This document shows, piece after piece, positions 1-64,000 of a stretch of DNA of 64,000 bases. The stretch lies in NCBI GenBank assembly GCA_965199855.1, contig OZ241326.1, forward strand, positions 2,594,036 through 2,658,035, read 5' to 3'. Positions within the stretch are counted from its first letter, which is position 1; every line of letters begins with the position of its first letter. The notes under the pieces are model-generated. The model saw only the letters and a list, made by a program, of their open reading frames with translations, searched no databases and was not told where the DNA came from. A program made the position numbers and the translations under genes. The stretch comes from a bacterium (GTDB lineage Bacteria > UBA8248).

Positions 1-9404: not shown

Positions 9405-10531
9405 GCATGAGCCGCCTCTCCTCCTCGGTCGCCGACTTCGTCTTCGTCACCGGCTTCGCCGCCATGGAAGCCGGCGACCTCCTCATGCTCGGCGTCTCCT
9501 GTCTTCTGCTCTACCTCGCCATCCAGAAAGGCTTCGAACCTCTGTTGCTGGTGCCCATCGGATTCGGAATGTTGCTCTCCAACCTGCCCGAGACCGGCAT
9601 ATTCGAGGAGGGCGGCCTCATCCATTACTTTTATTTCGGGGTGAAGGCCGGCGTGTTTCCACCCCTGATCTTCATGGGCATCGGCGCGCTGACGGACTTC
9701 GGCCCCCTGCTGGCGAACCCGAAGACGCTTCTCCTGGGCGCGGCGGCGCAGTTCGGCATCTTCGCCACCCTCATCGGGAGCATCTTCCTGGGCTTCAGCC
9801 TGCCCGAAGCCGGCGCCATCGGCATCATCGGCGGAGCGGACGGCCCCACGGCCATCTACACCGCCTCCAAACTGGCGCCCCACCTGCTCGGCCCCATCGC
9901 CGTGGCCGCCTACAGCTACATGGCGCTCGTTCCCATGATCCAGCCCCCCATCATGCGGGCACTCACCACCGAGGAGGAGCGCAGACGGACGATGACGCAG
10001 CTCCGGGAAATCGAAAAGCCCGTCCGCATCCTCTTTCCCATCGTCACAACGCTGCTCACGGGCCTCCTGCTGCCTTCGGCCGCGCCCCTCATCGGGATGC
10101 TCATGCTCGGCAATCTCTTCCGCGAGTGCGGCGTCGTCGAGCGGCTTCTGAAAACCTCCGAGGACGCGCTGCTCAACATGGTGACGATATTCCTCGGCGT
10201 CTCCGTGGGCGCCTCAATGACGGCCGAGAGTTTTCTGAAATGGGAGACCATCGGCATCCTTCTGCTGGGGTTCGTCGCCTTCGGCATCGGAACCGCCACC
10301 GGCGTGATCTTCGGGAAGATCATGGCCGCGCTCAGCAGCGCGTCGATCAACCCTCTCATCGGCGCGGCGGGGGTGAGCGCGGTCCCCATGGCGGCGCGCG
10401 TGGTTCAGAAAGTGGGGACGGACGAAAACCCCGGGAACTTCCTGCTCATGCACGCCATGGGTCCCAACGTGGCCGGCGTCATCGGCTCGGCGATTGCGGC
10501 CGGCGTGCTGATATCGCTAATCCAAACCTGA
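9401..10531 (+). CDS. mmdB: Na+-translocating decarboxylase beta subunit (OadB/MmdB/GcdB family)
   Basis: 376 aa polytopic membrane protein, characteristic of the sodium-pump decarboxylase beta family. Confidence 0.85.
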
Positions 10532-10546
10532 CGGAGCGAAACCCTC

Positions 10547-11737
10547 ATGGCTGGACCACTCGAAGGCATCCGGGTCGTCGATCTGACGCGAATTCTGGCG
10601 GGGCCCTACTGCACCATGATGCTGGGCGACATGGGCGCCGAAGTCATCAAGATCGAAAACCCAGACGGCGGCGACGATACGCGAAGCTGGGGCCCGCCCT
10701 TCCTGAACGGGGTGAGCACGTATTTCCTCTCCATCAACCGGAACAAGAAAAGCCTCACGCTCAATCTCAAGGACGAGCGCGGAAAAGGACTTCTGCGGGA
10801 TCTGATTCGCAAGGGCGACGTGATGGTGGAGAATTTCCGGCCCGGCGCGCTGGAGAAGCTCGGATTCTCCTGGGAGGAAATCCACCGCCTCAACCCAAGG
10901 ATGATTTTCGCCTCGCTCTCCGGCTTCGGCCAGACCGGCCCCCGCAAGAGTGAACCCGGCTTTGACGTGGTCATCCAGGGCGAGGGCGGGGTGATGAGCA
11001 TCACGGGAGACCCCGACGGCCCGCCCACCAAGGTGGGCGCCTCCGTCGCGGACATCACGGCGGGAATGCTCGCCGCCCAGGGCGTCATGCTCGCCCTCTA
11101 CCACCGGGAGAAAACGGGAGTCGGCCAGATGGTGGACGTGAGCATGCTGGACGGGCAGGTGGCCCTGCTCACCTACCATGCTAACGGCTACTTCGCCACC
11201 GGCCGCGTTCCGCCGAGGCGGGGGAACAGGCACCCCTCCATCACGCCCTACGAGACCTACTCGTGCCGGGATGGGTACTTCAACCTGGGCGTGGGCAACG
11301 ACAGCCTGTGGCGAAGATTCTGCGACGCGATGGGGCTGGAGAGCGTCAAGGAAGCCCCCAGGTTCGCCGTCAACAAGGATCGGGTGAACAACCGCGAAGA
11401 ACTCCAGCAGATTCTCGACGCCTTTTTCGCCGAAAAGACGGTGGCGGAGACGCTCGAGGCCCTGCGGGGAGCCGGCATCCCGTGCGGCCCGATCAACGAC
11501 CTCGGCCAGGCGCTGACCGAGCCCCAGGTCCTCGCCCGCGAGATGGTGGTGGACATCCACGCGCCCGTCGCCGGCCCCACGAAGGTAACGGGCGTGCCCA
11601 TCAAGCTCTCGGCGACCCCGGGCGCCGTGCGGACTCCGCCGCCCGCCCTGGGCCAGCACACCGAAGAGGTGCTCGAAGCCGTCCTCGGGCTGGACGAGGC
11701 GCAAAGAAGCGCCCTTCGGGAAGCGGGCGCGGTCTGA
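10547..11737 (+). CDS. CoA-transferase family III (CaiB/BaiF) protein
   Basis: 396 aa; IRVVDLTRILAGPYCTMMLGDMGAEVIKIE N-terminus typical of family III CoA transferases. Confidence 0.85.
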   Translation: MAGPLEGIRVVDLTRILAGPYCTMMLGDMGAEVIKIENPDGGDDTRSWGPPFLNGVSTYFLSINRNKKSLTLNLKDERGKGLLRDLIRKGDVMVENFRPGALEKLGFSWEEIHRLNPRMIFASLSGFGQTGPRKSEPGFDVVIQGEGGVMSITGDPDGPPTKVGASVADITAGMLAAQGVMLALYHREKTGVGQMVDVSMLDGQVALLTYHANGYFATGRVPPRRGNRHPSITPYETYSCRDGYFNLGVGNDSLWRRFCDAMGLESVKEAPRFAVNKDRVNNREELQQILDAFFAEKTVAETLEALRGAGIPCGPINDLGQALTEPQVLAREMVVDIHAPVAGPTKVTGVPIKLSATPGAVRTPPPALGQHTEEVLEAVLGLDEAQRSALREAGAV

Positions 11738-11816
11738 GGCCCGGCGCGCGGACGCCCGACAGGGGCTCCCGCGTCATCAGGCCGCAGGGGCAGGAAGGAA
11801 CGAGCTGAGGACAAAC

Positions 11817-12485
11817 ATGCGGATACCGGGCGTTCAAATCAAAAAGCCCAAATCCCTGAGCAAAATGGCGGCCGAGCAGATAAAGGACGCCATCCTGAAT
11901 GGAACCCTCCAGCCGGGCGACAAGCTTGTCGAGACCTCGCTCACCGAGTCCATGGGCGTGAGCAGAACCCCGCTTCGGGAAGCCTTCCGGGAGCTCGCGG
12001 CGGAAGGCTACATCACCGTCGTCCCCTACAAGGGCGCGCGCGTGAGCCGCCTGAGCGAAGACGAAGTTCTGGATATTTACGCCATCACCAGCGTGCTGGA
12101 GGGCCTCGCCACGCGCCTCGCCACCCCGAGCCTCCGGGAAGGGCGGGCGAGCGAAGCGCTCCACCGTTTTTTTCAACAGCTGAAGCGGCGTCACGAGCGC
12201 GGCGAAGTGGACGCCTACTGGGCGGCGAACCGCGACTTCCACCGGCACATCACGAGCGCCTGCGGGAATTCGAGGCTTCAGACGCTCATCGGAAGCCTGC
12301 GGCAGCAAATCATGAAGACCCGCGTGCTGACGCTCCACGCGCCCGATCGCCTCGACGGCTCCATGGCCGAGCATGAGGAAATTCTAGGAGCCATTCTCGA
12401 AGGCGACGGCAGAGCCGCCGAGCGTCTGGTGATAAGGCATCTGGAAATTCAGGGAAAATTCGTGCTGGACCTCATCAAGAAATAA
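11817..12485 (+). CDS. GntR family transcriptional regulator (FadR/FCD subfamily)
   Basis: 222 aa; N-terminal wHTH (LVETSLTESMGVSRTPLREAFRELAAEGYI) plus FCD-like C-domain. Confidence 0.8.
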   Translation: MRIPGVQIKKPKSLSKMAAEQIKDAILNGTLQPGDKLVETSLTESMGVSRTPLREAFRELAAEGYITVVPYKGARVSRLSEDEVLDIYAITSVLEGLATRLATPSLREGRASEALHRFFQQLKRRHERGEVDAYWAANRDFHRHITSACGNSRLQTLIGSLRQQIMKTRVLTLHAPDRLDGSMAEHEEILGAILEGDGRAAERLVIRHLEIQGKFVLDLIKK

Positions 12486-12515
12486 CCCGCTTCCGGTTCA
12501 AACGCCGGGCGGGAC
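12474..12515 (-). terminator. Candidate intrinsic terminator for the ald transcript (hairpin CCCGCCCGG...CCGGAAGCGGG spanning the ald stop codon, followed by UUAUUUCUU)
   Basis: GC stem-loop at 12486-12514 (+ coords) with U-rich tract on minus sense; lies in the convergent gntR/ald junction. Confidence 0.4.
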
Positions 12516-13631
12516 TTCAAAAAAAACTTCTCTCGCGCTCACGGGCTTCATTCCCAGGGCCTTCGCCACGCCGGCGTGGGTGATGCGCCCCTCGCCCACG
12601 TTCAGGCCGTCGGCGAGGTAGGGGTTGCGCGCCATCGCTTCCCTGATCCCCAGGTTGGCCAGTTCCAGCACGTAGGGGAGCACGGCGTTCGAGAGCGCGA
12701 TGGTGCTCGTGCGGGGAACGGCTCCGGGCATGTTCGCCACCCCGTAGTGGACGATGCCGTCAACCACATAGGTAGGCCTGGAATGATAGGTGGGGCGAAT
12801 CGTCTCCACGCAACCACCCTGATCCACCGCCACGTCCACGACAACGGCGCCCGGGTTCATCTCCCCCAGCATCTCGCGCGGCACCAGAACGGGCGCGCGC
12901 GCGCCGGGCACCAAGACGGCGCCGATGACCAGGTCCGCTTCGCAGACGGCCTCCCGGACGGCGAAGCGCGTGGACACCAGTGTTTTGACCCGGCCGTCGA
13001 AAATGTCGTCAATGTATTCGAGCCGCGCGTGGTTGATGTCGAACACCGTGACGCCCGCGTGCATCCCGACCGCGATTTTGGCCGCGTTCTTCCCCACGAT
13101 GCCCGCTCCGAGGATGACCACGTTCCCCCGGGGAACGCCCGGCGCCCCGGCGAGCAGAACGCCGCGCCCACCCGCGTTCTTCTCCAAATATTTCGCCCCT
13201 TCCTGCACCGCCATCCTGCCCGCGATCTCGCTCATGGGCTGAAGGATGGGCAAGACGCCGTTGGGCGAGCTCACCGTCTCGAACGCCACCCCATAGCCTC
13301 CCCGCCTCAAGAGGGCGCGCGCGAGGGGCCGGCAGGCGGCCAGATGCAGAAAGGCGAACAGAATCTGCCCCTCGCGCATCAGCGGGAACTCCGCTTTCAG
13401 GGGCTCCTTCACCTTGACGATCATCTCCCCCTTCGCCCAGACTTCTTCAGCGGAGGAGACGAGGCGCGCGCCCGCTTTTTCGTAGTCTTCATCCGGGATG
13501 CCCGCGCCCAGGCCCGCGCCCTTCTCGACCATCACGAGGTGGCCTGCCTCCGAGAGCGCCTCCACGGCGCCGGGCGAAAGAGCAACCCTGTACTCATCCC
13601 GCTTGATTTCCCTCGGGATACCGACTCTCAT
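12498..13631 (-). CDS. ald: Alanine dehydrogenase
   Basis: 377 aa; [26 protein letters not shown]..., NAD Rossmann [10 protein letters not shown]. Confidence 0.85.
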
Positions 13632-14053
13632 CGCTCCTCCGTCCCTTCCTCCACGACGTGAAACGTGCTTTCCGCCTCGGCGACGGAGCGGCCGTCCCCG
13701 GCGCGGATCGCCCTGCCCGCCAGAACGACGAACCTGCCCTTTTTCCTCTTCAATCTTCCTTCAAGCAACAGGGGCGTGCCGACCGGCAAGGGGTCGCGGT
13801 AGCGAATTTCGCTTCGCGCCGAATAGGCGCGGACACCCTTCAGGAAGAGCCAGTTCGCCATCACGTCGTCCAGAACGCTGAAGATGATTCCGCCGTGCGT
13901 GACGCCGTCGTAGCCCTGGTGATGGGGACCCGGCGTGAATTCGGCGCGGCAGACATCGCCCTCGAGCCGAAAACGGATTTTCAGGCCAATCGGGTTCCCG
14001 GGCCCGCAGACGAAGCATTCATCCGCGTCCGGGCGTCCTCTCGAGTCAGACAA
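13628..14053 (-). CDS. PaaI-family (hotdog fold) thioesterase
   Basis: 141 aa; GPHHQGYDGVTHGGIIFSVLDDVMA motif of hotdog thioesterases; overlaps ald start by 4 nt. Confidence 0.65.
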   Translation of the reverse strand: MSDSRGRPDADECFVCGPGNPIGLKIRFRLEGDVCRAEFTPGPHHQGYDGVTHGGIIFSVLDDVMANWLFLKGVRAYSARSEIRYRDPLPVGTPLLLEGRLKRKKGRFVVLAGRAIRAGDGRSVAEAESTFHVVEEGTEER

Positions 14054-14083
14054 CGGCGCGCCTCCGCTTCATTCGACATTCCA

Positions 14084-14110
14084 TAAAAAAAGAGAGCCTC
14101 GACGGCTCTC
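14084..14110 (-). terminator. Rho-independent terminator ending the alpha operon (after rplQ)
   Basis: Minus-sense GAGAGCCGUCGAGGCUCUC hairpin followed by UUUUUUU; 28 nt downstream of rplQ stop. Confidence 0.8.
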
Positions 14111-14137
14111 CTTCAGGCGCCGCTCATGTTCTGGCCC

Positions 14138-14560
14138 CTAAGCTTCCCCTTGGGCCTCTTTTTTCTTCCGGCGACGCTCGATCCTCTCTTCCTCTCTCGA
14201 GGTGTCCCTGTCGATCAGCTCCAGAATCGCCATGGGCGCGGCGTCCCCTTGCCGGGGCGGAAGGCGCAGAATTCGTGTATAGCCGCCGGGCCGCTCCGCA
14301 TACCTCGGGGCGACGGCGTCCATGAGCTTGGCCACCGCCGCCGGGGTCTTGAGATAGGCCGCGACTTGGCGGCGGGCGTGAAGCGTGCCCCGTTTGCCCA
14401 CGGTGATGATGCGCTCAGCGTGGCGGCGAACTTCCTTGGCCTTCGCCAGCGTCGTCCGCACCCGCTCCTCGTCGATCAGGGAGGTCACCATGTTCCGCGT
14501 CATCGCATCCCGATGCTTCGAGGTGCGCCCCAGTTTTCTTCCGTGCCATCGGTGCCGCAT
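14138..14560 (-). CDS. rplQ: 50S ribosomal protein L17
   Basis: 140 aa, [25 protein letters not shown]... Confidence 0.9.
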
Positions 14561-14571
14561 CTTTCCACGCC

Positions 14572-15597
14572 CTACCCTTCTTGTGAGTCGTCCCGCCCGC
14601 TCAGGCCTATCGGCGGGAGATCCATGTGGCTCAAATCCATGCCCAGCGACAAGCCCATCCCCGTAAGAATATCACGAATCTCGTTCAGACTCTTGCGGCC
14701 GAAGTTGCGCGTTTTCAGAAGCTCGCCCTCGGTTTTCTGCACCAGTTCGCCCAGCGTGCCGATGCGCGCGTTTTTCAGGCAGTTGTAGCTGCGAACCGAA
14801 AGCTCAAGCTCCTCCACGCTCCTGGCGAGGTTCTCCGCCATTCTCTGCTTGCGCTCGTCCACCTTGGGCGTCTGGGGCGCTTCTTCCTCCTCGAAATTGA
14901 TGAATATCTGGAGGTTGTCCTTCAATATCTTCGCCGCGTGGGCGACCGCGTCCACGGGGGCGATGGTGCCGTTCGTCTCCACATCGAGAATCAGCTTGTC
15001 GTAGTCCGTGATGTCGCCCACCCGCGTCTTCTCCACCTGAAAGGCGCAGCGGCGGATGGGAGAGAAGACGGAGTCCATCGGGATGAACTGGGGGCCTAAA
15101 TCCACATCCATGTTTCTCTCGGCGGGAACGTAGCCGCGGCCTATGTTCGCCACGAGTTCCACGTCGAGTTCCGCCTCGTCGTTCATGTTGGCGATCTCAA
15201 TGTCGGGAGTCAGCACCTTCACGTCCGGGGGCGTCTCAATATCGCCCGCCCTGAACACGCCGGCCGAGCCCGAATGGCGGTAATTCATGTGGAAGGGCGC
15301 GTTTTCCGAGTCCACCTGAATGACCACATCCTTGAGATTCAGGATGATCTCCGTCACGTCCTCCATGACGCCCGGAATGCTCGAAAACTCGTGAAACACC
15401 CCCTCGATGCGCACGCCCGTGAACGCGGCCCCCTGGAGGGAGGACAGAATCACCCGGCGAAGCGCGTTGCCCAGCGTGACGCCGTACCCACGCTCCAAGG
15501 GTTCGGCGACAAAGCGGCCGAAAGTATCGGTCAGGCTCTCCGGCTGCGGCTCCAGGCCGGAGGGCTTGACCAGATCGGCGATGGCTGTCATTTCCAT
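14572..15597 (-). CDS. rpoA: DNA-directed RNA polymerase alpha subunit
   Basis: 341 aa with NTD and CTD; position after rpsD. Confidence 0.95.
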
Positions 15598-15657
15598 GGG
15601 TCCTCCGTTCGGCGGTTGACCATTTTTTGAACAAACCGGTCGAGACGCGCGCTTCGC

Positions 15658-16290
15658 TTATTTGGAGTAGAGCTCCACGATCTGCTGCGCGTTGATGTCG
15701 ATTTGGGAATCAAGCAGGCTGGGCGGCTCCAGGACGCGCGCCTGAAGGTCCGCGTAGTCCACGTCGAGCCAAGCGGGCGCGCCGCGCGCCTTTCCCTTCT
15801 CCGCGCTTTGGAGGATCAGCCCGTTTTTCCTGCTCTTCTCCTTGATCTCCACGACGTCGCCTTTTCGCACGGCGAACGCCGGGCGGTTCACCTTCTTTCC
15901 GTTCACCCGGACGTGGTTGTGAATCACCAGCTGGCGCGCCTGGTTGCGTGAATCCGCGAAGCTCGCCCGGAACACGACATTGTCGAGGCGGGATTCGAGC
16001 AACGAAAAAAGGTTGTCGCCGGTCACGCCCCTGCGCCGCGCCGCCTCCTTGTAATAGAGCCGGAACTGCTTCTCCAGAACGCCATACACCCGACGCGCCT
16101 TCTGCTTTTCACGGAGCTGAAGCCCGTATTCGCTCACCTTCCCCCTCGAGCGCGCCGCGCCGTGCTGTCCCGGCGGGAAACTGCGCTTCTCGAAAGAGCA
16201 TTTGTCCCCGATGCAACGGTCGCCCTTCAGGAAAAGTTTCATCCCTTCTCTGCGGCAAAGCCGGCAGACCGAATCCTTGTATCGCGCCAA
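15658..16290 (-). CDS. rpsD: 30S ribosomal protein S4
   Basis: 210 aa, [26 protein letters not shown]... zinc-ribbon S4. Confidence 0.95.
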
Positions 16291-16315
16291 AATTCAGACT
16301 CCTTCTCTGCTCCGA

Positions 16316-16717
16316 CTAGACCCGGCGCCGCTTGCGCGGCCGACAGCCGTTGTGGGGGATGGGCGTTACGTCCCGAATGAGGCTCACCTCGAGCCCCGCC
16401 GCCGCCAGCGAGCGAATCGCCGCCTCCCGGCCGGAGCCGGGCCCGCTCACATAGACCTCCACCGAGGTCACGCCCAGATCCAGCGCCTTCTTGGCGACGT
16501 CCGCCGCGGCCATCTGGGCGGCGAAGGGCGTGCTCTTCCGCGAGCCCTTGAAGCCCTGGCCGCCCGCCGTCGACCAACAGACCACGTTCCCGGCCGTGTC
16601 GGAAATCGAAATCATCGTGTTGTTGAACGTCGCCAGAATGTGGGCCTGTCCTTTGCCGATGGCCCTGCGCTCGCGGCGCCGCCTTCCGCCGCGCCTGCCT
16701 CTGCCCGCCTGCGCCAA
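16316..16717 (-). CDS. rpsK: 30S ribosomal protein S11
   Basis: 133 aa, conserved S11 core ([22 protein letters not shown]...). Confidence 0.95.
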
Positions 16718-16759
16718 CTCAAATCTCCTGTCTTGAGAGACGAAACGAAAAAAGTGAAA

Positions 16760-17134
16760 TCAGCTGTCCCTTTTCTTTGCGCCCACCGTCTTGCGGGGGC
16801 CCTTGCGGGTGCGCGCGTTCGTATGGGTTCTCTGCCCGCGCACGGGGAGGCCGCGGCGGTGCCGAAGCCCCCGATAGGAGCCCATGTCCATCAGCCTCTT
16901 GATGTTCATGGTCACCCGGCTCCTCAGGTCGCCCTCCACCGCGTAGCCGCGCTCGATGATCTCGCGCAGGGCCTGCACCTCGCCCTCAGTGAGGTCCTTC
17001 ACCTTGGAGAAGGCGTCGATTTTCGCCTCCGCCGCGATTTTCCCCGCGGAGGTGCGTCCGATTCCGTAGATATACGTCAGCGCGATATCGACGTTCTTGT
17101 CGTTGGGTATGTCCACTCCGGCGATGCGGGCCAT
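16760..17134 (-). CDS. rpsM: 30S ribosomal protein S13
   Basis: Listed ORF trimmed to [13 protein letters not shown]... (124 aa). Confidence 0.95.
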
Positions 17135-17157
17135 TCGCGTTCTCCTCTGCTTCCGCC

Positions 17158-17271
17158 TCAGCCCTGGCGCTGCTTGTGCTTGGGGTTCGAGCACATGACG
17201 CGAACGACCCCCTTGCGGCGGATGACCTTGCACTTGTCGCACATCGGCTTGACGGAACTTCTCACCTTCAT
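17158..17271 (-). CDS. rpmJ: 50S ribosomal protein L36
   Basis: Unlisted 37-aa [40 protein letters not shown] between rpsM and infA. Confidence 0.9.
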
Positions 17272-17305
17272 GGCATGACTCCGAACTTCAACCGAAAACC
17301 CCGGC

Positions 17306-17593
17306 CTATTTATAGCGGCTCGTTATCCGCCCCCGCGTCAAATCGTAGGGCGAAAGCTCCACCTTCACGTTGTCGCCCGGGAGGATGCGGATGAAGTGCA
17401 TTCGCATCTTTCCCGAGATGTGGGCCAGCACCTTATGCCCCCCCTCGAGTTCGACGCGAAACATCGCGTTCGGCAGGGGCTCCAAAACGACGCCGTCCAC
17501 TTCTATCACGCCTTCCTTGGGGGCGCGCTCTTCGCGCTCCACCTGCTCGCGCTTTCTTCGCCTCCGGCTTCCCCCCCGGCGCGGCCTCTTCAT
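17306..17593 (-). CDS. infA: Translation initiation factor IF-1 (with ~25-aa Arg-rich N-terminal extension)
   Basis: Core [70 protein letters not shown] preceded by [25 protein letters not shown]; start overlaps map stop (ATGA). Confidence 0.85.
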
Positions 17594-18342
17594 GCGGCGC
17601 GGCTCAGAATATCCGGACCGGCTTCCGTGATGGCGACGGAATGCTCGAAATGCGCGGAAAGCTTCTCGTCCGCCGTGACGACCGTCCACGCATCGCTCAA
17701 TACCTTCACCTCATGAACGCCCAGGTTCAGCATGGGCTCAATCGCCAGAACCATGCCCGCCTTGAGTTCCGGCCCCGTGCCGGGCTCGCCGAAATTCGGA
17801 ATCTGGGGCTCCTCGTGAAGATTCGTTCCCACCCCGTGTCCCACATAGGCGCGAACCACCGAAAAGCCGGCGCCTTCCGCGTGCTTCTGCACGGCGTGGG
17901 AGATGTCAAACAGCCGGTTGCCCGGCCGCGCCTGCTCAATTCCCTTGAAAAGCGACTCCTCGCAACATCGCAACAGGTCCTTCGCCCCCGAGCCGACGCT
18001 GCCCACCGGAAACGTGATCGCATGATCGCCGAAGTAGCCATACAACTTCGCTCCGACGTCCACGCTGACAATGTCGCCCTCCTTCAGCTTCCTCCCGGAG
18101 GGCACGCCGTGCACCACCTCCTCGTTCACCGAAGCGCAGATGGTGTGCCGGTAGCCCCTGTAGCCCTTGAAAGCGGGTATCGCTCCGGCCTCGCGGATGG
18201 TCCGCTCCGCCATGGCGTCCAGCTCCAGCGTCGAGACGCCCGGCCGAATCGCCTTCCTCAATTTCTCCATGACGCGCGTCACCACCCGGTTACTGTCTCG
18301 CAGACGCTCGATTTCTTTGCCCGAACGAAGGATGATAGCCAT
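17590..18342 (-). CDS. map: Methionine aminopeptidase type I
   Basis: ORF trimmed to [16 protein letters not shown]...; pita-bread fold metal ligands; 1-nt overlap with adk stop (TAATG). Confidence 0.9.
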
Positions 18343-18971
18343 TAAGCGACCACTTGGGCAACACCCGCCTCCACCCTTTTGGCGATATCCTCCGAGTCGC
18401 CCTCGCCGTCGATTTCCGCAAGCCGGCCCTTCGCGCGATAAAACGACACCAGCGGCTCGGTGTGCTCCCGATACACCTGAAGGCGGCGCAGCACCGTGCT
18501 CTTCATGTCGTCCTCGCGCTGGTAGAGGTCGCCCCCGCAGACGGAGCAGAGCGAGATGTCCGTGCGGGGATACACCGCGCCGCATTTCCGGCAAGTAAGC
18601 CTGCCGGCGAGCCGCGACAGAACGGTCTCGTCCGACACCCTCATGTAGAGGACCACGTCCACGCTTTCGGGCAACACCCTTTCCAGGGCCTCGCCCTGCT
18701 CGATCGTCCTCGGGAAGCCGTCCAGGATGAAGCCCCTGCCGCAGTCCTTTCGGGCGATGCGCTCTTCGATGACCGATACGATGAGGTCGTCCGGCACGAG
18801 CCTTCCCTGGTTGATGATGCTCTCCACCTGCTGGCCGAGCGCCGTCTTCTCCGCCGCCGCCTGGCGCAACATGTCCCCCGTCGAGATTTCGGGGATACAG
18901 AGCGATTTCGCCAAAACGGCGCCCTGCGTGCCCTTTCCCGATCCCGGCGGCCCCAGAAGGATGATTCTCAC
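18342..18971 (-). CDS. adk: Adenylate kinase (zinc-lid type)
   Basis: 209 aa; GPPGSGKGTQ P-loop; CRKCG...CSVCG lid. Confidence 0.95.
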   Translation of the reverse strand: MRIILLGPPGSGKGTQGAVLAKSLCIPEISTGDMLRQAAAEKTALGQQVESIINQGRLVPDDLIVSVIEERIARKDCGRGFILDGFPRTIEQGEALERVLPESVDVVLYMRVSDETVLSRLAGRLTCRKCGAVYPRTDISLCSVCGGDLYQREDDMKSTVLRRLQVYREHTEPLVSFYRAKGRLAEIDGEGDSEDIAKRVEAGVAQVVA

Positions 18972-18976
18972 GCGCG

Positions 18977-20299
18977 CTATCCCGCCCGGCCCCGGATGCG
19001 GCCCCGCCGCAGGAAGCCCTCGTAGTTCCTCATCACCAGATGCGACTCAATCTGCCGCTGGGTGTCCACCGCCACGCCCACGACGATCAGCAGCGCCGTG
19101 CCGCCGAAGAAGAACGGCACGTTGAACCACTGGATGAGATAGGTGGGCAGAATGACGATGGCGCTCAGGTAGATGGCGCCCAGGAAGGTCAGCCGGCTCA
19201 GGGTGCGGTCGATGAAATCCGCGGTGGGCCGGCCCGGTCGCCTGCCGGGAACGAAGCCGCCGTATTTTCTCAGGTTCTCCGCCACGTCCATCGGGTTGAA
19301 GATGATAGCGGTGTAGAAATACGCGAAGAAGAAGATCAGCACGACCGTCAGCACCACGTACCAAGCGCTTGGCGGCGTGAGCGCCGCGCTCAGCTGCTGG
19401 AGCCAGGCCACGTTCGAAAACTGCGCGATTGTCGCGGGAAAGAGAATCATCGAGCTCGCGAAGATCGGCGGGATGACGCCGGAGGTGTTGACCTTGAGCG
19501 GCAGGTGGGTCTCCTGGCCGCCCGCCATCTTGCGGCCCACCATCCGCTTCGCGTATTGAACCCGGATGCGCCGCTGCCCCGCCTCGAACCAGACCACGAG
19601 GCCCACGACGGCCACCATGCCCACCGCCAGAACGATCATGACGAAGGGCTGCAACTCCCCTGTGCCCAGCAGGCGGAAGGTGTTGATGATCGCTCCGGGC
19701 AGGCCGGCGACGATGCCCGCAAAGATGATGAGGGAGATTCCGTTGCCGATGCCGCGCTCGGTGATTTGCTCGCCGAGCCACATGATGAACGAGGTGCCCG
19801 CCACCAGGGTGAGCACCGTCATCAGGCGAAAGCCCCAGCCGGGCTCCGGCACCACGAGAGCGCCCGTGGGAGCGGCCATCTGCTCGATGCCGACGGCGAT
19901 GCCAAAGCCCTGCACCGTCGAGAGGAACACCGTGCCGTAGCGGGTGTATTGGTTGATCTTCTTGCGCCCCGACTCCCCTTCCTTCTTCAGGCGTTCGAGG
20001 TGGGGAACCGCGACCGTGAGCAGTTCCAGGATGATGGAGGCGCTGATGTAGGGCATGATGCCCAGGGCGAAAATCGTCAGCTGGCTCAGGGCGCCGCCCG
20101 TGAACAGATCGAAGAACTGCATGAGCGTGCCGCCGCCTCTGCTCAGCTCGGCGAAGAAGGCGGCCAGCGCCACGGTGTCGATTCCCGGCGTGGGGATGTG
20201 CGCTCCGATGCGATAGACCGCCAGAATTCCGAGCGTGAAAAGAATCCGGTTCTTGAGCTCGGGCACCTGAAAGATGTTGGGAACGCCGCCTTCCCTCAC
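18977..20299 (-). CDS. secY: Preprotein translocase subunit SecY
   Basis: 440 aa, 10-TM SecY signature. Confidence 0.95.
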   Translation of the reverse strand: MREGGVPNIFQVPELKNRILFTLGILAVYRIGAHIPTPGIDTVALAAFFAELSRGGGTLMQFFDLFTGGALSQLTIFALGIMPYISASIILELLTVAVPHLERLKKEGESGRKKINQYTRYGTVFLSTVQGFGIAVGIEQMAAPTGALVVPEPGWGFRLMTVLTLVAGTSFIMWLGEQITERGIGNGISLIIFAGIVAGLPGAIINTFRLLGTGELQPFVMIVLAVGMVAVVGLVVWFEAGQRRIRVQYAKRMVGRKMAGGQETHLPLKVNTSGVIPPIFASSMILFPATIAQFSNVAWLQQLSAALTPPSAWYVVLTVVLIFFFAYFYTAIIFNPMDVAENLRKYGGFVPGRRPGRPTADFIDRTLSRLTFLGAIYLSAIVILPTYLIQWFNVPFFFGGTALLIVVGVAVDTQRQIESHLVMRNYEGFLRRGRIRGRAG

Positions 20300-20826
20300 G
20301 CGCTTTCATCCCCCCGCTTCGAGGGGAGAGCCGCGAGTTCCACGCTGCCGCCCGCGTCCTCGATTTTCCGGCGCGCCGATGCGCTGCACTTCTGAATCTT
20401 CAGGTGAAGCGCGCGATCCACTTCGCCCTCGCCCAGCAGTTTGACGCCGTCTTTCGCCACCTTGCGGACGAGGCCGGCGGCCTGAAGCGTCGCGGCGTCC
20501 ACGCTCGCGCCCGCCGCCAGCGCGCACAGGCGGCCCACGTTCAGCAACGAGAACTCCTTTTTGAAGCGGTTGTTGAACCCGCGCTTCGGCAGACGCCGCT
20601 GGAGCGGCATCTGCCCGCCCTCGAAGCCCACCTTCCGGCGATAGCCGGAGCGCGATTTCTGTCCCTTGTGGCCGCGCGTCGAGGTCTTGCCGCGGTCGGA
20701 GCCTGCTCCGCGCCCCACGCGGCGTCGGGACTTCACCGCCCCCTCGGGGGGAGACAAATCACCCAGGCCCGTCCAGGCCGCCTCTTGAGCCGCTTCGTTC
20801 TCGGACATATTCATCTTGGGGCTCAA
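20296..20826 (-). CDS. rplO: 50S ribosomal protein L15 (N-terminally extended)
   Basis: 176 aa; conserved GRGxGSxxGKTSTRGHKGQKSRSG. Confidence 0.9.
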   Translation of the reverse strand: MSPKMNMSENEAAQEAAWTGLGDLSPPEGAVKSRRRVGRGAGSDRGKTSTRGHKGQKSRSGYRRKVGFEGGQMPLQRRLPKRGFNNRFKKEFSLLNVGRLCALAAGASVDAATLQAAGLVRKVAKDGVKLLGEGEVDRALHLKIQKCSASARRKIEDAGGSVELAALPSKRGDESA

Positions 20827-21011
20827 GCCCCCTCCTCCATTTCCACCAAGTGCTTGATCTTGAACACCATGCCGCGAATGCAGGCGTTGTCCTTCTTCAC
20901 GACCGTCTGGTCGATGCGCCTCAGACCCAGACCCTGCAAGACGGCGCGCTGCTTCGCGTTCGAGCCGGAGACGCTCTTTCTCAGAGTGATTCTAATCTTG
21001 TCTTCCGCCAT
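20823..21011 (-). CDS. rpmD: 50S ribosomal protein L30
   Basis: 62 aa MAEDKIRITLRKSVSGSNAKQRAVLQGLGLRRI... Confidence 0.9.
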   Translation of the reverse strand: MAEDKIRITLRKSVSGSNAKQRAVLQGLGLRRIDQTVVKKDNACIRGMVFKIKHLVEMEEGA

Positions 21012-21020
21012 CTCTCGCCC

Positions 21021-21662
21021 CTATTCATCCGCGTCGGCGCTTTCGGCCCCGGCATCGTCCGCGTCGGCGTCCGTAGCATCGCCGATCCGGGCGTCGCCTT
21101 CCTGCGCGTCGCTCGATTCAACCTCGGCGGCTTCCACGCCGCCCTCTTCCGCGCCGATTCCCCGGAGGGCGAGCACGTCCTCCCTGCTGCGCAGCGAGCA
21201 CAGGCCCGCCAGCGTCGCCTTGGCCGCATTGTGCGGGTTGTTCGTGCCGATGCACTTCGTCAGGATGTCGCGCACGCCGGCTACGTCCAGCACCGCGCGC
21301 ACGGGGCCGCCGGCGATGACGCCCGTGCCCCGCGCCGCCGGCTTCAACAGAACGCGGCCCGCGCCGAAGCGGCCCATCGTCCGATGGGGGATGGTTGCCT
21401 TGTCGAGGGAGACCCGCACCATCGACTTGCGCGCCTTCTCCACGCCCTTGCGAATGGCCTCGGGCACTTCGTTCGCCTTGCCCATGCCGATGCCGACCTG
21501 TCCTTTTCTGTCGCCCACGGTCACCAGCGCGCTGAAGCTGAAGCGTCTGCCGCCCTTGACCACCTTGGCCACGCGGTTCACGAAGATGACGCGGTCGATG
21601 AACTCGCGCTCCTCGGGGTTCTCGGGCTCTCTGTTCCGGCCTCTTCTCGCTTCTCGCGCCAT
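21021..21662 (-). CDS. rpsE: 30S ribosomal protein S5 (with ~45-aa acidic C-terminal tail)
   Basis: 213 aa; S5 core through ...VLALRGI then [43 protein letters not shown]. Confidence 0.9.
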
Positions 21663-22042
21663 CAGAAACTGACCCCCGTTTCTCTCACGCTCTCGGCCAG
21701 CGCCTTCACGCGGCCGTGGTAGAGATAGCCATTGCGATCGAACACCACCTTCTCCACGCCCTTCGCCTTCGCGCGGCCGGCCAGCAACCGGCCGACGACG
21801 GCAGCGCCCGCCGCGTTGCTCCCGCCTACGCCTTCGGCAGTCTTCGCCTCGGCGGCAAAATCCTTCTCGCGCGAGGAGGCCGACGCCAAGGTCTTACCCG
21901 AGGCGTCGTCGATCACCTGGGCGTAGATGTGCGCGGCACTCCGGAAGACGGACAGACGCGGCCGCTCGCCCGTTCCGCGGCTCTTCTTGCGAATCCGCGC
22001 CTTGCGCCTGAGCCTTGCCTCCACCTTGCTTAACCGGCCCAT
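21662..22042 (-). CDS. rplR: 50S ribosomal protein L18
   Basis: 126 aa. Confidence 0.9.
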
Positions 22043-22060
22043 TTCTCCGACCCCCCCGCA

Positions 22061-22606
22061 CTACACGCCGGCCTTGCCGACCTTGCGGCGAACCGTCTCG
22101 CCCGCGTAGCGAATGCCCTTGCCCTTGTAGGGCTCCGGGGGCTTCACCTTGCGGATTTCGGCGGCCACCCAGCCCACCACCTGCTTGTCCACGCCCTTCA
22201 CCTTTATCGCCGTCCGGTTGCGGTCGCTCTGCACCTCGAAGGTGATGCCTTCGATCGGATCGATGTTCACCGGGTGCGAATAGCCCACGTTCAGCACGAT
22301 GCCCTCGCCCTTCTCCTCTACGCGATAGCCGAGGCCGATGACCTCCAGCTCCTTTTCATAGCCCTTGGCCACGCCCTCGACCATGTTGGCGATGAGGGTG
22401 CGCGTGAGGCCGTGCAGCGATTTGTCCTGGCGGGACTCGCTAACCCGCGAGACGACGATGCTCTCCCCGTCTATCTCCACCTTCGGGCGGTGATGCAGCT
22501 CGCGCGAAAGCGCGCCCAGCGGTCCCTTGACGAAGATGCGCCGCCCGTCGAGCTTCACCTCCACGCCCGAGGGAATGGGAACCGGCATGTTTCCGATGCG
22601 CGACAT
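22061..22606 (-). CDS. rplF: 50S ribosomal protein L6
   Basis: 181 aa MSRIGNMPVPIPSGVEVKLDG... Confidence 0.95.
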   Translation of the reverse strand: MSRIGNMPVPIPSGVEVKLDGRRIFVKGPLGALSRELHHRPKVEIDGESIVVSRVSESRQDKSLHGLTRTLIANMVEGVAKGYEKELEVIGLGYRVEEKGEGIVLNVGYSHPVNIDPIEGITFEVQSDRNRTAIKVKGVDKQVVGWVAAEIRKVKPPEPYKGKGIRYAGETVRRKVGKAGV

Positions 22607-22616
22607 TCAGGCGCCC

Positions 22617-23018
22617 TCACCAAATTTCACAGAGAACCTCACCGCCCACCCCCAGTTTCCTCGCCTCTTCGTCGGTCAGCACGCCCCGTGAGGTCGTGAG
22701 AATGGCGATTCCCATGCCGTTGAGCACCTTGGGAACCGACTCCTTGTCCACGTAAACCCGCAGGCCGGGCTTGCTGACCCTTTTCAGGCCGCTCAGCACC
22801 GGCTTGCCGTCCTGGAGGGGCTTGAGCTCGACCTTAATCTCCTTCTGGCCCGTCGGCCCCGGCTCGATCCCGTATCCCTTGATGTAGCCTTGTGTCTTCA
22901 GGATTCCGACGACCTGGGCCTTGAGCCGACTGCCCGGAATCACGACGCTCGGATGCCCCGCGCGCACCGCGTTGCGAATGCGCGTCAGAAGATCGGCGAT
23001 GGGGTCCGTCATGCTCAT
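22617..23018 (-). CDS. rpsH: 30S ribosomal protein S8
   Basis: 133 aa MSMTDPIADLLTRIRNA... Confidence 0.95.
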   Translation of the reverse strand: MSMTDPIADLLTRIRNAVRAGHPSVVIPGSRLKAQVVGILKTQGYIKGYGIEPGPTGQKEIKVELKPLQDGKPVLSGLKRVSKPGLRVYVDKESVPKVLNGMGIAILTTSRGVLTDEEARKLGVGGEVLCEIW

Positions 23019-23034
23019 GTTCTCGGGCCTCCGG

Positions 23035-23220
23035 CTACCAGCTCGATTTCGTGACTCCCGGAATCTCGCCCTTGAGCGACAATTCGCGGAAGCAGATGCG
23101 GCAAATTTTGAAACGCCTCAGATAGCCCCTCGAACGTCCGCAACGCTGGCAGCGGTTGTAGGCCCGGACGCCGAATTTGGGCGCTTTCTTCTGTTTCGCT
23201 ATCAAGCACTTTTTCGCCAC
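23035..23220 (-). CDS. rpsN: 30S ribosomal protein S14 type Z (zinc-binding)
   Basis: 61 aa with CxxC...CxxC ([20 protein letters not shown]). Confidence 0.95.
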
Positions 23221-23231
23221 TGCCTATCCTC

Positions 23232-23783
23232 TCAACTCGTCCGGAAGGGAATCCCCAATTCGCGGAGCAACGCCCTCCCTTCCTCGTCCGTGTTCGCCGA
23301 CGTGTTCATCACGATGCCGATGCCACGCGACTTCTCCACCTTGTCAATGTCGATTTCGGGAAAGATGATCTGCTCGCGGACTCCCAGGCTGTAGTTCCCC
23401 CGCCCGTCGAACGACTTGGGACTCAGCCCCCGGAAGTCGCGCACGCGGGGAAGGGCCACGTTCACCAGGCGATCCACGAAATCCCACATCCGCGCGCCGC
23501 GAAGCGTCACCATCGCGCCGATGGGCATTCCCTCGCGCAGCTTGAAGTTCGCGATGGACTTCCTCGCCCGGGTGACGACCGGCTTCTGGCCCGCAATGCC
23601 CGTCAGCTCCGCGACCCCGTTCTCCAGGGCCGCCGCATTTTGAACAGCCTCCCCGAGGCCCATGTTCAGCGTGACCTTGAGAAGCCGCGGAATCTGCATG
23701 ACGTTCGCGTAGTCGAACTCCCGGCGCAGCTTCTGCGCGATCTCATTCCGATACAGCTGAAGCATCCTGGGGACATAAGCCAT
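23232..23783 (-). CDS. rplE: 50S ribosomal protein L5
   Basis: 183 aa. Confidence 0.95.
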
Positions 23784-23805
23784 GCTGGTAAAAATCCTTC
23801 TCCGC

Positions 23806-24144
23806 CTACACCGTGTCGAGCAGTTCGCCGCTTCGGTGCGTCACGCGCACGCGCGCGCCGTCCTCGAGCCGCTTTCTGCGAACGCGGGAGGGCTGGTTCG
23901 TCTTCGGGTCCACGGGCATGACGTTCGAGAGGTGAATCTTCCCCTCACGCTCCAGGATGCCCCCCTGCTGGTTCGCCTGGGTCGGCTTCGTGTGCCGCTT
24001 CATCATGTTCAGCTTCTCGACGAGCACGCGATTTTCGTTCTTGAGCACCTGAAGCACCTTTCCGGTCTTGCCCTTCTCGCGGCCCGCGATTACCTGAACG
24101 ATGTCGCCCTTCTTCACGTGCGCTTTCTTGGCGTTTGGCCCCAT
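23806..24144 (-). CDS. rplX: 50S ribosomal protein L24
   Basis: Listed ORF trimmed to [30 protein letters not shown]... (112 aa, KOW). Confidence 0.9.
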
Positions 24145-24152
24145 CGCGCTCC

Positions 24153-24521
24153 TCACAAGACCTCGGGGGCGAGGGAGACGATGCGCATGAACCGCTTGCG
24201 CCTCAGCTCGCGGGCGACGGGCCCGAAAATGCGCGTCCCCATCGGCTCGCGCGCCTCGTTGATGATGACGACGGCGTTGTCGTCGAAGCGAATGTAGGTG
24301 CCGTCCTCGCGCCCGGTCTCCTTGACGGTGCGCACGACCACGGCGCGCCGGACTTCGCCCTTCTTCACGGGGCTGTTCGGCATGGCCTCCTTGATCGCCA
24401 CGACGATAATGTCGCCGATTCGCGCGTATCTGCGGCGCGAGCCGCCCAGCACCTTGATGCACTGGGCGCGCTTGGCCCCCGAGTTGTCCGCCACGCTGCA
24501 CATCGTTTCGGCCTGAATCAT
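24153..24521 (-). CDS. rplN: 50S ribosomal protein L14
   Basis: 122 aa [17 protein letters not shown]... Confidence 0.95.
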
Positions 24522-24533
24522 CGCTCCCGTTCC

Positions 24534-24794
24534 CTATTTCGTGCGCTCGATCACGTCGAGAAGACGCCAGCGCTTCCGGCGGCTCAGCGGTCTGGATTCG
24601 ATGATCCGCACCCTGTCCCCCGCGTTGAGGGAGTTCTCCTCGTCGTGCACCAGATATTTCTTGTGCCTGCGCACCACGCGCTTGAAGGTCGAATGCTTGA
24701 AGATGCGCACCACCTCAACGGCCGCCGTCTTGTCCATGGCGCTGCTCACGACCCTGCCTTCCCGAACCTTTCGCCTGCCCCGCGCCTCACTCAT
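24534..24794 (-). CDS. rpsQ: 30S ribosomal protein S17
   Basis: 86 aa. Confidence 0.9.
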   Translation of the reverse strand: MSEARGRRKVREGRVVSSAMDKTAAVEVVRIFKHSTFKRVVRRHKKYLVHDEENSLNAGDRVRIIESRPLSRRKRWRLLDVIERTK

Positions 24795-25013
24795 TTACGA
24801 CCCCTCTGCCCCCTCGCCCGCGCTCTCGCCCTTGCGCGCGCGCCTCGAAGTGAGCACCCGCGCCAGATCGCGCCTCAAAAGGCCGATGCGCGCCGTGTTG
24901 TCCAGCTGGCCCGTCGCCTTGCGGAAGCGCAGGTTGAACAGCTCCTGGCGCAATTCCTTCTCCTTCGCCCCGAGTTCCCCGTCGCTCAAATCGTGAACCT
25001 CGCTGTACTTCAC
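24795..25013 (-). CDS. rpmC: 50S ribosomal protein L29
   Basis: 72 aa, [18 protein letters not shown]. Confidence 0.85.
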
Positions 25014-25435
25014 GCCGTCATGCCCCTAGCCGAAGAGGTCAGAATCCTCGTCTTGCATGGCAGCTTCTGGGCGGCGAGCCGAAGCGCCTCGCGAGCGATG
25101 TCCTCGGCTACGCCATCCATCTCGTAGAGCACCTTGCCCGCGCGCACGGGCGCCACCCAGGATTCGGGCGCGCCCTTGCCTTTGCCCATGCGAACCTCGG
25201 CCGGCTTCTTGCAGATGGGCTTGTCGGGGAAGAGGCGAATCCATATCCGCCCGCCGCGCTTGACGTGGCGCGTCATGGCGATGCGCGCCGCCTCGATCTG
25301 GCGCGCCGTGATGTGCGACGTCTCCAGGGTCTGAAGCCCGTAGGAGCCGAACGCGAGCGTCGAGCCGCGCTGGGCTTTCCCGTCCAGCCGCCCCTTCTGC
25401 ATCTTCCTGAACTTCGTTCGCTTCGGCTGCAGCAT
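25010..25435 (-). CDS. rplP: 50S ribosomal protein L16
   Basis: 141 aa [16 protein letters not shown]... Confidence 0.95.
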
Positions 25436-25455
25436 CTTCCGCTCCTAGACGCCCG

Positions 25456-26121
25456 CTACGATCCCGCAGGCTGGGAAGCCGGCGTCCTTCTCGCGTGACG
25501 AATCATCTCGCCCCTGAATATCCACACCTTCACCCCGATGATTCCATAAGTCGTGCGGCCCTCGGCGAAGCCGTAGTCAATGTCCGCGCGCAGGGTCTGG
25601 AGCGGCACGCGCCCCTCGCGGTACCACTCGGTTCGCGCAATCTCGGCGCCGCCCAGCCTGCCGGAGCATTGAATCTTCACGCCCTTGGCGCCGAAGCGAA
25701 GGGCGGAGGTGACCGCCTTCTTCATCGCGCGGCGAAAGGCGATGCGGCGCTCGAGCTGCATGGCGATGTTCTCCGCCACGAGCTGGGCGTCCATCTCCGC
25801 CTTGCGCACCTCCTTGATGTTCACGTTCACCTGGTTGCCGGTGAGCTCCTGCAGATCCGCCTTCAGCCTATCCACCTCCGCGCCGCGCTTTCCGATAATG
25901 ATGCCCGGCCGCGCCGTCCAGATGTTGATGCGCGCGCGCTGGCTGGCGCGCTCGATCTCCACGCTGCTCACCCCCGCGTGGGCGAGGCGCTCCTTCACGT
26001 ATTTGCGGATGCGCAGGTCGGCGAGCAGCAGATCGCCGAAATTGCGCTTGGCGAACCAAGCCGAATTCCAGCCCCTGGTGATGCCGACACGAAATCCGAC
26101 GGGGTGAACCTTCTGACCCAT
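25456..26121 (-). CDS. rpsC: 30S ribosomal protein S3
   Basis: 221 aa [20 protein letters not shown]... Confidence 0.95.
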
Positions 26122-26123
26122 GC

Positions 26124-26468
26124 CTATCCTCCCTCGCCCGCTTCGCCGATGTCCACGCGAATGTGGCAGCTCCTGTGCTTGACGCGGCCGATGCGCCCGC
26201 GCGCGCGCGCGCGAAACCGCTTGAGCGTCGGTCCCGTGTCGACTTGCACGCTCTTCACGATCAGGCCCTCGGGGTCGTCGCTCTCCCCCTTGTCGGTCGC
26301 GTTCGCCAGCGCGGAGAGAAGAACCTTCTCCACCACCTTCGCCGAGGATCGCGTGGAGAGGCGCAAAAGCGTGAGGGCGTCCGATACGCGCCTGCCTCGA
26401 ATCATGTCGGCCAGCTGGCGCGTCTTGCGCGGCTTGGCCCGGTAGTACTTCAAGGTCGCCTTCGACAT
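26124..26468 (-). CDS. rplV: 50S ribosomal protein L22
   Basis: 114 aa. Confidence 0.9.
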
Positions 26469-26503
26469 GTCTCCGGTTTCCCGTCCCGCCTTTCTCAGAA
26501 AGC

Positions 26504-26788
26504 CTATTTCAGCGTCACCTGCCGCTTCGTCATGCCCGAATGCGAGCGAAACGTGCGCGTGGGGGAGAAGTCCCCGAGTTTGAAGCCCACCATGTTCTCC
26601 GTCACATAGACGGGGATGAATTTCTTGCCGTTGTGCACGGCGAACGTATGCCCCACGAAGTCGGGGATGACGGTGGAGCGCCTCGACCAGGTCCGGATCA
26701 TCCGCTTCTCGCCGCTTTGATCCATCGTCTCCACCTTTTTGCGGAGATGATCGTCGATGAACGGCCCTTTATGAAGAGAACGAGGCAT
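26504..26788 (-). CDS. rpsS: 30S ribosomal protein S19
   Basis: Listed 240-aa ORF trimmed to [20 protein letters not shown]... (94 aa). Confidence 0.9.
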
Positions 26789-26814
26789 CGCTGTCGAACC
26801 TCCCTGAAATCCGG

Positions 26815-27645
26815 CTACCTGGACTTTCTGCGCCGCACGATGAACTTGGAGGAGGGCTTGCCCTTCTTCCGCGTCTTGTAGCCCTTCGTCGGCTTGCCCC
26901 ACGGGGTGACCGGGTGCCTGCCGCCCGAACTCTTTCCCTCGCCGCCGCCCAAGGGATGATCCACCGGGTTCATCGCCACGCCGCGCACGTTGGGGCGGCG
27001 GCCCAGCCAGCGCTTCCGCCCCGCCTTGCCGAGGCTCACGTTGGCGTGATCGGAGTTGCCCACCTCGCCTATCGTGGCGTAGCAGGAGAGGTGAATCATG
27101 CGCACCTCTCCGGAGGAGAGCCGAAACTGCGCGTAGTCGCCCTCCTTCGCCATGAGCTGGGCGCTCGCCCCCGCGCTGCGGGCGATCTGCCCGCCTCGCC
27201 CAGGCTTCATCTCGATGTTGTGGCACGTCGTGCCGAGCGGAATCCGCGCCACGGGCAGCGCGTTGCCCGTGCGAATCTCGGCTTCCGGCCCCGAGGCGAC
27301 GGTGTCGCCCACTTCCAGCCCCCCGGGCGCGAGGATGTAGCGCTTCTCTCCGTCCAGATAAACGATGAGCGCCAAGCGCGCGGATCGGTTCGGGTCATAT
27401 TCAATCGTGCGCACCTTGCCGGGCACGCCCGTCTTCTCGCGCCGGAAGTCCACCGCCCGATAGCGGCGCTTGTGGCCTCCGCCCCTCTGGTAGGTGGTAA
27501 TGCGTCCCCGGTTGTTGCGCCCGCCGGACTTCGACATTCCCTTGGTGAGGGTCTTCTCGGGCCGCTCCGCCGTGATCTCCTCGCGCGTGAGAACATCCTG
27601 AAATCTCCGTCCGGGAGAAGTCGGCTTGTATTTTCTGACCGGCAT
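26815..27645 (-). CDS. rplB: 50S ribosomal protein L2
   Basis: 276 aa. Confidence 0.95.
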
Positions 27646-27660
27646 GACGTTCGCCCCAAC

Positions 27661-27948
27661 TCAAGCGGATTCAAAAAATTCGATGGCGTCGCCCTCGCGC
27701 AGCGTCACGATCGCCTTCTTCCACGGCGGCTTGCGGCCCTGGCGCCGCCCCATGCGGACGCTCTTGCCGGGCACCCGCATCGTGTTCACGTTGAGCACCG
27801 CGACGCTGAAGAGCTCCTCCACCGCGTTTTTGATCTCTATCTTGTTGGCATCCATGGCGACCTCGAAGACGACCTTGTTGGCCTCCTCCGAGCCGGCGAC
27901 GCTCTTCTCCGTCACGCAGGGCCGGCGAATGATGAACGTGCTCTCCAC
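27661..27948 (-). CDS. rplW: 50S ribosomal protein L23
   Basis: 95 aa. Confidence 0.9.
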
Positions 27949-27951
27949 GCC

Positions 27952-28590
27952 CTAGCCCGCCAGTCTCTGCTCGATGTCGCCGAGCGCGCCCTTGGTGCAG
28001 ACCAGGTGCTCGTGGCCCATGATGTCGTAGACGTTGAGTCCCTCGGGCCGCATCGGTTTCGTCCCCTGGATGTTTCTCGCCGCCAATTCAAAATTCCTGT
28101 CCTCCGCGCCGTCCACGAGCAGCGATTTGCGCCCCAGCCCCAGACGCTCGATGACGCCCGCCATGAGGCGCGTCTTCGCCTCGGGGAGAGCGAGGTCGCG
28201 CACGACGAGGAGCTTCCCTTCCTTCCACTTCAGGTTGAGCGCGCTCAGGAGCGCGCTTCTTCTCACTTTCTTGTTCACCTTGTGGCCGTAGGCGCGCGGC
28301 TTGGGGCCGAAGGTCGTTCCCCCGTGCCGCCAGATGGGAGATTTCACGTCGCCCGCGCGCGCGCGCCCCCCGCCCTTTTGCCGAAAGGGCTTGCCCCCCG
28401 TGCCGCGCACCTCACTGCGCGTCCGCGCGGAATGCGTGCCCGCGCGCCGCGCGGCGAGCTGCGCCTTCACCACCTGGTGAATCAGGTGCATCCTCACCTG
28501 CCCGTTGAAGACGGCTTCGGGCAGCTCCATCTGTTCTACCACCTCGCCCTCGAGGTCGTAGACGTCAACGCAGGGCATGTCGCTCCTCAA
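27952..28590 (-). CDS. rplD: 50S ribosomal protein L4 (start may be the internal Met at 28578)
   Basis: 212 aa. Confidence 0.9.
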
Positions 28591-29300
28591 CTCCCGCGCG
28601 CGGCCCGCTTGGAAGCTTTCAAGGGATTCAGGCTTCTGGTCTGCTCCTTCGGCTTCTCCAGACCGCCCCTGTTGCCCTTGACGCTCTTGCGCAGAACCAG
28701 AAACCCGTTGCTCGCTCCGGGCACCGCCCCCCGCAGCAGGAGCAGGTTCTCCTCGGGAACGATGTCCACCACCAGAAGCCCCTGCGTGGTCACCTTCGCG
28801 CCGCCCATTTGCCCCGGCATCTTCTTTCCCTTGATGATTTTCGAGGGATAGGCCGAGGCGCCCATCGCTCCAGGCAGGCGGTCGAACATGCCGCCGTGAG
28901 AGGCCGGCCCGCCGCCGAAGCCGTGCCTCTTCATCACGCCGGCGAAGCCGCGGCCCTTGCTCACGCCTGTAACGTCGAGGCGATCCCCCCGATCGAATAT
29001 CGTGACGTCAATCAGGCTCCCCGCCTCGAGCTCCGCGTCCTCCTCCGTCAACGGCACCTCCCGGAGGTAGCGAAACGGCTGCGCGCCCGCTTTTTTGAAA
29101 TGCCCCAAGGCCGCCTTCGAGAGACCTTTCTCCTTTCGGGACATATAGCCGAGCTGAACGGCCGCGTAGCCGTCCTTCTCTTCGGTCTTTTTCTGCACGA
29201 CGGTGCAGGGACCGGCCTCGACCACCGTCACCGAAACCGCCCCGCCGTCCGGCGAGAACACCTGAGTCATCCCGATCTTGCGCCCCAGCAGAAATTCCAT
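28587..29300 (-). CDS. rplC: 50S ribosomal protein L3 (C-terminally extended)
   Basis: 237 aa; MEFLLGRKIGMTQVFSPDG... Confidence 0.9.
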   Translation of the reverse strand: MEFLLGRKIGMTQVFSPDGGAVSVTVVEAGPCTVVQKKTEEKDGYAAVQLGYMSRKEKGLSKAALGHFKKAGAQPFRYLREVPLTEEDAELEAGSLIDVTIFDRGDRLDVTGVSKGRGFAGVMKRHGFGGGPASHGGMFDRLPGAMGASAYPSKIIKGKKMPGQMGGAKVTTQGLLVVDIVPEENLLLLRGAVPGASNGFLVLRKSVKGNRGGLEKPKEQTRSLNPLKASKRAARGS

Positions 29301-29314
29301 CCGTCTCGCCCCGC

Positions 29315-29623
29315 CTAGCTCAGCTTGATCTCGACGTCCACGCCGGCGGCGAGTTCGAGCTTCATGAGCGCGTCCACCGTCTGCTGCGTCGGGTCCATGA
29401 TGTCCACGAGCCGCTTATGCGTCCGAATCTCGAACTGCTCTCTCGATTTCTTGTCGATGTGCGGGCCGCGCAACACCGTATATTTGTTGATGGAGGTGGG
29501 CAGCGGCACCGGTCCCACGAGCGATGCTCCCGTCCGCTTCACCGTATCGACGATCTCGCCCACCGATTGATCCAGCAGGCGGTGATCATACGCCTTCAGT
29601 CGAATCCGAATTTTTTGGCTCAT
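29315..29623 (-). CDS. rpsJ: 30S ribosomal protein S10
   Basis: 102 aa [20 protein letters not shown]... Confidence 0.95.
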
Positions 29624-29641
29624 GCCCGCCCGCTATTCCCG

Positions 29642-30852
<1,211 letters not shown>

Positions 30853-30900
30853 GACCGGCGAAGAGAGGACGCTACGCGCGCCCTCTTCCGGAAAGAAGGT

Positions 30901-33009
30901 CTAGGCCGTCTGCACCACCGCGCCGGCGTTGCGCGCCACGAGCTCCTCGGCCAGCGGCCGCGGCATTTCCTCATAGCGGCCGAACTGCATCGTGTAGGTC
31001 GCCCTGCCCTGTGTCATCGAGCGCAGGTCGGTCGCGTAGCCGAACATCTCCGAAAGGGGCGCGGAGGCGTTCACCACCTTCGCCCCCGCCCTGTCCTCCA
31101 TCTCCCGAATCCGGCCCCGCCTGGAGGTGAGGTCGCCCATCACGTCGCCCAGAAAATCCGCCGGACAGACCACCTCCATGTCCATGACGGGTTCGAGAAG
31201 AACGGGCTTCGCCCGCTTCGCGGCTTCCTTGAAGGCCATGGAGCCCGCGATTTTGAACGCCATCTCGGAGCTGTCCACCGCGTGGAAGGAGCCGTCGCAA
31301 AGCGTCGCCTCGATGTCAAGCAACGGATAGCCGGCGATCACCCCGTTTCCCATCGCCTCCCGGACGCCGCTTTCGACCGCCGGGATGTATTCCTTCGGAA
31401 CGGCGCCGCCCACGATCTCGTTGACGAACCGGAAGCCGCCGCCCGGAGGAAGCGGGCGTATCGAGACCTCCACGTCGCCGAACTGCCCCCGCCCGCCAGA
31501 TTGGCGCACGAAGCGCCCGCGCGCGGAGGCTTCGGCGCGAATCGTCTCCCGATACGCCACTTGGGGCTTGCCGACGCTGGCCTCGAGCGCGAACTCCCGG
31601 AAAAGCCTGTCCACAAGAATTTCCAGGTGGAGCTCTCCCATGCCGGAGAGAATGGTCTGCGCGGTTTCCTCGTCCGAGCGCACCCGGAAGGTCGGGTCCT
31701 CGCCCGAAAGCCGCGCCAGCGCGCTGCCGAGTTTGTCCTGATCGGCCTTCGTCTTCGGCTCTATGGCGATGGAAATGACGGGTTCGGGAAATTTGATGTC
31801 TTCAAGGAGGACGGGACGGGCGGGATCGCAGAGGGTGTGTCCCGTTTTGGCCTGCTTGATGCCGAGTGCGGCGACGATGTCGCCCGCATGGGCCTCCCCT
31901 ATCTCCTCGCGCTTGTTCGCGTGCATTCGCATGAGGCGCCCGACGCGCTCGCGCTTGCCGGTCGCGGTGTTCAGGACGGACGCGCCGGTCCTGAGCACGC
32001 CGGAATAGACGCGCATGAAAACGAGCTGGCCCACATAGGGGTCGGTCATCACCTTGAAGGCCAAAGCGCAGAGGGGATCATCGTCCGAGGGCGCCCGCTC
32101 TTCGGCCTTTCTGCCCAGCTCCAGATCCGCATCCGAGCAGACCCCCTGCACCGGCGGGATGTCGAGGGGTGAGGGAAGATAATCGACGATGGCGTCGAGC
32201 AGCAGCTGAACGCCCTTGTTCCTGAACGCCGAACCGCACACGACGGGCACGAATTCGCCCGAGAGCGTCCCCTTGCGAACGGCGGCGCGAATCTCCCCGG
32301 GGGGAATTTCTTCGCCTTCCAGGTATTTGGCCATCAGGGAATCATCAAGCATCGAGAGGGCTTCCAGGAGTTTTTCCCTCGCCTCCTCCGCTTCCGCCTG
32401 CAGTTCATCAGGCGCTTCCGCCTCTTCGTAGGAGGTCCCCATCGGATCGGCGAACATCCGCGCCTTCATGGTCGCGAGGTCCACCATGCCCGAGAAGTTC
32501 TCTTCCGCGCCGATCGGGATTTGCAACACGAGCGGGTTCGCGGCGAGGCGATCGCGCACCTCCTCCACGACGCGGCGAAAATCCGCCCCCGTCCTGTCCA
32601 TCTTGTTGACGAACACGAGGCGGGGGACGCCGTATTTCTCCGCCTGTCGCCAGACCGTCTCGCTTTGCGGCTCCACGCCGCCCACGGCGCAGAACACCGC
32701 CACCGCCCCGTCGAGAACGCGCAGGCTGCGCTCGACCTCGGCCGTGAAGTCCACATGGCCGGGCGTGTCGATGATGTTGATGACGTGATCGTCCCAAGCG
32801 CACCGCGTCGCCGCGGAGGTGATGGTGATGCCGCGCTCCTGCTCCTGCGCCATCCAGTCCATGGTGGCCGCGCCGTCGTGAACCTCGCCCATCTTGTGGG
32901 TTCTGCCCGTATAGAAGAGGATGCGCTCGGTCGTCGTCGTCTTGCCGGCGTCGATGTGCGCCATGATGCCGATGTTCCTCGTCTTCTCGAGCCCCGCTTC
33001 GCCGGACAT
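30901..33009 (-). CDS. fusA: Elongation factor G
   Basis: 702 aa. Confidence 0.97.
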
Positions 33010-33030
33010 GGCGCTATCCTCTCCCCGAGC

Positions 33031-33498
33031 CTACCAGCGGTAATGGGCGAAAGCCTTGTTGGCCTCCGCCATGCGGTGGATGTTCTCCCTGAGGCGAACG
33101 GCGCCGCCCGTTTCGTTCGCCGCATCCATGATCTCGGCGGCGAGGCCGTTCGCTATCTTCCTGTCGCGGCTGCGGGCGTTCTGGATGATCCACCGGATGC
33201 TGAGCGCCGTGCGCCGGTCGGGCCGCACCTCCACGGGCACCTGGTAGGTGGCGCCGCCCACGCGCCGGGAGCGTACCTCGAGGGCGGGCTTCACGTTGTC
33301 CATGGCGCGCTTGAACACCTTGATGGGGTCTTCCTTCATCTTCTCCTCCACCACATCCATCGCCCCGTAGAACACGCGCTCGGCCAAGCTCTTCTTACCC
33401 TTGAGCATCAGGCAGTTGATGAACTTCGTCACCATGCGGTCGTTGAATTTCGGGTCCGGCAACACGATCCGCTTCGTGGCCCGCTTTCTTCTCGCCAT
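33031..33498 (-). CDS. rpsG: 30S ribosomal protein S7
   Basis: 155 aa. Confidence 0.95.
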
Positions 33499-33540
33499 GG
33501 TGAATGAGCCTCCTCGCCGACTATCCTGAAGCGCCGCCGC

Positions 33541-33915
33541 CTAGCGCGGCTTTTTGGCCCCGTATTTGGAGCGGCCGTTGCGGCGCGCCTCCACGCCCAC
33601 GCTGTCGAGCGTCCCCCGCACGACGTGATAGCGGATGCCGGGCAAATCCTTCACGCGCCCGCCCCGAATCAGGACGATGGAGTGCTCCTGAAGGTTGTGC
33701 CCCTCGCCCGGGATGTAAGTGGTCACCTCCATGCCGTTGGTGAGCCGCACGCGCGCCACTTTCCGAAGCGCCGAGTTCGGCTTCTTGGGCGTCGTGGTAT
33801 AGACCCGCACGCACACGCCGCGCTTCTGAGGGCAGTTCCTGAGCGCCGGGCTGTCGGTCTTCGCCTGAATCCGCTTGCGGCCCTTGCGTATCAACTGGCT
33901 GATCGTCGGCGCCAT
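33541..33915 (-). CDS. rpsL: 30S ribosomal protein S12
   Basis: Listed GTG-start ORF trimmed to ATG ([14 protein letters not shown]...) with GGGGUGAGG RBS. Confidence 0.95.
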
Positions 33916-34117
33916 TCGCCTCACCCCAAAGTCTGAAAAAGCCGCCTCAAAAATCGTCCGCTTTCGATATCAAAGCGTTCTTCGCCCTCATCTCGGGACG
34001 CTTGAATCGCTTTCAGCCACATCCCGAGACGGGACGATCAAGTATCCATAATTATTTCAACTACTTACAAGGCTTCTGCGAACCCGGAAGTGAAGCTCGC
34101 CAGCCAAGGAAGCGGCG

Positions 34118-34145
34118 ATTATAGCCAGACTCGCACGCTTGTCAA
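34118..34145 (-). promoter_or_regulatory. Consensus sigma70-type promoter of the str operon (TTGACA-N16-TATAAT) with AT-rich UP-like element; ~185-nt leader to rpsL
   Basis: rc of 34140-34145 = TTGACA, rc of 34118-34123 = TATAAT, 16-nt spacer; lies just downstream of rpoC stop. Confidence 0.6.
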
Positions 34146-34180
34146 CCTTGATCGCTCGAAAAATACGGATTTTCAAGGAG

Positions 34181-38335
<4,155 letters not shown>

Positions 38336-38415
38336 TTCAACCCTCCTTGGCGGCGGACGCGCCGCCTTCTGGGCGCCGGCGGCGGATCCGCCGGAGAAGC
38401 GGTATGACGCCGCGG

Positions 38416-42468
<4,053 letters not shown>

Positions 42469-42500
42469 GCAGGCTCACCTCAAAGATGGGGGCGATTCCA

Positions 42501-42529
42501 GTAAAGCGCCGGCGCGGCTTCGGCCGGCG
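42501..42529 (-). promoter_or_regulatory. Candidate rplL-rpoB attenuator (GC hairpin CGCCGGC...GCCGGCG followed by CUUUAC)
   Basis: 7-bp GC stem with 9-nt loop in the 91-nt rplL-rpoB spacer; analogous position to the E. coli rplL-rpoB attenuator. Confidence 0.35.
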
Positions 42530-42559
42530 AAGACCAGGTCATCACTTCCCGGGTGAGCC

Positions 42560-42943
42560 TTATGTGATTTCCACCTCCGCGCCGACCTCTTTGAGCTTCT
42601 CGGCGGCGGCTTCGGCGTCTTCCTTGGGCACCGACTCCACCACCGCCTGCGGGGCGCCCTCCACCAGCTCCTTCGCCTCCTTGAGGCCGAGGCTGGTCAG
42701 TTCGCGCACGGTTTTGATGACCTTGATCTTCTCGGAGCCGAAGGCTTTGAGGGTGACGGTGAACTCCGTCTTCTCCTCCTCCGCCTCGCCCGCGTCGCCG
42801 CCCGCGGCTGCTCCCGCGCCCGCCACCATCATGGGCGCGGCGGCGGATACGCCGAACTTCTCCTCGAGCTCCTTGACGAAATCGCTCAACTCCATCACCG
42901 TCATGTTCTCGATGTAGTCAATTACTTCCTCTTTGGTCGCCAC
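42560..42943 (-). CDS. rplL: 50S ribosomal protein L7/L12
   Basis: 127 aa. Confidence 0.95.
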
Positions 42944-43047
42944 AATTCCGCCCCTTTTCAGCGTTCACGATAACCATGGGCCAAGTCATGGCCCTTTATT
43001 TCGGAAAATTCGCCGCAGGTCCCCCTTTCCGGAGCCAATCGCGTATT

Positions 43048-43614
43048 TTACGCCGATTCCTTCTTTTTAGCAATCGCATCGACGACGTTCACCAGCTGGC
43101 CCAGAACGCCGTTCAGCAACCTCGGCAGGCCCGCCACGGGCGCCTGCAAGGTACCGAGCAGGCTGGCGAGAAGCGCCTCGCGCGGGGGCAAGGCGGCCAG
43201 CGCCTCCACCTCGGCGCTCTCCAGGAACATGCCATCCAGAACGCCGCCCTTGATCGCGCCGACGGATTCGCCCTTCACGAAATCCTTGAGCAGCTTGGCG
43301 GGAACCGCGGGGTCGCCCTCGGTCGTCGCTATGGAGACCGGCCCGACGAACCGCCCCCGCAGTTCCTCGAAATCCGTCCCTTCTACCGCGCGCTCGGCGA
43401 GCGAGTTCTTGACGACGGAAAGCCGGACGCCCGCTTCTCGCGTCCGCCTGCGCAGCGCCGTCATCTGGGCGACGCTCAGCCCGCGATAGTCGAACAGCAC
43501 CAGGGAGGCGGTCTCCTCGAAGCGCTTCTGAAGCGCCTCCACCGCCTCGACCTTGTCTTCGCGCGGCGCCTTGCCCGCCGCCAGCCTGCCTTTTTGCGCA
43601 ACGACCGTCGCCAT
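43048..43614 (-). CDS. rplJ: 50S ribosomal protein L10
   Basis: 188 aa. Confidence 0.9.
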   Translation of the reverse strand: MATVVAQKGRLAAGKAPREDKVEAVEALQKRFEETASLVLFDYRGLSVAQMTALRRRTREAGVRLSVVKNSLAERAVEGTDFEELRGRFVGPVSIATTEGDPAVPAKLLKDFVKGESVGAIKGGVLDGMFLESAEVEALAALPPREALLASLLGTLQAPVAGLPRLLNGVLGQLVNVVDAIAKKKESA

Positions 43615-43626
43615 GTCCGCGACTCC

Positions 43627-44331
43627 CTACTTCAGCGCCGCGAGAAGCGACTGGTGATTGACCCGGACGCCTGGGCCCATCGTGCTCGCAATGGAGAGGC
43701 TCCGGAAATACACCCCTTTGCTCGCCGCGGGCTTCGCGCGAACGAGGGCGTCCACGACGGCCGAGACGTTCTCGGCGAGCGCAACCCCCTCAAAGCTCAC
43801 CTTCCCCACCGGGGCGTGCACGATGCCCGCCTTGTCCACCCGGTATTCCACCTTGCCCGCCTTGATCTCCCGGACCATGCGTCCCACGTCGAAGGAGACG
43901 GTGCCGGACTTCGGATTCGGCATCATGCCGCGCGGCCCGAGCAGCCGTCCGAGCTTGCCCACGACGCTCATGACGTCGGGCGTCGCCACCACGCGGTCGA
44001 AATCCATCCAGCCGCCCTGTATCTTCTCGGCCAGATCGTCCGCGCCCACGTGGTCGGCGCCCGCCTCCCGGGCCTCGGCCACCTTCTCGCCCTTGGCGAA
44101 CGCCGCGACGCGCTCCTCCTTGCCGATGCCGTTGGGAAGAACGACGCTCCCCCTCACCATCTGATCCGCGTGGCGGGGGTCCACGCCCAGCTTCGCGGTG
44201 ATCTCGACCGTCTCGTCAAACTTCGCGGAAGAAACCTCCTTCACCAGATCCACGGCTTCGGAGAGGTCGTGAAGCTTCTCCCTCTCGATCCGCTCGCGGG
44301 CTTCCTTGTATTTCCTGCCGCGCCGGGGCAT
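43627..44331 (-). CDS. rplA: 50S ribosomal protein L1
   Basis: 234 aa. Confidence 0.95.
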
Positions 44332-44518
44332 TTCTCACCTCCTCCATCGTGGTTCGAGCGGCGCGCGAACCGAGGCGCCTCCCACTTCGCTCAAAAACCC
44401 GCTGCAAGCGTCCACCTGAGCGGATTCGCGCCCTCCTCGCCGGGAGAAACGCGGCAAGCGGGAGAATATGCGCTTCCTCCGCCAAAGAATCAACCCCTCG
44501 CGCCATCCCGGCGCCGGA
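44332..44518 (-). promoter_or_regulatory. 187-nt rplK-rplA intercistronic region; candidate L1 autoregulatory mRNA structure/leader
   Basis: Unusually long spacer here while rplA-rplJ spacer is only 12 nt; GC-rich with GGAGGAGG RBS for rplA. Confidence 0.25.
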
Positions 44519-44944
44519 CTACCCGCTGACCTCGATTCCCATGCTCCGCGCCGTCCCCTCGATGATGCGGACGGCGCCTTCCAGGTCCGCGCTGTTCAAA
44601 TCCTCTTTCTTGATCTCCGCTATCTCCTCGAGCTGCGCGCGCGTCACGGTTCCCACCCCCTCACGGCCGGGCTCCGAGGATCCTTTCGCCAGAGCGGCGG
44701 CCTGCTTCAGCAGGGCCGAGGCGGGCGGACTCTTCATGATGAAGGTGAAGCTCTTGTCCGCATAGACAGAGATGACGACCGGGATAATGGCGCCCTCCCG
44801 CCCCTGCGTCTGGGCGTTGAAGGCCTTGCAGAACTCCATGATGTTCACGCCCTGCTGGCCGAGGGCGGGCCCGACGGGCGGGGCGGGATTCGCCTGGCCG
44901 GCCGGAATTTGAAGCTTGATGACGCCAACCGCTTCCTTCGCCAT
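44519..44944 (-). CDS. rplK: 50S ribosomal protein L11
   Basis: 141 aa [38 protein letters not shown]... Confidence 0.95.
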
Positions 44945-44956
44945 GTTTCCTCCTGC

Positions 44957-45511
44957 CTAAACCTTCTCCACCTGGAGCATCTCGAGTTCCACGGGCGTCG
45001 GGCGGCCGAAGATGCTGACCATGACCTTGAGCTTCCCCCTCTCGGCCTGCACCTCGTCGATCTCGCCGGTGAAATTCACGAAAGGCCCGTCAATCACCCG
45101 GATGTTCTCGCCCTTCTCGAAATCGATCTTGGGCTTGGGCTTCTCGGCCTCTCCGCGTATCTGCTTGAAAATGTTGTCGCGCTCGGCCTCCGAGAGCCAG
45201 CTCGGAGAGGTTCCGCCCAGAAAGCCCGTCACCTTCGGGGTGTTGTTGACGATGTGCCAGAACTCTATCGGAATCTCGCCCGTCTCCTCGTCGCACTCCA
45301 TTTCGATCAGGATGTAGCCGGGAAAGAATTTGCGGGAAATCTTGCGTCTCTTCCCGCCCTTCACCGTCTCCACCTGCTCGGTGGGCACCACGACTTCACC
45401 GAGAGCCTCCGCGTAGGGCTGTCCGCGAAACTGCTCCTCAATGGAGAGCTTCACCTTGTTCTCGAAGCCCGAGTAGGTGTGCACCACATACCACTTCTTC
45501 GACATGCGCAA
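44957..45511 (-). CDS. nusG: Transcription termination/antitermination factor NusG
   Basis: 184 aa, NGN + KOW. Confidence 0.95.
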   Translation of the reverse strand: MRMSKKWYVVHTYSGFENKVKLSIEEQFRGQPYAEALGEVVVPTEQVETVKGGKRRKISRKFFPGYILIEMECDEETGEIPIEFWHIVNNTPKVTGFLGGTSPSWLSEAERDNIFKQIRGEAEKPKPKIDFEKGENIRVIDGPFVNFTGEIDEVQAERGKLKVMVSIFGRPTPVELEMLQVEKV

Positions 45512-45519
45512 AACTCCGG

Positions 45520-45732
45520 CTAGATGCCGAAATCAAGAAGGTAGCCGATCAGGCGGGACAGCCCCAGATCGACGAGGCCCAGATAGACCGCGATGATGAA
45601 GACGAACACGAGCGCAACTGCCGTCTGGGCCGCCGTCTGGCGAAAATCCAGCCACGTCACGCGCTTCGCCTCGCTCTGCACGTCCCGCAGGAAGGCGCGC
45701 CCGTCATGAATCCAGCCCATCACCTTGTTCAT
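45520..45732 (-). CDS. secE: Preprotein translocase subunit SecE
   Basis: 70 aa, single C-terminal TM. Confidence 0.9.
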   Translation of the reverse strand: MNKVMGWIHDGRAFLRDVQSEAKRVTWLDFRQTAAQTAVALVFVFIIAVYLGLVDLGLSRLIGYLLDFGI

Positions 45733-45781
45733 TCATCCGCTCTGCCCGGCCGCTCGCGGCCGGGATTCGACATTCGGTTCA

Positions 45782-45857
45782 TGGCAGGCCAGGAGGGACT
45801 CGAACCCCCAACCGCCGGATTTGGAGTCCGGTGCTCTGCCGATTGAGCCACTGGCCT
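45782..45857 (-). tRNA. tRNA-Trp (anticodon CCA)
   Basis: rc = AGGCCAGTGGCTCAATCGGCAGAGCACCGGACTCCAAATCCGG...CTGGCCTGCCA; cloverleaf with CCA anticodon and encoded 3' CCA; classic tuf-tRNATrp-secE position. Confidence 0.9.
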
Positions 45858-45903
45858 CTGAAAACCCCCGCGCCACGAAAGGATCAAGCCCCTCCCGCGC
45901 GAT

Positions 45904-47114
<1,211 letters not shown>

Positions 47115-47212
47115 AGCCCAGTGAACCCCCGGAAACAACCCCAGCCGCGGGAGGGAAACGCCGCAACTCCTCACACTCGTTCGCGGAAGCAGTCGCCGCC
47201 GGAAAACGCGCC

Positions 47213-47242
47213 TTTATACCCGCTTGGCCGAAGCCTTGTCCA
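47213..47242 (-). promoter_or_regulatory. Candidate internal promoter for tuf copy 2 (TGGACA-N18-TATAAA)
   Basis: rc of 47237-47242 = TGGACA, rc of 47213-47218 = TATAAA in the 260-nt tRNA-tuf spacer. Confidence 0.3.
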
Positions 47243-47343
47243 ACGCGAACGGGAGAACCTGAGAACACCTCGGATTCCAAGGCCTCCACGCGGCTCGCAG
47301 GATAGCGTGAGAACCTCAAAAGCTCAACGAATTCCGCCTGCCC

Positions 47344-47419
47344 TGGAGCCCACGACCGGACTTGAACCGGTGACCTCTTCCTTACCAAGGAAGTGCTCTG
47401 CCGGCTGAGCTACGTGGGC
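47344..47419 (-). tRNA. tRNA-Thr (anticodon GGT)
   Basis: rc = GCCCACGTAGCTCAGCCGGCAGAGCACTTCCTTGGTAAGGAAG...CGTGGGCTCCA. Confidence 0.9.
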
Positions 47420-47551
47420 CGGCGCGGGCTACGGCTTTCTTCAACCCGAAGCCGCTCTTTCGGGCGATGAACTCCCGACGCCCGTCCCGGGCGAATAATA
47501 CAGCTTCTCGCGCCCCCGACAACCCCGGGAGCCGAAGCCTCGAAATTCTCC

Positions 47552-47627
47552 TGGAGCGGGAAACGGGGCTCGAACCCGCGACCCTCAGCTTGGAAGGCTG
47601 ATGCTCTACCAACTGAGCTATTCCCGC
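47552..47627 (-). tRNA. tRNA-Gly (anticodon TCC)
   Basis: rc = GCGGGAATAGCTCAGTTGGTAGAGCATCAGCCTTCCAAGCTGA...TTCCCGCTCCA. Confidence 0.9.
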
Positions 47628-47674
47628 GCCTGAATCCTGAGCGTCCGCTCTCGCCGCCTGGGCGAGTCATCCGT

Positions 47675-47759
47675 TGGTGGGGAGGGGAGGATTCGAACCT
47701 CCGAAGGCTGAGCCGTCAGATTTACAGTCTGATCCCTTTGGCCACTCGGGAACCTCCCC
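47675..47759 (-). tRNA. tRNA-Tyr (anticodon GTA), long variable arm
   Basis: rc = GGGGAGGTTCCCGAGTGGCCAAAGGGATCAGACTGTAAATCTGACGGCTCAGCCTTCGGAGGTTCGAATCCTCCCCTCCCCACCA. Confidence 0.9.
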
Positions 47760-47892
47760 TGAAGTCCGCCGTCCGTCATCCATGACAAGCCGGCTTGCGG
47801 GCCGCCGCGTCCGCCGAAATCAAGAGTGAGGAAAGCGGAGGAAGCGGAACGCCCGACGTTCGCCGCGGGGATTCCGGCGTCCAAATCCCGCC

Positions 47893-47968
47893 GTGGAGCT
47901 GGCGAGAGGACTCGAACCTCCGACCTGCTGATTACAAATCAGCCGCTCTACCCGCTGAGCTACGCCAG
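47893..47968 (-). tRNA. tRNA-Thr (anticodon TGT)
   Basis: rc = GCTGGCGTAGCTCAGCGGGTAGAGCGGCTGATTTGTAATCAGC...CGCCAGCTCCA. Confidence 0.9.
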
Positions 47969-47984
47969 CCGACAAGGGCGAGGC

Positions 47985-48013
47985 AAATTAGGCGCGCAGG
48001 CCCGTTTTGTCAA
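47985..48013 (-). promoter_or_regulatory. Promoter of the tRNA(Thr-Tyr-Gly-Thr)-tuf operon (TTGACA-N17-TAATTT with upstream A-rich UP-like element)
   Basis: rc of 48008-48013 = TTGACA; rc of 47985-47990 = TAATTT; predicted TSS ~10 nt upstream of tRNA-Thr 5' end. Confidence 0.55.
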
Positions 48014-48230
48014 CCCTTTCTTTTTCTTGTCGGGCGGCGGGCGAGCGCGGGACGAGAACGTCGCGGGCGACTGCTCAGGCGGCTGAACGATTTTGTGCCT
48101 GACGCGCAGCATCTTCGCAAGCGCCGGCAAATCGACGGGGAGCTTCGATTCGGTCACAAGCAATGCGCGGACGGGCCGACGGCCGGGCAAGTTCTCGTCC
48201 TTGGCGCGAAGCTGAGCGCAGAGGACGGCT

Positions 48231-48860
48231 CTATATTTGACGCACTATGCGAAGGTAAATGCCGCGTTCAAGATCGGTGCTATTCTTGACCTCTACTGCC
48301 ACGGTCGCATTTTCTACGTATATCACCACGTCAATGCGGTCGCCCGACAGGAGTTCCACCTCCGTCTCCGCCCTGGCGCCGTCAAGCCGCTCCTCAGACT
48401 TTGCCGGATTGTCCTTCACCCACAATTTCTGCTTTTTAATGATTCTCGCCTTCGCCCCTGCGGCCTGCGCTGCAAGCCATCCATCTCCGTTCCCCCGGTT
48501 TCGGGCGAGTTGGGGGCATCATCTCCGTCGGCAATACCTTCGGGGCTAGATTTTTGGAACTCGATATTCAAATACGGGAATTTGGCGTTAATCGTCTCGG
48601 CGGCACGCACCGCATCTCTTGCGTCAGGTTTCTTATATTTTCTTCCACTGGGAACTCAAAACGTATATTTCGTCGCCGTAGGGAATCATGTCGGTTTCTT
48701 TGATAAAAAAACGGGCAAGGTTCCCGGGATCCTTCGCTTTCAGTTTTTTTGAATTTCTTCGGTACCGAGCTTGCCGCCTAAGACTTGAAACAATCCTCTC
48801 CTCCCCAGCGTTTCTTCAACTTTTTCTGGCGCAACGCCCTTTTTCAATGCGCGGGAGTAT
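48231..48860 (-). pseudogene. Decayed low-GC ORF remnant (several frameshifts/stops); possible PD-(D/E)xK-like nuclease fragment
   Basis: Successive short minus-strand ORF fragments in different frames (…GVAPEKVEETLGRRGLFQVLGG… / MIPYGDEIYVLSSQWKKI / …AETINAKFPYLNIEFQKSSPEGIADGDDAP… / …GDRIDVVIYVENATVAVEVKNSTDLERG…), overlapping ends consistent with frameshifts; GC far below genome average. Confidence 0.3.
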
Positions 48861-48987
48861 AATGAATAACATCATCCGCGCCTTTGCCCAGTGCCTTTTT
48901 TCGCTCACTTTGTATGTTATCTTTTGCCAATTCCCGCTTTCCTCTCCCCAAGTTGGATACCGTGGGTTGGAGCATGTACCGGTTCCG

Positions 48988-49746
48988 TCAAACGCTCCCG
49001 CCAGCCCCCCTTAGCCCGTACAACAGAATCGCCGCGGCGACGGAGGCATTGAGAGAGGAGACGGCGCCCGCCTCGATGGGGATTCTCACGCGCATGTCGC
49101 ATTTCTCAAGAACCAGCCGCCGCACCCCTCTGCCCTCCGCCCCGACCACCAGCGCGCATGGTCGGGGAAATTCGTCCGCGCCCAGCGTCTTCTCGCCGCG
49201 CGCGTCCGCCGCCAGCGCCCAGTAGCCCGCCTCCTTGAGGGTCGAGACGGAGCGGGCCAGGTTCGGCACCCGCGCGAGCGGCAGGACTTCCAGCGCGCCC
49301 GAGGCCGCCTTCGCCACAGCGGGGGTGAGGGCCGCGGCTCCATCCTTCGGCCAGACGACCCCGCCCGCCCCCAGCGCCACCGCGCTCCTGAGAATAGCGC
49401 CGAAATTCCTGGGGTCCTGCACCCCGTCCAGCAGGAGGATGGGGAGCGCCGCCTCGGGCTGGCGCTCTATCATATCTTCAAGAGAGAGCAGGAGGGTCGG
49501 AACCACCTCGGCGACCAAGTTCTGATGCCGCGCGCCGGCGGCCTTCTCGTCGAGCTGCGGGAGGGGCAGCGTCTCTACGGGAATTCCCTGCGATTCCGCG
49601 AGCCGAACCGCTTGGGCGATCCTCCCGCTCCGACGCCCGTCCGCCACGAACAAACGCCTGACCCGCACGGGCCCGCGCTCCAGGGCCGCCAGCGCGCTGT
49701 GCGTCCCGCAGACGCATTCAGGCGCGGCGCGCCTGCCCGCCGCCAA
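48988..49746 (-). CDS. rlmB: 23S rRNA (guanosine-2'-O-)-methyltransferase RlmB (SpoU/TrmH family)
   Basis: 252 aa; SpoU motifs LLLDGVQDPRNFGAILRSA, VVGAEGRGV, IPIEAGAVSSLNASVAAAILLY. Confidence 0.85.
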   Translation of the reverse strand: MAAGRRAAPECVCGTHSALAALERGPVRVRRLFVADGRRSGRIAQAVRLAESQGIPVETLPLPQLDEKAAGARHQNLVAEVVPTLLLSLEDMIERQPEAALPILLLDGVQDPRNFGAILRSAVALGAGGVVWPKDGAAALTPAVAKAASGALEVLPLARVPNLARSVSTLKEAGYWALAADARGEKTLGADEFPRPCALVVGAEGRGVRRLVLEKCDMRVRIPIEAGAVSSLNASVAAAILLYGLRGAGGSV

Positions 49747-49747
49747 A

Positions 49748-51292
49748 TCAGACCTTTCGCTTCCAGAGGGTGCCGCCCGGGCCGTCCTCCAGAACGACGC
49801 CGGCGTCCGAGAGCTCCTCTCGGATGCGGTCGGCTTCGGAGAAGTCCTTGTTCGAGCGCGCCTGCGCGCGCCGGCTCAGAAGCGTCTCGATCTCCTCGTC
49901 GGACAGGGCGCCGTTCGGAGCGGCGCCGCCTTCGGCGAGCGCGGCGCTTCGGAACCACGCATCGGGCGCGTGGGCGAAGAGGCCCAGAACCGCGCCCGCT
50001 TCCTCGAAAACCGCGCGGGCGGGCGCGGCCGCCGACTCGGGAAGCACCCCCCCCGCCTGGCTGATGAGTCCGTTGACCCGGCGCGCGAAGTCGAACAGAT
50101 GCCCCAGGGCGCGCGCGGTGTTGAAGTCGTCGTCCATCGTCTCCGTAAAGCGGACGCGGAAGGTGGCGGCCGCCTCCTCGACCTTCTCCTTCCAGCCGCC
50201 TGAATCCTCCCCGCCCGTCCGGGCGAGCCTGAGCCGCACGTTGTAGAGGCGATCCAGCCCCTTGCGCGCCTCGCCCATGACCCGATCCGAATAGTCCACC
50301 GGATGCCGGTAGTGCGCCCCCAGCAGGAAATACCGGATCGCCTCGGGGGGATAATCCTCCAGAATCGCCTTGATGGTGAAGAAGTTCCCCTTCGACTTGC
50401 TCATCTTCTCGTGGTTGATCCGCACGAAGCCGTTGTGCATCCAGTAGCGCACCCAGTCGTGGCCGAAACAGCCCTCGCTCTGGGCGATTTCGTTCTCGTG
50501 GTGGGGGAATACGAGGTCCTCGCCGCCGCCGTGGATGTCGAACCTCTCGCCCAGGTGGCGGCTCGACATGACGGAGCACTCGATGTGCCAGCCGGGGCGG
50601 CCCGCCCCCCAAGGGCTCTCCCACTCCGGCTCGCCCGGCTTCGCCGCCTTCCAGAGGGCGAAGTCGAGCGGGTTGCGCTTGCCCTCGCCGGGCTCGACGC
50701 GGTGGCCCGCCTCGAGCTCCTCCGTGTTCCGACCCGAGAGCTTCCCGTAGCCCGGAAATTTCGCCACGTCGTAATAGACGCTGCCCGCCACCTCGTAGGC
50801 GAATCCCTTGTTCAGCAGTTCCGAGATCATCTTGATCATGCCCTCGATGTTCTCGGTGGCGCGGGGAGCGGCGTCCGCCCGCCGAACGCCGAGGGCGTCC
50901 ATGTCGGCGTAGTATTCCCCGATGAACCTCTCGGTCAGCTCGTGGATGGGGGTCTTCAGGCGTCTGGCGCGCGCGATGATCTTGTCGTCCACATCCGTGA
51001 AGTTGCAGACGAAGAGCACCTCGTGGCCGCGATATTCGAGATAGCGGCGAACCACGTCGAAGACGATGGCGGCGCGCGCGTGGCCCAGGTGGCAGTGGTC
51101 GTAGACCGTCACCCCGCACACGTACATCTTCACGCGCCCCGGCTCAAGGGGCTCCAGGGGCTCCTTCTTCCCACTCAGCGTGTTGTATAGCCGAACGCCC
51201 AAGTGGCTTTCTCCGGAATTCGCGCGAATGAGGGTCGGAAGTCGAAAAACGGGCCGGCGCGCCGGGCCCGCGCCCGGCGGGGAACTTGTCAT
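49748..51292 (-). CDS. cysS: Cysteine--tRNA ligase
   Basis: 514 aa; HIGH (CHLGHARA) and KMSKS motifs. Confidence 0.95.
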   Translation of the reverse strand: MTSSPPGAGPARRPVFRLPTLIRANSGESHLGVRLYNTLSGKKEPLEPLEPGRVKMYVCGVTVYDHCHLGHARAAIVFDVVRRYLEYRGHEVLFVCNFTDVDDKIIARARRLKTPIHELTERFIGEYYADMDALGVRRADAAPRATENIEGMIKMISELLNKGFAYEVAGSVYYDVAKFPGYGKLSGRNTEELEAGHRVEPGEGKRNPLDFALWKAAKPGEPEWESPWGAGRPGWHIECSVMSSRHLGERFDIHGGGEDLVFPHHENEIAQSEGCFGHDWVRYWMHNGFVRINHEKMSKSKGNFFTIKAILEDYPPEAIRYFLLGAHYRHPVDYSDRVMGEARKGLDRLYNVRLRLARTGGEDSGGWKEKVEEAAATFRVRFTETMDDDFNTARALGHLFDFARRVNGLISQAGGVLPESAAAPARAVFEEAGAVLGLFAHAPDAWFRSAALAEGGAAPNGALSDEEIETLLSRRAQARSNKDFSEADRIREELSDAGVVLEDGPGGTLWKRKV

Positions 51293-51308
51293 GCCGCGAG
51301 GAGGGTCG

Positions 51309-51818
51309 TCAAGGCGAGAGCATCCGTATCGTGCAGACCGCCTGCGCCGCGACTCCCTCCTCGCGTCCGGCGAAGCCCAGACCCTCGCTCGTGGTCGCCT
51401 TGATTCCCACCATGCCGGGGGAGACGCCCAGCGTCTCCGAGAGCGCCTCGCGCATCGCGGGAATCCAGGGCGCGAGCCTGGGCCTTTGCGCCACGACCAC
51501 GGCGTCCACGTTCCAGGGCCTCATCCCCGCTTCATCAAGAAGCCCCACCACGCTCGCCAGGAGCTCCCGGCTGTCCGCGTCCCGATACGCCTCGTCCGCG
51601 TCGGGAAAGTGCTGTCCGATGTCGCCCAGGGCCGCCGCGCCCAGCAGGGCGTCGCAAATCGCGTGGGTGAGCGCGTCGGCGTCCGAGTGCCCGGCCAGAC
51701 CCCGCTCGTGGGGAATCTCCACCCCGCCCAGCACCAGACGGCGGCCCGCCTCGAAGCGATGAACGTCGCAGCCAATGCCGACCCGGATCAAAGGCGCCTC
51801 TCCGCTTCCCGCGCTCAT
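51309..51818 (-). CDS. ispF: 2-C-methyl-D-erythritol 2,4-cyclodiphosphate synthase
   Basis: 169 aa; [31 protein letters not shown]. Confidence 0.9.
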
Positions 51819-51873
51819 CGAAGCTCCATCCGGCGGCGCGCGTCACGCCGGACGAAGGGCGCGCGCGGCGCGC

Positions 51874-52608
51874 TCAGCCCCCTTCCGCCTCCAGCAGACG
51901 CGCCGCCAGCGCCAGGTCCTCCGGCGTCGTCACCTTGACGTTACGCGCGCATCCCTCCACGAGCCGCACCCGGACGCCGATGGCCTCGAGAAGCGCCGCC
52001 TCGTCGGTTCCCTCGAACCGCCCGGCCTCGGCCGAGGCCAGCGCGCGGGCGAGCAGCTCCCGGCGGGCGACCTGGGGCGTCTGGGCGAGCCAGAGGCTCT
52101 CGCGCGGCACCGTCCGCTCGATGAAGCCCTCCGCGCCGGCCGCCTTCACCGTATCCGCAACGCGCGCGGCCGCTATGCTTGCGCCCGTCCCGGCTGCGCC
52201 CAGCAGGCAGCGCGCCGTCAGGCCCCCCGGAAGAAGGGGGCGCGCCGCGTCGTGCACGACCACCCAGGCGGCGTCCCCGACGGCGGCCAGCCCGTTCGCC
52301 ACCGAATCCTGGCGGCGCGCGCCGCCCTCGACAACCTCAACGACCGTCTCCAGCCCGTGGGGAAGCGGGGGCGGCTCCGACCCGGAGGGAATCGCCAGAA
52401 CGATTCGCCCGACCAGCCCCTCGCCCGCGATCCGCAAAAGCGCGTGGTGGAACAGGGGCCTTCCCGCCAGCTCCCGAAACTGCTTCTCCACCGCTCCGGG
52501 CAGGCGCGAGCCTCTGCCCGCGGCGAGAACGACGGCCGCCGTCTCCTCCGGCTTCGGGAGGGAGGAGGACGCGCGTTCAGGCGCCGTTTCTCGCAAGCCC
52601 CGCTTCAT
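51874..52608 (-). CDS. ispD: 2-C-methyl-D-erythritol 4-phosphate cytidylyltransferase
   Basis: 244 aa; VVLAAGRGSRL, VVVHDAARPLL. Confidence 0.9.
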   Translation of the reverse strand: MKRGLRETAPERASSSLPKPEETAAVVLAAGRGSRLPGAVEKQFRELAGRPLFHHALLRIAGEGLVGRIVLAIPSGSEPPPLPHGLETVVEVVEGGARRQDSVANGLAAVGDAAWVVVHDAARPLLPGGLTARCLLGAAGTGASIAAARVADTVKAAGAEGFIERTVPRESLWLAQTPQVARRELLARALASAEAGRFEGTDEAALLEAIGVRVRLVEGCARNVKVTTPEDLALAARLLEAEGG

Positions 52609-53650
52609 CCCGTATTTTCGTGAAAATCATCCGCCCGGCGGTCGTCTGCAGAACGCTCGTCACCGAGACGGACACCTGCTCGCCGATGCGCTCGCGCGCG
52701 TGATCCACCACCACCATCGTGCCGTCGTCCAGGTAGCCCACGCCCTGCCCCGGCTCCTTGCCCTCCTTGACCACGAGCACGCTCATGTCCTCGCCGGGCA
52801 GGACGACCGGCCGCACCGCGTTCGCCAGCTCGTTGACGTTGAGGACCCGCACCCCCTGAAGCTCCGCCACCTTGTTGAGGTTGAAGTCGTTGGTCATCAC
52901 CGCCCCGCAAAGCTCCTTGCCGAGGAGGACGAGTTTGGTGTCCACCTCCTTCACGCGGGGAAAATCCGTCTCCACGATGCGGATGCCTACCTCCTGGTTC
53001 TCCTGCATCCGCTTCAGGACATCGAGTCCGCGGCGGCCGCGGTTCCGCTTGAGGGAATCGGAGGAATCCGCGATCTGCTGCAGCTCCTTCAGCACGAAGC
53101 GGGGCAGCACCAGGGGGCCCTCGACGAAGCCCGCCTCGCAGACGTCCGCGACGCGCCCGTCGATGATGACGCTGGTGTCGAGAATTTTCGGGTGAGCGCG
53201 CCTCTCCCCGGGCGCCTCGTCCGGTTCCGGGGAGAGGCGGGGCGCGCATCGGCTCCCCGCCGCCGCGCCGGAAAAAGCGCCCGTCCAGGCGAGGAGCAGT
53301 CCGACGGAGGCGGAGGCCATGGGCCGCGCCGCGGCCGGAATCGCCTCGCCCGCGACGCCGAGGAGCAGCCAGGACGCCGCCAGGCCGACCAGCAGGCCCG
53401 CCGCCGCCCCCGCCAGCGCGCCGACTCCGAGTCGGGCGAGCTCCCGCGCGATTCCCCAGCAGGCGGCGCCCGCCAGAACGCCGGCCGCCGCGCCGACCGC
53501 GGCGCCGTGGGCGCTCATCAGCGCCTCGCCCGCTCCCGCGCCCAATCCTCCGCACAGGAGGAGGAGCAAAACGCCCGAAACGAGGGCGGGACGCCCGGGC
53601 GCCCCGCCGCCGGGCGACGCGTTCGTCGTGCTCTTCACAGGATCCTTCAT
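52577..53650 (-). CDS. PIN/TRAM domain protein (YacL-like), N-terminal membrane region
   Basis: Listed ORF trimmed to MKDPVKST...; Gly/Ala-rich TM segments then PIN (ILDTSVIIDGRV) and C-terminal TRAM-like domain; conserved yacL-ispD-ispF neighbourhood. Confidence 0.7.
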   Translation of the reverse strand: MKDPVKSTTNASPGGGAPGRPALVSGVLLLLLCGGLGAGAGEALMSAHGAAVGAAAGVLAGAACWGIARELARLGVGALAGAAAGLLVGLAASWLLLGVAGEAIPAAARPMASASVGLLLAWTGAFSGAAAGSRCAPRLSPEPDEAPGERRAHPKILDTSVIIDGRVADVCEAGFVEGPLVLPRFVLKELQQIADSSDSLKRNRGRRGLDVLKRMQENQEVGIRIVETDFPRVKEVDTKLVLLGKELCGAVMTNDFNLNKVAELQGVRVLNVNELANAVRPVVLPGEDMSVLVVKEGKEPGQGVGYLDDGTMVVVDHARERIGEQVSVSVTSVLQTTAGRMIFTKIRDEAGLARNGA

Positions 53651-53696
53651 GCGCTTCTCCCGCCGTGTCTTATGGATAAGAAAACGCCGTGAACGG

Positions 53697-54182
53697 CTAT
53701 CTTTCATCCAGAACGTAATCTCCGCTTTTTCCGCCCGTTTTCCGCGCGAGCCGGATGTCCCCGAGAACCATGCCCTTGTCCACCGCCTTGCACATGTCGT
53801 AGACCGTGAGGCCGGCCACGCCCACGGCCGTGAGCGCCTCCATCTCCACCCCCGTCCGATCCTCGGCGCGGACGGCGGCCTCGATGCGGAGCAGGCCCGC
53901 CGGCTCATCGGCCGAGAAATTCAGCTCCACGCTCGATACGCGGAGCGGGTGGCACATCGGGATGAGGCTCGCGCACCCCTTCGCCGCCATGACGCCCGCC
54001 ACGCGCGCCGTCCCCAGCACGTCGCCCTTGGGGATTCCGCCGTCCAGGATGAGGCGCAGGGTCTCCGGCGCCATCTCCAGCCGGCCGCGCGCCACGGCCT
54101 CCCGGCGGGTGACGGGCTTGCCCCCCACGTCCACCATTCGGGCGCGCCCCTTTTCATCCAGATGAGAGAGTTCGCGAGCCAT
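53697..54182 (-). CDS. moaC: Cyclic pyranopterin monophosphate synthase accessory protein MoaC
   Basis: 161 aa; HLDEKGRARMVDVGGKPVTRREA..., MCHPL motif. Confidence 0.9.
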   Translation of the reverse strand: MARELSHLDEKGRARMVDVGGKPVTRREAVARGRLEMAPETLRLILDGGIPKGDVLGTARVAGVMAAKGCASLIPMCHPLRVSSVELNFSADEPAGLLRIEAAVRAEDRTGVEMEALTAVGVAGLTVYDMCKAVDKGMVLGDIRLARKTGGKSGDYVLDER

Positions 54183-54285
54183 CGGACGCCACGCGCCTCC
54201 AGCGCGGTTTCGGGGAAGCCCCGCAAAGCGGGCGGTTCCGCGTTCACCGAAGGCGCATCATACAACAGGGGGAGGAAACGGAAAA

Positions 54286-54355
54286 GGCGCGGGCTCGCGA
54301 AGCGCGCCGCTTCGCCCGATTTCGCCGCGGGGGGAGCTACGGGGCGTCAGGCCAG
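54286..54355. repeat. Conserved intergenic repeat, copy A (core 54311..54346)
   Basis: Shares GGCGCGGGCT...[variable hairpin]...TTCGCCCGATTTCGCCGCGGGGGGAGCTACGGGGCG..GGCCAG with copy B (33/36 identity in core); lies immediately 3' of the ligase-family gene stop. Confidence 0.6.
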
Positions 54356-55648
54356 CGAGGAGCAGAGGGCCTCGTCCGCTTCGCCCGCATTCCCGGCATT
54401 TCCCGCGAAGGGCAGCGCGAGCGCGAGAAACGCGGTCATCACCACCTCGGAATCGCCGAAGTTATACTCGAACATGCCAGCGCTCAGAAAACCCGCCGCC
54501 ACGGCGAGACCGCTCACAATCCGGAATCGCGCGACAAAGGGGCCGTCCCTCGCGTGACGGAGTCTGCGGATCACCAGAACGAAATACCCGATCCAGAGCC
54601 ATATCCACGCGGCGAGGGTGAGAGCCCCCCGCTCGGCGGCGAGGTTCATCAGGTTGTTGTGCAGATGACCCCGCGCTTTCACTCTCGCCCCGGGGTTCGC
54701 GTATGGCGCGAAGTTGCGCTTGATCTGGGCGGGTCCGACGCCAAGAAACTTCTTGTCCATCCACATTCGGAAGCCGCTTTCCCACATATACAGACGCTCC
54801 GCGGCCGATTCTTCCCACGGGTTCAGGATGTTTTTCGCACGCTGGCGCATCGGCTGGGGCGCCATAAACGCCACCAGCAAAACCAGCAATATCAAAAACA
54901 GGACTGCTTCTCTGCTTTTGTTCGCGGCGGCAATGACAACCACGCCAACGGCGAAGCCGACCCACGCATGGCGGCACAGGGAAACCGCGAGCGCGGCGAC
55001 GATGAGCGAGATCACAAGCCAAATCCCCACCCCCGCCCGCCTCCAACCGAGAGTAAATGCGTATGAAAGCGGCAGGAGGCCCACCACGAGCAAAAAGCCG
55101 CCAAACGTCATGGGATTGCTGAAAAAGCCCGCCCCTCGATTCATCGACGGCCCAAGGGCCTGCAACGAAGCGAAGAGGGCATACGAAGCGGCTACGCCCA
55201 CGGCGATGAGGAGCAGCCGCAACAGCCAGAGGGCCTCCCGCTCGTCTTCCAAGACGTTCATCGCCAGATAAAAAATCAGTATCTGGGTCAGTTCCCTGGT
55301 CTTGACGAGGCTCTCGACAGGAGCGGCGGAATGAAGCGCGCTCGCAAGGGTCAAAAGCGCGAAAAGAAGCCAAGGCTTCCACAAAGGCAACTTCAGGGTC
55401 CGCGAGGGGGCCTCCCTGACGATGGAAGCCAGCCACGCCGCGATGGCCGTGAAGACGCAAATCTGGGCGAGCGATATCGAAAACGGGACGCAGACGGCGA
55501 AGCCCAAAAGCCCGCCGAACGCCAGTCTGGAGAGCGGCGCGCGCTTCCCGAAGTGAACTCGTAGCCTCGCGGAAAGGTTGCTCGACAGCACCGCCACGCC
55601 TCCTTTGAAGCGTTGATGCGACGCCGCCGCACCCGCGAGGGCGGCCAT
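54347..55648 (-). CDS. O-antigen ligase/polymerase family (Wzy_C-like) integral membrane protein
   Basis: 433 aa, ~10-12 TM segments; family call from membrane topology pattern only. Confidence 0.55.
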   Translation of the reverse strand: MAALAGAAASHQRFKGGVAVLSSNLSARLRVHFGKRAPLSRLAFGGLLGFAVCVPFSISLAQICVFTAIAAWLASIVREAPSRTLKLPLWKPWLLFALLTLASALHSAAPVESLVKTRELTQILIFYLAMNVLEDEREALWLLRLLLIAVGVAASYALFASLQALGPSMNRGAGFFSNPMTFGGFLLVVGLLPLSYAFTLGWRRAGVGIWLVISLIVAALAVSLCRHAWVGFAVGVVVIAAANKSREAVLFLILLVLLVAFMAPQPMRQRAKNILNPWEESAAERLYMWESGFRMWMDKKFLGVGPAQIKRNFAPYANPGARVKARGHLHNNLMNLAAERGALTLAAWIWLWIGYFVLVIRRLRHARDGPFVARFRIVSGLAVAAGFLSAGMFEYNFGDSEVVMTAFLALALPFAGNAGNAGEADEALCSSLA

Positions 55649-56151
55649 CGGTTCCCGTCCATTCTTCTTTCGCCGCTCCCGGCGCGAGTGGAACCTTCCA
55701 TGCGGAGCGAGAGGGTTCAGTCATGCGGCACAGGTCAGGGCTCCCGTCCATAGAAGCGGAGCAGAACGACATAGATCAGAGCGGCCCAAAAAACGACTCG
55801 AAGAAATATAATAGACTCTCTCCCCAAAAATAAAACAGGATGGCGAGATACAAAATCAAAACCCAGAAAGCGAGTTGGAGAACCCGCACGTTAGAAGCTG
55901 CCGCGGTGAACGCCGATCCAGAATATGAAGCTTTCCGCCACGGCGAACGGAGGAGCCGCATCCATCTTTCTCTCCTCAATCGTGAAAGCGTCCGGCGTCC
56001 AGACGCAGTCCGGGCCGGTTGGCACACAATCCACGATTGAGAAGTGGGTTCCCGCCTATTCCGACTCCTGGGGGGAGCCGTCTTGTATTCGGCGAGCGAC
56101 CCGAAATCGAACCGCTCGTGGATCATGTGCCGGGGAGAATAATGCTTGGCG

Positions 56152-56234
56152 GGCGCGGGCTTGTCAAGCGGAGATGGATGCGAAATAAGCGGTTTCGCCC
56201 GATTTCGTCGCGGAAGGAGCTACGGGGCGGCCAG
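56152..56234. repeat. Conserved intergenic repeat, copy B (core 56194..56229)
   Basis: Same head (GGCGCGGGCT), variable GCGAAA...TTTCGC hairpin, same core and GGCCAG tail as copy A; ~70 nt 3' of dcd stop. Confidence 0.6.
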
Positions 56235-56305
56235 TGCGGTCGGGAACTCCTGTTCGCTGAACACCAGGCGGAACGCGCCGCGGACGGGGCCGTCGCGCGC
56301 GCGCC

Positions 56306-56860
56306 CTACAGCTTCGCCAGGGTGAGGCCCTGCTGCTTCTGGTATTTGCCCTTCTTGTCGGCGTAGGAGGTGGCGCACTCCTCGTCGCTCTCGAAGAAGA
56401 GCACCTGGGCTATTCCCTCGTTCGCGTAGATTTTGGCGGGGAGCGGGGTGGTGTTCGACACCTCGAGGGTGACGAAGCCCTCCCACTCCGGCTCGAAGGG
56501 GGTGACGTTGACGATGATGCCGCAGCGCGCGTAGGTGCTCTTTCCCACGCAGACGGTGAGCACGCTGCGGGGGATGCGGAAATACTCCACCGTCCGCGCG
56601 AGCGCGAAGGAGTTGGGCGGGATGACGCAGGTCTCCGCCTTCACGCGGACGAGGGAGCGATCGTCGAAGTTCTTCGGGTCCACGATGGTGGAGTTCACGT
56701 TCGTGAAGATCATGAACTCGTCGGCGATGCGGATGTCGTAGCCGTAGGAAGAGACGCCGTAGGAGATGGCGCCGCCGCGCACCTGCCTGTCCTCAAAGGG
56801 CTCGATCATGCCGCGCTCGCGCGCCATTTTGGCGATCCACCTGTCCGGCTTGATCGACAT
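56306..56860 (-). CDS. dcd: dCTP deaminase
   Basis: Listed ORF trimmed to [45 protein letters not shown]... (184 aa). Confidence 0.9.
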
Positions 56861-56947
56861 CGCGCCCCCCGCCCCCGGCGCTGTGAAACGCGGCGCAAAA
56901 GCATCCGGGGGCGAAGGGAGGCCAACTCCCCCCGCCCCCAGAAAGAC

Positions 56948-57010
56948 CGCCCTCGTCCGCCCGAAACGAGGGCGATTCTCCCGCTCGCCGGCTCCGATGA
57001 AGCCGGCGAG
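56948..57010 (-). promoter_or_regulatory. Structured 5' leader of dcd: two strong GC hairpins, the second followed by UCUUUCU (attenuator-like)
   Basis: Minus-sense CUCGCCGGCU(ucaucgg)AGCCGGCGAG and CGCCCUCGU(uucgggcgg)ACGAGGGCG + UCUUUCU within a ~190-nt leader. Confidence 0.35.
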
Positions 57011-57051
57011 GCGTCGGGATTCGCATCTGAAATCCGCACTCGGAACGAAAG

Positions 57052-57081
57052 GATATAAACACAAGATGTTGCGCCGCGTCA
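57052..57081 (-). promoter_or_regulatory. Candidate dcd promoter (TTGACG-N18-TTATAT)
   Basis: rc of 57076-57081 = TTGACG; rc of 57052-57057 = TTATAT. Confidence 0.4.
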
Positions 57082-57197
57082 ACGCTTTTCGAGGGGAAAA
57101 ACACAATTTCTTGTGGACAGTTCGCGCAAAACCTGGGGATATCCCGGGGGAGAACCTGTGAAAAAAGCGTGGAAAAAGAAGCCCCGGAGCGCGGCGC

Positions 57198-58052
57198 CTA
57201 CCGGAACCTCTCCGCGTGAACCTCGACTTTGGCCGCCTCGCGCAGCTTGCGGATGAGCGCCTCGTATTTCTCCCGGCGCCTGAGCTCCGAATACAGGAGC
57301 TTCACGTCGCTTTCGACGTCCTCGAATTCCGCGTCCGACGCCCCGACGCGCTCCGTGACCCGTATCACCTGCCAGCCCGCCGAGGTCTTGATCGGCTCGC
57401 TCGGCTGGCCGACGGGCAGGCGGAACGCGGCCTCCTCCAGCGCCTTCTCCAGCGCCCCCCGCTCGGCCGTGCCCATCATCCCGCCCGAATCGCGCGTGGA
57501 CTCGAAGATGGAGCGCCGCCGCGCCACCTGCGCGAAAGGAACCCCTCGCCTCAGTTCGGCGACGGCGTCCCACGCCTCCCGCTCCGTTTTCAGCACGATG
57601 TGGCCCAGGGTCACCGACTCCTTGCGCCGGAAGCGCTCCCTGTTGGCGAGGAAGAAATCCCGCAGCTGCTGATCGGACGCTTCCTCCTTCTCCAACCCCC
57701 GATTCAGGAGCCGCTCGATGACGAGCCTGCGCCTCAGACTCTCCACCTTCCGCCGGATTTCGGGCGAGGCGTCCATGCGCCGCCGAATCGCCTCCTGATA
57801 CAGGAGCTCCCCCTGGACGAGGCCATCCAGAAACCGCCCCTTGTTCTCGCGGATGCGGATGCGGACGGCGGGGGCGAGCAGCTTCAGCCTCTCCTCTATA
57901 TCCTTCAGGGTGATTTTCTTCTCGTTCACCTCGATGACGACCGCGTTCGCGTCCCGGGTTGGCGCGCCGCTCTTCTCCTGCGCGTCCCCGGCGGGCGCGC
58001 CTCCCAGCAGCAGGGCCGCCGCCGCGAGCGCGGGCGCTTTTTTCACGTTCAT
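57198..58052 (-). CDS. Peptidyl-prolyl cis-trans isomerase, parvulin/SurA-PrsA family, with signal peptide
   Basis: Trimmed to [22 protein letters not shown]... signal peptide; C-terminal parvulin-like region. Confidence 0.65.
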
Positions 58053-58145
58053 CCGATCCCGCTCCCCATCATCGCGCGAAAGTCGAAAGCCAAGGTCAAT
58101 ATACGAACAAACGGCGCGGAACAAAAACGCCGATCCGCTCCCCCC

Positions 58146-59111
58146 TCACGCGAAATACGCGAACATCACGAACAGATAGCCCGCATACGCGGAAAGCAGG
58201 GCGAACCCCGCCCCGCGCCCCACGCCGCGCCTCCACAGGGCGAGAGACAGGAACAGAAGCATCAGCAGCAGCATGAAGGGAAAATCGAGAACGAACGACT
58301 GCCGCTCGACCCCCAGGGGCGCGACGAGGGACGCCCCGCCGAGCACCCAGGCGATGTTCAGGACGTTCGCCCCCATCACGTTGCCGACGGCGATGTCCCC
58401 GTGCCCGCGCAAAGAGGCGGAAACGGCCGTGACCAGCTCGGGCAGCGACGTGCCGACGGCGACGAGCGTAAGCCCGATGACCAGCTCGGGAACGCCCATG
58501 GCGCGCGCCAGATGCGCGGCGTTCTGCACGAGCAGGACGCTGCCGGAGACGACCAGAGCCGCCCCGGCCGCGAACCGCGGCCCGACGCCGCGCTCGCCTC
58601 CCGCGCTCGCCGCCTCGCCGGCGCTCCCGGAGTTCGCCCGCCTCGCCCGCCTCATGCCGAACCACAGATACGAAAGCGCCAGGACGAACAGGAGCAGCCC
58701 CTCCGCGGCGCCGAGCTCCGCGTCGCGCCCCAGCAGAACCAGCAGGACGCCCAGCGCGAGCATGAAGGCGCCCTCGGGCGCGACGTCCTCCCTGGCGAGG
58801 GCGACGGGCGCGATGAGGGAGGCGACCGCCAGAATCAGCCCGATGTTGCAGATGGTGGAGCCGACCGCGTTCCCCATCGAGGTGGCCGGATGCCCCAGCC
58901 AGGCCGCGATGACGGAGACGCTGAACTCCGGGGCCGTCGTCGCCAGACTCACCAGGGTGGCGCCGACGACGACCTTGGGAATTCCCGTGACGCGGGCGAC
59001 GCCCACCGCGCCGGCGGTGAACCAGTCGGCGCCTTTCGCTATGACGAGAATTCCCGCGGAAAACAGGAGGAGATTCGCCCAGAGAGGCAAACCCGCAAAC
59101 CAGGCTTCCAT
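58146..59111 (-). CDS. Ca2+/Na+ antiporter (CaCA family, YrbG-like)
   Basis: 321 aa; duplicated alpha-repeat motifs GATLVSLATTAPE and GLTLVAVGTSLPEL. Confidence 0.8.
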   Translation of the reverse strand: MEAWFAGLPLWANLLLFSAGILVIAKGADWFTAGAVGVARVTGIPKVVVGATLVSLATTAPEFSVSVIAAWLGHPATSMGNAVGSTICNIGLILAVASLIAPVALAREDVAPEGAFMLALGVLLVLLGRDAELGAAEGLLLFVLALSYLWFGMRRARRANSGSAGEAASAGGERGVGPRFAAGAALVVSGSVLLVQNAAHLARAMGVPELVIGLTLVAVGTSLPELVTAVSASLRGHGDIAVGNVMGANVLNIAWVLGGASLVAPLGVERQSFVLDFPFMLLLMLLFLSLALWRRGVGRGAGFALLSAYAGYLFVMFAYFA

Positions 59112-59163
59112 GCTCAGGAGGCGTCCTTCACTCGGGCGGGGAGGGCGCGCCGCGGACGGGCGG

Positions 59164-59949
59164 CTACCTGCCCTCGAACCTGGGCTCGCGCTTCTCCCGA
59201 AACGCGGCGAGTCCTTCCTGAAAATCCCGGCTGGCGCTCGTCTCGGCCTGCGCCGCCGCCTCCGCGCGAAGCGCCGCGCCCACGTCCAGGCCGCCCGACT
59301 GGCGAACCAGCCTCTTCGCCGCCCGAAGCGCGAGGGAGGGGCCCTCGGCGAGTTTGCGGCCGAGCGCCATCGCCTCCTCCATGAGCGACTCGTCCGGATG
59401 CACGGAGCGGACGAGGCCGATGGAGAGCGCCGTCCGCGCGTCGACGCTCTCGCCCGTCAATATCATCTCCAGGGCTTTCGCGGCGCCCGCGACGCGCGGC
59501 AGGAAAAACGTGCCCCCGCAGTCCGGCGCCAGCCCCACGTGGCGATACGCCTGCCCGAACGACGCGCTCGCCCCCGCCAGACGAATGTCGCAGGCCAGGG
59601 CGATGTCGCATCCCGCGCCCACGGCGAAGCCGTTGACCGCCGCCACCGTCGGGCACCGAACCTCGTAGAGGCGCGCCAGGGAACTCTGGTAGTCCGGCCA
59701 GAGGAACTCTTCCATTCGCTCGCCCGCCCCGACGCGCTCCTCGATTTCCCGCAGGTCCCCGCCCGCGGAGAAGGCGCGCCCCGCGCCGGTCAAAACCATC
59801 GCGCGGATGTCGGGTTCGTCGCATCTCTCGCAGACCTCGCGCAGCGCGCGCGCCATCTCGCGGTTCAGGGCGTTCAGCGCGTCGGGACGGTTCAGCCGCG
59901 CGACGGCCAGGCCGCCTTCTTTCTCGAAGCTTATGGCTTCCCATGTCAT
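59164..59949 (-). CDS. Enoyl-CoA hydratase/isomerase (crotonase) family protein
   Basis: Trimmed to MTWEAISFEKEGGLAVARLNRPDALNAL...; oxyanion-hole motifs. Confidence 0.8.
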   Translation of the reverse strand: MTWEAISFEKEGGLAVARLNRPDALNALNREMARALREVCERCDEPDIRAMVLTGAGRAFSAGGDLREIEERVGAGERMEEFLWPDYQSSLARLYEVRCPTVAAVNGFAVGAGCDIALACDIRLAGASASFGQAYRHVGLAPDCGGTFFLPRVAGAAKALEMILTGESVDARTALSIGLVRSVHPDESLMEEAMALGRKLAEGPSLALRAAKRLVRQSGGLDVGAALRAEAAAQAETSASRDFQEGLAAFREKREPRFEGR

Positions 59950-60110
59950 TATGCTATGCTTCCCTGCCCGGCGGCGGCGACGGATTGTCACTTTCCCTAC
60001 AATATGGCATATAATCGCCGGATGGAAGGAGAGGAGCGACCGCGGCCGGAAAAAGCGACGGCCACCTTCGCGGGCGGCGCGGTGATCGCCCGGCGAACTT
60101 CCGCTCGGCC

Positions 60111-60767
60111 ATGAGGACGGGAAGCCCGATTCAGGAGCGCAAAGTGGAATCGCCAGACGCCGTCGTCAAGATATACGACCGTTGGGGGAAATTCTACGAC
60201 TTTGTATTCAAGCACGTCTTCAACGAGGGCAGAAACGTCGGCGTCGATCTGCTCGACCTGAAGCCGAGCGAGAAGCTGCTCGAGGTGGGCGTGGGCACAG
60301 GGCTCTCCCTGCCGCTCTATCCGCGCACCGCCGAGATCGCCGCCATCGACATCTCCTCGAAGATGCTCGAGAAGGCGCGGGAAAAAATCGAGAGGATGGG
60401 CCTCGCCAACGTCCGGCTCGGCGTGATGGACGCGCAGAACATGACCTACGAGGACGACAGCTTCGACTGCGTCATCGCCTGTTACGTGGTGAGCGCGGCG
60501 CCCGATCCGGCCCGGGTCGTCTCGGAAATCTCCCGCGTGTGCAAGCCGGGGGGGCGCATCGTCTTCATCAACCACTTCAAGAGCAACAGCCTTCTCCTGG
60601 CGAAGTTCGAGGAGCTCATCAACGGGGTCTGCAAGAAATTCGGATGGGAGACCACCCTGGACATCGAACCCCTGCTCGAGGCGAACGACATCACCCTCAA
60701 GCGCCAGGAGCGCGTCAACATATTCGACTACTGGCGCGCGGTGCTTTGCATCAACTCCGACAAATAG
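60111..60767 (+). CDS. Class I SAM-dependent methyltransferase (UbiE/COQ5-like)
   Basis: 218 aa; LLEVGVGTGLSL motif I. Confidence 0.75.
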   Translation: MRTGSPIQERKVESPDAVVKIYDRWGKFYDFVFKHVFNEGRNVGVDLLDLKPSEKLLEVGVGTGLSLPLYPRTAEIAAIDISSKMLEKAREKIERMGLANVRLGVMDAQNMTYEDDSFDCVIACYVVSAAPDPARVVSEISRVCKPGGRIVFINHFKSNSLLLAKFEELINGVCKKFGWETTLDIEPLLEANDITLKRQERVNIFDYWRAVLCINSDK

Positions 60768-60839
60768 CCTTCTCGTCCGCTCCCCCGCCCGCCGGAATCT
60801 CCGCGCGCGGCGGCTCCCCCCGCGTCCTCCTCTCCTGAA

Positions 60840-61742
60840 ATGGACTCGAACGCCTACGGCGTGCTGCTGGCCTCGGCCGCCTCGTTCTCCTGGGCGGTGT
60901 TCACCTATTTCATCAAAAGGGCGCTGACGAACGCCCCCGTTCTCAAGATCACAGCGGCCGTTACGACCGCGAACGCCGCGCTCGTGACGCTCATCGCCGC
61001 ATTCTTCGTCCCGGTCGAGGAGGCGTCGCGCGCCGACGCGAGCGCCCTGCTCTTCTGCTTCCTGGCGGGCTTTTTCCACATCGGCATCTCGCGCTCCTTC
61101 TTCTATCGCTCCATCCAGCGCATCGGTCCGAACCGCTCCATCCCCATCGCCCTGACGTATCCCGTCGTCACGGCGTTCGCGGCGTCCTTCGCCCTGGGAG
61201 AGGCGCCGACCGCCTCCATCCTCGCCGGCCTCCTGGTTCTCCTCGGGGGAATCACGCTCATCGTTCAAGCCGAGCCGCCCGCGCCCGCCTCCTCGGAGGC
61301 TCGCGGCGCGAGGTGGAAGCTGTTCGGCTGGCTTTCCGCCGGCGTCACATCGCTCCTCTGGGGCGTGGCCGCCGTGTTCTTCAAGAAGGCGTCCCTGGTT
61401 CTCCACCCGCTCGCCACCGCCTCCATCGCGCTCTGGGTGGGCGCGATGACGGCCTGCCTCCTCGTCCTGCTGGACAGGGGCGAAGAATCGCGGGGCGGCA
61501 TTCCCTCCTCGGCGTGGCGGTGGATTCTCGCCGCCGCCGCGTGCCAGGCGATTGCCGTGCCGCTCTACAACTTCGCGTTCGTCCACGCCCTGGCCGTGCG
61601 CGTGACGGCCATCGTCTCCGCCCAGCCGCTCGTCGTGCTCCTGCTCGGCTGGCTCTTCATGCGCGAGACGGAGAACATCACGCCCCGGCTCGCTTTCGGT
61701 GCGCTTCTCACCGTGGCCGGGACCATCGTCGTCATCACGTAA
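60840..61742 (+). CDS. EamA/DMT-superfamily transporter
   Basis: 300 aa, 10 TM, duplicated EamA halves. Confidence 0.75.
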   Translation: MDSNAYGVLLASAASFSWAVFTYFIKRALTNAPVLKITAAVTTANAALVTLIAAFFVPVEEASRADASALLFCFLAGFFHIGISRSFFYRSIQRIGPNRSIPIALTYPVVTAFAASFALGEAPTASILAGLLVLLGGITLIVQAEPPAPASSEARGARWKLFGWLSAGVTSLLWGVAAVFFKKASLVLHPLATASIALWVGAMTACLLVLLDRGEESRGGIPSSAWRWILAAAACQAIAVPLYNFAFVHALAVRVTAIVSAQPLVVLLLGWLFMRETENITPRLAFGALLTVAGTIVVIT

Positions 61743-61852
61743 GAGCCGCGGAGGCGCGGCTTCTCCCGCCTCATGGAAAGTGTGCTACGCTGGCGCCGCG
61801 GTCTTTCATTCAGGCAGCTTGCCGAAGCCTCATTCCCGGAAGGAGAGCATTC

Positions 61853-62329
61853 ATGGGCGAAGTCATCCACGTCACAAAGGCCCGCGTCGTCAAGGAGCCG
61901 GGCAGAGGGATGAAGACGGCGTATTTCGAGGCATTCCCCGACGCGCCGGTTCCCTACGGCATTCACGGGGGAATCAAGAACTTCTACAAGGCGGAGCCCG
62001 TGGAGGAGCGGCCGGCCACGCTGGATCACCTGGCCGCCGCCGTCGCCGGCTGACTGACGGGCAACATGGGAGGCGCGCTGGAGGCGCGCGGAATCAAGAG
62101 CAGTCCCGACAACCTGACGGCGGAGGTCGAGGGCGTCATCGAGAACGTGGACGGCACGGCGCTGGTGACGAAGATCAAGGTCCACTACACGTGCAGGATT
62201 CCGAAGGGAAAGCGCTCGGACGCCGAGCGCGCCCTCGCCGTGCACGAGAAGGGCTGTCCGGCCAGCCAGAGCGTGCGGCGCGGCATCGCCGTCGAACTCT
62301 CGGCCGACTTCGAGGAAATCGAAGAATAG
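61853..62329 (+). CDS. OsmC/Ohr-family peroxiredoxin-like protein with in-frame TGA (candidate selenocysteine) at the conserved peroxidatic Cys position
   Basis: ORF track splits it into 61313..62053 (ends TGA 62051-53) and 62066..62329 in the same frame; joined product ...ATLDHLAAAVAG-U-LTGNMGGALEARGI...VHEKGCPASQSV... matches OsmC motifs (AxG-C and GCP); AAGGAGAG RBS 7 nt before ATG 61853; GC hairpin GCGCGC(UGGAG)GCGCGC ~20 nt after the TGA. Confidence 0.55.
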
Positions 62330-62392
62330 CGAACCTGAGGGACGAGGCCCCGGGAGCGTCCGCCGTTCCCGGAGCTTCGACGCCCGGCGGCC

Positions 62393-62608
62393 TTACACGA
62401 ACGGGACGCCGTATCGGCATCGCCTGTCGATTCCCCACGCCATGCGGGCGGAGAAGCCGAGAAGCAGCGCGAGCCAAGCCGCCTGCGTCCAGGCGCCCGG
62501 AAGAGGCGCGCCCACCGGGAACATCAGGGAGAAGACGAACGCGCTCGGCGCCGCCCACGCGAACGCGAGATAGGCGAGGATGAGCGACCAGTCCAAAAGC
62601 GAGAGCAT
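62393..62608 (-). CDS. Small hypothetical membrane protein
   Basis: Trimmed to MLSLLDWSLILAYLAFAWAAPSAFVFSLMFPVG... two hydrophobic helices; no homology signal. Confidence 0.25.
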   Translation of the reverse strand: MLSLLDWSLILAYLAFAWAAPSAFVFSLMFPVGAPLPGAWTQAAWLALLLGFSARMAWGIDRRCRYGVPFV

Positions 62609-62915
62609 GGCTCTTTTCCGCAGGCGCGGGCGGGCCGAAAACGCGCCTTGAGGGGGAGCGGACAGCGCGATATCACCGATGGCGGATGCTTTTCGAGAGT
62701 TTTTCCGAAAAACGGAGCATGCCCGAAGCGTTTCGCCGACCACTCCCTTCCCGGTCGAGGACGACGCCTGAATGACGGGTTCCGAGGCGGCGCGCGCCGG
62801 AGGGGAAGCCTCCGTCGTCATCCTCAAGGCGGAGGGAGCGCGGAACCGGGGGCTTCGGCCCTCCCGCCAATGGCGAGGAGAGGAAAGCGCTCTCGCAGGC
62901 CGCGCCCGCCTGGCT

Positions 62916-64000
62916 TCATTCTCCGTTCTTATTCAGGCGGCCCAGCGTCTCCAGCACGTGTTCCGGCGTGATGGGGATGCGCGTGACGCGCGCCCCAATC
63001 GCCTGGCCGACCGCGCAGGCCACCGCCGCCGCCGCCGCCGTGCAGGGAGGCTCCCCGATGCCTTTCGCCCCGTAGGGCCCCAGCCCCTCGCCCGATTCCA
63101 GAACCACGTTGTCCCACTCGGGCGTGTCCGCCGAGGTGGGAATGAGGTAGCCGTGAAACTCGTTGTTGAGGAGCGCGCCCCTTTCCGTCAGAACCTCCTC
63201 GGCCAGGGCGTGGCCGACCCCCATCATCGAGCCGCCCTCGAACTGCCCCTCCACGTGCTGCATGTTGATGGCCTGGCCGATGTCGTGCCCCGACCAGTAG
63301 TTGAGAACGCGAAACTCCCCCGTATCGACGTTCACCTCCACTTCCGCCGCGTGAATCCCGAACACGTAGTCCATCCAGCCGCCGGCGTCGCCGTATTGCT
63401 CGCTGCCCTCGTATTCGTGGGCGCCGAGCCGCATCTTTCCCACCGTGTGAAGGTCGACGCCCATCTTCGCGCACTGCGCGGCGGCCTCGGCGAAGCTGAC
63501 GCCGCGCTCCTCGGCGGCCTTCACGAAAACCCTGCCGTCCAGCGCCACCATATCCTCGGGCGCGGCCTCGAGCAGCTCCGCCGCCCCGCGAAGGATGCGT
63601 TCCTTCAGCTCGACCGAGGCCCGGTGGCAGGAGCCGCCCGATATCATCGTCTGGCGGCTGCCCGCCGTCACGCCCACGAGCGGGGTGACGTGGGAGTCCG
63701 ACGTCGTCACCGTCACGTCTTCGAGGGCAACGCCGAGCGTCTCCGCCGCGATCTGGCGGTTCGTCTGGGTCTGGCCGGCGCCCACGTCCGAGACGCCCGT
63801 GCGCACGCTCACGCTGCCGTCGGCGTCGATGGACACATAGACCTCGCCCTCGTTTCTGGGCCTTCCGTATCCGCCGACGTTGGCGACGACGCCGATGCCC
63901 GCGCGCCAGGGGCCATGATCCTTCTCGGGGACGCGGCCCGCCGGGCGGCCGATGAGCGCCCTGGTCTCCTCCGCCAGCTCCGGCAGCATCACCCGCGAGG
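62916..64000 (-). CDS. Xanthine dehydrogenase/aldehyde oxidase-family molybdopterin-binding subunit (partial, C-terminal part; start beyond window end)
   Basis: C-terminal Mo-cofactor binding region (…GVSDVGAGQTQTNRQIAAE…, …GEPPCTAAAAAVACAV…) typical of XDH/CoxL family. Confidence 0.75.
   Translation of the reverse strand, partial: SRVMLPELAEETRALIGRPAGRVPEKDHGPWRAGIGVVANVGGYGRPRNEGEVYVSIDADGSVSVRTGVSDVGAGQTQTNRQIAAETLGVALEDVTVTTSDSHVTPLVGVTAGSRQTMISGGSCHRASVELKERILRGAAELLEAAPEDMVALDGRVFVKAAEERGVSFAEAAAQCAKMGVDLHTVGKMRLGAHEYEGSEQYGDAGGWMDYVFGIHAAEVEVNVDTGEFRVLNYWSGHDIGQAINMQHVEGQFEGGSMMGVGHALAEEVLTERGALLNNEFHGYLIPTSADTPEWDNVVLESGEGLGPYGAKGIGEPPCTAAAAAVACAVGQAIGARVTRIPITPEHVLETLGRLNKNGE

Follow-up and report, generated by a model that had tools for sequence, protein, structure and literature searches.

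A probable OsmC-like selenoprotein gene with a conserved in-frame UGA at the catalytic cysteine codon

The 64-kb window, that is, the whole stretch of DNA that was analysed, carries near its 3' end (61853-62329, + strand) what is very probably a genuine OsmC-like selenoprotein gene, in which the UGA codon at 62051-62053 is decoded as selenocysteine (Sec67). The gene is intact on both sides of this codon, the UGA is conserved and aligns with a catalytic cysteine of OsmC proteins, both halves are under purifying selection, the fold is that of OsmC, and a hairpin downstream of the UGA fits the model of a bacterial SECIS element and is under selection of its own. The original prediction had presented the locus as a candidate selenoprotein rather than a nonsense-mutated pseudogene; conservation of the UGA, selection on either side of it and the SECIS-fitting hairpin all speak for that choice.

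As read from the sequence, the frame opens with an ATG at 61853, passes a lone in-frame TGA at 62051-62053 and ends at a TAG terminator at 62327-62329, which makes 158 codons, including that of Sec67, before the TAG. The product had been expected to be about 157 residues long: the full OsmC-like product is there, and its length is 158 when the TGA codon is counted. The peptide context of residue 67 in the fused product is ...PATLDHLAAAVAG-U-LTGNMGGALEAR. A Shine-Dalgarno-like AAGGAG (61840-61845, + strand) lies 7 nt 5' of the ATG and matches AGGAGG at five of six positions, to be compared with three of six for the sequence that precedes the internal ATG at 62066. Elsewhere in the window UGA behaves as an ordinary stop, terminating 18 of the 42 confident open reading frames; recoding of the UGA would therefore be local, and a global reassignment of the codon is ruled out by the same count. 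A scan of the 64-kb window for further TGA-interrupted coding frames yielded nothing but antisense frames and ordinary junctions between genes.

With cysteine substituted at the TGA, the fused product matches the Pfam OsmC family (PF02566) with E=2e-13 and 51 bits, well above the gathering threshold of 27.5, and so belongs to the OsmC/Ohr superfamily. Since the match extends from residue 54 to residue 149, it covers the TGA, and the two same-frame open reading frames do make up one OsmC/Ohr-like protein, as had been proposed. In phmmer alignments to PDB chains, residue 67 falls on the cysteine of the AAHAGC/AAHAAC segment of the T. thermophilus and E. coli OsmC proteins (1ukk, 1qwi and 1nye), while Cys135, encoded by TGT at 62255-62257 (+ strand) within H-E-K-G-C-P-A-S, falls on the cysteine of their GCPVS motif. 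I take the two aligned OsmC cysteines to be the peroxidatic one, at the position of residue 67, and the resolving one, at that of Cys135. The claim that the TGA stands exactly at the peroxidatic position is thus upheld by its alignment with the first catalytic cysteine of 1ukk and 1qwi, and the second conserved cysteine (GCP), at codon 135, is intact downstream as first described; it is invariant in all family alignments.

Full-length homologues of about 50% identity, retrieved by protein search, have a cysteine at the position of residue 67 in the alignment. The original prediction had named cysteine-encoding orthologues with TGC at the UGA codon as a check on itself, and such orthologues are present: in all 68 distinct DNA sequences the aligned codon is a cysteine codon, TGC in 64 and TGT in 4. 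The in-frame UGA therefore stands opposite the cysteine of homologues that are not selenoproteins. Structural comparison was based on the AlphaFold model of the closest of the Cys homologues (P0004, 55% identical; pLDDT 92.6), in which the cysteine lies inside a helix spanning residues 54-76. The whole chain of this model, N-terminal strands included, superposes on structures of OsmC, Ohr and OsmC-like proteins (Foldseek E 1e-8 to 1e-6, TM 0.65-0.85), and its top PDB matches are all of these three kinds. Model and alignment together give an OsmC fold with two redox residues, one in helix alpha-1 and the other in the CP[VA]S motif. The fold is common over its full length to OsmC (E. coli 1qwi/1nye, T. 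thermophilus 1ukk) and Ohr, although sequence identity to these two-Cys hydroperoxide reductases is only 10-22% in the Foldseek comparison of the P0004 model. A further difference is that OsmC and Ohr have a cysteine at the first site, where the protein of the window has a proposed selenocysteine and a predicted activity.

Protein searches returned about two dozen relatives of exactly 87 aa and 80-94% identity, many of them on megabase-size contigs; these correspond to the C-terminal open reading frame of the gene as gene callers see it. Search-match loci and a scan of a genome collection together yielded 36 related loci. Most, at 84-93% protein identity, are on MAGs that NCBI labels Nitrospinota, Nitrospinae or Nitrospinaceae, or on unclassified MAGs; one is on a Methylomirabilota-labelled MAG (L031, 78% identity) and five are on Methylomirabilota/Rokubacteria MAGs (L033-L037, about 60% identity). 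The window's own 87-aa open reading frame is present on 21 contigs, one of which, the circular ctg394336 of ERZ25070167 (3,033,334 bp), shares 98.7% identity with the window across 12 kb. The codon that is TGA in the window is TGA in all 35 distinct orthologous coding sequences, down to about 60% identity, so that its placement is far beyond chance; the true terminators of the same coding sequences are TAG (19), TAA (13) and TGA (3). The earlier reasoning that a random stop would be unlikely to land precisely on the active-site cysteine codon is reinforced by this constancy.

One relative (L042, protein P0002) has GGA, hence glycine, at the Sec site. The glycine is not an artefact of translation with genetic code 25, for the codon is truly GGA; it is known from one member sequence on a single 1.3-kb contig. 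Another apparent exception, P0001 (L043), was considered as an uninterrupted full-length relative and rejected as a double-frameshift artefact: the frameshifts are attributed to assembly because the contig is a long-read contig of 3x coverage, its two indels offset one another and the TGA stays in its native frame.

Selection on the two sides of the UGA was estimated from dN/dS (Nei-Gojobori). In comparisons of the window with 28 other main-clade sequences, codons 1-66 give ratios of 0.07-0.23 and codons 68-158 ratios of 0.13-0.30, at dS values of 0.23-0.83 between the window and its main-clade relatives, and the medians over all pairs are 0.07 for the N-terminal and 0.08 for the C-terminal half. 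Purifying selection on both halves of the gene is strong, with omega about 0.07-0.3. Relatives in which the locus is clearly disrupted had been put forward as the result that would weaken the case; close and distant relatives alike keep UGA, and not one of the other stop codons, with coding conservation and purifying selection on either side of it.

The hairpin GCGCGC-UGGAG-GCGCGC, the core of the candidate bacterial SECIS element, was found where it had been reported, at 62073-62089 on the + strand, with its stem formed by 62073-62078 and 62084-62089 and its apical loop by 62079-62083; it begins 19 nt past the UGA, in place of the approximate 20 nt first given. An alternative pairing includes U79-G83 and leads to a 7-bp stem with a GGA loop. 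The published bSECIS model calls for an apical loop of 3-9 nt with a G in its first two positions (usually N1-G-[G/U]-N-N2), an upper stem of 4-16 bp, a minimum free energy <= -7.5 kcal/mol and a UGA-loop spacing of 16-37 nt (PMC13188914). The hairpin of the window has all of these properties, with a stem of 6-7 bp, a spacing of 25-26 nt and an energy of -11.2 kcal/mol, and thus comes through the comparison with the bSECIS model that the original prediction had proposed. The main-clade hairpins, at -11.2 to -11.4 kcal/mol and with a UGA-loop spacing of 25-26 nt, agree with the model as well, as does, in every respect, the differently built hairpin of the Methylomirabilota clade, CGCUAGC-CGUGGC-GCUAGCG (-10.4 kcal/mol, 17 nt from the UGA).

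Taken alone, the hairpin of the window is modest evidence, because qualifying hairpins are common in a window of 65% GC: one follows 10% of arbitrary positions, and 4% when the energy is required to be <= -10 kcal/mol. The folding energy of the whole region is no better than that of shuffled sequences (z=-0.84 and 0.0). Rfam searches, run over the whole window at gathering thresholds and over 61800-62400 at E<=10, gave neither a SECIS nor a tRNA-Sec match; because models of bacterial SECIS elements are specific to clades, this null result is uninformative. The hairpin is moreover partly a by-product of coding, since G-A-L-E-A-R written in GC-rich codons is palindromic. Among 67 distinct Cys-form genes with the same peptide, obtained from 80 Cys-form loci, the 6-bp stem is intact in 19, and the main-clade hairpin is for these two reasons less diagnostic than had been assumed: of the original claim, the fit to the SECIS model stands, whereas the diagnostic value of the hairpin has to be scaled down.

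A more telling comparison takes the loop and the synonymous sites into account. An intact stem together with a GG loop is found in 13 of 13 distinct main-clade Sec forms and in 5 of the 67 Cys forms (Fisher p=3e-11, a value overstated by relatedness since the test ignores phylogeny). At the four 4-fold degenerate sites of the stem pi is 0, 0, 0 and 0.07, whereas 54 other 4-fold sites average 0.26, and over codons 68-80 as a whole the mean at 4-fold sites is 0.08, compared with 0.26 elsewhere. The sole change seen in the stem, C to U at 62089 in one locus (L029), retains a G-U pair. In the Methylomirabilota clade the stem needs two CUA leucine codons, although CUA makes up 1.8% of leucine codons in the flanking genes, and both of these codons are CUG in the one relative that has GGA for TGA. 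Stem and loop, synonymous sites and rare codons thus all point to selection on the hairpin at the RNA level, as judged from sequence comparison. The freezing of synonymous sites and the independently built hairpin of the distant clade are stronger evidence than the main-clade hairpin itself.

These observations also bear on a different reading of the locus, in which UGA is a true stop and the gene is split, its 66-aa N-terminal and 87-aa C-terminal products, the latter started at ATG 62066, being perhaps assembled non-covalently. Gene callers consistently predict the 66-aa and 87-aa open reading frames, and NCBI records carry only the 87-aa fragment, as 'OsmC family protein' (MCY3824739.1), a name that suits this reading, or as 'hypothetical protein' (MYA95859.1). 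The ATG at codon 72 is kept in the main clade, an AUG stands immediately 3' of the UGA in the Methylomirabilota clade, and purifying selection on both halves would fit two functional pieces as well as one protein. A split gene is nevertheless very unlikely. The interrupting stop is TGA in every one of the 35 orthologous coding sequences, while their real terminators use all three stop codons, and the ATG at 62066 has no Shine-Dalgarno sequence. The codons that lead from the UGA to this ATG (62054-62065, + strand), L-T-G-N, are conserved as translated sequence, not as a spacer: in 29 main-clade sequences they show synonymous changes only (ACG/ACC/ACT, GGC/GGT, AAC/AAT), and T69 and G70 do not vary anywhere in the wider family. 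The candidate restart codon differs in position between the two clades, the AUG of the Methylomirabilota clade being the sole one nearby. In addition, a break at the UGA would fall inside the long catalytic helix and remove the catalytic residue altogether, and the selection on the hairpin and the rare CUA codons would be left unexplained. An arrangement of two polypeptides is implausible on both structural and evolutionary grounds.

A second question is which amino acid is inserted if the UGA is read through. None of selA, selB, selD and the tRNA-Sec gene lies within the 64-kb window, and no tRNA-Sec was found in 34 related loci; this organism presumably possesses the Sec machinery. Indirect evidence is found at L031, where an AhpC/TSA gene (Pfam E=4e-27) has a TGA in the context FYRGRW-U-PYC, the classic UxxC motif of Prx-like selenoproteins. 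This gene is about 0.7 kb from the OsmC-like gene of L031, on the opposite strand and separated from it by one TetR-like gene; its TGA is followed by an 8-bp hairpin with the apex CUGGAGG, like that of the window; the OsmC-like gene of L031 itself has the main-clade hairpin. Among the matches listed, the homologues of the Prx-like protein are mostly called as fragments of 103-128 aa, which indicates that splitting at TGA is widespread in them, and the best 120 matches to its C-terminal part are all on contigs other than that of the window. A scan of L001-L043 for TGA interruptions gave only the OsmC-like genes, the Prx-like gene of L031 and three ordinary junctions (L038, L039 and L041). Similarly labelled genomes are reported to be rich in selenoproteins: in BSepDB three MAGs labelled Nitrospinota, Nitrospinaceae or Nitrospinae (GTDB phylum UBA8248) have 48-54 selenoprotein genes and are among the ten richest bacteria (PMC13326102), and a Methylomirabilota MAG is reported to have 63 (PMC13188914). 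Going by the NCBI labels, the organism of the window probably belongs to UBA8248 as well. The remark in the original prediction that Cys-to-Sec swaps are the mark of selenium-using anaerobes needs qualifying here, the relatives being Nitrospinota/Nitrospinae and Methylomirabilota MAGs and not classical selenium-using anaerobes.

Because the Sec machinery of this genome is presumed, one may ask whether the UGA is recoded in some other way, either through leaky termination or through SECIS-independent readthrough or suppression, with codon 67 then read as Trp, Cys, Arg or Gly. The GGA codon of L042 indicates that a residue other than cysteine and selenocysteine can be encoded at the site, but this variant is the one on a single short contig. 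The site is the catalytic cysteine in all Cys-form homologues, and of the residues that might be inserted only selenocysteine or cysteine would preserve the chemistry. Recoding of a kind that does without a SECIS element would also have to accommodate a SECIS-fitting hairpin under selection, the common use of UGA as a genuine stop in the window and, near the L031 orthologue, a gene of a known UxxC selenoprotein family with a similar hairpin apex. I consider it highly improbable. As for a pseudogene, the in-frame stop inside a conserved domain has the formal look of a nonsense mutation that inactivated an OsmC-like gene, and L043 offers a frameshifted version, yet with the TGA kept down to about 60% identity, low omega on either side, no further stops or indels, dS values too large for one recently spread identical allele and the L043 frameshifts explained as an assembly artefact, this explanation has next to no probability left.

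If the gene encodes a selenoprotein, as I propose, SelB and Sec-tRNA(Sec) would decode the UGA at 62051-62053 as Sec67, and the hairpin at 62073-62089 would direct the insertion as a bacterial SECIS element. The selenolate of Sec67 would then attack a hydroperoxide or another oxidant and be converted to a selenenic acid, which Cys135 would resolve by forming an intramolecular selenenylsulfide, and a thiol or lipoyl-type reductant would re-reduce the latter. Such a two-residue hydroperoxide or disulfide reductase cycle is the most likely activity predicted for the protein.

Selenoproteins of this kind have been known since 2005, which limits the novelty of the finding. OsmC-like selenoproteins were described by Zhang, Fomenko and Gladyshev in the Sargasso Sea selenoproteome in that year (three sequences, COG1765, motif UxxT, predicted SECIS; PMC1088965), again in the GOS data in 2008 (PMC2398784), and are listed in a 2026 review with MCS5647933.1 as representative (PMC13188914). 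The gene of the window shares with them the PF02566 domain, UGA/Sec in place of the redox cysteine and a SECIS hairpin within the coding sequence with a G in the apical loop (PMC1088965, PMC2398784, PMC13188914). It differs in its motif, U-L-T-G (UxT; C-[ML]-T-G-T in the Cys forms) as opposed to the published UxxT, and in its assignment: the published family is COG1765, while the best NCBIfam match of the window protein is the OsmC subfamily TIGR03562, whose cutoff of 85.8 bits is not reached by its score of 29.3. Membership of the Ohr subfamily TIGR03561 is likewise not indicated (22.1 bits against 88.85). The NCBIfam model titled 'OsmC-related (seleno)protein', NF041052, gives 20.2 bits (E=4e-4) where 95 are required, which makes the window protein a relative of that family, outside it and in a different subfamily. 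Judging by this score and by the motif, the protein represents a distinct subfamily of the OsmC superfamily with a proposed selenocysteine at the catalytic position, that is, a second OsmC-superfamily lineage with a proposed Sec at the peroxidatic position. The general picture of selenoprotein biology is unchanged by it.

Two other known systems are instructive. The Prx-like/AhpC-TSA selenoproteins of the UxxC type likewise have Sec for the redox cysteine of a thiol peroxidase-type protein; they differ in having an unrelated, thioredoxin-like fold, and none is encoded in the window. The bSECISearch consensus, of the E. coli fdhF/fdnG type, resembles the element of the window in being a stem-loop within the coding sequence immediately 3' of the UGA with a small G-containing loop. 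The window element differs from it in that it has no sequence similarity to Rfam SECIS models and that the main-clade stem is a coding palindrome, SelB binding being predicted.

The coding palindrome raises the question of how the hairpin arose. In about 28% of Cys-form genes the codons of G-A-L-E-A-R, GGC GCG CUN GAR GCG CGC, form a 6-bp hairpin with suitable spacing, and in about 7% the GG loop is present too. Because the palindrome already forms a hairpin in some Cys-form genes, a single TGC-to-TGA change could have given a working selenoprotein gene. A tentative scenario, which I hold to be possible although the odds are somewhat against it, is that the SECIS element arose by exaptation of this pre-existing palindrome through such a change, and was rebuilt later in the Methylomirabilota clade, where the element would have been re-formed 9 nt further upstream with the two rare CUA codons. 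Whatever the exact course of events, the presence of the hairpin in Cys-form genes and its different build in a distant Sec clade suggest a way in which Cys-to-Sec conversion and the turnover of SECIS elements may proceed. Exaptation, if true, would provide a traceable example of the onset of such a conversion and of SECIS turnover inside a coding sequence.

The upstream neighbour of the gene is an EamA-family transporter gene (60840-61742, + strand), which is a conserved neighbour in the main clade and is mentioned as genomic context. The order methyltransferase, EamA, 66-aa open reading frame, 87-aa open reading frame recurs in L001, L005-L010 and L039-L041 and is not kept in L031 and L033-L035. 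As this synteny is confined to the main clade, no function is deduced from the neighbourhood.

The locus also has a bearing on annotation. An 87-aa protein accompanied by an orphan 66-aa open reading frame is an error repeated in many genomes. NF041052 misses this subfamily; a dedicated model would recover the full-length redox enzyme in Nitrospinota-labelled genomes (probably GTDB UBA8248) and in Methylomirabilota genomes, and make selenoproteome counts more accurate. The orthologues and homologues described here further form a natural Sec/Cys/Gly series, to which the Cys-form genes add a 'proto-SECIS' series, for studying the origins of Sec sites.

In L031, a locus from a Methylomirabilota-labelled MAG, the OsmC-like orthologue lies about 0.7 kb from an AhpC/TSA (Prx-like) gene (L031 1605-2327, minus strand), with a TetR-like gene in between. 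The Prx-like gene carries an in-frame TGA of its own (L031 2016-2018), which sits in FYRGRW-U-PYC (UxxC) and is followed, 12 nt past the UGA, by an 8-bp hairpin, GCAGAGCU-GGA-GGCUCUGC. The apex of this hairpin, CUGGAGG, is identical to that of the hairpin in the window's OsmC-like gene. Judged from this identity, the common apex may be a lineage-specific SelB recognition motif.

The stem was also found in genes of the Cys form. In the segment homologous to window 62073-62089, the GCGCGC...GCGCGC stem is intact in 19 of the 67 distinct Cys-form genes (loci L044-L123), because G-A-L-E-A-R written in GC-rich codons is palindromic, and five of these 19 stem-bearing genes have the UGGAR loop as well. 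One possibility suggested by these sequences is that the Cys-form stem and loop represent a "proto-SECIS" older than the Cys-to-Sec change.

Two relatives lack TGA in the reading frame as presented. In an orthologue of the more distant Methylomirabilota clade (protein P0002, L042 657-1121), the Sec codon is GGA (Gly), not TGA. CUG replaces both rare CUA Leu codons of this clade's hairpin, thereby weakening the stem to tandem G-U pairs; since L042 is a single 1.3-kb contig, a real variant and an error are indistinguishable. The other, protein P0001 (159 aa, L043 2001-2480), is seemingly full-length without a stop. This apparent stop-free relative is an artefact, as two compensating indels shift the frame around the TGA in L043, a long-read contig with 3x coverage, whose native frame retains the stop (...AAAVAG*LTGNMGG).

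The sole part of the OsmC-like gene in public annotation is the 87-aa C-terminal ORF (window 62066-62329 and relatives P0251 and P0252), entered as "OsmC family protein [Nitrospinae bacterium]" (MCY3824739.1) or "hypothetical protein" (MYA95859.1). The 66-aa N-terminal ORF is called as a separate gene and gave no Pfam match.

Comparison of the window with L001, L005, L006-L010 and L039-L041 showed that the stretch downstream of the OsmC-like gene (window 62330-62915), up to a xanthine-dehydrogenase-family gene, varies among close relatives. Many of them have an SSF-family transporter there, which is absent from the window's species, and in L005 an IS110-family transposase (3555-4580) is inserted downstream of the OsmC-like gene.

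Elsewhere in the window, a carboxyltransferase gene, a small ORF and the genes for an oxaloacetate-decarboxylase beta-like subunit and for a family III CoA-transferase (6974-11737, plus strand) abut in the same frame, separated by TGA stops at 8585 and 10529; these were rejected as recoding sites, being ordinary gene junctions. Two EF-Tu (tuf) copies (29645-30841 and 45907-47103, both minus strand) are 100% identical. One belongs to a fusA-tuf-S10 block, and the other lies after a tRNA-Thr/Tyr/Gly/Thr cluster (47344-47969) and before tRNA-Trp (45782-45857), a two-copy arrangement of a sort common in bacteria.
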